Source: Vitrella brassicaformis CCMP3155 (Eukaryota > Protista > Chromerida). Taken from it: a DNA stretch of 64,000 nucleotides. Each line of letters opens with the position of its first letter. Position 1 is the first letter of the stretch. Shown here piece after piece: positions 1 through 64,000 of this stretch. Location of the stretch: contig CDMY01000331.1 of NCBI GenBank assembly GCA_001179505.1, positions 1 through 64,000 on the forward strand, in the 5' to 3' direction. Position numbers and translations under genes: made by a program. The notes below the pieces were generated by a model. The model did no database searches and had not been told where the DNA came from. It saw only the letters and a list, made by a program, of their open reading frames with translations.

Positions 1-681
1 ACATCCTTGGGCTCCCGCACCCATCCAAGGACCGATTGACGCACCCATTCTAGAACCGATTGAATGAATGACAAAGCAGACGCCTTTTAGTCGTTTTGAG
101 CTATTTTGAGCTATTTTGAGCGACTCAGAGTCTGAGCGAGACAGAAAGGCGCTGGAAATGGGTGGATCACCTCTGTAGACCGTATAAGCGGGCCAGACGC
201 GTAAGTGCTGTGTCTCTCGCAAAAAGGGGAGATCGAGCTCTTCACCAACTTGCGGTCACTTTGAGCAATGAAAGGTCGGCCCATATGGCTGATTTGAGTC
301 TGTTTGTGAGGCGATGGTCTGTGTATGCGATTCGTTTTGCCTGCGTGTACAGAGAGGATGGGCTGGGCTAATTGCTTCATGGAAATGCGGTGATTGCTCC
401 AACCGACTGCTCCAACCCATTGATTGACCTGCCCCTCCGCCCACCCCCAACCCATACACCGCACATGCCGCTATGACTCGTCCGTCATGCACATTCGTTT
501 GCCCCATATATACCATTACAAAACCCCAACAGCCACCACCCACCCACTGTCTGCACACACCCGGCATCGCGACCCCGACCTGCACACACAAACACCCACA
601 GCCATGCATGCATGCATGCGTGAGTGAGCGACTGAGTGAGTGAGTGGCTTGTATGCGCCGACCTCCGTTGGTCCGTCGACA

Positions 682-3600
682 TCATCCTGCGTGTTGGTTG
701 TTGGTGCGTTTGGTGACGTATTCGATCACCTCGCTGCCGTCGTGGTGGATGCGCTTCAGGGTCCCGTTGCTGAAGACGATGCTCTTGGCGCCGCTCGGGT
801 AGTGACGCTCCAGCTGGCCTGTGGGGAACCTGTTGACAGTGGCATCAAGAGTGCACATGTCTGTCTCTGTCTGTCTGTCTGTGGGTGGTGTACTTGAAGA
901 ACTGTTCCTGTGAGGGCAGAGTGCACTGGTAAGAATCGGTGGCCTTGTAATAATACGACTGAGCCATTCAGACAGTCAGACAGACAGACAGACAGGTCAT
1001 AAGAGACACACAAACACGGCAGATGGATGGATTGATCCCTCCTCCACTTTGTGTATATGTGTGTGCATTGGGTCCGTACCACAGCGCCATCGCCTTTGAG
1101 GACCTTCCTGTCTCCGTTGGTGAAGAAGACCGACGTCGCTCCGTCAGGCCACTGCACACACAACACAACACAACACGATCAGGAGAACAAACACATTTCC
1201 CCCCTCCCCCGGCCACCCCCCAACACACCTACCATGATCTTCCTCAGCCCGTTGGCGTAGTGCACCTCTTTCCTATCATCGGCATACACCCGTTCCCATC
1301 GGTTGCCCGCCTGCTTCTCCCCCGTCGGCTGGGGCAGGACCGCCTGAGCGCGCTCCGTCCTTCGCCGCATGGCGTCGAAATCCTCCTCGAACCGGAAGCG
1401 CATCAGCTCAGCGAAGTCCTCCTGGCCCGGCTGCAGCTCGTAGCCGCCTATCACCACTGGCAATGGCAGCGACCCAGGAGCCCCACCACTCACAGAGAGA
1501 CCCCCAGATTGGTTCTTGGGCGGTGCTGTGGTGGTGGCGATGATGGTTGGAGGGACGTCCCGCTGCTGCTGCTGCTGGGGCTGGTGTGTTGGCTTCTGGT
1601 CCATGAGCTTGGAGAGGTTGAGCGGTGGGGTGGGCTTGCCCCTCTCCCTCTCCCTCTCCCTCTCCCTCTCGTGTTGCTGCTGGTGTTGCTGCTGGATGTC
1701 TGTGGTAGACGTGACGAGACGGGAGCCGTAGAGAGACGCTGACAGGGCCAGGTCCCCAGTAGTGGTGGAGGTGGGCAGGGAGGCCTTCATGTTGGGGTCA
1801 TACTGGGGCGGTCCTGGTGCGGGCGCCACTCCCTCTCTCACCAACAACCTCTGCTGCTGCTGGGGGGGTGCTGGTGGCGGTGGCTGCTGTGGTGCCTTCT
1901 TGATTCGGGTGTCGCGCTGGGGCGACATGACGGATCCCGCACAGGACCACTCGTCGATCTCGCCATAGTCCCAGAAGTCCTCCCCCTCCCCCATCTCATC
2001 TCTCGTGGGCCTCCTGCTGCCAGCTGTGCCCTCAGAGGTCTTTGGCCTCTGCTGGGGGATGGCTGGGAGGGCTGTGGTGGCTGTGGTGGTGTGCTGCTTT
2101 GCTCCTGTTGCTGTTGCTGCCTTGTGTGGGGAGATTGTCGTGGTCGTGTGGGCGGTGGAGATGTCCTTGGATGGCCACCCCCGAGACGCACGACGGTCAG
2201 CAGGGGTGGGGGCGCGGGACGAGCCGACGGTGGTCGAGCTCCCTGAGACAACAAAGAACACACAACAGAGAACATACGTATGCGCCATCCCTCCCCCCCT
2301 CTCTGATTCAGTGACCTTTGGTGAGTCTCATGCTGCTCATATTGGGCGGGGGCGTGACGGACCGCATCGCACGCCGACCGCCAAGCTGCTGCTGCTGCTG
2401 GTCGGGGGCAGAGGGGAGGCGCACGCTGGCCGCCGAGCCGCGGAGAGACCTGGTGTTGATGGGGGGCTGCTGCTGGGCTGCAATCAACACGGAAGGGGCA
2501 AGAAATGGATGCTGATGGGTTGAGGGGACTTAGGTGCTGTACCTGATCGCTCCTGCTCTAGTGTGAGTTTCTCGAGGACCTTGACCTCCTCCTTCAGATT
2601 GGCGTTCTCCTTGGCCAACGCCTCGTTCTGACACACACAGATCGACAGAGAAATGGATGGATGTGGCTGGGTGTGATGTGGTGCGATACGTGCGACTGAC
2701 TGACCTGTCTCTGCAGCCTCTGCTGGTTGATCTTGGCCGTGCGCTTCTCCCTCTCTAATTCTTCCTGCCGACAACAGAGAGGCGCACGTGTGTGTAGGGG
2801 GGACGAGTGTGGATGGATGGATACCTGCAGCTGTTTGACATGGGTCTCGAGTTTTGCGATCTGTTCAGCGGCCTTGTTGTGCGTCCCCACCGACACGCGA
2901 TGCTTCTCGCGCTCACCTACACCACACACACATGGACATGGGTGACTGCATATGGTGACATATCGGGTGGCATTGTGTGGTCCTGTATGTCCTCACCCTC
3001 TATGCGTTTCTTCTCCTTGATCAGACGTTTCCTCTCCTCGGTGAGCTCCTTGTGCAGCGCCTCACGCATCTGCTCTATCTCACGCTCACTGCGTGCTGAA
3101 GACAGACAGACAGACAGAGAGAAAGAGAGAGAGAAATTGGTCGTGCATGTGTGTGGCCGTGCGAGGTCCGCGTGTGCTCACATACCCTTCTCTCTTTCTA
3201 TATCCTTGAGGGTCTCCTCGTGCTGCTCTTTGAGCCGCATGTTCTCGGCCCTCTCGCGCGCTACCTCAGCGTTGCGACGCTCCAACCTGACACGGGTGCC
3301 ACAAAGCGTGTGAACGAATCATTGGGCGTCACGCCTGGTATCCCTCCCTCCCTCCCTCCCTGACTCACAGCGGCAGCATCTCCTGGACCTTCTCAAAGTA
3401 CTCCTTCAACCGCGGGTCGTCACTCACACTCACAACACCACTAGAAGCGCCTTTCTCACCAGCACCACCGCCACCAGCACCAGAAGCAGCCTCCCTCCCT
3501 CTCTCCTTCTCCCCCGCTGCCGTCTGCTTGAAGAACCGCTGCTGTATCAGCTCAGACACAGGCGCGCTGTCCAGGTCCATCTGTGGCGGGGCTGCCATGG

Positions 3601-5690
3601 GGTGTGTCGGCTCCGGCATGGGCCCTCTCAGCGGGGATGTGTCCCACGGCACGTCGTCGCCAAACTCGTTGCTGGCATTTGTGGTGGTAGTGGTGGTCTT
3701 GGGTGGCATGTGGAGGGAGCTGTAGGTTGCACGTGCCGCTGTCTCGGTGATGGTGGTGTCTTCTGTGGCCGATGCGGCGGCGATGCGAGATGCGAACGAC
3801 TCGGCTGCCGGTGGTGCTGCCTTGGCACCGGTGGGCTGCGCAGCAGGGACACTCTTATGCGATGATGGGGGCAGCAACTTCATGCGTGCGGGGCCTGCAG
3901 ACAGGAGGGAGGGAGGGAAGGAACAAAGACACATACAGAGACAGAGACTCGTGTGGATGATGTGTTTGTTGTGCGTATCGTACTCGAGCTGGTGAGCAAG
4001 AGTCTGCCAGTGGGTTGCCTCTTGGGCTCGGGCGGCGGGATGACCGTCCGCTTCATCCGCGCACCCTTCTTGAGGAAGGAGAACCGCCGCTGCGGCCTCA
4101 ACTCATCGCCGCCGCCCATCCCCCCACCCCCACCCCCACCGCCACCCTCTCCCCCACTCTCCTTCTCTTTCTGAGATCGTTTGGCCCACCCGGCCGCCTC
4201 GAGCGACGCTCCCGTGATCTCTAACGGCTCGTACTTGTCCGCTGCCGATGCTGCTGGGCCATGGGGAGGGGGAGGGGGAGGGGGAGGGGGAGAGCCACCG
4301 CCCTCGGCCTTGTGCAAGAAGGCCTCGACGAACCGGTCTGTGTCGGTGTTGCCACTGGTGTTGTTGGGCGCGTTGTGGACGGAGTGGGAGTGGTGAGAGT
4401 GGGAGAGCGACTCGGGCACCTCTGAGTCGACTGTCCACCTGCGGTGCAGCGCCTCACTGATGCTGCTATCGGGCTGCAGTTGCGCGTCACGCCTGTGCAC
4501 CCGGCTCCCAGGACTGTTGCTGTCGATGTCTATGCGGGAGGGGGGGAGGGGTGGGCCTGGCCCCGGTGGGGCTGGTGGGGGTTGTGTGTGTCGGGCGTCG
4601 AGGGGAGGGGTGTCTGGCCAGCCCCCGATGGACGCCACTGAGTTGGACATTGACAAAGGGTCCCTATCACCGTCCTCAAACCTGACAGGACATCGACAGA
4701 GAGGAAGCTCGCTCATTTCCTTCCTTCGCTTTCTGCCCCCTCTGTACACACATACCATTTGCGCTGTTGTGCGTGGCTCCTGAGGAAGGTGGACTTGCTG
4801 TCCAGCTCCCTCTCGCACCCTTCCCCACCCCCACCCCCAACGGGCGGGCTGTACTCACGCCCTCGTCCGCCATCCATCATGCCATCCCCCAGACCACTCC
4901 CCTCTAGCGCCTCCTCTATCTCCTCATCCACCTCAGATGCCTCCACAGGCCTGCAGGCATTGCATCCCATTGCACCGAACCACAGGAGCACGAGAGATGT
5001 GCACATGTGTGGGGGTGTTGTGTGGCCATTTTGGTTCGTTTGGTCGACCTGGCAGCAGCAGCTGCAGCGGGCCCTTTGGTGGTGACGGTGAAGTGTAAAG
5101 GGTGATGGTGATCACGGCGAGGCTCATCGACCATGACCGGCCTACTCGATGACACGACAGGTGGCCCCGCCAAGATCATACCGCTGCTGCCAACCTGACC
5201 ATCCATCCATCCACAGTAACACAGGAACCATTCCAGAGAGAACTGCAGTCCATTCCACTGCGTTGCGTGCATAGGTAGGTATGGATGTAGCATGTACCTG
5301 GCCGTGATGCATATGGGCGCCTTTGCCATCTCCCCTGACAGCACCCAGCGCCGCCTGCACCTGCTGCCGAGAATCCATTATCCCTATGCCGCCCCCTCCC
5401 TCACCCACACAGCCGCCACCACCAGCACCATCGTCAGGATCATTCTCATCGTCCATGGCCATCGCGCCGCTGCCACGCAATATCTCCGCTATCGTGTCAC
5501 GGTGCCGTGATGGCGCGGGCTGCAACTCCGGCGGCTGCAGCTGGCGCCCCGCCTGTGCAGGTTGTCTGTTGAGTACGCTGAAAGGGGATGATGCGTCCAT
5601 GGTGGGGAAGGGATGGTCATCCTCATCATAGTCAGAATCCTCCTCCGCGTCGGCGTATTTGACGTAGCGCGATGACTGCTGCGACGCCAT
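682..5690 (-). CDS. SAS4: Centriole protein SAS-4/CENPJ (CPAP)-like, multi-exon
   Basis: ATG at 5690 (MASQQSSRY...). Central coiled-coil exons and an FSFLKKG motif like the CPAP tubulin-binding FLKRG motif. C-terminal exons encode TCP10/G-box repeats (WERVYADDRKEVHYANGLRK, QWPDGATSVFFTNGDRK, YYYKATDSYQ, FPTGQLERHYPSGAKSIVFSNGTLKRIHHDG). TGA at 682-684. GT-AG introns. Internal exon boundaries not all resolved. Confidence 0.85.
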
Positions 5691-6008
5691 ATCAGCGCAC
5701 ACACAAAGGCTGGCTATCTAAAAAACCCCAGGAAAGCAGTTTCTTCAAGTGCGAGCTAAGAATGATCCGATCGCATTGCCGACAAATGCGCCCAGACACG
5801 CGATGGATGCACGGCGGTCGCCCAGCGCACACTTGATGTGATCCTTTTGCTGCGAGGGAAAAACGCATGCGATTGGGGTTTCTTGGGGGCGTCTTGGGCC
5901 GCGGCCAACACTGGGAGACCTCCAGTGCAGTCTCTTCGGCACTTTATCCTATTCGCCTTTCACCCATTCCAGCCCTTTCCTGAGCCTCCACTGGCAGTCA
6001 TCCCAATA

Positions 6009-6729
6009 ATGACATTCCTCGTCATCCCTCTTGTCTCTCTCTCCGCCGCGGCCCATGCATGCGCGGGCCCGGGCCGCCTGTCGCATCAAGTGTCGCATCA
6101 GCTGTCGCCACGCCTTGCGTCCCTCATTCACACACGTGCCGGGCCGTGCATGGTCCAATTCACCCAGGATGCCGTGATGGGGAAAAACGCAGCGGTCCAG
6201 CACACCAAGACCGAAAAGAAAGAAGGACAAGGACATACAGTTCAGTCAGTCGAGTTCAGCGGCGATGAACAGGGGTCGTACTATTACTACGCGACGAAAT
6301 ACGACAACAAATTGAGCACTTGCAAGGCGTCTGAGACTTGCGTCATCACGGAGATGAAGCTCAGGGACGGCCTCGGCGAGGGCACACGCGCAGCTTCAGC
6401 CGATGAGGCAAAGGAGTGCAAGGGCGGTGCCTACAGGTTCGGCAAGCCCGGCGGGCCCGTCGAGGGAGGCGGTCGGTTCTGCTGGTCTTCCAAAGGAAAA
6501 GGAGTGGTAATATGCTGAGATGGTGTACCCAATCTTGTTGGCGTGCGTGCGTGTGTGTCTCCATATGCATCAGAAACTCACGGCGCCCAAATCCTTTGAT
6601 GACTTCAAGTGGACCGAGGGTGAGCTGCATGCCAGCACCGCGACCCCCAAGAAATCGGGACGCAACTACTTTGTCCTGCCGGGCGCCGGGCAATGGGCCA
6701 CACACTTCGGAACAACTGCCGCGAAGTAA
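6009..6729 (+). CDS. Hypothetical secreted or organelle-targeted Cys/Gly-rich protein (2 coding exons)
   Basis: MTFLVIPLVSLSAAAHA is signal-peptide-like. An intron (gtaata...catcag) joins KGV to KLTAPKSFDDFKW in frame. Ends in AAK* whether or not the next intron is spliced. No family recognised. Confidence 0.6.
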
Positions 6730-7513
6730 GTGAATGATGCATGTATGCATGGTGGGCGGGTGGGTGGGTGGGTATTGTGTTCGTGCATGACATGATGGAT
6801 GCACTTGTCTTGTGTGTGTGTCTCCCATTCAGATGACAAAACTTGAACGAGAAGGAGTGACGAGAAGCCCCAGCTGACCCACAAGCTCGAAGGAGGGGGG
6901 AGAGAGAGAGAGAGAGAGAGAGAGGGGAAAGAAAGAGAGAGAGAGAGAGAGAGAGAGGGGTCGAGAGCGCGTCCGTATGGTGAGCGTGCATGTATGTGTG
7001 TGTGTGTATCGGTGGGAACATTCAGTCAGGGGGAATCCGACAAAACCTTTGGATGTACGCGAACGCATGCAGCGAGCAGCTGTGTCACCACGTGCACACA
7101 TTAAGAGAGAAAGAGATACGGGCGGACGGAGACAAGGATGGAATAAATGCGGGCAAGACACCCACCCGTATGGACGCACGGGTCGCACGCATGAAGACAA
7201 AACGAACAAAACGCAGACATGAGCGGCAGATTCCGCACTTCCATCCATCCAATCCCGGTCCATCCATCCACACGCAGGAGCGGGTCACGTCACGTCACGT
7301 CCCGTCACGCGTCCGTCCGTCCGTCCATCGTGTGTCGCCTCGCCTTGATACATCAAGGGCAGATTAGATTCATACATATAATATATACATACATACATAC
7401 ATTTCTATCTCAGTTGAAGTGAAACGCCACTTTACAGAATGAACACCGATCCCACCCCACACCCTTTCCCCCCACAATCTCGGTCCATCGCATAACTACG
7501 TCCGTCACAGCAG

Positions 7514-10500
7514 TCATTTGAACGGTCTGGCCACCCACTTGATGCAATCGTCCACGAAACCGGCGAACTCCACCTTGGCCTTGCAGTGCTCGCACGTGTA
7601 CTCGGGCTCGTCCAGCAGCTTCACCAGCGAGATCTGCTTGTCCTGGCTGAGGTTCTCGTTCTGTCTCCTCGCGGCCTCCTTCTCCTCGCGACGGCGGTCG
7701 TTCTCCGCCTTCACTCGGCTGAGCTCCCGCTGCCAGGCGGCCTTGCGGTCCTCATAGCAGTGGGGACACACACGCATGTGTCTGCAGGGGACGTACATGA
7801 TCGACGCAACGCCATGCTCGCCATAGCAGATGTCGCAGTCGTCATGATCCTCTCCCTCTTGCTGCTTAGCTGATGGCTGCAGCTGCTGCTGCTGCTGCTG
7901 CTGGACAGTCATCTCGGCAAGCCTGAAAAGTAATAGAGGTCATCAAATGAGACATGAGACGCCCCGCTGGTGACCCCTCCCTGCCTGTCTTCGATTGCTG
8001 GCTGACTTGCGCCGGGCGTCTTGCAGCTGACGTGTCAGCGTCTCCTCTGTCTCCTTGGCCTGCACGTCCCGCTGCCGGGCCTCACGCTGAGTCTGCTCCA
8101 GCTGCCGACATAGCTGATCCACCAAATGCTCACTCTCCGATGCGGTGGCGGCGTGTGAGCTGCTGGTGGCCAAGGGGGACGGCCGATGGCACTCAGGTGG
8201 GGGCTGGGGTGGCCCACTCATGTGACTGCGGCTCGTCGATGCGGCCGTCGATGGGCCGCTGAGTGGTCCAGTCGGGTTGGAGGGAGGGAGAGGGGGATGG
8301 GGTGGTCGGGGTGCGAAGCCCAGTGCAGCAGAGAGGGCCATGGACGGCGGCACAGCTGCCGTTGGAACTAGAGGGGGCGGACCGCTGACAGACACAGAAG
8401 ATACATACAGATGACACAACACGGCATGGTGGCAGCCAGGTCTTGGCTTGCATATCATATGCCCCTGAGTGTACTGTACATACGCGTGTACCGGTGTGGG
8501 TGTGGGCGTGGGTGTGGGTTGGTCAGTATGGGGATCATGCCCAGCCCACGGCCAGCGGGGGGCTTTCTACAGACACTAGATAGACAGAGAAGGAAGGAGG
8601 AAGATCACATCACGCACATCCATCATATAGACGCGTGAAGCAGCCAAGTACTCATGTGTACGTGTTGGCCTACTTGAACGCCTTGTATTGCCGTGTGGGT
8701 GGCGGCGGCGGCTGGTGTTGGTGGTGTTGGTGCTGATGCTCCTTGTCTTTCCTCTTGTGTTTCTTGCGCCTGCCGACGGGTAAGAACTCTCCATCGCTCT
8801 CCTGACGATCAACAGGCGAGCTGATGATGTCACACAGACAGGGGTGAGAAACAGTAGAGTGCAATGAGGCGGTTTCAGCTGTGTGCAACGAGAGTGGTTG
8901 CTTACGGTTGGGGGTCGGCAGATGAGGCGGATGGCGGCTGCTCAGATGTATCGCTGCTGACGGCACCAGTGGCCACACTGTGATTGCAATGAATGACACA
9001 CAGAAGCGGCACATGCACATCTATCTGTGTTGTGCGTGCACGTCCATGCGTACTCAGTCGACTCGCCGGCGTCCACCCCCTGGTCAGAGCGCTCCTCAGC
9101 CACAGCCTCCTCAGCCACAGCCTCCTCAGCCTTAGCCCCAGCGCTGCTATCAACACACCTGACGCGCACAAGCAAACCAACCTGTAGGCTTCTGCAAAAG
9201 CCCCTGCCTGCATCTTTGTGTGCATGAATGCACTCACGCGGCAGTGGCGAGGATCGGTGCCGTATGTTTCTTTTTGCCCCTTTTGCCCTTGGTTTCGCTC
9301 CCTTTGGCTTTGCTGTCCTTTGCCGCCTGGTCAGTCGCCACCAACTCCTCTAGAAAAGCCGTCGTCTTGTTGCTCTCCTCTCGCTCTATGCGGTTGAGGA
9401 AATCCAGAAGGCGGGCCAGCGGAGTGTCCGGCTCGTCCGCCCCCTCCCTACGTATGTGTGGTGGTGACCTGGTCATCCATAGAGAAGTAAGTGTTTTGAT
9501 GCTTGTGTCGTTCTTGTCACTACTGTCCGTCCGTCAGCCTGCTTACTGTTTGGATGTCTTGCCCTGGCTTCGGTTGAGTGCACGGAGCTTCTTGATGGTA
9601 GACAGCTGTAGTATCCGCTGAGTCATCTTGTTGTGTGGCGAGCTGGCACCCACGCGACTCTCGCCGTATCTGTATGTATCCAACCAACATGAGCGAGCCA
9701 TGCATGGGTGACATGGATTGGTGGTACAGACAGGTGTCCGTCTGCGTACTTGACTGTCATGGCCAGAATATCCTTGCACCCGTCCACCAAGGTGCCGGAT
9801 GCCGGTCAAGTACGTGCAGGGCCGGCCTCCCGACCATCCTGAGGTACCACGCAAGACAGACAATGCACTAGAAAAGGCCATCCCACTGTCCTCCATTCTT
9901 TAGGCGTTGAGTGACATGTACACGCCGTCAGCCAGGATCAGCGGCCACCCCGAGACCCCCATTTGCGCCCCACACATCGACCGGGGGCTGAGCGCAACCA
10001 CACCGAGACACTTCAAAGCTCCGCCACCTAGTGCATCCACTGGGGCAGCGGTAGGCCACACACACACAGACAGGCAGACAGAAATGAGAATGCACCCATC
10101 CNNNNNNNNNNNNNNNNNNNNNNNNNNNNNNNNNNNNNNNNNNNNNNNNNNNNNNNNNNNNNNNNNNNNNNNNNNNNNNNNNNNNNNNNNNNNNNNNNNN
10201 NNNNNNNNNNNNNNNNNNNNNNNNNNNNNNNNNNNNNNNNNNNNNNNNNNNNNNNNNNNNNNNNNNNNNNNNNNNNNNNNNNNNNNNNNNNNNNNNNNNN
10301 NNNNNNNNNNNNNNNNNNNNNNNNNNNNNNNNNNNNNNNNNNNNNNNNNNNNNNNNNNNNNNNNNNNNNNNNNNNNNNNNNNNNNNNNNNNNNNNNNNNN
10401 NGGCAAAATCGACATTGATGGCACGGATGTGTCGCCGTCCGGTCGCGGGCCGGCACCTGCGCCCACGACCGACGAACGGCTGGACTGGTTCAGGGGCGGG

Positions 10501-12785
10501 CTGAAGCGCTTTCCCGACACGATCGCTGGCAAGGGGCTGGGCACCTCTCGTGTGATTGCGCAGGGCGAGTACCTGGACCTCCTTGAGGGAACGGCAGGGC
10601 CGGGGCTCTCTGACAGCACCCGATCGCTGGCGGGAAGCGCCAGCCAGCCTGACCTGTAAGCCACAGGCCTTCCTTGATTCGATGGTGCTTGAAGAGCAGG
10701 TCGCCGGTCACCTCTGCGACCCCCATGTCAACCATCATCTGTCATGTCAGCACAGACAGGTGTACACATTCCTGACTGGCGCCAGGTAGGTCACTGATAG
10801 CGTGTCACTCACCTTTGGCTCTGTGGCTGTCAAGTGCCGTATGGCGCTAGCAAAGGCCGTGTTGACACTGGAGGTGAAGCCTGAGCTGATTTTGTACTTG
10901 TGGTCACTCTTCAACTCGCCGTGCTTCATCGTCGCTATGATCGTGTCCGCGAAGCCCGCCTCAACAACTATTCCAGTGAAACCACCATCTACACACACAA
11001 AAACATACACAGACAGAAAGAGAGAGAGAGAAATGCGTGGTCGCCAATGAGACAAGGAGTGGAATGGCCCGTCTTTCGCTAACCCACCCATGAGCGCTAG
11101 TGGAAGGAAGACCGACAAGTACGTCAGAGATTCGGCGGCTGCATCGCTCTCACACTGAACAGGCGACTCTGTCAGCCCTGTCCTGAGCGACTCTGCGATG
11201 GTCCTGATCAAGGGGCAGACAGACAGACAGACAGACAGTCCGACGCACTCATCCATCCATCCATCCATCCAGAAGTGTGTGTCTTGCCTAAGGGCTCGCG
11301 GCTCCGCTAGCAGCCGTTCACAGGGGCCGCCACGCGAGCTCATACACTGCTCCAACCAGGGGGTCGGTTCACCTACGGCTGAACGAACAAAAGCAGAGCA
11401 GACAAAGGAGAGGGAAAAGGTGTTTGTGAAAGCAGTTAACACATCGGGCACTTGTGTGTTACCGTATGGAATCTTCGCATAGCAGAACATCAGAGAGATG
11501 CAGAGCGAAGCCCGCCACCTGAGGCTGGGCGTCGCCTCATCGCTCGTGAGGATCGCCATGATGGGACCGACGCGGGAGTACACACACTCGGACATCACGG
11601 CGCAGATCTCGTCCTCCAGGCCGTCACGCATATCTGCCACACGCAGGCAGAGAAGCGATCCACCTTCCGTCTCCCCCTTCACAGACACATTCCCTTCTTA
11701 CGCTTCCTGCGTGTCTCGCTGACTGAGGCTACGATAAGCATGTGAAGCTTGGCGACATAGAGGAATAGGTCAGGCCTAATGGATGCACCATGCAGCAGCG
11801 CGTCGTATAGGCAGTTGATGAGGGCCGCCCAAGTGGCAGGCGGCGTCGAGAAGTCCGAGTAGAGGGCCTGTGCCGGGGAACACATAATTTCTTGGTCAAC
11901 TTCTCTCTCAACTTCTCTCTCTCCTACCTGGACGAACTCTTCCTTGTCCTCAATGCCGGGGGCGCCGGGGGTCCACGAGACGGGGCCCACCACACACTGC
12001 TGCACGAAGCCGTAGTGGTTGGTGAGCAGGCAGTCACGTACACCGCGACTGATGCTCTCCCTCAGCAGCCGATTGAGAATGCCGAGGACGATCTTCTCGG
12101 CGAGCCAGTCGCCACGAGCGGCACTGCTGGTGGCCAGCATGGCCACCAGACTCTCCACGACACCATCATGAGCTGCAAGGGCCACCGTGGTGAGCCACTC
12201 GTCAAGCATCGAGAATGACACCATGCTGTCCCCCAAGCGCGGCGCCTTCTTCACGCCTCCTACACGCGCCGCCAGACTGAACAGACACGACTGTGTGGTC
12301 TTGCCAAAGTCGGAGGCACCGGGGAGTGCAAGAGTCCCAAGCAGCGTCCGGAATGCTCTCGGATACGCAGCGAAAGACCTCCGTATCTCGCCCCCTGCGC
12401 CGACCGAGTTGTGATACTCGGAGAGGGCCCGGAGGCTGCTGTTCCTGAGCTGCTCACTCTCGCTCATGAGGCCCTCCATCACGGCCCTCAACGGCGGCAG
12501 GTCTTCCGAAGAGGCCGCCGTCATCTCCTGCACGTCAGCAATGAACCATCCGTAGAAAGAATGCAATTTGCGCTTGCGTCCTCTCTGCCTCTCCTCACGT
12601 ACGTGTGTGTCTGTCAGTGGCCAGCCAACGAACGGGGTGATCTCATGGCTCTCAGATCCCTGTGCCAACGGTTGGTTGATCAAAGCAGCGGTGGCCACGA
12701 CATCTACTGGCCCTCTGATCCCTGCAAGCCAACATGCACAACGAATGGAGCAAGAAATGAAGAGATGCAGCTGGGGCGCTGTCAT
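7514..12785 (-). CDS. Large multi-exon protein: ARM-like helical N-terminus, low-complexity/coiled-coil middle, C-terminal RING-HC with insertion (may be two genes; spans an N gap)
   Basis: Leu/Ala-rich helical ORFs at 10747-12785, charged exons at 8040-9700, and last exon 7514-7912 with CDIC...PCRHMRVCPHC...CEHC. Continuity across the 10102-10401 gap cannot be proven. Confidence 0.55.
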
Positions 12786-12993
12786 TCATCTGGTGTTTCG
12801 CTTGCGGCTGCGCTTACGTTCCTTTGCCTCATCAGTTCGGCTCTATTCGCCTCTTGAACGAACGATTTTTGCAGATCCACGGCTCGAAGGTTCAGTGACA
12901 GCTGTGACGCACGCAGACTACGGCAACACCCGAAAAAGCCGGAGCGATCCCATCAAAGCTGCGAGCTAAGAAGAGGTAGCTGTTCCGCTACAG

Positions 12994-15900
12994 ATGATTC
13001 GTCCCGGATCTGCGCTGGTCAAGGGCGGCAAGCCCAGGAGAACGCCACCCGGAGCCGCTGGACAGATTCTCACCGCCGGCAAAAAGGTATTGAAGCATTG
13101 AATTCATCCATCGAGAAACCACCCACATGCAAATCCATGTCTGTGTGCATCGCGCCGTCTTGATGTTGGCTGCTCAGACGGATGTGAAGAAGCCCGAGCT
13201 GTTGGAGTTCATCGAGCGTCATGACTACACGGGCGCCACGACGCTGCTGGAGTTCGAGAGGAAGGCACGTGAGGAGCGGCCCAACGCGCTGCTGTGGCTG
13301 GGGTACGCCGCCTTCCACAATGGCGACTACCGCAAGGCACTCGACGCCTATGATGAGTACCTCAGGTGAACTCATGAATGAGCATGTGCCTGTCCGTGGA
13401 TGGATGGATGGACAGATGGGCACCTGCATCTCTCCCTCTCTCCCTTTCTCTCTGTTTCTTTGTTTCTCCGTCTGCCCATATCTTTCCCCTCGTGCAGGTC
13501 GCCGTCTTTGCATCAGCAGAGGGCAGCCGGCGATGTGCACGTGTACCGCGGCTGCTGTCTGTACGCCCTCTACCGGTACAAGGAGGCCGAGGAGGCCGCC
13601 AAGAAGGGCACCGAGGGCTCACTGCGGACACGGCTCTTGTTCCACATCGCACACAAAGCCAACGACGAGAAGAAAATGGTGCGCGCACGGTGATGACTGA
13701 CAGAGAGAGAGAGAGAGAGGGAGAGAGAAAGAGAAAGGGAGAGGGGGGGTTGTGTCTGTATGGGTGTAGGTTGAGCTGCATCGTCAGCTGCAGAGCAGCA
13801 CGGAGGATCAGCTGTGCCTGGCGGCCATTCAGTACCTCAGGAACCACTACCAGGTAGGTGCCTCTCACACACACATATCGATGGATGGATGGATGGATGG
13901 AGGGCTGGATGTGGTTTATGTTGTGTGTGTCTAGGAGGCGACTGAGATCTACAAGCGTCTGTTGATGGAGAACCGGGACCACCTGGCGCTCAACGTGTAC
14001 GTGGCCTTGTGCTACTACAAGCTCGACTACTTCGACGTCGCTCTAGAGATACTTCACTCATACACACAGGCAGGACAGGCACCCAACCAACACCGACCCG
14101 ACATAACATGGCAGACAGACACGGATGGATGGATGGATGGATGAGTTTCATCCATTCTCGTTGATCTGTCTGTCCGTCTATCTGAGTGCAGGTGCACAGC
14201 GATTCCATCACGGGCATCAACCTCAAGGCCTGCTGCCACTTCCAACTCTACAACGGCAAAGCAGCCGAACAGGAACTCAAAGTGAGCGCATCTCTGGACA
14301 GCCAAACCCCCCACCCATCCCTCTCTCCCTCTCTGTCAGGCGTTGTCGAATGCAGCAGAGGCGGGGACGGTCCTGCAGGACAGCGACATACTCAGGTGTG
14401 CAATCGTGTACGGCTGCGGATGGATGGATGTCTGGATGGATGGATGGATGGACACGTGTGTCTTTGTGCCCACCATGAATGTATGTGCGTAGGCACAATT
14501 TGGTGGTGTTTCGCAACGGCGACAATGCGCTGCAGGTGCTGCCCGCGCTCGTAGACGTCATACCTGAGGCACGGTGGGCACACGGACAGGCAGACAGACA
14601 GACAGACAGGCAGACAGACATCCGTGTAGACGTGTATCATTCATAGGATATGGATGGAGGGATGGGTGGGGTGCAGGTTGAATTTGGTGATATATTACCT
14701 GCGGACAGAGGAGTACCAGGAGGCCTTCCAGCTGCTCAAAGACATGGAACCAAACATACCCAGGTACGTAGGGACGTGCCCGGGTGCCTGCACGCATCCA
14801 TCCATCCATCCATCCATCATAAGACACCTGAACACATGTATGTATGTGTTGGCTGGACCGCTGTATATAATCGATGGCAGGGAGTATGTGCTCAAGGGCG
14901 TGGTGTACGCCGCCCTCGGCCAGAAGAACGAATCACGGGAATACATACGACTCGCACAACAGGCACGCCACACACACATCCGTCATGCCATCCATCATGC
15001 CATCCGTCCGGCCCAATGAATCATTTGACCCACCGCGCACTGATACGTATCTGTCTGTCTGTCTGTCTGTTGCATGCATGTGTCACTCAGTTGTTTCAAC
15101 TGGTGGGTGCGGCGGCGACAGAGTGCGACACGATCCCCGGCCGGCAGTGCATGGCTTCGTGCTTCTTCCTACTCAAACAATTCGACGACGTCCTGGTACG
15201 CGCAGCCGTCCGCCCACCCACAGCCCCACAGACCAGACCCACAGTCATGTGTCTGGCCAGACACACATCACATAGACGCGCCCGCCTGTCTGTCTGTCCT
15301 GATTGATGTCTGTCTGTGTGCACGTGGCCTTGTCCATCCATCCATCTGTGTGCTGTGTGTGTGTAGGTCTATCTGCGTTCGATCCGCGGCTACTTCACCA
15401 ATGACGACGACTTCCACTGGAACTTCGGCATTGCGTGTGCGGCGGCTGGCGAGTACAAGGAGGCCAAGGACAGCCTCATGGCCGTTCAGTCCGACAAGTG
15501 AGTGAGTGAGTGAGCAAACTGGCACAGCACATCCATGGGGGGGGATTGACGTGCGGGGTGCTTTGGCTCCTTTCGTGTTGTTGGCTGCCAGGTATCGCAG
15601 TGAGTTCTGCTACGTGAGCTGGGTGTGTCGGTGCCACATCATGTGCGGGGAGCCACAGATGGCCTGGGAGGTAGGTCAGCCAAGCAGTCCAGTCAGCACA
15701 CCACCAACACCACCAACACCACACCCACTAAATGGGTTCATAGATAGATGGAAGTATGGCTGGCTGGATGCAGACGTATTCCCGCTTGGAGGGTTCGAGC
15801 GACGCCTTCAACCTGCTGACCATCATTGCCAACGACTGCTACAAAATGGGACAGTTCTACTGGTCTTGCAGGGTGAGTCAGTGAGTGAGTGAGTGAGTGA

Positions 15901-16452
15901 GCACCACGGTTGGTGCCCAATCAACACACGCATTGTTTGTGGCTCTGTTTCCTCCGTTCTGTTCTGCTGTCCGTCCGTCAGGCGTTCGACGTGTTGGAGC
16001 GGTTGGATGCGGACCCCGAGTATTGGGATGGCAAGAGGGGCGCCGCTGTGGGCGTCTTCCAACAGGTCATTGCCGGCAGGTAGCTACATCAATGACATGA
16101 CCAAATACACACCAACGAACGAACGAACACCCATACGAGCAGAAGGCGCGTACCAAACGGTGACCTCTCTCTCTGTGTCTGCGTGTTGTGTTGTGATGCA
16201 CACATAGGGAGACGCCAGAGCGTCTGCAGGAGGTGGTGTCTCTGCTGCGGTCCACAAACAATCCTCAGGTAAAACGGACTTATACATATTCCTCGGCCCA
16301 TCCATCCATCCATCCATCCATCCATCCATCCATCGGTGGGCGATGTGTGTGTGGTGCACTGCCGTGTGGTGCCGTCTTAGGTGGAGTACATGATCAACAA
16401 GGTGATCAAGAAGTGGGCCAAGGAGAACCGAGTCAACCTCGACCTAGACTAG
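12994..16452 (+). CDS. IFT56: Intraflagellar transport protein 56 (TTC26/DYF-13), multi-exon
   Basis: Exons reproduce TTC26 peptides in order: [126 protein letters not shown]. Start codon inferred. Confidence 0.95.
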
Positions 16453-16567
16453 CTGATAATGTATGTATGTGGTCACATGCCATGCGCACCCATACCATAC
16501 ATGGGTGTGGAGGCAGACAGACAGACAGAGCAGCCGTGTGTATGTGTTTCGACGGGTCAATCGACCA

Positions 16568-16598
<31 letters not shown>

Positions 16599-16842
16599 GT
16601 GTGTGCAGTAGATCCCTCTAATTATGTGTGCTTGTCTGTGTACAGGCGTCTAAATGTGTGGGTGCCGGTGCTGTGTGGTGTGTTGATAGATGGATCACCG
16701 ACCTGCCGCTTGACTCATCTCAACCCTCGTTGTTGGTGGACGGGCATTCCGTTAAACAGATTCTCAACAAATGATCAAGCTTGCAAATGATCTCGCCGCC
16801 AGAGTGGAGAAGAAGCAGGTCTCTCAGCAGGTTGAATAGACG

Positions 16843-19504
16843 ATGAGCGTGCATTACAAACCAGCGGCGAACGGCCTCCACGTCGGCCCACATCTCCCTA
16901 CATCCCATCAATTGCATCCCGTTGACCTCCCATTGCCAGCCAACGACATGATGGACATTGAGCCGCTCAGCCTGGACGAAGCCTCAATCGATGACGTCGT
17001 GGCCCTTGCTGATGGACATCGAGACGAGAAACAGGAGAATATCGACCACGGTTCGATGCGCGAGGCGGTGGACGGCTGCGACGAGGCCCCATCAGAGTCT
17101 CCCGTCCTTGGCGACGTTTCGCTCCTCACGGAAGACTTCTTAGTCCGACGCGGTCCGGGGGGGACAGCGAGGAGGGAAGAGAAGTTTGCCTACGAGGAGT
17201 TTTCCGCTGCCTACGAGACGCGAGTCAACGACAGCGGGGAGGTCGAGGAGAAGTTCGTTGCTACGACCCCATTCACACCAGAGCCCTTCATCAAGACGAT
17301 GCAGCGGGTAGCACGGGTTTTGCTGTGTCAATTCTTCAGTGCAGTGGGGTTTGCAGCCGCCTGGTCGCTGTTTTGCGTGGGTGTCTGGCAGACTTGTGAG
17401 TACCACATGTCAGTCCCTGGGTGGATCGTGCTCGACGGACTCCGACTCTTGCTGCCAGCGGTTTGCTACAGTGGCATCTTATTCCTGATGGCTGAAGGAG
17501 ATGTCAGCAGAGCCATGCGGCGCTTCCGGACCGCATGGTGGCTCCCCGTGTGTATCATACTGCTGCAATCTCTGAGAATCGTATTCCATTATGTGGACGC
17601 AATTGATTCCATAGTGAGGAAGCTCACATTCTTTGCGGCTTGGTCAGTCTTCGCTGTGCTCGTGCCGTTCGTTTTCTTTCGCTGGACCGCCCACTGGAGG
17701 AAGGAGACTGTGCGGAAGACAGTCTACGCTTTGCAGCTGACATTAATGAATGCGAGCAGCTGCACAGTCTCGGCGATCATCCAGTGGTGGGTCTTCTTAC
17801 CGCTCGGCGCACGAGTGGCGACCGACGGCGAGAGGACGCGCCTTGTGGTGGTCTTCTTGCTTGCCCTATCGCCGCTGGCTGGCCTAAGTACGTGATACAT
17901 TCGTATGTTGCAATGACGTGCATTTCTGCGGGATGGCCTGTTTATGATTTTCCATCAGTGGGCTGGGCAAATCGTGCCGTACGCGAAGGGCCAGTTTTGA
18001 CTACAGCACCAAGTCTCGCCTTTGCAGCCGTAGCCTTCTCGCTGTTTCCTCGGTAACAAACGAGTTGGGGAGAATGGAGGATTGCCATATCGCTGCAGCC
18101 TTTCGATGTGGGGCGGATGGCAGAATGGTACAATCAAAGATGAGCACTCTCTCTGCGGCCCAGATTCTGACATCATTCATGTACAGTAGGCACCTGCTAC
18201 AATGCAAGCTTTGCAATCAATGTGTTGGATATCAATCCTCAGGTTCGGCTGCTTCGACCTCGCCACAGACGTCACCATACCCTATGGTCAATCAAAAGCA
18301 AGTCTGAAATTCAGTCTGCCTACTGCATACCAGACTATGTCTCCTTGTTTCTCTTCTCGATACGGGCAGGCGTCCTTGTGGGTGGCGCGTGCAGAAAACT
18401 CTTCTCGCGACTGATGAGCAGGCAGAGGATTCGCGAGCACCACTGTGATGCTATCGATGCCATTGACGTCAGAGACACTGAGGAATCTGTCGTGAATGAC
18501 ACCAGCCCCGACAAGTCAGCTTGTCAGCTCAGCAATCTTTCCACTACGGTGACAGAATCCCCTCGTCAGCTCAAGAAGGCTTCCGATCGTCTTCGGCACA
18601 CCTTCAGCCGCTCGTCGTTCGCATCACAGCTCAGCGCCATACTAGACGCGCAATCCAAATTGCGTCTGACATTCCATCCAATATTCCTTCGCCGGCTCAG
18701 CGACGTGAGCATTTGGGCTGTGGAGAAATAAGGCCAAGAGACATATACACTCTGCCCCTGTCTCCGCGTTGCAGCAAGTGCATTTGTACGGCCTGGCGGA
18801 ACTGACTGCACTGGTCGGTACTGTTGGCGGAATGTACGTAGCAAAGTGGAACACTCCCGGACTGTTTTGGTTTGCAGGTCTTCTCCAATTTGTGCTCCAT
18901 TATCTTCGAGCAGGTAGGTGTGTGTGATGGGCAATGCGTCCGGTCGAATATACGTATGTATGTATTTTGTGATGCAGATGCTACATCCATCTGGCGAGCG
19001 CCTGGCAGAGAGGGTCGCTGGCCTGGCGGTTCTTGTGCTCATCGAAATGGGCCTCGAATTCCTTCTCTTCTGTGTGAGTACCACTTGATGGCTCATACAC
19101 AAGGCAGCCGACGTGTATCATGTCTCTCTCTCTCTTTTTGTGGCCTGGCTATACGCCTGTCTGTCTGTATGTATGTCTGTATGTCTGTATGTATGTGTGC
19201 AGTACCTAATTCGCTTCACCAAGTAAGAGACACAAACAGAAGCTCTTGCCTTCAGATATATAAGAGTTCTTTCTGTGTGGGATTGTGTAGCCTGCCTTTG
19301 TGCAAGAGTGAGAGCGAGCCAAATGCGGTAAGAATACGACTGCTGGCCATGGCGGTCGGCGGCAGTTTATGCGTCTTGCACGGGGCGGCCTATATCAATA
19401 TGTTTGTCTTGCGGTCTCTCGGTGAGACATACCGACATATGACTGTTAGGGAATTCTGCCCTCACGACTCTTTCATTAGGGAGGCTTATGAGTGGCACAG
19501 GTAG
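16843..19504 (+). CDS. Hypothetical multi-pass membrane protein, multi-exon
   Basis: 350-aa first exon: acidic N-terminus followed by several hydrophobic segments. Further hydrophobic exons (TAPSLAFAAVAFSLFPR, VAGLAVLVLIEMGLEFLL, LLAMAVGGSLCVLHGAAYINMFVL) up to TAG at 19504. Exon joins tentative. Confidence 0.6.
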
Positions 19505-20611
19505 CAGAAATGCGACACATGAGGGCCGCCACCACCGCCTGCAGCTGCTGCAGGGGCCGGTGCGTCACTGCTGTTGCTGCTAGGACCGGGGAGCTACTTG
19601 AGCGGAGCAAATCCGTCTGTCAGCTTTGTGTGGGGGGCTTGAGATGTTGGCTGTAAGGCTCATTTTTTCTTCTTTTGCCGCTCGCTCCCTCTCTGCGGTT
19701 TGTCCATGCATGGCCACGGAGGCGTATCAGCGCCCCTTCACCGAGTGTGAAGTGAGTTTAAAGAACTGTGAGTCAAGTGACACATATGACGCGTAGACGA
19801 GACACAATAGTTACTTGGCGCATCGTACACGCGATTGACGCGATGCGAGTGGAATATGAAGAATGTGCCACACGTGCATCACTCATGCGCTTTTTGCGAT
19901 GTGCAGCGGAGACATTCGGCCCGCCACTCAGGAAGAAATTGCTGAAGGAGCACACTGATGTTAGTATGTCTGCTTGCGTCTGTCTCTCTGTGTGACCGTC
20001 TCTCTGCCCGTCTGTCTGTCTCTGTCTGCCAGGCTTTGTTTCGGCCGATATGGCAGCCATCTTTCTTGTCTCCTGCACACCCAGTGTGTGCGCAGTAGGT
20101 CGGTGCGCAGTCATGGCAAATAAGGATGAGTAAGTGGTGGGTGGGGAATGAGTGAGGATGCCATATATTTGCAAGGTGCTCGGCACTTTTTCAATGTGCC
20201 TGGAGAGACAACTTTGTGTGTGTCGTTCACGGGTCAAAGCGCATTTATGTTATGCAAAACACGCGTCGCGTCCGTGAGTGAGCGAGCAATGAGTGAATGA
20301 TACATTCCCACATAATCGATATCTAGAGGAAAAAAGTGCGGCAGCAATAGGCAACGGGGCAGGCAGGCAGGCAACTTGAAGTCACTCACCGACCCACCCA
20401 CCCATCATCCCACCCCCCATTGGTCCATCCATCCATCCATCCCAGCATCAGTCGACAAATACATACCCTCGGCTCATTCTTCATCCTTGCCCCCACCACG
20501 CAGTCTCTCTCCCCGCCACTGTCAGATGCACACACAGATGCCCCACACACCACACACCGTTCCATCCCGCTCCCCCTGTGGTCTGGTCTCTCTCTGTCTT
20601 CATGTCACAGA

Positions 20612-23600
20612 TCACATCCGAATGCCGAACTCTATGTCGCCTAGCCTGGCGACCTCTCGTGCGAGGGTCTCCGGCACATGGATGGCGTTCAGGTGAGTCG
20701 TGAACTCACTCTCGTCCGTGAGCACCTCCCTCAGTCGCCCCAGCAGCCGTCGCGTCTCGTCCAGCCCCTCACACCGCACCAGCGTCGGCTGCAGCATCTT
20801 GCATATCGCCACGGCCGTCACGAACAGGGTCACCTCTCCGTCCAGAAAGAACGTGTCCCACACGATACTCGCCAGGTCCAATGGCAGCACTTTGGCGTAG
20901 AGGGTCAAGAACCACTCGAGCAGAAACATCTCCACAGACAGGTCGATGGCCTCCCAGTGGCGGTGCAGATCGGGAAGGTTGGCGTACAGCAGCGAAGCGA
21001 AGATGCGGTAACGGCGCGACAGGTGGGCGGGGTCCATCTGGTAGAGGCCCAGCAACGACGGCCGGTTGAGCAGGTTGCACAGGCAGATGAAGGCCGGCAG
21101 CGGCTGCATGAAGATCAGCAGCATCGCTGCCAAATAAGACATCCCCTGCACGTACCCAATGTCCGGCCTGATGGACACATCATCACAACACAACACAACA
21201 CAAAACAGAGAGAGAGTCTCCCCAACCACTCACACCCCAGTCCATGCACACGTCAGGCACCGCACTCACCTGTAGAATGTCCAGGCCTCCAGGATGTCCC
21301 TGCAGTGGTCGTGCAGCGGCCCCGTCTGGTGGAAAAAGGCCAGCGTGGGAAAGGTCCGCGGCAGGTCGAATGGGATGCAGTGAATCGACGCCTCCTTCCC
21401 CCCGCCGCCCCCGCGGCTCATCACCACCAGCCCCTCCCCCTCCCCCTCACCATCCCGCGCACGCACACGCGCCCGCCTGGCCTTCTGCAAATGGATGTCG
21501 AACAACTCTGGGGTGATTCGCAGAGCGTTGCCGAGTGCCAGTGGCCACACGATCTCGCGGATCTTGGGAGGGAGGCCCTGCCGCCAGAAACGGTCCATCC
21601 GAGGGGATGGCCGGGTGCCTGGCGTCCAGGTGGGCAGGAGCTCTTGGAGCCAGACGGTCGTGTGCCGCGTCAGCCGCAGCTCCTTCTTGTCCTCGGCCTG
21701 CTGCTTCATCGCACTGCAGACAGATAGACAGACAGACAGAAAGACAGAGCGGAATGTTCTGTGTCTTTCTTCGGGCGGGTGCAAATGCCGGCTGGTTGTG
21801 TGCACCGTGAGTGCGTGCACTGACCGTTCTCTGGCCTCTAGTTGCAGCTGTGCCTTGTACCTTCGTTCGACCTCCTGCACCTCCTTCATGTGCTTGACCG
21901 CCTCACGCGACGGCTTAGGCGGCAAATTCGGAGGCCTGCACAGAGAAAACACAACACAACACAGACAGATCACGCACACGCACAAGTCGCCTGCCCCCAG
22001 ACACCAAGATGGCTTTGTCTCTTGGCCTCTCCTCTCCCTCGCCCCTCACCTGAAGGTCTCATATCCGTCGAGCCCCTTCATAGCGCTCTCCTCCAGCCCC
22101 CCACCGATGCCCTGCTGCTGCTGCTGCTGCTGCTGGCCGGCGGCGGGCGTTGGGAACACGCCGCCTCCCCTCGGCTGCTCGCCAACCGCCAGTAGGAAGG
22201 GCGGCGACGGCACGCGCTGCGTGTCGTCAGATCCGGGGTGGTTGGGGCTCGGCGGACATGCAGATGGGGGCAGCGAGGGCGACATAGAGTCGGCCACCAG
22301 CACGGTTGGCAGGGAGTCCGACCTGGTGCATGAGGGGGAGGGGTCCTGCTGGTGATGGGCGTGGGGGTGGTACGGGGGCTGTTGCTGCCTCTTCGCCGCG
22401 GCCTCGGCTGCTCTCGTGAGGAGAGACTTGCGCGGGGGGTACTGGTGGAGGCCCAAAGGGATCGGCCGCAGCTCGTGGCCGTCAGACTCCCTCTCGTTGT
22501 CGGACGAACAGCACATGGCGTGGGGGCCCACCTGGGAGTCAGAGTACATCCGTCTCGCCGTCACTTCACGCTTGCTGCCCGAGTGAGAGTGGTGGTGGTG
22601 GTGCTGGTTCCTCCTTGTGTGTCCTCTGTGCTGCAGCCCGTTGTGTCTCTCTATGGCGTCGCCATCGTCAGAAGTGTCCTCCTCGCCGATAGAGAAGAAC
22701 CCATCAGAGTCCTCCCCTCCCTCATCTCCCTCGCTCCCACTCGACGACTGCGGTGTCGTGTAGGCCTTCTCATCAGCCGCCGGCCTCTGCGGCCGGGGGG
22801 ACGCCCCAGGGCTGCTGGCCGCCGTCAGGAGATCCTCATCGCTGCTTTGAGTGGATACCGTCACCATCACATAGTGCGGCCCGCAGGCCAGGTCGGCGAT
22901 AGTGGAGCCTTCGAAGGACGACAGACGGAAGGGCGGTGCGATGGCGGTCATGGGCTCCCTTCGAGGGTCGGTGAAGAGGTCATACCCCCACACGTACACC
23001 GACCCGTCGGCGTAGGCCACCGCCGTGTGGTAGGGGCCGCACGCCGTGTGGCGGAGGCCACCATGCTCCCGGTTCACATCAGCAGAAGAGTCGATGGCCA
23101 CCTGCACAGGCGATATCGCGCTGTCATGGTCGCTGGGAGGGAGGCCGAGCTGGCCGAGCTGGTTGGACCCGGCAGCGAAGATGCGGCCGTCGGTGAGCAG
23201 GAGGACAGTGTGGTCGTACCCACACCGCACCGCCGCTATGCCCACGTTGGCCGCGCCCCTTCCCCCGCCACCACCACCACCACCTGACGGCCATGGCGGC
23301 ACTGGCCACACACCGCCTGACGGTGTCTTGCTGGCCGTCACGGGATGGAAAGGGTCAGCACGCGGGGTTGACGGCTCTGACGACGGTCCCTGGCTCGACC
23401 CCGCCATGGTGGAGGCCTCCGTCTCGTTGACCGTTGCCGCAGACGACTCGCGTCTGTGCCGCTTGAAGCCCAGACGTGGTGGCGGGGGCGGGGGGCGGTG
23501 CAGCACCGCGTGGCTGGTCGGCGAGGCGCCGCCGAAAGGACTGCCAGAGTCGTGGTGGTGGGGTGACGACTGCCCCACTACGGTGGCCCTCCACCTCGCA

Positions 23601-24880
23601 GAGAGGGTCTTGCGCGAGGGTTGTGGATGGTGATGGTGGGGGGGCTGGGTCGACGATACACCCGGTGGCTGTGCGGTGCCGGCACTGTTTGTTGGGCCTG
23701 TGAGACGATAGCGGTGGAACGACACCAGCTGCGGCCAGGATTGGGTGGTCTCGGAGGTCTCGTTGAAGAGCCGGCCGTCGAGACCACAGCCCCACGAGTA
23801 AAGGTCATCGCGAACCGTCGCTGCAATCCAATCCACCACAACCATGCCATGCGTGATATGTGAGCACCCTGTCTGTCTGTCTGTCTGTCTGTCTGTCGGT
23901 GTCTGTCCTCTTTGCTCTTCCTCACCGATACAGTGGTGGAATCCACAGACGACGCTGCGCACCCTCCGGCCGACGAGCGAGTTGAGGACCGTGGGCTTCG
24001 ACACGCGCTTCTGAAGCACCTCGGGGCCCAGCCCCAGACCACCTGAACCAACGACACAGACAGACAAGACAGCACATCCACTCGATCTATACCTTCCTGC
24101 CTGCCTGCCCCGCATTTCTCGGTAACTGACTGACTGACCGTATCGTGACTCGCCCCACGAGAAAACTGCCCCAGTTTCCGACACGGCGAGGGCGAATGTG
24201 CCGCCACACGCCACCTGCACTATACTGTGCCGCTGCAGCGACAGCACCGGCTCCCATCCAAAGGCCACGCCGGTCTCCTTCTGGCTGTGGCTGTGGCTGG
24301 TGTGGGGTGCCACAGACGGGCTGACGCACGGCGAGGGTGGCTCGGGTGCAGCACCACCACCACTGGCAGGTGACATGTACCTCCACTGGTAGACGTCGCC
24401 GGAGCTGAGGACGGCGACGCTCTGGTTGAGGTGGTTGGCCACCTGCCTCACGTGCTTGCCGTACATGGCGCGCAGACGGGCCATGCACCGATCCAAGCTC
24501 AAGTGGAACCGGACCGGTGGATCGCCGGTGGCCCAATCCCTCAGCTCCCTCGTGCCAGTGGTGGTGATGGGGGTGGAGGTGGAGCCAACCTCTGAGGAAG
24601 CCTCACCATCTGCAATGCCGTTCGCTGTCTGCTGCTGCTGCGGCAGGTCCAGCCACTGGTCGGCTTGTTGGATGCACCAAGAGTAGATGTCGAGTGTCAC
24701 AGCGCTTTGGCCGAAGTTGACGCCGCCGCAGGATATCCACCGGCAGGGCGGGGAGTCGATGAGCAGAGTGGGCGAGGGGAGGCACAGGGCGCCCAGATGG
24801 CCGAAACCATAAGTCAGGTGGGACGCCGGAGGGCCTCTCGTGTCCTGCTGGTGGTGGGGAGGGGCCGAACGGTGCTCCAT
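20612..24880 (-). CDS. RCC1-repeat plus TBC (Rab-GAP, TBC1D12/14-like) domain protein
   Basis: N-terminal RCC1 repeats (IVQVACGGTFALAVSETGAVFSWGESRYGQ; VRCGYDHTVLLLTDGRIFAAGSNQLGQLG). Then RPPNLPPKP...WRQGLPPKIREIVWPLALGN, DLPRTFP (catalytic Arg finger) and YVQGMSY (Gln finger), typical of TBC1D12/14. Confidence 0.9.
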
Positions 24881-25091
24881 CGCATCACGAGCTGCTACCT
24901 CAGCACATCTTGACAAGCGAACATCTCAATCGCCTCGTCCTTGACCTTTTGCTGCACTCACTGCCCAACTCTCTGGTTCGCAAGCTCAGCTCGCAGATCT
25001 TCGCCGAGCTCGCAGACCACACCAGGCTGAACTAGGGAAGAGCCCAGATCAGGGAGCCTAGTGAGTGAGGATCTGCCCCTCTGGCGCCGTC

Positions 25092-28000
25092 ATGTCCTCA
25101 CCAGCAGCGGCAGCAGCCAATGACGCAGCCCCGCCCCTCCCTCCCCCAGCCGTAGCCCAACCAGCTGATGCAGGTGCGTACAGCAAGGCTTTGGAGGAGA
25201 GGCTGCGAGTGGCGGAGCAGGAGGTGGAGAGGCTGCGGCAGCAGCAGAGGGAGCGGGAAATGGTGCACACCAGCGAGGTGCAGCAGCTCATTGCGCAGAA
25301 CCAGGAGCTGCGCAACGACGCCGCCACATACACCACCGTGGCCAACATGGCAGCCTCGCAGAGGCAGGTTCGATCTATCTAGTCTAGATCCACACCCACA
25401 TTACACAGACAGGACATGTCATGCACACCTTAGGTGACTCACTGCCTGTCTGTCTGTCTCTATCTCTTTTTCTGTGCCATGCCATTCCATGCCATGCCAT
25501 GTGTGTGTGATGGCTGGTCGGCTTGGCTTGGCTGTTTGTTTGTTTGATGTATGCAGTCTGAGGAGGTGGAGCGGCTTCAGCGCTTGACAGAGGTGCAGGA
25601 GCAGCAGCTACTCGACCTGAGAGAGAAAGTCAGGTGACTGAGTGACGTGACCGGGGTCACACACGTGCACACGAAGGCACAGCCCAACACACAACCACAC
25701 ACGTGGATTGGATGCCTCCACTTGTCTCACGTGTGTGATCAGGTCTCGCGAGGCGGAGTTGCAGACGGCGTGGGGTCGTGTGAGTGCGGCCAACGAGCAG
25801 GTGGCGCAGCTGACGCTGGAGGCTGACCAGGCCAAGAAGGAGGCCGTCCGTGCGGCACTCATGGCGCGCGACGAGGGACACCAGATGGAACTCAGGGAAC
25901 GGCTGGACCGGTGAGCCAGCGGTGCAACCAACACAGACAGACCCATTGAGTTAACAGTCCTTTCCTTTGTGTTGTGTTGTGTATACCATGATCGATGGAT
26001 CCACTGCTAGTGCTAGCGTGTCAGTGCTTGGCGTGGCCGAGCGGCATCTGCAGGGACGGGAGCTGCAGACACAGCAACTGCTGGTGAGATTGGATTATGA
26101 GAGAGATGGTCAAGTGAAACACACCCCGCACGAGGGATGTTGACATACATCTGTTTCTCTCACTCAGTATGAGTTGGACAAGAGGGACAAGATCGTGTCG
26201 ACGATGCGCAACGAGATGCGCGGCAAGGACGAGGCGCTGCACGCACTCAGACAAGAACTGCAGAAGGCCCACGAGGCACTCGAACTGGTACGCACCAACG
26301 ACTGACTACATACCCACCCACGTGCAGTGCACGCCACGCGAATGCCGGTCGGTATCTCTATCTTTGTCATGTTGCCTTGCACTGCACACCCACACTGACT
26401 GATAGGCGGAGCGCGGCAAGACAGTGACGTCAGAGAAGAGCCGATCCGACGCCGAAGCTATGGTCAGCTGCTGCACACAATCCTCCAAGCATGTGTTGCG
26501 TTGCGTGTCGATTCTGCTTTACGCAACCCACATGTATACATCTCTGCTGTCTGTCTGTCTGTCTGCTTTGTTGATCAATCATCCTTTGCCGTCCGTCAGG
26601 TTCAGCTGAATGCGGCTCAGCTGCATCAGACGAGGGCACAGGCAGAGGTCCTGCAGGAGCGATGCAGAAAGGTCAGTGAGTGAGTGAGTCAGTAAGGCAC
26701 CCAACGGCCACGGACAAAAAGCAAAGACGGTCACGTGTCCCTCCCTTCGTGGATCGGTCAGCTGGAGGAGTTGCTGCGCGACAAGGACGACGAGACGCGC
26801 AGCTTCCGCACCCAGCTCTGCCAGCGGGACGAGGTCATCGGCAGGCTCAACAGGGACCTCAACGACGCCAAATTCGAACTCTCCGTCAGGGACATGCAAA
26901 TCAACGAAAGCGAGAAATCGGGAATCAACAGGTAGGCAAGCCAATCAAATCAATGCACTGACTGATTTGAAAGATGGAGAGGGGGAATGGCACGAAAGAG
27001 AGAGACATGAAGTGCCCATGTGTGTACGTCTGTCTATCATGTCCATCCATCCATCAGGGAGTCCCACCTGGCGTCCGAGATGCGTCGGCTGCAGGAGAGA
27101 CACGACAAGACGCTCAAGATGGAGGTGAGTGAGGTGCGTCCGTCTGGAGTCACCCACCCGCACCCCCCTGTGATGTGTCTTCCCGACCCTCTGTGTCGGT
27201 TGGTTCAGTGCGAGCGTCGCGAGTCGGTGATCGGCGAAAAGGACGCGGCCATCGCCAAGCTGCAGGAGGCGATGAAGGACATCAACGGACGGCTGGAACG
27301 AGCCAACACTGAGGTTCGGACGTGTGTGTGTGACGTGACACCAGATATAGATTGAACGGCCCCATCCATTGGTGCGGTGCCTTTCTTGTTGTTTTGGTAC
27401 GGTACCTACCTCAGGCGCACCGTTTGTCCATGACGATACAGTCCAAGGAGAGTCAGAATTTGGAGCTGCGGGAGCAGCTGCAGGACATGGAGGCCAAGAT
27501 GTACGCCACAGACCTGGTAAGTAAGGGACCTGACCCAGCAGGCCTGACTGGCAATCTGCCAGTGGAAGGGTGGGCACCTTTTGGTAGGGCCTCGCCTTCA
27601 TCTCTGTCTGTCTGTCTGTCTGTCTGTCTGTGTCTTTTGCCGTTTATTTATGTCGGTCTGTCTGTCAGACGAACGAGTTGGAGCTGACGCGCCAGACGGA
27701 GTCCGAGCTCAGGCGAAAACTCAGAGAGGAACGGGTGGGTGGGTGGGGTACCCATCCATACCACACGACGCACATCAATTGTGTTATGCCGTCTTTCTGT
27801 CGCAGGAGCGCAATGAGGTTCTCAAAGAGGACAGCCGCCTCCTGCAAAAGGCACGCACACACACACACACACACAGAGATGAATGCAGTCCATCCAGGCA
27901 AAGCCAAGCCCTCGTGTGGTGTGGTGTGTTGTGTCCTTTCTTCTCATTGTGCAGGCTCGTCACGACTACTCGGGGTTGCAGAGTGAGTTGGTGGAGCACA

Positions 28001-29325
28001 AGAGCGTCATCGCCCGGCTCAACGAGCAGATCGTCAACCTCAAGCGCGAGAAGCCCCTCGCTCTCACCTACACCAGCCACGAACCCCTCTACCCCTACCA
28101 CCACCCCAGCAACGGATTCGCCTCACACGCACACCCACACCAACAACATGACAACGTCGCCCCGCTCAACGACCACACACAACCGCCAGCTGCAGCAGCA
28201 GCAGCAGCCTCCTCAGCATCACAGCTACAGCCGCCCTTGCGCTATCCTCAGATACAGTTCCCATCCACCACCAGTGGGGCCACTGGAGACGCCGGTCCTT
28301 TGGCAGGGTATGCACCACTGAGTGCTGCTGAGGAGCCACAGCCATCGCACGCAGCTGCCGTGAGAGACAAGAGGAGCAAGGCTGACCACCACCCCCACCA
28401 GAAGTCAGTGTATGTGGCGCATCCGGGCGACCGTCTGGACGAGATGGTGGCTGAATACGTCAACACCACACAGATAGAGTGAGTGAGTGACGCACTCACT
28501 GGTGTTGTCCCTTCCCATGGAGAGGAGAGGGCTGGCACACACGTGACGATGTGGTATGGTCTGTTATGGTATGGTTGGGTGTGTGTGTGTCGTTCGTTCG
28601 TTTGTGTCATTCATGCAGTCGATCCGTGCCCATTCGTCGCATCGACGAGGGCCTCTACATCATTGGCACCAGGCGGGTCTCGTGCAAGATACTCAATGGA
28701 CAGCTAATGGGTGAGTACAGGCAAGCCGACATACGACCAGAAGAGAGAGCTGTCTGTCTAGTCCATGAGTGAGTGCATCATCTGGGTGCAGTTCGTGTGG
28801 GGGGTGGCATAATGAGCCTGGCCGACTTCGTGTCATCGGAGCGGGCCAACGTGCGGGCTAATCCGGGGGCCGTCCTCGCCCTGCCCTCCTCAGCATCCTC
28901 GCACCACTCGCCAACACACACACGGGGCGCCATCGCTGCCAATCGCTTCTCANNNNNNNNNNNNNNNNNNNNNNNNNNNNNNNNNNNNNNNNNNNNNNNN
29001 NNNNNNNNNNNNNNNNNNNNNNNNNNNNNNNNNNNNNNNNNNNNNNNNNNNNNNNNNNNNNNNNNNNNNNNNNNNNNNNNNNNNNNNNNNNNNNNNNNNN
29101 NNNNNNNNNNNNNNNNNNNNNNNNNNNNNNNNNNNNNNNNNNNNNNNNNNNNNNNNNNNNNNNNNNNNNNNNNNNNNNNNNNNNNNNNNNNNNNNNNNNN
29201 NNNNNNNNNNNNNNNNNNNNNNNNNNNNNNNNNNNNNNNNNNNNNNNNNNNNGGAGAGTGAAAGTGTGCCGTTGGAGCCGGAGAGGCAGAAAGGACTGCA
29301 GGGCGGTGGCGGGGCGGCGGAGTGA
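25092..29325 (+). CDS. Long coiled-coil protein with C-terminal GAR (GAS2) microtubule-binding domain
   Basis: Many short heptad-rich exons, then GDRLDEMVAEYVN | VPIRRIDEGLYIIGTRRVSCKILNGQLM | VRVGGGIMSLADFV, which matches the GAR VRVGGGW signature. The 3' part crosses an N gap whose content is visible in the duplicate at 41814-42244. Confidence 0.8.
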
Positions 29326-29879
29326 TGATTGATAAGGGGCGTGAGTAGAGTAGGAGAGGTGCATGATTAAAGAGATGGGAACACCGCTTCTTTTATCGCC
29401 ATGTGGGTCGGTGCGGTGGCTGGCTGGGTGGAATGAAGTGACTGGATGGATGGATGGATGGATGGATGGTATTCACGTCTGTCTGTATGTATCTGCTGGT
29501 GAATGATTTTGGGGCTGAGAGAGAGTAGAGTGAGTACCTATTTGATATCTATCTACGACATCCTGCTTTACATCGATCGCACGTGCTGCAGCGACTTATT
29601 CTGCTGCTGGTGGTGCACAATCAATTAAGGAGGCGTGCAGTGCTCTCGACGGACAGAGACAGAGACAGACAAGTGTGCCGTGAACCGAATAGGTAAAGTT
29701 GTCTCCACACACGAGAAACGAGAAATAAAGGCAGGCAGGTGACCTGACTGGCAGGCATCACACAGACACATCCATGCAGGCAAGCCCACATACAAAATCA
29801 CCCGATTCTCAGGTCCACAGACAGACCTCCCCCCTCCCCCCCGCGGGACATCTTATCTTTGAGTGGATAAAAGGGTCAT

Positions 29880-32143
29880 TCATAGCAGGCAGGCCACATC
29901 AGAGTGCAGTCCTGGCACTCCATCCAAGTTGTACCCCCTCACTCGGAAACACAGCCGAACCGCCTCTCCACCCACAGCCACCACACTCTCACCCACAAAC
30001 GCACCATCATGCTCAGCACACACCAAAGTCTCCGTCAGCCGCCCCCACAGTCCGACAGCAGAGACATTCCTCAGCGGCACCCACTCCAAAAGATCCGCAC
30101 CTTCCTTTGGTGCACACCTCTTGAACGCGCCCGTCTCTCCCACGCCGGCCGAGTTGTCTCGTCGCCGCGTCCACACGTGCAGCTGACTCTCCAGGCCCCC
30201 GGCTGGGAAGGGCACCTCATTGTCAGTGGGCGGCGGCGGTGGCAGCGCCACTGTGGGGAACTCCTCTATTCGAACGCCCGATGGCGCAGAGGTCGGCTTC
30301 TTCTTAAAGCCAACCGCGAGAAGGGGAAAGGCCGGCGGCTCGACGAAGGCTGTAGTGTTTGACGAATTGGCTGTGTTTGTCGGGGTGGCGACGAGAGGAT
30401 ACCACGTCGAATGCTGGTCGCCAAGCTGCAAGCGGACGTCCAACGTGTAGGTCGCAGCTGGGGTGCTGCCGCGCCAGGAAATAGAGCTGCATGAATGCAG
30501 ATACTCCCTCCACTCGTGAGGGACCCATGGGGACTTGGGCTGCTTACTTGGCGTCGATATCCAGAATGAGAGGCCTTGAAGGGACGCCGTGAGAGCTGGG
30601 CTGTGGTGAACCGCTGAAACAAGACAGACAGAAGAAGATAAGCACGCTGAGCTATCGTCGATTCAGATTGGCGACCTCATGGTGTAAGCGTGACTGCGGA
30701 TGAGCTGCGCCTGTTGCTGCATCTCGCAGGTGGCTCCAGGGTAGTGGAGGGTATAGCCGTCCTTATGCGTCACGTAACCGCCTCTGTCATGGTGAGGAAA
30801 CAGCGACCTGAACACACCAACACCCACCCAAGTAACTAACGATGGTGAGGGTGGCCGTATCCAGGCAGCGTACCATACCAGAAAAGAGCCCCTGACACTG
30901 CGAGATCCCCTTCCACACGCTTTAAGAAGGGCCTGAGCTCATTTCTTGGATAGCCCCTCCAGTCGTACTCGCCCACAATAAACGCCGTCCCATTATTGTG
31001 TGCGAGTCGCGCCCCTCCCTCATCGCTCAGATCCTCACCCAGCTCTCTGTAGGGCCAATGCCAATAGTGTGTGCTGACAAAGTCCACCTCATCGAAGAGC
31101 GAGCTGGCGGGATCGACGCCCCACCGGCCGTCCATAACAAGTTGGTAGGGAGCCTCTCTCTTCAAGTGGGCGGCGATTTGTTGTGTCCACGAGGTGGGAG
31201 GGCCAAGTTCGTTGCCCGTCTCTGCAAACGGCGATGCGGGAACATGACTTTTATGCAGGGCATGTTTCGCGAGCCGCTTACCCCAGGCCATGATTGTGGG
31301 GTCGTCTTTCCACGCCACGCCGGTGTAGCGGTTGACATGTGACACTAGCCTTGATATGTATGTTTTGAAGTCCTTAGCACACAGAAATCAAAGGGCATTG
31401 GTCAGTGTGGGGCATCACGAAGCTTGGAGAGAATGAGCTCTTTGCGCGTACCTACCTGGATGATGGTGGGGTCCGTGTAGAACTCATGCTTCGACCGATT
31501 CCTCCACCGTGTGAACGTCTCAATGCCTTCAAAGCACCACAATAGACGTCAATTTGCGTGTGTGGTGTGCTGCTATCGTCTTCACACATTCTCACCTCCG
31601 TGATAGTAATCCCACTCGTCCATCAGTGGCACAATGACACGGATGCCGTGGTCCCCCGCCACCTTGACAGCGTAGTCAGCCATTCTCAAGTTGTCAGGCC
31701 GGAACTCTCCCAACGTCGGCTGGAAGGACTCGTTGCGCCCGAAAGAGATACCGAGCGTGTGTGAGCGGACAACGGTGAGCCCCATCTCCTTGGCTGTGAG
31801 TATGGCGTCCTCGGTGCGAAAAGTGGTTGGAAAGCCGATGCCGTTGACGTTCTCATCCAGTCCGAGCCAGTAGATATTCGCTCCGCTGAAGCGGAAGGGT
31901 CTGCTGCCAAGCCACAACCGACCGCCGCGCTGCGAGATGAAATCGCATCGCTCCTCTGCAGTGCAGGCAGCCATGGCAGTTAACACGATGTAACAGGCAA
32001 TGCAATGCTGCCTCCGTGCCTTGCTCTACCTTACTCGCACAGGATGTGCGGAGCTGTCCCGTATCCTGCCCGACGACCCCTGCAGCACCGACCCACGCCA
32101 CAAGGCCGGCCAACCAGAAAGGCAGCGCCTCCACAAGCATCAT
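29880..32143 (-). CDS. Secreted glycoside hydrolase family 5 (endo-beta-mannanase-like) with C-terminal FN3-like domain
   Basis: Signal peptide MMLVEALPFWLAGLVAWVGAAGVVG, spliced through an ~80-nt phase-1 intron to RCDFISQRGGRLWLG. GH5 motifs FSGANIYWLGLDEN, VVRSHT, ETGNEL (acid/base Glu) and IVGEYDW (nucleophile Glu). FN3-like ISWRGS...TYTL and FRVRGYNLDGVPG. Confidence 0.85.
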
Positions 32144-33556
32144 GCCGATCCGTCACAGGCCCTGGCATCCCTCTCTCCAGTCATCTGCTCGTCCATTGGA
32201 ATGGTCTGGAATGGTTGACAACCTGCCACGGCCGCCACATCAACAGAGCACCAGCAGCACAATGGTCAGATACAGTACACGCATGCCAGCAGTGTGTTCG
32301 CGTGCGCACCAGTCAGCAGTTGGTTGTGAACAGCACCCAAACGAAACAGCGACGCGGAGAGAAGTGCAAAAGGACCTGCACACCACAACAAGAGCACATC
32401 CATGTCAATGAGTCAACCCGCACACAGCACACACCTCCGTCCATTTCCGTGCCTTCGTCCATCCCGTGTTTCATACCGATGAGTTGGTGCACAGGATCTG
32501 GGAGGAACGAAGGGCGAGGCGCGATCCACGAGACACAACGATAGTAGAATAAAATAGAATGGGAATGATGAATTTCTTGACGCACCTGAATGAATGCAAT
32601 TGACAATGCAGCTGCTGCGATGGCAGGGGCTTTCGTCGTCAAGTGCTCCATCTTCCCCGACGAGCGCACCGAGATCGTCTTCGGCGACGGATCCAGCCTG
32701 ATCGTCCATCCGAACGCATCGCTGGCGAGTTACTTCGACGCTGAGGGCGTCAGGCAGCGGCTGCGGACAGAGCACGTCACATCGCAGCTTCGCGAGAAGG
32801 TCAGGACCGCCTTTGAAGTGCGTAATCGGTATGCTTGGCGGCCCTGGTGGAGCAAAGAGGTGGTGGAGAGGGCTGGGGCAAAGGTCGACTTAGTACAGGT
32901 GAGGGAGGAGTGATGTATGCTGCTATGTGATGCCTTCCTGCAGTGCAGTGCAATGTCTGTGTCTGTCCTATCTGTCTTCTCAGGGGTGGCATCGCATTTG
33001 CAGTTTCGCGTGGCCCGATAGCCGAGAGGGGGTCTGCCTGGACACCCATGCCCCCCTTGNNNNNNNNNNNNNNNNNNNNNNNNNNNNNNNNNNNNNNNNN
33101 NNNNNNNNNNNNNNNNNNNNNNNNNNNNNNNNNNNNNNNNNNNNNNNNNNNNNNNNNNNNNNNNNNNNNNNNNNNNNNNNNNNNNNNNNNNNNNNNNNNN
33201 NNNNNNNNNNNNNNNNNNNNNNNNNNNNNNNNNNNNNNNNNNNNNNNNNNNNNNNNNNNNNNNNNNNNNNNNNNNNNNNNNNNNNNNNNNNNNNNNNNNN
33301 NNNNNNNNNNNNNNNNNNNNNNNNNNNNNNNNNNNNNNNNNNNNNNNNNNNNNNNNNNNAGCACATCCATGTCAATGAGTCAACCCGCACACAGCACACA
33401 CCTCCGTCCATTTCCGTGCCTTCGTCCATCCCGTGTTTCATACCGATGAGTTGGTGCACAGGATCTGGGAGGAACGAAGGGCGAGGCGCGATCCACGAGA
33501 CACAACGATAGTAGAATAAAATAGAATGGGAATGATGAATTTCTTGACGCACCTGA

Positions 33557-36500
33557 ATGAATGCAATTGACAATGCAGCTGCTGCGATGGCAGGGGCTTT
33601 CGTCGTCAAGTGCTCCATCTTCCCCGACGAGCGCACCGAGATCGTCTTCGGCGACGGATCCAGCCTGATCGTCCATCCGAACGCATCGCTGGCGAGTTAC
33701 TTCGACGCTGAGGGCGTCAGGCAGCGGCTGCGGACAGAGCACGTCACATCGCAGCTTCGCGAGAAGGTCAGGACCGCCTTTGAAGTGCGTAATCGGTATG
33801 CTTGGCGGCCCTGGTGGAGCAAAGAGGTGGTGGAGAGGGCTGGGGCAAAGGTCGACTTAGTACAGGTGAGGGAGGAGTGATGTATGCTGCTATGTGACGC
33901 CTTCCTGCAGTGCAGTGCAATGTCTGTGTCTGTCCTATCTGTCTTCTCAGGGGTGGCATCGCATTTGCAGTTTCGCGTGGCCCGATAGCCGAGAGGGGGT
34001 CTGCCTGGACACCCATGCCCCCCTTGTCCCGCCCTCCCATCCCCGCCCAGACGTGCTATCCGTCGCCTCTGTCGACGGCCATGCTCGTCTGGACTTGTAC
34101 CCCCACTCTCACCTCTTCTCAGTCAGCTACATGTACACCGTCCCGGCGCACCGGTCGGTGTCCATCGACGGCCGCACCAACGCCATATCCATCCGCTACG
34201 AGCACGTGTTCGCCACGCAGTACTTCTGCCTGAGGGGCACGTTCGCGGCCGAGTGGCTGCACCCGCTGCGTCTGGCGGTGCGGGGGCTTCTCAAGAGATT
34301 GCGGCTGCTGGATGCTTATCTCAAGGAGCGGGGAGTGGGGGACGAGGGGAGAGCTCATCTGAGAGGTGAGCCAGCCATGTCATGTGTGCAGTGCCCGGCT
34401 AAGGGCCACAAGGCGCGAATGGATCGCCCTTTCTATCCATCCCTTGGTGTGTGGTGTGATGGTTGGTGCGGTGCAGGTGAGGTGTCGTTCTTCGAGTCTT
34501 ATCTGGCCTACCTCGGGTCGCGTATCGAGGAAGCCCCTCTCGAGTGGATGCCTGACACCAACGACAGCGAGCGAGCCAGGNNNNNNNNNNNNNNNNNNNN
34601 NNNNNNNNNNNNNNNNNNNNNNNNNNNNNNNNNNNNNNNNNNNNNNNNNNNNNNNNNNNNNNNNNNNNNNNNNNNNNNNNNNNNNNNNNNNNNNNNNNNN
34701 NNNNNNNNNNNNNNNNNNNNNNNNNNNNNNNNNNNNNNNNNNNNNNNNNNNNNNNNNNNNNNNNNNNNNNNNNNNNNNNNNNNNNNNNNNNNNNNNNNNN
34801 NNNNNNNNNNNNNNNNNNNNNNNNNNNNNNNNNNNNNNNNNNNNNNNNNNNNNNNNNNNNNNNNNNNNNNNNNNNNNNNNCGTAATCGGTATGCTTGGCG
34901 GCCCTGGTGGAGCAAAGAGGTGGTGGAGAGGGCTGGAGCAAAGGTCGACTTAGTACAGGTGAGGGAGGAGTGATGTATGCTGCTATGTGACGCCTTCCTG
35001 CAGTGCAGTGCAATGTCTGTGTCTGTCCTATCTGTCTTCTCAGGGGTGGCATCGCATTTGCAGTTTCGCGTGGCCCGATAGCCGAGAGGGGGTCTACCTG
35101 GACACCCATGCACCCCTTGTCCCGCCCTCCCATCCCCGCCCAGACGTGCTATCCGTCGCCTCTGTCGACGGCCATGCTCGTCTGGACTTGTACCCCCACT
35201 CTCACCTCTTCTCAGTCAGCTACATGTACACCGTCCCGGCGCACCGGTCGGTGTCCATCGACGGCCGCACCAACGCCATATCCATCCGCTACGAGCACGT
35301 GTTCGCCACGCAGTACTTCTGCCTGAGGGGCACGTTCGCGGCCGAGTGGCTGCACCCGCTGCGTCTGGCGGTGCGGGGGCTTCTCAAGAGATCGCGGCTG
35401 CTGGATGCTTATCTCAAGGAGCGGGGAGTGGGGGACGAGGGGAGAGCTCATCTGAGAGGTGAGCGAGCCATGTCATGTGTGTGCAGTGCCCGGCTAAGGG
35501 CCACAAGGCGCGAATGGATCGCCCTTTCTATCCATCCCTTGGTGTGTGGTGTGATGGTTGGTGCGGTGCAGGTGAGGTGTCGTTCTTCGAGTCTTATCTG
35601 GCCTACCTCGAGTCGCGTATCGAGGAAGCCCCTCTCGAGTGGATGCCTGACACCAACGACAGCGAGCGAGCCAGGGTCATCACCCAGCCGCCCACACCAC
35701 CGCTCCTCGAGGCACAAGAGGCACCCAACGCCAAGTCGGTGCCGCCACGCCAGCACACTGACTGGCATCACACTGTGACGAAATAGAGGGAGGCATCATG
35801 CGCTCGATAATGGGCTTATCCGCGTGTGCATTCAGGCGCTCTCCAAGGCTGACATCTCGCGGCTGGAGGGATGACGACGGTCCTTGCCGCTTGGTGCCTG
35901 GCGGCGTTTTGGGGTCTCGCGTCCTGGTGGTTCCCGAAGGGACGATATGGCTGCACGCGGACCTGAGGGAGGCCACAGTGTGCCTGGCGGGGCAGGAGGA
36001 AGACATGGTGTGGGTGTCCACCGGGAGCGGCCAGGCCTGGCGCGCCAGGGAGGGCTTCTCCCTCAGTAATGAAGGACACACGCGCATGGCATGGCCGTTC
36101 GTTCTTGAATGTCTGTCTGTGTGCGCGTTGGTAGGTCGGACGAGTGGCTTTCCGATGGTGCTGCAACGCACCTTCATGCCCTGGGACGAACGCAGGCAAT
36201 GACTGACTGACTGACACGATGGATGCGATGGATGCGGGAACACATGTAATACTCACTCGTTTGTGCCTGTTTGTGATGCTTCTTGGCCATCCATCCGTCG
36301 TGGCTGCATGGCATGGCATGCAGGGCTGCGTTGAGGCGTCTGTTTGAGGAGGCCTTCTGCACCATCGGGTGCCACCGGGAAGCAGCACAGCTAGCACGGA
36401 CAAACAACTCATGTGCCCTCCCGGTCTGCAGAGTGAGTGAGCCAATATTGATTCCACTTCCTTCACACATCGATGGATGGCCTCTGTGTCTTCTCTTCCT

Positions 36501-37195
36501 TCGCGTGTCGTGTCAGGTTGTGGACCGTCCCTCTCCTGACGATATGGGCGAGTCTGATGNNNNNNNNNNNNNNNNNNNNNNNNNNNNNNNNNNNNNNNNN
36601 NNNNNNNNNNNNNNNNNNNNNNNNNNNNNNNNNNNNNNNNNNNNNNNNNNNNNNNNNNNNNNNNNNNNNNNNNNNNNNNNNNNNNNNNNNNNNNNNNNNN
36701 NNNNNNNNNNNNNNNNNNNNNNNNNNNNNNNNNNNNNNNNNNNNNNNNNNNNNNNNNNNNNNNNNNNNNNNNNNNNNNNNNNNNNNNNNNNNNNNNNNNN
36801 NNNNNNNNNNNNNNNNNNNNNNNNNNNNNNNNNNNNNNNNNNNNNNNNNNNNNNNNNNNGTCACGGGCAATCGGGAGATCCTGTGTGTGCGTCTCTCTGG
36901 ATCTGACTGACGGCTGTTGCCATGCCGTCCATGTAGGTACGTTAGTTGTCTCCGCGAGCTCTTCAATTGGTGGCACCGCAGTTTGGAGGATCCGAAGGCC
37001 ATCAAGGCGCACACGATCCACTCGCTGTGCGTGCAGCACGTGTGCGGCATCCGACAGCTGCTGATGCGCCAGACGCAGGGCAAGTGCATTCTGGACGGCC
37101 TCGTCAAGCCATCAGTCCCGCCGCCCATCATGGCGCGTCATCAGACAGACAGACAAGAAGACAATCAATATGATGGCAGAGGGCCTCCTGACTGA
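33557..37195 (+). CDS. C5orf34: C5orf34-like (DUF4524/DUF4520) protein; composite model across two N gaps
   Basis: IFPDERTEIVFGDGSSLIVHP...RLRTEHVTSQLREKVRTAFEVRNRY, VLSVASVDGHARLDLYPHSHLFSVSY, EWLHPLRLAV and RYVSCLRELFNWW match, by recall and in order, conserved blocks of human C5orf34. An identical 5' exon also lies at 32590-32913. Confidence 0.7.
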
Positions 37196-37425
37196 CTGAC
37201 TGACTGACGTGACGAGGGAGCTGCTGTGTTGTCTGTATATGTTTGGCTTGTGAATATTCACGAATGAATGGGTTTGGCCTGGGGAGACAGACAGACATAC
37301 AGACAGACAGACAGAGCCGCCCCTCTCTCTCTTGGCTTAACTAACTACACAGCCCACCCCTGCGCACCTCCGTGTGTCGGCGTGTGCGCCACGCACTGCT
37401 GCACACGCGCATTCATCAATTTCGC

Positions 37426-37545
37426 AAACCCTACGCACAATTAGGGTTAGATGAGCACGTCGGCCGCCGCCCCTGTGGCCCCCTGCGCTCAATGGAAAAA
37501 AGCCTCCAAAGCAAAAGTATTCGGGTTTAGGGTGTAGGGTTTGCG
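37426..37545. repeat. Telomere-like motif cluster (AAACCCTA...TTAGGGTTAG; GGGTTTAGGGTGTAGGGTTT)
   Basis: Read directly; second copy at 41268-41381. Confidence 0.6.
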
Positions 37546-39142
37546 AGCTTAGAGGCGCAGGCAGGAAAGGCACACGCGCCAAACACAAAGATCAGCAGCA
37601 GAGAGGCTCGCAGGAAAACCACACACGCAGCCAGGAGCAGTCAGGAGCAGCCAGCCAATCTCTGCCGCCCGCTGATTGCCCTTTGTGTCTGTCTGTGTCA
37701 GAGATGGCCGTGTTGCGCTACGGGAAGTGCCTGGGAGCTACTGCCGCACTGACAAATTGACTGGGGCATCCATTTCGACACGCACAGCCGTCGAGCGCAA
37801 CTTTCTGATGCACGCTGACCTCCCTCTCCCATTTTTGTCTATCTCCGCAGGCCCGTGTTTCGCTCTGTGGGTGCGGCCCGGTCCATCCATTACATGGGTC
37901 AAGTGCATCAGCTCATGAGCCGCACACGTGCCAAGAGAGAGGGGCAGGTCAGCAAAACTGACGACGCTACGCAAGCGCAAAAAACTGTCACCATTTTGCC
38001 ACTTTTGACCGTAGGATGACCCTTGTCGGCCGCCTGTAGGCCCACATACGACTGATAGACCTAAACTGTGAGTTGTCCTGAGTGCCGAAACATATGGAAC
38101 GACCCTTTTATTACTTACCGACTTCTTTTCTCTGACTTACTTGGCCGAGTGGGTGGGCAGGGCAATCAATCTACATACCCCCAGGTAGGTGTATCCACCC
38201 TCCACACACACCCTCCCACAGATAGAGGGAGAGAGGGACGATATGGCTGCACGCGGACCTGAGGGAGGCCACAGTGTGTTTGGCGGGGCAGGAGGAAGAC
38301 ATGGTGTGGGTGTCCACCGGGAGCGGCCAGGCCTGGCGCGCCAGGGAGGGCTTCTCCCTCAGTAATGAAGGGCACACGCGCATGGCATGGCCGTTCGTTC
38401 TTGAATGTCTGTGTGCGCCTTGGTAGGTCGGACGAGTGGCTCTCCGATGGTGCTGCAACGCACCTTCATGCCCTGGGACGAACGCAGGCAATGACTGACT
38501 GACTGACACGATGGATGCGATGGATGCGGGAACACATGTAATACTCACTCGTTTGTGCCTGTTTGTGATGCTTCTTGGCCATCCATCCGTCGTGGCTGCA
38601 TGGCATGGCATGCAGGGCTGCGTTGAGGCGTCTGTTTGAGGAGGCCTTCTGCACCATCGGGTGCCACCGGGAAGCAGCACAGCTAGCACGGACAAACAAC
38701 TCATGTGCCCTCCCGGTCTGCAGAGTGAGTGAGCCAATATTGATTCCACTTCCTTCACACATCGATGGATGGCCTCTGTGTCTTCTCTTCCTTCGCGTGT
38801 CGTGTCAGGTTGTGGACCGTCCCTCTCCTGACGATATGGGCGNNNNNNNNNNNNNNNNNNNNNNNNNNNNNNNNNNNNNNNNNNNNNNNNNNNNNNNNNN
38901 NNNNNNNNNNNNNNNNNNNNNNNNNNNNNNNNNNNNNNNNNNNNNNNNNNNNNNNNNNNNNNNNNNNNNNNNNNNNNNNNNNNNNNNNNNNNNNNNNNNN
39001 NNNNNNNNNNNNNNNNNNNNNNNNNNNNNNNNNNNNNNNNNNNNNNNNNNNNNNNNNNNNNNNNNNNNNNNNNNNNNNNNNNNNNNNNNNNNNNNNNNNN
39101 NNNNNNNNNNNNNNNNNNNNNNNNNNNNNNNNNNNNNNNNNN

Positions 39143-41004
39143 CTACCTCGGGTCGCGTATCGAGGAAGCCCCTCTCGAGTGGATGCCTGACACCAACGAC
39201 AGCGAGCGAGCCAGGGTCATCACCCAGCCGCCCACACCACCGCTCCTCGAGGCACAAGAGGCACCCAACGCCAAGTCGGTGCCGCCACGCCAGCACACAC
39301 TGACTGGCATCACACTGTGACGAAATAGAGGGAGGGAGGCATCATGCGCTCGATAATGGGCTTATCCGCGTGTGCATTCAGGCGCTCTCCAAGGCTGACA
39401 TCTCGCGGCTGGAGGGATGACGACGGTCCTTGCCGCTTGGTGCCTGGCGGCGTTTTGGGGTCTCGCGTCCTGGTGGTTCCCGAAGGGACGATATGGCTGC
39501 ACGCGGACCTGAGGGAGGCCACAGTGTGCCTGGCGGGGCAGGAGGAAGACATGGTGTGGGTGTCCACCGGGAGCGGCCAGGCCTGGCGCGCCAGGGAGGG
39601 CTTCTCCCTCAGTAAGGAAGGGCACACGCGCATGGCATGGCCGTTCTTGAATGTCTGTCTGTGTGCGCCTTGGTAGGTCGGACGAGTGGCTCTCCGATGG
39701 TGCTGCAACGCACCTTCATGCCCTGGGACGAACGCAGGCAATGACTGACTGACTGACACGATGGATGCGATGGATGCGGGAACACATGTAATACTCGTTT
39801 GTGCCTGTTTGTGATGCTTCTTGGCCATCCATCCGTCGTGGCTGCATGGCATGGCACGCAGCGCTGCGTTGAGGCGTCTGTTTGAGGAGGCCTTCTGCAC
39901 CATCGAGTGCCACCGGGAAGCAGCACAGCTAGCACGGACAGACAACTCATGTGCCCTCCCGCTCTGCAGAGTGAGTGAGCCAATAGTGATTCCACTTCCT
40001 TCACACATCGATGGATGGCCTCTGTCTGTGTCTTCTCTTCCTTCGCGTGTCGTCTCAGGTAGTGGACCGTCCCTCTCCTGACGATATGGGCGAGTCTGAT
40101 GAGGCCATGGTGGCGGACCCATCAGCCCCGCACCACCTGCAATGCGTCGACACGATGGTCGTCGACGGCTCCCACTGCAGATTCTCACTCTACGACTACC
40201 GGTCAGTCACAGACATACACACACAAAAATCATTACGTACGTGATATCATATCCATCCATGAAATGCCCTCTGTCTATCTGTCTGTCTGTCTGCAGTCGT
40301 CTGGACGATAACGGCATTCCGATCGACACGCCTCCCTGCCGCCATCTGGCCTACCCCATGGTGGTGTATGGCCTCTTTGACGACGACTCGACGGCCCTCG
40401 TCTACACAGAGGTCTCATGCCCCTTCCCACCCAGGCTCACCCACACGACCATCCATCAACAGCATCAACGGCATCAGCAGCACAGCAGTGCACCGCTGCC
40501 GACCCACAGCCATAGAGTGCGGATCGCTCTGCGGGAGGTGCGCATAGTCACACAAGTGAGCCAAGGGCTGGCAACGGAGGCGTCGACGACCGTGCGTGGC
40601 AGTCTGGACGATGAGTGGCCGCCAGAGGCACACTGGTACGTACGTACGTGGGATGGGACACTCACTACACAAACAATGACATGCACGTCACGGGCAATCG
40701 GGAGATCCTGTGTGTGCGTCTCTCTGGATCTGACTGACGGCTGTTGCCATGCCGTCCATGTAGGTACGTTAGTTGTCTCCGCGAGCTCTTCAATTGGTGG
40801 CACCGCAGCTTGGAGGATCCGAAGGCCATCAAGGCGCACACGATCCACTCGCTGTGCGTGCAGCACGTGTGCGGCATCCGACACCTGCTGATGCGCCAGA
40901 CGCAGGGCAAGTGCATTCTGGACGGCCTCGTCAAGCCATCAGTCCCGCCACCCATCGTGGCGCGTCATCAGACAGACAAACAGACAAGAAGACAATCAAT
41001 ATGA
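39143..41004 (+). CDS. Second C5orf34-like copy, 3' portion (5' end lost in gap)
   Basis: Same exons as 35603-37195. It also shows the middle exons (about 40099-40686) hidden in the 36560-36859 gap. Altered C-terminus ARHQTDKQTRRQSI*. Confidence 0.6.
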
Positions 41005-41393
41005 TGGCAGCGGGCCTCCTGACTGACTGACTGACTGACGTGACGAGGGAGCTGCTGTGTTGTCTGTATATGTTTGGCTTGTGAATCCTAATGAATGGGT
41101 TTGGCCTGGGGAGACAGACAGACAGACATACAGACAGACAGACAGACAGACAGAGCCGCCCCTCTCTCTCTTGGCTTAACTAACTACACAGCCCACCCCT
41201 GCGCACCTCCGTGTGTCGGCGTGTGCGCCACGCACTGCTGCACACCAACCGCATTCATCAATTTCGCAAACCCTACGCACAATTAGGGTTAGATGAGCAC
41301 GTCGGCCGCCGCCCCGCCCCCCTCCAATCAATGGAAAAAAGCCTCCAAAGCAAAAGTATTACGGTTTAGGGTGTAGGGTTTGCGAGCTTAGAG

Positions 41394-42673
41394 TGGCACA
41401 CACGTGACGATGTGGTGTGGTGTGTTATGGTATGGTTGGGTGTGTGTGTGTCGTTCGTTCGTTTGTGTCATTCATGCAGTCGATCCGTGCCCATTCGTCG
41501 CATCGACGAGGGCCTCTACATCATTGGCACCAGGCGGGTCTCGTGCAAGATACTCAATGGACAGCTAATGGGTGAGTACAGGCAAGCCGACATACGACCA
41601 GAAGAGAGAGCTGTCTGTCTAGTCCATGAGTGAGTGCATCATCTGGGTGCAGTTCGTGTGGGGGGTGGCATAATGAGCCTGGCCGACTTCGTGTCATCGG
41701 AGCGGGCCAACGTGCGGGCTAATCCGGGGGCCGTCCTCGCCCTGCCCTCCTCAGCATCCTCGCACCACTCGCCAACACACACACGGGGCGCCATCGCTGC
41801 CAATCGCTTCTCATCAGCTGGTGAGTGGGCGGTGTGGCTGCGGGGGGGCGGGTGGACGCACTCACTCACTCGTCTCCCTCTGACATGTGCATGTCCTTTG
41901 AACATTGATAGGGTCAAGCCAGCAGGACGTCCCCCGCACCAACCTGTTCACCACTTCTCAACACAGCAGCAGGCCACCACCAGCAGCACCACCCGCTGCT
42001 GCTGCTGCTGCTGTAGCTGTAACATCGCCGCTCAACCACGACAGCAGCAGAGTGACGGCTGCCCACCCCCCCAGCCACCAGCGCCACAGCCATCCCCATC
42101 CGACCCCTTCGGCAGCGCATACATGGCCGCCGCCACTGCCAGTGACCCCTTCATGTACACACAGCAGCAGCAGCAACATGGCGCTGGCTCATCTGCCTCG
42201 TGGCTGGACTCGTTCAACAATATGTTTGGCTGGGGCGGTGGTGGGGAGAGTGAAAGTGTGCCGTTGGAGCCGGAGAGGCAGAAAGGACTGCAGGGCGGTG
42301 GCGGGGCGGCGGAGTGATGATTGATAAGGGGCGTGAGTAGAGTAGGAGAGGTGCATGATTAAAGAGATGGGAACACCGCTTCTTTTATCGCCATGTGGGT
42401 CGGTGCGGTGGCTGGCTGGGTGGAATGAAGTGACTGGATGGATGGATGGTATTCACGTCTGTCTGTATGTATCTGCTGGTGAATGATTTTGGGGCTGAGA
42501 GAGAGTGAGTGCCTTTTTTGATATATAGATCGCGTGCTGCAGCGACTTACATATTCTGCTGCAAATGGTGGTGGTGCACAATCAATTAAGGAGGCCTGCT
42601 CTCGACGGACAGAGACAAGTTTGCCGTGAGTTGTCTGTCCACACACGAGAAACGAGAAATGGCAGGCACCTGA
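41394..42673 (+). pseudogene. Duplicated 3' fragment of the GAR-domain gene (no 5' end)
   Basis: Near-identical to about 28533-29748, starting inside an intron (tggcacacacgtgacgatgtgg). Contains the RRIDEGLY and VRVGGG exons and the stop at 42317. Confidence 0.75.
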
Positions 42674-42828
42674 CAAAGGAGGGGAAAAGAAGAACGAATT
42701 TTTGGCAAGTAGATGCATGAAATGGGCGACGAAGTTCGTCTAATTGGCAATCCCTTCTGGACTCATAATTCTACTGTTTTACGGACACAATTGCCCTTCA
42801 GCAAGCACTCCATTTGTGTGTGAAGTCA

Positions 42829-43408
42829 ATGGGGAACCTTCTCCAGCCTAAGTTCAAGACTGCGGTGGCACACAGTGATAAGGAGACCTGCTGGCGCGTC
42901 ATGAATCAACTTTGGAGGCTCTCAGAAGGTACGCGAGAAGGGAAGACGAAAGTCAGATGACGTCTGTCTGCCTGATGGTTGTGTGCGTGAACGTGTGCAG
43001 ACGCTTGTGACCCGTGCATGCTGTCGACGCAGCAGGTGGACGTGTTGGCGGCCATGCTCGATGAGGACGGAAACATCAAGCCCGAGAAGCTGAGCCACTT
43101 CATCACAACGGTAGACAAGTTCATCCAGCTCCAGGAGGAGCTCTGCAGGCCCACCGTGACTGCGGGCCCCATCGACGAAGTGCTCCAGTGCCTGTACACG
43201 TGCGCTCTCATCGGCACAACATCACACACACACACAGACACACACATCACACACATAGCAACCACTGTCTGTCTGTCTGTCTGTCAGCGAGCGTCGCCGT
43301 CGTTACATAGAAGCCGTGGCTCGGGCGGTATCTGCTGCCGAGTCCACTGCCGAACCCACGGAAGATAGTGACTCGCCAATTTCGCCTCTGTTGAAGACGG
43401 GATTGTAG
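42829..43408 (+). CDS. Small hypothetical 3-exon protein with N-myristoylation-like start
   Basis: MGNLLQPKFKTAVAHSDKETCWRVMNQLWRLSE | DACDPCMLSTQQVDVLAAMLDEDGNIKPEKL...EVLQCL | ERRRRYIEAVARAV...LKTGL*. Both GT-AG introns (phase 1 and phase 2) restore the frame. Confidence 0.65.
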
Positions 43409-43411
43409 ACG

Positions 43412-43959
43412 GCCGACGTCATGCAGCAGCTGCAGAGCCTCCAGAGGTCATAAGAGGCGTTCGCCGCCAAACATGAGGCTGAGAGGGACGAGTGGCGGCG
43501 GGAGCGAGATGTGCTCTGGAGGGCCGCATCCGAGAGCTGGAGATGGGCATCATACAGATGGGGAAAATCTCATTTGAGGGTGGAATCTATCGTGGGCAGC
43601 TGCTCACATAGATTCTGCTCACACAGGACGGCTTTGGCAAGCTCTACGAGGGCGAGTGGGCGGACGGAAAGCGACACGGCCAGGGGAAGGCCTACTATGA
43701 GGGCTATTGTTCTGTGTTGTGGTTCGATGGCGAATGGCGGGAGGGCCTCGCCCACAGCGGCACCCTCTTCCCTGACGGCGACTGGCATGGATGGAAGAAG
43801 CTCGATGGCAGCCCTTCTTGGCCCATCACGCCCATTCGCTGGCAATCGGGACAGGGGATACCCGACGTCGCCCTTAGGGATGGGAGCCCATGCGGGTTGC
43901 ATCAGTGGCTGAAGAGTCTGGGCCTGTCGGGGTATTTCCCTGCTGGTGCGCTTGGGTAG
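43412..43959 (+). pseudogene. MORN-repeat family pseudogene, 5'-truncated
   Basis: Begins abruptly at GCCGACGTCATGCAGCAG. Has an in-frame TAA (about 43451), a frameshift and a TAG (about 43609). Retains YEGEWADGKRHGQGKAYY and the family C-terminal cap VLWFDGEWREGLAHSGTLFPDG...YFPAGALG*. Confidence 0.85.
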
Positions 43960-44898
43960 CGAGTGCTTCCTTTGTGGCTGAGTGGCTGTCTGTGATGTCA
44001 ATCTGTAGATCTGTGTGTGATTGATTGAGGGAGGGAGGCAGGGAGCGAGGAAGCGACAGCTCTTGTTTGGTGCTTCGTGCTGTCTCTTTATCCAGCCTAT
44101 GTCTTCTCGGATGGCTGCAGAGACAGACAGATAGACAGACAAACAGACAGACAGACAGAGATACATACCAGTGTGTATCTGTCTGGTATGTATCTCTTCG
44201 TAGCACAGATGCGCCTCTCTGTCTTGTGACTTGTCTCTGTCTGCCCTCTCTGCAGACACACATGTATGTGTGTGCTCATGTCTGACAGACGGACAGTCCG
44301 TGTTGTCAGAGTGACTCACGTGTGTGATCATCAACCCATGAATCAGCAGTGAACACATGCACAGACAGAAAGGTCATACAGAGAGAGCATGTGAAGGTGA
44401 TGGATGAGTTTGACTGTGGGTTCGCTTTCTGTGTGTATGTATGTGTGTGTGTGTGTGTATTTCACGTGTGCTGTGCATGGGAGACAGAAGCTTTTTGTCG
44501 ATCCAGTGACTGTCAATCAGCTGCTGTTGAGAGTAATAAAAGGTCTCTGACAGCAGTCACGGGTAGTACGGGAGAGAGAGGAAGGACAATAAAAAACTTC
44601 CACACGACATGACATACATCACCTAATCCACTGTCATGGAGCACGTGTCATGGACACACATGCTGTATCATGTCAGTGTTCCACGCACATCCACTGAGAG
44701 CACAATGCTCCGACAACAGCACCCTCTCCCCCGCTCCCTCCCCTCAATGCATACACACAGACCCCCAGACACGCGACACACAGCCAGACAGCCATCCACG
44801 AGAGACACTCACCATCACAATATACCAGTAGGCAAATGCCCCGACGCACCCACATACTGCAGCAACCACAGCCAGGCGGCCACAAGAGGCCACACTCA

Positions 44899-46420
44899 TC
44901 AGCTGAGTGCACCAGCAGGGAAATACCTCGACACACCCCGATTCTGCAGCCACCAATGCAATTTCCATCCGCCGACACCACGCAGGTCGGTTTCGGGTAC
45001 GTCCTGTCCGGCCTGCCATCGAATGGGCGTGATGGGATACTCAGGGCTGCCGTCAGCCTTCTTTCCTCCCCTCCAGGTGCCGTCAGGGAAGAGGGTGCCG
45101 CTGCGGGCCAGGCCCTCCCGCCATTCACCATCGAACCACAACATAGGACCATCAAAGTGGTAGTATGCCTTCGCCTGGCCGTGCCGCTTGCCGCTCTTCC
45201 ATTCGCCCTTGTAGATCGGTTTGTTGTTGCCGTCTCGCAGCTCCCCCTCGCCGTGTGGTCTGCCGTCAAGTGTTGGCCCATGATAAAAATGGACCTCCCA
45301 CAGCATGCCCGTCGCCACGACAGCTCCGTTCTTCTCCCCGTTGACCCACTCGCCCCTGTAGGTCACCTTGTCGTTGATGAACTCCTCTCCCTGGCCGTGC
45401 CGCTTGCCGTTGGCCCAGCCGCCTCTGTAGACCAGCGTGCCGTGCTGATACTCATCTCCCTCGCCGTGCCATTGGTTGTCTTTCCACTCGCCCTCGTACA
45501 GCTTCACCATTCCTCCATTATAGGCTTGGTATTTGGTGCCCCGTCCCTCTCGCTTGCCATCCACAAAGTCGCCATCGTACACGACACATATCTTGGCTTC
45601 ATCTCCGCCTTCTTTGGTGCGCACCACACCCGGCCCGTACTCCTTGCCCTTGCCGTGGTATTTGCCGTTTCTCCACTCGCCCTCATAGCGCATCTCTTGC
45701 TCGTCAAACGACCGCAGCAGCCCAGCACCATCAGGCAGCCCGTTGACCACCGAGCCATAGTACATGCCGAGTAAGTCCCGATGGACAATCTTGCGTGGAG
45801 TGATGTGGTCGTCCTGCACCTGGCGCCGCCGGAGCTCCTTGAGCTCTGCATGAGCCTCATCTCTCTGAGCCTCGGCCCGCTCGCAGCGTCTCTTCCATCC
45901 GTCCCTCTCTGTCTTGTACTCGTCTCTCTGGGCTTGGAGCTCCTCAATCCGCATCTCGTATTGCTGCCGCTCTCTGTCCATCGACCGACGAAGATCTGCA
46001 TGCACACAGATATCCGCCCAGACACACGATTGGATGATGTGTCTGTCGTGTGCGCACCATCCATGACGTTGTGCAGTATCCCGGTCGTGTCTGTGTCGGC
46101 AGAAGTGCCCTGATGGTCTGCTATCTCCTCCTGCGTCATCTCAGAGCTGCCAGAATTGGCGTCCGAGAAGGCTTCCTCTCGTTGAGCCTCGGCTTCCTCG
46201 CACCGACGTTTCCACTCATCTCTTTCGGCTTCGAGCTTGCTGGTCCGGCTGCGCTCACTGTCCCTTGAGCTGCGCATCTCTGCGTGCACAGAGCATATGC
46301 GTGGGAATGGTCACATACACGCATGAATGCCTCCCGCTTGTGTCTGTGTGCACCTTCCATGATGGTCTGCAGTGTCGAGATGGTGTGGCTTGCTTGACTC
46401 CACGCGGCGTCGTCAGACAT
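44899..46420 (-). CDS. Coiled-coil + MORN-repeat protein (3 exons)
   Basis: MSDDAAWSQASHTIS start, two coiled-coil exons, multiple YxGxWxxGxxHGxG MORN repeats and the family cap domain. Confidence 0.85.
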
Positions 46421-46875
46421 AGTGGCGGCAGTGATGCCCAAGCTGTGAGGATGGATTGGCTCGTTCGGCAGAGATCGGTGTTGCCAATCAATAGGGGCAC
46501 AGCTGGGGGTGGCAGACAGGCCAACAGCGACGCACGGCGATGGCAAAAAGGCGGCGGGAGTGCGATCGCCACACGAGCTGAGGAGAAAGAAAGGAAGAAA
46601 GGGGAGGACAAACGAAAGGGAAGACGTCGGTGACAATCAAGACGAATCTTGGAGATCTGAAGGTCACACAAACATTCCATCGCCCATTGTGTTCATGTCC
46701 GTCATCATCGTGCTCCTGTCTGTGTTTGTCTGTCGTGCTGTTCACAGGTTGAGCTGTTCTGTCAGCAGGCGCCTAAGTGCTAAAAGGTGGGCGAGGAAAC
46801 ACGCGCATGGATCAATGCTCGTGACCCGCAGCACAATGTGTCTGCAGCAAAGTGGTGTGCATCTTCCATCCCTGC

Positions 46876-46956
46876 GCGTCGCTGTCTGTCTGGCCACACA
46901 CTGCTGTGGCCCTATCGATTGCAAACACCGATCTCCGCTGACCGAGCTGTCTGACA
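46876..46956 (+). promoter_or_regulatory. Shared MORN-family upstream element (candidate core promoter)
   Basis: CG(T/C)(C/T)GCTGT...GCTGTG(G/C)CC(C/T)T...(G/C)ATCTC(T/C)(G/C)C(T/C)GA(A/C)CGA occurs just before starts at 46420 (-), 46957, 50069, 57065 and 60109. Confidence 0.55.
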
Positions 46957-47065
46957 ATGAGTGGCCACGACGCCGCCCTCTCTGACGACGCCCAATCGCT
47001 ATCAAGCGCCTCCACTGTGGCCATGCCGACATTTGAGACGACCATCCCGTCTTGAGCATCAACCC

Positions 47066-48477
47066 ATGAGCACCGTCGGCGCATTCGTAAGGCAAGCAGT
47101 CCTGCCCCAGTCACAGCGTGGCATCCTCCCTCTCTCTGTGTGTGTAGGTGCGGGTCCGTGGTTTGCCGAACAACGCGTCGGAGCAGGACATCGTGTCCTT
47201 CATGCTGCCACTGCGGTGCCACACCGATGAAGTCACCATCATACGAGACCGTCACGTAAGCAGCCACGCCACATGACATCGTATTCCTTCCGTCGAGATT
47301 GCTGTGTGTCGCTTGTGTGTTCTCGCTGGCGTCTTCAGGGCTATGCTACGGGTGATGCATTTGTTCGTTTCAACTCCGATGCAGAGGTGAGGTCAAGAAC
47401 AGCCGCTGGCAGCGTGCTCACACGTTCGTTTGTGTGTCTTTTTGTCTGTCCCCTGATCACACGCAGGCGCACCAGGCCTTGACGACGAACGGCCAGCGTC
47501 TCGGCGCTTATTGTATCGAGGTTCTTCCCTGCTCGTGCACCGAGTATGACACCTACGTCAGCCGAGTGATGAATCGCGAAAAGAAGAAGGCTCTCCGCTA
47601 TACAGTGTACCACTCGCTGAAGGCGCTCAAGGACAGGAACACACGAGAGATCGCGCACCTCGCTCAGCGGTCCGCCATCGAACAGTAGCACTGGGAGCAG
47701 ATGAGAATGCTCGAACGGGAGGCGGATTTATCTCTTCGGCGTATGGAGAACCTGACGGGCAATATCGACGAGCTGCAGCGGCTGCAGACTACTCTGACGA
47801 ATGAGCTGCAGCAGCTGGAGGGCATCACCGACGCCCTCGTGTGGGATGTCTCTATGCAGCATGAGCGCAACCGGCGGCTCCGCGAGGCTATTCAGGCTCT
47901 CGAGACCGACACCGCCATGCTGGAGGAGCGACATCGGCAGCTTGAGAGGCGCCACGAGAGCATCACCCGCCAAGAGCAAGCAGAGCAAGACATCAAGCGT
48001 GCGCTATTTCAGCGCATCCAAGAGCTGGCGAGATCGAAGCTGAATGCACTCAAGCGCAATGAGAGGCTGCAGAGGCGCATCGATGCATTGCGCGATCCAG
48101 GAAGCGGCGCGGCAATCCTCTTCCATCAGACTGACCCACAAAGCCCCCAGCGACTGAGGGGTGGTGTCGATATGAGGGCGTGCAAGCCGATGGGGTTCTG
48201 GGGCTTAAACAATCGTCGTGGGTTCTTTTGTGCATCAACGGAGGAGATCACGAACGACCCCGGCAAGGCTCAGCATCGTGGGTGGATGTTCAAGTTGGCG
48301 GTGCGACTTGGACGCGTGAAGGAGCTGCACACCTTGAGAGGACCCGGGACGCTGGCGAGCAACGACGAGTTCGACAGTGTGGTGATTCAGACGGACTCGG
48401 GGCTGGAGTTTGCTGTGACGAAATCAGAGCAGGTGACGATTATTAGCGACTACCCCTACCCTCAGGGAATCAGATAG
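47066..48477 (+). pseudogene. qRRM-coiled-coil-ADP-ribosyltransferase, copy A, with premature TAG
   Basis: Exon 1 MSTVGAF, then VRVRGLPNNASEQDIVSF...GYATGDAFVRF...GAYCIEV. TAG at 47686-47688 where copy B has CAG. Downstream FHQT...GFFCA...FDSV...GLEFAV ART domain is intact in ORF 47701-48477. Confidence 0.8.
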
Positions 48478-48769
48478 AAAGTTGTTGTGAGTCTGCCTGT
48501 TCGGCTCTGTGCTTATCTGTGTTGGCGATCCACGTTTTTGTCTACCTGCCTGTGCATGTCATAGAGCTGTTGTTTATCCAACGAAATGACCCGTGGGCCC
48601 ATTTGGAGTGCCTGTGTGGATGGCTAGCTCGTGTGCGACTTTGCAATGTCTGCGTGGACGGTCAGTCTGTCTTGCGACTTTGCCACTGATTTATGAATGC
48701 TTTGTCCACGCATGACCTCCCAAACACTACCATCAAATCGCACACAACGCGCCTTCCAGTTGCCCCCAG

Positions 48770-49731
48770 TCACGGACTCTGGAATGGCACACCAATGACT
48801 TGCACTTGATCATTGCGATACACCACATATTCCAGACCATGGCGGTCGGTCACAACCACGGAATCAAAACCTCGCTGCTTCACCAGCGCCTCACTCAGCT
48901 GAGAGTCACTATGGTTGAGCACTCGTCCCAGCCGCAATCCAACCCTCACAACCCAGTCCGTCCGCCCTGACTGATGGCCGACCTTATGCTTGGTCATCTC
49001 CGGCGAGCATGCGCAATAGAAGCCCGTGCCCGCATAGTTTCGGTGCCTGGCGAAGCGATCGATGTCCACTCCGTAACGCTCAAGGTTGATAGCGCCCTCT
49101 CGAGTAGTGCGATGATAGGCAATGACACCGTATGGGCATTGCAGGCACCAGTGACTGGAATGGCCGTGTGGATTATTGCGGCAGAAGTGACTGTGCTGGC
49201 CGTTCGCATAGCGGCGGAGCTGTCGTTCCAGACGCCTCACGGCCCCCTCTTCGTCTGCCGCTTGGCCGCTCAACACATTGGCCTCTCTCTGCCGGGCCGC
49301 ATTAGCAACAACGAGCTGCTGGATCTGCTGGCTGAGAGCATCGCTGCAGCGGGAGAGAGCTGCGTTGGCCTCCTCATGCCGCCGCCGTGTGACCTCTCGG
49401 TCTTCGTGGATAGCAGTCAGGCGTCGGCCCTCAGCGACCGCAATAGAATGCTCCTCACGCAACTCCCTTGTGCCGCGTTCTGCTCGCAAGTCTGGCCGCT
49501 CAGGTGCTCATTCTGCAGTGTCAGCATGGCCCTCACTGCAGTGAGGGCGTTCTCACGATGCAGTGCGTCATCAAGGCGGTCCTGGGCCGGCTGTCGCTCG
49601 GCCGCGTGTCGGGCGACCTGCTGTCTTGCCTCATCTGCATGGCGCTGGAGCTGGGCAGTCTTGACGTCAGCCTCCCACTGCCTCACTTTGGCCCTGGTTC
49701 GCTCCCTGAAGGCTCTCACGCGAAGATCCAT
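48770..49731 (-). pseudogene. Coiled-coil-Cys/His-ADP-ribosyltransferase, copy A, with 1-nt frameshift
   Basis: Split into ORFs 49417-49731 and 48770-49489 by a 1-nt deletion near 49465 (ctcccttg versus ctcctcttg in copy B). ART motifs AYHRT, GFYCA, GFDSV and GLEYVVY. Confidence 0.8.
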
Positions 49732-50068
49732 CCGTCAAAACGCGTGTAAGCTGACAAACACACAGGGCATTGCGCTGTCAGACTGTCTGTACATGTTCTC
49801 CTTACTGGCAACGAATTACACCGCCGTCGCAATAAAGGACAACAGTAGCATGAGAAATCTGGCCAGATCTTCGTTGCCCATCACTCAGCACGTCACTTCA
49901 CTGGAAGAGCTTCCTACTGCGAGCTCAGCGTGCAGGAGCGCCTTGAGGCCATGCCTTTCTATTCCCGCGCGTTGCTGTGTGCCCGGCAGTCACCCTCAGC
50001 TGTGCCCCTTCCCGTAGCAAGCGCAGACCGACCTTCCCGTAGCAAGCGCAGATCTCTGCTGAACGACG

Positions 50069-51049
50069 ATGAATGGCCACCACGACGCCCTCTCTGACGA
50101 CTCCCAATCGCTGTCAAGCGCCTTCACCGTGGCCCATGCCGACGTCATGCAGCAGCTGCAGAACCTGCAGAGGTCCCAAGAGGCACTCGCCGCACAGCAG
50201 AAGAGACAAATGCAGCAGATGGAGGCACGACACCAAGCCGATAGGGAGGAGCGGCGGGCTGAGAGGGACGAGTGGCGCCGTGAACGGGCTGCTCTCGAGG
50301 GCCGCATCCGGCAGCTGGAAGAGAACAGCATATCGGTGGGGGACATGAACTTTGAGGGTGGCGTCTATCGTGGGCTGCTGATGAATGGGCAGCCCCACGG
50401 CAGCGGCACTCTGCTCACACCTGATGGCCGCGTCATCTACACAGGTGACTGGCGGCACGGCAAACGGCACGGCTATGGTGAGGAGTTCATCAACGGCAAG
50501 GTGACCTACAGGGGCGTGTGGGTGAGAGGGGAGAAGAAGGGAGCTATCGTGGCGACGGGCATGCGGTGGGAGGGCCATTTCTATCATGGTCCCACACTCG
50601 ATGGCAGACCACACGGCGGGGGGGAGCTGCGGGACCGCCACGACAAGATCATCTTCAAGGGTCAGTGGACTAACGGCCGTGGCCACGGCGACGAGTTCGA
50701 CTCACAGGGCCAGGTGATTTACAAGGGCGAGTGGGCGGACGGCAAGCGGCACGGCCAGGGGAAGGCATACTATTACTATGATGGTCCTGTGTTGTGGTTT
50801 GATGGCGAATGGCGAGAGGGCCTGGCCCACAGCGGCACCCTCTTCCCTGACGGCAACTGGCATGGACAGAAGAAGTTTGACGGCAGCCCTAAGTATCCCC
50901 TCACCGCGTCCATCACGCCCATTCGATGGCAGGCCGGACAGAGGATTCCCAACACCGACGTGCCTGGATGGGGATCTGGCAAATTACATGAGTGTCTGCG
51001 GTATGAGGGACTGTTGGTGTATCTGCCTCATGGCGCATTAGGGTGGTGA
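50069..51049 (+). CDS. Coiled-coil + MORN-repeat protein (cassette A), single exon, 326 aa
   Basis: MNGHHDALSDDSQSLSSAFTVAHADVMQQLQ leader, coiled coil, MORN repeats (IYTGDWRHGKRHGYG, IYKGEWADGKRHGQG) and cap domain. Confidence 0.88.
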   Translation: MNGHHDALSDDSQSLSSAFTVAHADVMQQLQNLQRSQEALAAQQKRQMQQMEARHQADREERRAERDEWRRERAALEGRIRQLEENSISVGDMNFEGGVYRGLLMNGQPHGSGTLLTPDGRVIYTGDWRHGKRHGYGEEFINGKVTYRGVWVRGEKKGAIVATGMRWEGHFYHGPTLDGRPHGGGELRDRHDKIIFKGQWTNGRGHGDEFDSQGQVIYKGEWADGKRHGQGKAYYYYDGPVLWFDGEWREGLAHSGTLFPDGNWHGQKKFDGSPKYPLTASITPIRWQAGQRIPNTDVPGWGSGKLHECLRYEGLLVYLPHGALGW

Positions 51050-51343
51050 TGGTCTCTTGTGGCTGGCTGACTGCCTGGGTGGCCGGTGTGTGTGTGTGAT
51101 ATCAATCTGTGGATCTGACGGGAAGAGGAATGCTGACACAATATTGAGGAATTGAGACCCCTGGTATCTGGGTGCATTTTCTTCGTTGTGCACTGGAAGA
51201 CATCGGTGTTGATTGAGAGAGGGAAGGAGGGACAGCCGGTTTTGATGCTTCCTGCTGTCTGTGTGAACACAACGGGGATGCACTGCTGGCCTGCTGGCTG
51301 CGCATTATCCATACACACCCACACACATACACAGACGCACACA

Positions 51344-51378
<35 letters not shown>

Positions 51379-52913
51379 CGAGATGGAGGGAAGGGCGTGG
51401 GCAGTGTCTGCTGGCGCCAGTGTGTATCTGCCTGTCCATCTCTGCATTGATAAATGTGTGTGCCCATGTCATGTGTGTGCCCATGTCAGCTCTGCCCATG
51501 TCAGCTCGTCTGGCTGCTGATGGGTGCATGTGCGCGGCTGTGGGTTTCTATGCCCGTGACGACTTGCGTGTGTGTGTGTCGGATGTGATGACTTTGCCAA
51601 TGTCATGTTCGTGTGTAGATGTGTGGCAGTCAACTGCAACTGAATTGAGACCAAAAAGTGCATCGGCGTTGTCCACATTTCGGCAGACACACATGAAAGC
51701 AAAACACACAGCAACGAGCCAACAAATAGACAGCCACAGAGTGAAATAGATGCCCCATCCGCCAAAGTCCAACTGAGCGAGTCGGAATTAAGCTACGAGG
51801 AAAACGAAAAGGCCACAACAGCTTTGTGTTGTCTCTTTGACGTACAGCCAGATGGCAACGAGCAGCTGAATGCGAACGCGCCGCATCCATCCATCCATCC
51901 AGCAACACGTGGGTGTCAGCGGTGGGTCATTTGTGTGTCAGTTTGTGTGTCGACTGTCGTGTGTGTGTGTCCAGTTCCCTCTGTGGGCATCTCTGTCGCA
52001 ACACGGCAACCCCAGGGCACCAACACCTGACGTGGGCTGATACTCTAAGGCTGCCTGCGGTCGATGGAGATGCCCACAAATGTGAAGGACACCCTCAGGA
52101 AGGAAAACAGAAAACAGAAGTCGGCTTCCACCACCCACATAGATGACGCAGCCAGGCAGACACTCAACTACGTGAAACAACAACACACACACAGCGGCAT
52201 GAAAAGGAAGACAGCACACATACATCGAGACGCAACAGCTGTCTTTGATGTCTGTTTGTACGACTGTGGGGCGTGTCTGTCTGTTGGCCTTCCCCATATC
52301 AGCAGGCTGCTGTACGGCGGCAGGTGTGTGAATGCTCACACACCGCAGCCATTCAGCAGCAGACCAATAGGAGGCAGGACGACAGACACAGACACACCAA
52401 TGGGAAAATCACCATACAAAGCTCATGAGCAGGAGAATACACTCATGGCAATCATGCTCTCCTCATCCCCCCGCCCCTCTTTCTCGGACACAAAGCTGGA
52501 AGCGACATATAGACAGCAAGCATCAGATAGACCCCACATGAAGAAAGACAGCACCACGGCAGGCAAGCACACGTCGAGCCACGACAGCTCTTCGTGGTTT
52601 GTGAGGCTCACACACAGCACTCACCCAGCAGCACACAAAGGAGGACAGCAGAGAAAGCACACACTTGCACATCCCGGCAGGCGAAAAATCACCACAGCGA
52701 CACACGACATCATCTCATCCATATCCGCTGCCCACAGCAGCAGATCGTACAGCAGTCAATAAAGCCACACACGAAGGGGACTCGATCGACACCCATCACA
52801 CCGTGAAGCGCCACCGCCCGGCATTCACCTTCCCGCGCCACGAGCAGCTGAGCTACAGGCTGTCCATCGACTCACTGCCCTCACACACCGGGACACCGGC
52901 CACCAAGCCCCTC

Positions 52914-55900
52914 TCACATGGACGCGCCTCTTTGAAAAACCATCGTGTTGTTCCCAGGAACACTCCTGACCATCGCACTGCCCGGAAATCCCAGTCCCCG
53001 CAAGAATTCCATGAGCATCTCCCTATTACACGACACGCCGTCGCCCATTCTCAGGCAGACCATTTTAACTGTGGGAAATCGCGTCAAGACCGAAAAGGCA
53101 TTTAGAGAAAAGGACGAGACACACGCGGACAGCGACGGTAGTGCGGGCGGCTGGAGCCGGTTGGCATGACGCACATTGAGAACCACCGTCGCTTTCCTCA
53201 CCCTGGCTTTCACGACTGCCTCGAGCTCATGTGACTCCTCTTCTAATGACTGCCAGTGAAAAACTGGGACGGAAAAACCTCTCTGTGACGGTCGTCGACC
53301 GGTCATATTCATGGACACGAACACGTCGAGAGGCCCGCCCTCGACAGCACAGTGCTTCAGCCCCGCCCACACCAGCGGCACAAGCACATTTCGCGAAGTG
53401 AACGTAACCCGCACTGTGTGAATGACATGCGAGAGGCGAGGCAGCTGCCTAATGACCTTGTCTAACCCTCCCCCATACAGCGACACTCCCGCTGGCCCAC
53501 TCTCGTTGTCCACTTGAAGCGCCGTGGCCGCAGGGAACATCGATGGTACGCTCTCGGTGACCCACTCCGGCAGCGGATGGCGGGCGTCGCGCCTCGTCAT
53601 GCCCTCCGGAAACCTCACAAAGAGGTCAGCCGCTTGCTTGAAGGAGAGGCCATAGAGCTCGTTCGCGCCAGTCGCATGTTTGTCGAGGAGGTAGGGGGAG
53701 AGGCTGACGTACTTCGCGCTCGTCGTCAGGAACTGCAGGGTCTCTCGAGCTCCGGCGAGGTCCTCTGGCCTGCCGATCAGCGGCAGGTGGATGTTGGAGG
53801 GGGCGGGGCACTCGCGGGTTGCTCGCCTGACGAGACGGGGGCGTCCATTGTCCACCGCTAGCGTGTGGTAGAGCTCCTTAGCGCCCTTCGCCAGCCAGGT
53901 GCTTCGGAAGTTATGCAGTGCCTGCGAGAATAAAACCCACATTGATCAAGATACATACCGGTGTTGCGTAGCCGTATTGAGGCTTCTCACTTGTATGTGA
54001 TTGGCTTTGCAGAGTGTCCCCGGAATCACGACCTCCACGCACTCCAGACCGCTAAGTGAGAGAGCCTTTACGTATTTGGCCAGAGAGATGGCGCCAGTGA
54101 GCGACTTGATGGAGCTGTGGGAAGGCGTTCCCGACAGCGATTGGACGATTTCGGTGAGCGGCGTGTACACCGGATGTCCATCAGCTGACACCTGGTAAGA
54201 AACCGACATGCACCTTCCACCCAAGCACGGCCGAATTATCACCTGGCACCCACCTGGTTGAGCAGATGCAGCGACCGCAGGCCGCCAGTCACGCCTTTGA
54301 GCATCGTCAGCCCCCCGTGTGCAGGCCACTCGACGCTCAGATGGGCCAGGGCGGGCATCTCATACACATTCTTCCCACCGATCTGTCTCTGCATCACGCC
54401 CAGCCATTCACGCGTCAGGACCGCCTGACGAGCCGCGGGAAACTCACAGTATTGCGGTCGGCGACACCACGGATTGTGCGGTCAGCGATCGTGACGGTGA
54501 TCTCAGTGACGGCGGGAGCAGCGGCCTCGAGCAGCACAAGGCCAATAACGCGTATGCCGCTCTTGATCAACACGCGAATGCTGCGGGCGTGGGAAAGCAC
54601 ATCTGGAGAATACACCAAGACACACAGACAAGTGACCGGCAACGACTCGACTGCCGTGCTGTGTTGTACTCTCCTTACCTTTCCACTTCTTATGGACGGG
54701 CTGGGGGGCGCGCGTGGGACGTTTGGGGCTGTTGATCAGGACGATTGTGTGCATCTTGGGGTTGCTGACGATCGACTCGATCGCCGTGCTGACACCCGAG
54801 AGACACCGGACGCACTCGACGAAGCCCAGATAACCACCTGCAGACCAAATCAGACAGACAGACAGACAGACAGACAGGTGAGGCGACTGAGATGGCTTTC
54901 CCTTTCGCTCTCTCACCGATGCCGGTGCGATCGCTGTCGCTCAGCCAGAGCACCTCGGGAATGCCCTCCAAGCAGAAGGCATCCTGCACACACACCGGAC
55001 AGCCTCCTCAGTAAAGGGATCACTGTGCCGTCCTGTGTCCTCACCTGTGTCTCCAGCAGCGCCTGTATCATGCGGAGTTTCGCTGCTGAGCGGGAAGTGA
55101 CTATGGGGACGGCTTTGGTCATGGTTTCGACGGTGTCCGGGAGATGGTCGCTGAAGATGCTCTGCCACACACGGAGATTCCGCTCGACAGCCTGATTGAC
55201 AGACAGGCGGAGAGAGGCAGAGATGAACATGTGTGTGAGAGAGGGGCCCATCAATGTGCATAAACGAATACCTGTGGCTTGCTTGGCGTGGCGAAGAGAT
55301 TGAACGCGTGACGCCGCTGCTCGTCCACCAGCTGCAGCTGACTCCTGAGCACACTGCTGAGATGGTCAAGCTCCGTCGGGTTCTTGGCGAACTGAACCAA
55401 AATGGATACCCACGCAAGACACACACACGCACACTCATGTCAAACAGCCCATTTCCGTTTGTCATCGTGTGTGTCTAACCACCCTCGGTGGCAGCCTTTT
55501 ATCCGAGGGTGCGGCCTGGCTGATGGCCTCGATGGTGGGCTGGGCGTGTTTGTCGACGATGCTCTGCCACACACGCAGATTCTGCTCAACAGCCTGACGG
55601 ACGGACAGACAGACAGACAGAGACGAATGTGTGCGCATGAGAGAGAGAGAGGGAGAGAGAGAGAGAGACGAATGTGTGATTGTGAGAGGGGGGCCCCGTG
55701 ACATGCCTGTGCTTTGTTTGGTGCGACGAGGAGGTTGACAGCCTCTCGCCTGTGCTCGTCCACCAGCTGCAGCTGACTCCTGAGCACACCGCGGAGACTG
55801 TCAAGTCCTCTCAGCTGCCTCGCAAACTGAACCAACACACGGACGGACAGCCAGCCAGAGAGACAGACAGCATCGATTGCATGACATGACCAACGTGTTT

Positions 55901-56799
55901 GTGTGTGTATTCCTTACCGGTGGCTGCAGCTGCGGCAGCTGTGCGGGAATGGTCGATGCTGGCTGCGTGCATCCGACTGGCGAATGGCTGTCGGCGACGA
56001 GTGGATATGACGGCGTTGGTGCTGTGAATGGCAGTGGCTGTGGGCCAGTGGGGCCACTTGATTGATGGACCGGACAGGACACACAGAAAGCAAGAATGGA
56101 CAGCCATGTGCACACCGTCATGTGGATGGCTTACGGTGTGTTGTGTTGTGCCATGCAGTATGGCGCTATCAGCTTCTCCATCACACGCTGCCGACAACCT
56201 TAAGAAGTGAGCGACAAACAAACACAATGAAGGCAGACACATCGATTATGGTACACACATTGCCATTGACAGAGAGTCTCCTCCTTACGTGTTAATTTGT
56301 AATAGTGTTGTGTGATGAAGTCATCAGCGGCCCTCCCATGTGTGCCGCACACACGACACACTGTCCGCCTCTCGCCACTGATCACGCACACACACACAGG
56401 CGAATTGACTTGCCTTCAGTGACCCCATTCGGCCGTCCACCTGATGTCGTCGAAGTGGAGCCTCCTGTCGCCGATGAACAGATTCCCTGGCCCTCTCACG
56501 ACCTCCTCGATGACATCGGTGTGCGGGAAGGCCCACACCGTCTCACACAGGCCGTCCACCAGCACACAGTCACTGCCCTGGGCGATGGGCGGCGTGAGGG
56601 CTTTCCTACTCGACCGAAAGAGCGGCGCACAGTCGTCTTGTCGGTTGAGGTAGGCCTGGCCGCTGATGTGCAGGGGAAGGGCGGGGAGGGAGGCGGTGAC
56701 CTGCAGATCTTCATCGTTGTCGGGCAGATCTCCATAAGCAGCATCACCGACACGCCGCTTCTTCCTTCTGTGTGTCGTCTCCTCCATCTCATGGGACAT
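52914..56799 (-). CDS. Hypothetical lineage-specific multi-exon protein with an internally duplicated exon pair
   Basis: Start MSHEMEETTHRRKKRR at 56799, several spliced exons, and a 342-aa last exon ORF ending at 52914. No family recognised. The exon chain is not fully resolved, so partial decay is possible. Confidence 0.5.
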
Positions 56800-57064
56800 T
56801 TCGGCTGCGACTCTCCGCAAGCTTAGCTCGCAGACGAAAGGAGAAGAATGAAGAGGAGGACACACACCAGGTACGCCGGGAGATGTGCACAACAAAATGA
56901 ATAGATCCGGCACGATTACATGCATCATGTGCCGGCTGTGTGTCTGTGTCTGCAGCACCGCCCGCCGCATTTCTCTGTCCCAGAGCGTCGCTGTCTGCCT
57001 GCCGGCCACACACTGCTGTGCCCTTATTGACTGCAGCCATCTCTGCTGACCGAGCCGCCTGACG

Positions 57065-57145
57065 ATGAGTGGCCACGACGACGCCCTCTCTGATGACGCC
57101 CAATCGCTATCAAGCGCCTTCACGGTGGCCCATGCCGACATTTGA
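57065..57145 (+). promoter_or_regulatory. uORF (26 aa, truncated MORN leader) upstream of qRRM-ART B
   Basis: MSGHDDALSDDAQSLSSAFTVAHADI* ends 29 nt before the main ATG. Counterpart in A is 46957-47055 (32 aa). Confidence 0.6.
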
Positions 57146-57174
57146 GACGACCATCCCGTCTTGAGCGTCAGCCC

Positions 57175-58576
57175 ATGAGCACCGTTGACGCATTCGTAAG
57201 GCAAGCAGTCCTGCCCCAGTGACAGCGTGGCATCCTCCCTCTCTGTGTGTGTGTAGGTGCGGCTGCGTGGTTTGCCGAACAACGCGTCGGAGCAGGACAT
57301 CGTGTCCTTCATGCTGCCACTGCGGTGCCACACCGATGAAGTCACCATCATACGAGACCGTCACGTAAGCAGCCACGCCCACATGACATCGTATTCCTTC
57401 CATCGAGATTGCTGTGTGTCGCTTGTGTGTTCTCACTGGCGTCTTCAGGGCTATGCTACGGGTGAGGCATTTGTTCGTTTCAACTCCGGTGCAGAGGTGA
57501 GGTCAAGAACAGCCGCTGGCAGCGTGCTCACACGTTCGTTTGTGTGTCTTGTTTTCTGTCCCCAGGCCTTGGGGAGGAACGGCCAGCGTCTCGGCGCTTA
57601 TTGTATCGAGGTTCTTCCTTGCTGGTGCAGCGACTATGATGCCTACGTCAGCCGAGTGAACAATCGCGAAAAGAAGAAGGCCCTCCGCTACACAGTGTAC
57701 CACTCGCTGAAGGCGCTCAAGGACAGGAACACACGAGAGATCGCGCACCTCGCCCAGCGGTCCGCCATCGAACAGCAGCACTGGGAGCAGATGAGAATGC
57801 TCGAACGGGAGGTGGATTTATCTCTCCGCCGTGTGCGGGACCTGACGGGCAATATCGACGAGCTGCAGCGGCTGCAGACTACTCTGACGAATGAGCTGCA
57901 GCAGCTGGAGGGCATCACCGACGCCTTCGTGTGGAAGGTCTCTATGCAGCATGAGCGCAACCGGCGGCTCCGCGAGGCTATTCAGGCTCTCGAGAACGAC
58001 ACCGCCATGCTGGAGGAGCGACACCGACAGCTCGAGAGGCGCCATGCGAGCATCACACGTCGAGAGCAAGCAGAGCAAGACCTCAAGCGTGCGCTATTTC
58101 AGCGCATCCAAGAGCTGGCAAGATTGAAGCTGGATGCACTCAAGCGCAAGGAGAGGCTGCAGAGGCGCATCGATGCATTGCCCGATCCAGGAAGCGGCGC
58201 GGCAATCCTCTTCCATCAGACTGACCCACAAAGCGCCCAGCGACTGAGGGTTGGTGTCGACATGAGGGCATGCAAGCCGATTTCGGATTTCTGGAGTGCA
58301 AGCCAGATTAATCGTCCTGGATTCTTCTGTGCATCAACGGAGGAGATCACGAACGACCCCAGCAAGGCTCAGCATCGTGGGTGGATGTTCAAGTTGGCAG
58401 TGCGACTTGGCCGTGTGAGGGAGCTGCAGACACTCAGAGGATACGGCACGCTGGCGAGCAACGACGAGTTCGACAGTGTGGTGATTCAGACGGACTCGGG
58501 GCTGGAGTTTGCTGTGACGAAATCAGAGCAGGTGACGATTATTAACGACTACCCCTACCCTCAGGGAATCAGATAG
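57175..58576 (+). CDS. qRRM-coiled-coil-ADP-ribosyltransferase (PARP/Gig2-like fold, H-F-E), copy B, intact, about 395 aa
   Basis: Exons 57175-57195, 57257-57364, 57449-57496 and 57566-58576. hnRNP F/H-type quasi-RRM (VRLRGLP...TGEAFVRF...YCIEV), long heptad region, then ILFHQT / PGFFCA / KA..RGWMFKLAVRLGRV / FDSV / GLEFAV..EQV. Confidence 0.85.
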
Positions 58577-58800
58577 AAAGTGGTTGCGAGTCTGTGTGTC
58601 CGACTTTATGTGTTGGTGGTCCACGTTTTTGTCTACCTGCCTGTGCATGTCATAGAGCTGCTGTTTATCCAACGAAATGGCCCGTGTGGATAAACACACG
58701 GTGTGTGTGTGGATGGCTACTTCGTGTGCGACTTTGCCATTGGTTTATGAATGCTTTTGTCCACGCATTTCCTCCCAAACACTACCATTAAATCCCTCAG

Positions 58801-59769
58801 TCACGGACTCTGGAATGGCGCACCAATGATCCGTACTTGATCATTGCGATACACCACATATTCCAGACCGTGGCGGTCGGTCACAATTACGGAATCGAAA
58901 CCTCGCTGCTTCACCAGCGCCTCACTCAGCTGAGAGTCACTATGGTTGAGCTCAAGCACTCGTCCAAGCCGCAATCCAACCTTCACAACCCAGTCCGTCC
59001 GCCCTGACTGATGGCCGACCTTATGCTTGGTCATCTCCGGCGAGCACGCGCAATAGAGGCCCTTGCCCGCATAGTTTCGGTGCCTGGCGTAGCGATCGAT
59101 GTCCACTCCGTGACGCTCAAGGCTGATAGCGCCCTCTCGAGTAGTGCGATGATAGGCAATGACACCGTATGGGCATTGCAGGCACCAGTGACTGGAATGG
59201 CCGTGTGGATTATTGCGGCAGAAGTGACTGTGCTGGCCGTTCGCATAGCGGCGGAGCTGTCGTTCCAGACGCCTCACGACCCCCTCTTCGTCTGCCGCTT
59301 GGCCGCTCAACACATTGGCCTCTCTCTGCCGGGCCGCATTAGCAACAACGAGCTGCTGGATCTGCTGGCTGAGAGCATCGCTGCAGCGGGAGAGAGCTGC
59401 GTTGACCTCCTCATGCCGCCGCCGTGTGACCTCTCGGTCTTCGTGCATAGCAGTCAGGCGTCGGCCCTCAGCGACCGCAATAGAATGCTCCTCACGCAGC
59501 TCCTCTTGTGCCGCGTTCTGCTCGCAAGTCTGGCCGCTCAGGTGCTCATTCTGCAGTGTCAGCATGGCCCTCACTGCAGTGAGGGCGTTCTCACGATGCA
59601 GTGCGTCATCAAGGCGGTCCTGGGCCGGCTGTCGCTCGGCGGCGTGTCGGGCGGCCTGCTGTCTGTCCTCGTCTGCATGGCGCTGGAGCTGCGCAGTGTT
59701 GGTTCGCTCCCTAAAGGCTCTCGCTTTGGCCCTGGTTCGCTCCCTGAAGGCTCTCACGCGAAGATCCAT
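58801..59769 (-). CDS. Coiled-coil-Cys/His cluster-ADP-ribosyltransferase (PARP/Gig2-like fold, H-Y-E), copy B, intact, 322 aa
   Basis: Single ORF: heptad region, HSHFCRNNPHGHSSHWCLQC, then IAYHRT / GKGLYCA / TKHK / VGLRLGRV / GFDSV / GLEYVVYRNDQV. Confidence 0.87.
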   Translation of the reverse strand: MDLRVRAFRERTRAKARAFRERTNTAQLQRHADEDRQQAARHAAERQPAQDRLDDALHRENALTAVRAMLTLQNEHLSGQTCEQNAAQEELREEHSIAVAEGRRLTAMHEDREVTRRRHEEVNAALSRCSDALSQQIQQLVVANAARQREANVLSGQAADEEGVVRRLERQLRRYANGQHSHFCRNNPHGHSSHWCLQCPYGVIAYHRTTREGAISLERHGVDIDRYARHRNYAGKGLYCACSPEMTKHKVGHQSGRTDWVVKVGLRLGRVLELNHSDSQLSEALVKQRGFDSVIVTDRHGLEYVVYRNDQVRIIGAPFQSP

Positions 59770-59853
59770 CCGTCAAAACGCGTGTAAGCTGACAAACACA
59801 CAGGGCATTGCGCTGTCAGACTGTCTGTACATGTTCTCCTTACTGGCAACGAA

Positions 59854-59919
59854 TTACACCGCCGTCGCAACAAAGGGCAACAGTAGCATGAGAAATCTGG
59901 CCAGATCTTCGTTGCCCAT
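59854..59919 (-). promoter_or_regulatory. Candidate uORF (21 aa) upstream of coiled-coil-ART B
   Basis: MGNEDLARFLMLLLPFVATAV*, followed by a GTAAGG donor and a tgtttgtcag acceptor before the main ATG. Conserved in A at 49816-49881. Confidence 0.4.
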
Positions 59920-60108
59920 CACTCAGCACGTCACTTCACTGGAAGAGCTTCCTACTGCGAGCTCAGCATGCAGGAGCGCCTTGAGGCCATGCCTTTCTAT
60001 TCCCGCGCGTTGCTGTGTGCCCGGCAGTCACCCTCAGCTGTGCCCCTTCCCGTAGCAAGCGCAGATCTCTCCTGAACGAGCTGCCCTTTCGCGTGCTTAC
60101 TGCTGACA

Positions 60109-61173
60109 ATGAATGGCCACCACGACGCCCTCTCTGACGACGCCCAATCGCTGTCAAGCGCCTACACTGTGGCTGCTGCCGACGTCATGCAGCAGCTGCA
60201 GAGCCTCCAGAGGTCACAAGAGGCACTCGCCGCCCAGCACACGAGACAAATGGAGCAGACAGAGGCAAGACACCAGGCTGCTATAGAGAAGCTGGAGAGC
60301 CGCATCCGGGGACTGGAGGCACTCGCAGGCATCGCTGTTGGCAGCATGTCCTTTGAGGGTGGCGTCTATGACGGACAGCTGATGGGTAGGAAGCCCCACG
60401 GCAGCGGCATTCTGCGCGCACAGCATGGCCGTGTCATCTACACCGGTGACTGGCGGCACGGCAAGCGGCACGGCCGCGGGAAATCGACAAACGGCCGTAT
60501 GGTGTATGAGGGTCAATGGGCGGATGGCGAGATGAAAGGCAAGGGCCACATTACCAACCTGACGCTCAAGGACGCCCAAGGACAGCATTTGGGCCTCTTC
60601 ACTGGACCCACACTCGACGCCAAGCCGCACGGCGAGGGGGATATGCGAGACGACCTCGATCAGGTCATCTACAAGGGCGAGTGGATTGATGGAGTGAAGA
60701 AAGGAGCTGGTGAAGCGACGGGCATGCCATGGGAGGAGGGCTGCAAATATTACGGGGGAACCTTCCATGGGCAGCCAGACGGCGAGGGCGAGCTGAGAGA
60801 CGGCGACGACCAACCCATCTACAAGGGCGAATGGAAGAACGGCAAGCGACACGGCCAGGGGAAGGCATACTACCGCGACCGCCGTACTCAAGGATGGAGG
60901 AGGAAAAGGTGGCGGCCTGTGTTGTGGTTCGATGGCGAATGGAGGAAGGGGAAGGTGTACCGAGGCATCCTCTTTCCTAACGGCGGCTGGGTAGACCCTT
61001 CCGAGGAAACGGTATGGCCCGACCCCAGACACTGCTCACTTCCCATATCATGGCAGGCGGGGCAGGAGATACCTCATGCCTATCTGCCGGGGATAGGATA
61101 CCTGTCCCAGTGGCTGGCGAATCAAGATGTATCAGTGTATCTGCCTGATAGACTAAGGCCACTGGCATACTAG
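60109..61173 (+). CDS. Coiled-coil + MORN-repeat protein (cassette B), single exon, 354 aa
   Basis: Same leader MNGHHDALSDDAQSLSSAYTVAAADVMQQLQ, MORN repeats and a diverged cap domain (VLWFDGEWRKGKVYRGILFPNG...WQAGQEIP). Confidence 0.88.
   Translation: MNGHHDALSDDAQSLSSAYTVAAADVMQQLQSLQRSQEALAAQHTRQMEQTEARHQAAIEKLESRIRGLEALAGIAVGSMSFEGGVYDGQLMGRKPHGSGILRAQHGRVIYTGDWRHGKRHGRGKSTNGRMVYEGQWADGEMKGKGHITNLTLKDAQGQHLGLFTGPTLDAKPHGEGDMRDDLDQVIYKGEWIDGVKKGAGEATGMPWEEGCKYYGGTFHGQPDGEGELRDGDDQPIYKGEWKNGKRHGQGKAYYRDRRTQGWRRKRWRPVLWFDGEWRKGKVYRGILFPNGGWVDPSEETVWPDPRHCSLPISWQAGQEIPHAYLPGIGYLSQWLANQDVSVYLPDRLRPLAY

Positions 61174-64000: not shown

Follow-up and report, generated by a model that had tools for sequence, protein, structure and literature searches.

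The catalytic triad of PARP10 and PARP14 is H-Y-I/L. These animal enzymes contain canonical RRMs, modules of the macro, WWE and UIM kind and a catalytic domain of ~200 amino acids that passes the Pfam model PF00644, and they have no long coiled coil. In both, a single polypeptide carries an RRM-type domain on the N-terminal side of a catalytic domain of the PARP fold (PMC8946771), an arrangement also seen in the protein described here, which is encoded in the window (the whole 64,000-nucleotide stretch of Vitrella brassicaformis DNA that was analyzed). By contrast to PARP10 and PARP14, the Vitrella fusion protein combines a single quasi-RRM (qRRM), a coiled coil of 173 amino acids and a predicted ADP-ribosyltransferase (ART) domain of ~120 amino acids with an H-F-E triad, and it does not match PF00644. 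Membership of the PARP10/PARP14 group was considered and ruled out by the local origin of the qRRM, the absence of other Pfam domains from the protein (none of the macro, WWE or UIM kind was found) and the Vitrella and protist relatives of the ART.

Other described proteins resemble one or the other end of the fusion protein. The best relatives of amino acids 1–76 are hnRNP H/F, GRSF1, Glorund and ESRP (E 1e-14 to 1e-6), with the motifs RGLP and GEAFV in common. Compared with the hnRNP H/F group, the fusion protein has a single qRRM, no Gly/Tyr-rich region, Asn and Cys at the positions of the G-tract-binding cage, and an enzyme fused to it. The small ART domain is the same as that of minimal ARTs from protists and metagenomes ('YHQTS...GGGIYFA...GYDSV...EYVVY'; profile E 1e-15 to 1e-3), examples being P0016, P0018 from Streblomastix strix and P0033 from Symbiodinium natans. 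The minimal ARTs have the triad Tyr, their N-termini consist of ankyrin, ubiquitin or membrane segments or are missing, and none of them carries an RRM. As to predicted fold, the catalytic domains of tankyrase, PARP1 and PARP13 are the best matches (Foldseek E 6e-5, TMq about 0.5); relative to these, the Vitrella domain shows 14–17% identity, is about half the size, and has neither a helical regulatory domain nor SAM or ankyrin modules.

The features of the gene are collected in Table 1. Its translation is the public protein P0001 of V. brassicaformis CCMP3155 (395 amino acids), labelled 'RRM domain-containing' and no more in the public record. All three GT..AG introns were found spliced out in cDNA-like contigs of runs X1, X2 and X5, which contained the joints 57195->57257, 57364->57449 and 57496->57566, and the joints were absent from contigs of the DNA-like run X3; expression and splicing were in this way seen in three runs from two studies. 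RNA contigs matched the genome collinearly across 57692–58660. Among the contigs listed, none covered both the RRM exons and the ART, the uncovered stretch being ~57620–57691. An additional joint ahead of the start codon lends weak support to a transcript that begins upstream of 56867. In the 5'UTR exon lies a copy of the first part of the MORN gene next to it, which has diverged to 72% identity overall and about 90% in the first 25 codons (local alignment). The uORF contained in this copy has a better start context than the main ATG and lies 29 nt ahead of it.

Table 1. Positions in the window of the fusion gene, its parts and its convergent neighbour.
Feature	Position	Strand	Basis
5'UTR intron, GT..AG	56868-56952	+	Joint 56867->56953, seen in a single X1 contig with 22 nt on its short side; weak, one run
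5'UTR exon	56953-57174	+	X1 and X5 RNA contigs spanning 56953/56958-57195
Diverged copy of MORN-gene start (source 59991-60183) in 5'UTR exon	56967-57139	+	Local alignment
uORF, 26 codons, the first codons of the MORN gene	57066-57146	+	Sequence reading
Coding sequence, four exons, ATG at 57175	57175-57195, 57257-57364, 57449-57496, 57566-58576	+	Translation identical to P0001
Coding exon 1 (MSTVDAF; homologue is hnRNP H/F-like exon 1, MPSNGAF)	57175-57195	+	Joint in X1, X2, X5
Coding exon 2, qRRM beta1-alpha1-beta2	57257-57364	+	108 nt, size and phase as parent exon; hnRNP H/F alignment
Asn15, loop-1 aromatic position	57278-57280	+	Alignment to hnRNP H/F
Coding exon 3, qRRM beta3 (GYATGEAFVRFNSGAE)	57449-57496	+	48 nt as in parent; joints in X1, X2, X5
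First part of exon 4 (aa 60-90), qRRM alpha2-beta4 plus C-terminal segment	57566-57658	+	Alignments
Cys72, beta-hairpin Tyr position	57602-57604	+	Alignment
Junction in the fusion protein, 'DYDAYVSRVNNREKK'			
Predicted coiled coil, aa 91-263	57659-58177	+	AF2 single helix; heptad periodicity; weak Pfam coiled-coil matches
Predicted minimal PARP-like ART domain, aa 271-389	58199-58555	+	Predicted fold and family profile
ART triad His276; Phe313; Glu373	58214-58216; 58325-58327; 58505-58507	+	Family alignment
Stop codon	58574-58576	+	RNA contigs extend as 3'UTR to at least 58660
Convergent B-type paralogue of 322 aa, combining a coiled coil, a Cys/His knuckle and an ART whose H-Y-E is intact	58801-59769	-	

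The nature of the N-terminal domain was analyzed by comparison of amino acids 1–85 with PDB sequences (phmmer). The best match was hnRNP H qRRM1-2 (6dhs, E 1.3e-14), and hnRNP F qRRM2 was also near the top; of the individual domains, qRRM2 of hnRNP H/F is the closest solved relative (E 1e-14). The top 16 matches, with E from 1.3e-14 to 8e-4, belonged to hnRNP H/F, Glorund, RBM19, GRSF1, RBM12 and ESRP1, and canonical RRMs began to appear at E 1.3e-3. The Pfam model RRM_1 gave 17.9 bits on P0001, below its cut-off of 20.7, as expected of a quasi-RRM. VRLRGLP stands at the place of RNP2 and TGEAFVRF at that of RNP1, and the aromatic consensus of RNP1 and RNP2 is missing. Judged from these alignments, the N-terminus is a quasi-RRM of the hnRNP H/F type, not a canonical RRM. 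In the AF2 model, beta1-alpha1-beta2-beta3 (amino acids 6–54) were predicted with a pLDDT of 83–90 and amino acids 57–93 with values below 50. Since the hnRNP rows of the full-length input alignment had been trimmed at residue 59, leaving that segment without homologue rows, the low values are not evidence of disorder; the sequence alignment to solved qRRMs continues through beta4.

The origin of the qRRM could be traced within Vitrella. The closest protein overall is an hnRNP H/F-like protein of the same organism, P0010, which has two qRRMs and is Gly/Tyr-rich. The fusion qRRM is 56% identical in amino acids to qRRM1 of P0010, and the precomputed accession PF28441.1 is common to P0001 and P0010. 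In both genes the exons measure 21, 108 and 48 nt and all three introns agree in position and phase; exons 1–3 are 75% identical in nucleotides (dN 0.20, dS 0.75). The later half of the qRRM has diverged from the parent gene far faster than the first half (dN 0.45 versus 0.20), and the hnRNP-derived part of exon 4 stops near ...DYDAYV. As far as gene comparison can tell, the fusion qRRM was copied at the DNA level from the 5' end of the organism's P0010 gene.

The remainder of the protein belongs to a family with at least 13 domains of this ART in the Vitrella genome, mostly preceded by a coiled coil. Among the A-type members P0003 is the closest; it lacks an RRM and is 52% identical to the fusion protein over the coiled coil and ART; other paralogues are P0004, P0006–P0009 and the convergent neighbour. 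The qRRM exons are confined to two tandem copies on C331, and no relative recovered by any search combined an RRM with an ART of the fusion-gene type. The fusion gene would have been put together from the 5' region of the adjoining MORN gene, which was duplicated and now provides the 5'UTR and uORF; from exons one to three and a piece of exon four of the P0010 gene, which encode the one quasi-RRM; and from a member of the Vitrella-expanded family of coiled coils with a minimal PARP-like ART. Because the qRRM exons were copied from the P0010 gene and joined to a Vitrella ART family, an origin independent of PARP10/14 is supported. The preliminary description had suggested such an origin, together with a qRRM of the hnRNP H/F type rather than a canonical RRM and a single gene encoding qRRM, long coiled coil and PARP-like ART. 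The first two points agree with the results above, and the third was confirmed by the 395-amino-acid protein, the joints at three introns and the predicted folds; the start and stop codons lie exactly where they had been placed. We regard this architecture and origin as very probable.

The enzymatic part of the protein was analyzed by structure prediction. AF2 modelled amino acids 91–263 as one helix of 173 residues (pLDDT up to 98), and heptad positions a and d are enriched in this segment (z=5.8 versus 300 shuffles). With the AF2 model of the ART (pLDDT 82, pTM 0.79), Foldseek gave 175 matches at E<=1e-3; PARP catalytic domains made up the whole of the 50 top-ranked rows shown. With VIA-align, the 50 matches shown were mostly ART-fold proteins, PARPs being the best at Z 7.5–8.7 (TNKS2 8.7, PARP13 8.5 and PARP1 8.2, over 106–108 aligned residues with rmsd 2.6–3.8); PARP10 and PARP15 matched at Z 7.6 and 7.2, respectively. 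The ESM Atlas model agreed (TM 0.6–0.7 to PARP clusters), and the top Atlas feature cluster, taken as a lead only, was a 157-amino-acid chordate 'PARP catalytic domain' cluster (score 0.90). According to these models, the C-terminal ~120 amino acids have a PARP-like ART fold.

By sequence, the link to PARPs is transitive only, through relatives near the PF00644 threshold. In a Pfam scan, PF00644 matched neither P0001 nor the convergent neighbour even at E<=1, and no Pfam PARP domain was found in the intron-containing ORF, the last exon, the ART piece or P0001. The ART retrieved by phmmer only chance-level MDC1 matches among PDB sequences and, among 1.84 billion representatives, only Vitrella paralogues and the spurious repeat protein P0005. 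Outside Vitrella, the family profile did find proteins (E 1e-19 to 1e-9), and several of these come close to the PF00644 cut-off of 26.7 bits (16–26.6 bits, with P0016 at 26.6). A 12-domain profile run against the PDB (hmmsearch) gave PARP3, PARP13 and PARP4, none of them significantly (E 0.12–0.9), and these weak matches served for motif register only: the H, GxGxY and DSV motifs align to PARP3, and H and E to Y and V of the PARP13 triad. A scan of viral contigs found nothing, and a search of the literature on Vitrella and ADP-ribosylation found nothing relevant. Twelve paralogous ART domains agree without exception in the residues H, T, D, G, D and E. At the triad, the family shows no variation at His276 and Glu373, and the Tyr position is occupied by Phe313 in the fusion protein and by Tyr in most paralogues; the fusion ART keeps all family-invariant residues except Tyr. 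The chances that the domain is catalytically competent seem about even.

The residues of the qRRM bear on what the protein might do. In hnRNP F, the double mutant F120A/Y180A loses G-tract binding altogether (PMC1540728). The corresponding cage positions, the loop-1 aromatic (F120/W20) and the beta-hairpin Tyr (Y180/Y82), are Asn15 and Cys72 in the fusion protein, and the parent P0010 retains aromatics there (Tyr/Tyr and Trp/Tyr in its two qRRMs). The equivalents of hnRNP F K150, H178, R179 and F184 are also gone, and three codons of helix alpha2 are missing. Retained are the structural core (RGLP, GEAFV and IEV) and R11 and R67, equivalent to R116 and R175 of hnRNP F. Binding of G-tracts by this qRRM, or activation by RNA, as the preliminary description had suggested, is not supported by such a sequence and, because both essential aromatics are lost, the domain would not work by the classical G-tract cage.

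On balance, we consider it somewhat probable that the product of this lineage-specific chimera, built at the DNA level from three sources, is an oligomeric mono-ART tethered to RNPs or RNA. The 173-residue coiled coil would form a dimer or oligomer, and the ART (H276-F313-E373), which is devoid of the PARP regulatory and helical domains, would bind NAD+ and mono-ADP-ribosylate. The captured qRRM would serve as a targeting module that brings the enzyme onto RNA, onto an RNP or onto a protein partner of hnRNP H/F; targeting to RNA or RNPs in particular is a tentative proposal, with rather less than an even chance. The fusion protein may also act as a heteromer with the convergent H-Y-E paralogue, in favour of which stand the conserved convergent gene pairs and the weak pass in complex prediction described below.

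An alternative that we judge unlikely, though of some weight, is that the gene is a transcribed chimera in a birth-and-death family, made by segmental duplication and now drifting, with no function of its own. In a sister cassette 10 kb upstream both ART genes are broken, the A copy by an in-frame TAG at 47686–47688 and the B copy by a 1-nt deletion at codon ~89 that is also present in X1, X3 and X5 contigs (place 59504). Relative to the 47-kb copy, a 20-nt deletion created a new acceptor in the fusion gene and took out three codons. The loss of these codons and of both residues essential for G-tract binding, the rapid divergence of the second half of the qRRM, the Phe in place of the triad Tyr and the uORF in the 5'UTR are all consistent with drift. 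So is a dN/dS between the tandem copies of 0.5 overall and 0.86 in the RRM (few sites), calculated from locally joined exons the 47-kb copy being entered in pieces or with its stop codon replaced by X. However, the 395-codon ORF is unbroken despite a dS to the parent that is about 0.75 or saturated, implying that it has been open for a long time. Drift is further opposed by the retention of the qRRM core residues and of every invariant ART residue but Tyr, by splicing and expression in several runs, and by a dN/dS of 0.43–0.47 in the coiled coil plus ART, below 0.5 though the copy compared is a pseudogene.

A further alternative, which we consider improbable, makes the qRRM a module that binds proteins or poly(ADP-ribose) and no longer reads RNA, or a bait mimicking hnRNP H/F, the H-F-E protein being the regulatory or sensor half of a complex and its H-Y-E paralogue the catalytic half. 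In B-type members of the family the ART is preceded by a Cys/His knuckle and its triad is H-Y-E. A convergent A->/<-B arrangement was found at C331 (twice), C531 and C469, which are three independent loci. In every convergent pair the '+' member is non-Tyr (Phe at C331, twice, and at C531; Ser at C469) and the '-' member is H-Y-E, and P0004, an A-type protein with no convergent partner, retains the triad Tyr; both observations argue for paired halves. The loss of cage residues from a qRRM that keeps its fold-determining residues points in the same direction, as does the fact that RRMs count among PAR-binding modules (PMC8946771). Complex prediction for the fusion protein with its convergent H-Y-E paralogue gave a score of 0.51, and the best of three controls 0.00, a weak pass of a mark that 51 out of 78 solved complexes attained, against 2 out of 108 mismatched pairs; among passes with a score of 0.60 or less were just 5 of these 78, and all 4 mismatches that passed. 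At least 75% of the contacts agreed between runs and the pLDDT of the partner was at least 76. The interaction is nevertheless a weak coiled-coil pass in a predictor, which may reflect generic pairing of two coiled-coil paralogues. Moreover, Phe could still stack on nicotinamide, so that H-F-E would not necessarily be inactive, and the qRRM is limited to the C331 copies and thus is not general to convergent pairs.

Less probable still, and by a good measure, is that the A/B pairs form a chromerid-specific two-component ADP-ribosylation system, in which the captured qRRM of the A subunit would be an integrated bait or sensor that switches on the H-Y-E partner via the shared coiled coil. A viral or selfish-element factor targeting hnRNP H/F or its RNAs would be an example of what such a bait could meet. 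That a G-tract-binding qRRM activates the ART or aims it at RNA is very unlikely: its homology to qRRMs that bind G-tracts is clear, R11, R67 and the GEAFV loop are retained, and Tyr71, which adjoins the lost Tyr position, or Tyr45 in the beta2-beta3 loop might substitute, but the equivalents of the jointly essential F120 and Y180 (PMC1540728), kept by the parent, are now N15 and C72, and helix alpha2 is three residues shorter.

Understood as a lineage-specific chimera, the fusion gene represents a clean and datable exon capture with an identifiable donor, recipient family, junction and borrowed 5' region, and its product is expressed. The combination of an RNA-binding domain with an ART, known from animal PARP10/PARP14, very probably has a second origin in an alveolate alga, where other parts went into it. 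If the ART is active and the qRRM has a new ligand, the protein would provide a compact natural model of how targeting domains re-aim ADP-ribosylation. The Vitrella ARTs themselves appear to constitute an unannotated, expanded family of minimal PARP-like proteins, often arranged in convergent H-Y-E / H-F(S)-E pairs and, should these pairs turn out to be two-component systems, they would be a home-grown eukaryotic analogue of decoy-bearing immune receptors.

Vitrella brassicaformis CCMP3155, whose contig C331 was identified as the window from the sources of matching proteins, expresses a chimeric gene in which a quasi-RRM (qRRM) precedes a coiled coil and an ADP-ribosyltransferase (ART) domain. 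Its 395-residue public protein (P0001), labeled 'unnamed protein product' at NCBI and 'RRM domain-containing protein' in UniRef, was found with a local script to be identical, letter for letter, to the joined translation of four exons. Contigs from four public sequencing runs were compared with window 56400-60400. The joints 57195->57257, 57364->57449 and 57496->57566, all GT..AG and matching the annotated introns exactly, were present in runs X1, X2 and X5 (two studies). Contigs of the fourth run, X3, retained the introns and lacked the joints, so that this run behaves as DNA. One contig (474 nt in X1, 447 nt in X5) ran from the 5'UTR exon through exons 1-3 and ~50 nt into exon 4, and a 5'UTR intron (56868-56952) was seen in X1. 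Further RNA contigs were collinear with the genome across 57692-58660, covering the coiled coil, the ART and the 3'UTR, and contigs broke near 57692, where the paralogue 10 kb upstream is almost identical. Since none of the listed contigs of the four runs spanned the whole gene, location of the qRRM exons and the ART on the same transcript is supported strongly but not finally.

Features at the locus and at the parent gene of the qRRM (window coordinates unless another contig is named)
Feature	Position	Strand	Remarks
Coding exons of the qRRM-coiled-coil-ART gene	57175-57195, 57257-57364, 57449-57496, 57566-58576	+	ATG 57175, stop 58574-58576
uORF, 26 codons	57066-57146	+	from MORN-derived copy; ends 29 nt before main ATG
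5'UTR intron of convergent B-type gene, 55 nt	59789-59843	-	spliced in X1 and X2; retained in one X5 contig
Upstream tandem cassette (qRRM-coiled-coil-ART, convergent ART, MORN)	46850-51049		whole-cassette copy
Parent gene (P0010)	contig C545, 33968-34072 region		G000, locus L017

When residues 1-85 of P0001 were searched with phmmer against all PDB sequences, the best match was hnRNP H qRRM1-2 (E 1.3e-14), followed by Glorund (2e-11), hnRNP F qRRM2 (1e-10) and then RBM19, GRSF1, RBM12, hnRNP F qRRM1/3 and ESRP1; canonical RRMs entered the ranking only from E ~1e-3. The Pfam RRM_1 score (17.9 bits, under the threshold of 20.7) fits a quasi-RRM. Judged by these alignments the domain is clearly of qRRM descent, and the hnRNP H/F type proposed for it in the preliminary description was upheld. 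The nearest protein among 5.8 billion was P0010, also from Vitrella, with 56% identity over 99% of the 85-aa query. Its two qRRMs and Gly/Tyr-rich regions, including a Gly/Tyr-rich tail, identify it as the alga's own hnRNP H/F-like protein. A precomputed Pfam accession, PF28441.1, is common to P0010 and P0001.

The P0010 gene begins with three coding exons of 21, 108 and 48 nt and has phase 0 at each of the three introns, exactly as in the P0001 gene. Exons 1-3 of the two genes share 75% nucleotide identity (dN 0.20, dS 0.75) and the exon-4 part 57% (dS saturated); the introns are no longer alignable (45-57%). Homology to P0010 stops at '...DYDAYV' in P0001 ('...EYDRYV' in the parent), and from '...RVNNREKKKALRYTVYH' on P0001 corresponds to the N-terminal end of P0003 ('MDQRARNHWRKKALRYTVYH'), a paralogue that has no RRM. 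The shared exon structure and this switch indicate that part of the hnRNP H/F-like gene was duplicated long ago at the DNA level and joined, within exon 4, to the beginning of a coiled-coil-ART gene. The 5'UTR exon (56967-57139) was in turn copied from the beginning of the neighbouring MORN gene (59991-60183) and has since diverged (72% identity overall, ~90% over the first 25 codons), so that three sources contributed to the chimera.

The same two segments, comprising the MORN upstream region and its first ~25 codons, flank the ART gene pair as direct repeats, with corresponding repeats in the upstream cassette at 46864-47030 and 49957-50143. At 60178, the exact point at which the shared repeat of the first MORN codons ends, contigs of X2, X3 and X5 part from the window sequence: they agree with it from there onward and read differently before it (loose end TCGCCTCTGTTGAAGACGGG...). 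There is probably a further MORN paralogue whose 5' end differs.

A Pfam scan and a PDB sequence search with the C-terminal domain of P0001 gave no match, and the ART assignment draws on paralogues, structure and a profile search. The Vitrella genome contains at least 13 paralogous ART domains, in whose alignment H, T, D, G, D and E are invariant and the consensus reads 'IAYHQT...GxGFYCAS...T..K...GWMVKL.LRLGRV.EL...GFDSVI...GLEFVVY'. The AF2 model obtained from this alignment (pLDDT 82, pTM 0.79) yielded 175 Foldseek matches in the PDB at E<=1e-3 (best E 6e-5, TMq ~0.5), the best 50 of which were all PARP catalytic domains, including those of tankyrase 1/2, PARP4, PARP15 and PARP10. VIA-align (48,161 chains) ranked TNKS2 first (Z 8.7; 106 aa, 2.6 A), then PARP13 (8.5), PARP1 (8.2) and diphtheria toxin (8.0), with PARP2/3/10/4/15 at Z 7.2-7.8 and other ART-fold proteins in most rows below. 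Feature and structure searches of the ESM Atlas both led to PARP clusters. The family profile search retrieved proteins from outside Vitrella (E 1e-19 to 1e-3; metagenomic, Streblomastix strix and Symbiodinium natans) that carry classical 'YHQTS...GGGIYFA...GYDSV...EYVVY' motifs, several just below the PF00644 threshold (P0016, 26.6 vs 26.7 bits; S. strix P0018, 21.1). Combined, structure, motifs and profile links indicate that the domain belongs to the PARP-like H-Y-E clade as a divergent and minimal member, in agreement with the PARP-like ART described earlier; fold, motifs and transitive profile links likewise place it in the PARP-like ART superfamily. A further hit of the representatives search, P0005 (840 aa, E 3e-13 vs the ART), consists of a 13-fold tandem repeat and appears to be an artefact of composition or repeats rather than a relative.

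The triad of P0001 reads His276-Phe313-Glu373. A Thr eight residues past the aromatic triad position is conserved throughout the family, at the position of Ser904 in PARP1. Activity of the predicted ART as an ADP-ribosyltransferase is plausible. The loop ahead of the GFF(Y) motif (58262-58325), at the PARP donor-loop position, shows indels and several substitutions between the tandem copies (CKPISDFWSASQINRPGFF vs CKPMG-FWGLN--NRRGFF), which are otherwise ~93% identical.

RRM-plus-PARP proteins are already known, namely PARP10 and PARP14 (PMC8946771). P0001 differs from these in RRM subtype, coiled coil, minimal ART and separate descent; it is not a member of their family and, by score, not in PF00644. 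The idea that RNA-binding domain and ART were fused here independently is supported by a qRRM copied from Vitrella's own hnRNP H/F-like gene.

G-tract binding by hnRNP F qRRM2 depends jointly on F120 (beta1-alpha1 loop) and Y180 (beta-hairpin) and is abolished when both are changed to alanine (PMC1540728). HMMER alignments place Asn15 and Cys72 of P0001 at these positions, and Tyr45, Ala70, Tyr71 and Leu76 at those of K150, H178, R179 and F184; Arg11, Arg67 and Phe51 preserve R116, R175 and the structural F156. At the cage positions the parent P0010 has retained Tyr/Tyr and Trp/Tyr. Relative to the 47-kb sister copy, a 20-nt deletion (57497-57565 vs 47387-47475) took the ancestral intron-3 acceptor together with 7 exon bases, the leftover 'AG' serving as the new acceptor, which is in use in RNA contigs. 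Because the deletion moved the acceptor, three codons were lost at the start of helix alpha2 (parent A-D-Q, sister A-H-Q). AF2 modelled residues 6-54 well; residues 57-93, where the input alignment had no homologues, had pLDDT <50. With Asn15 and Cys72 at the cage positions and alpha2 three codons short, classical G-tract caging is unlikely, and the earlier suggestion of G-tract binding and RNA activation was not sustained. Residues 91-263 were modelled by AF2 as a single helix (pLDDT up to 98), with a best-register heptad a/d hydrophobic enrichment of 0.447 vs 0.252 +/- 0.034 in 300 shuffles (z 5.8).

Genes encoding coiled coil and ART (A-type) lie tail-to-tail with paralogues that also encode a Cys/His knuckle (B-type) on contigs C331 (twice, by tandem duplication), C531 and C469. 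The A member of every pair has Phe or Ser at the triad Tyr position, the B-type triad is H-Y-E, and the unpaired A-type protein P0004 keeps the Tyr. The qRRM exons occur only in the two C331 copies. The knuckle, absent from A-type proteins, directly precedes ART strand beta1 in the B-type gene at 58801-59769 (-) and in P0007, P0008, P0009 and P0011 (e.g. HFCRNNPHGHSSHWCLQCPYG-IAYHRTT), and may be a zinc-binding element. An in-frame stop lies 6 nt upstream of the B-type CDS start at 59769.

Both ART genes of the decaying upstream cassette are damaged: an in-frame TAG (47686-47688) interrupts the A copy, and the B copy (48770-49731, -) carries a 1-nt deletion ~265 nt after the ATG (codon ~89) and a 6-nt in-frame deletion. 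The 1-nt deletion also appears in X1, X3 and X5 contigs (place 59504), so it is real and the broken B copy is transcribed. Introns of the two A copies are ~97% identical, and dN/dS between these copies is 0.50 overall (RRM 0.86, coiled coil 0.47, ART 0.43). The main rival reading is an expressed but functionally drifting chimera.

Complex prediction for P0001 residues 85-395 and the 322-aa convergent B-type neighbour scored 0.51 vs 0.00 for the best of three controls (verdict 'weak support'), the runs agreeing in >=75% of contacts with partner pLDDT >=76. Of 78 solved complexes 51 attained the test mark, as did 2 of 108 mismatched pairs, and scores <=0.60 comprised only 5 of the 78 solved complexes and all 4 mismatches that passed. 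As two coiled-coil paralogues may pair generically, the complex counts as a lead only. On the reading preferred here, that of a functional chimera, a coiled-coil oligomer would carry a small mono-ART, which the captured and remodelled qRRM would aim at RNA, RNP or a protein partner, and P0001 may act together with its H-Y-E neighbour.
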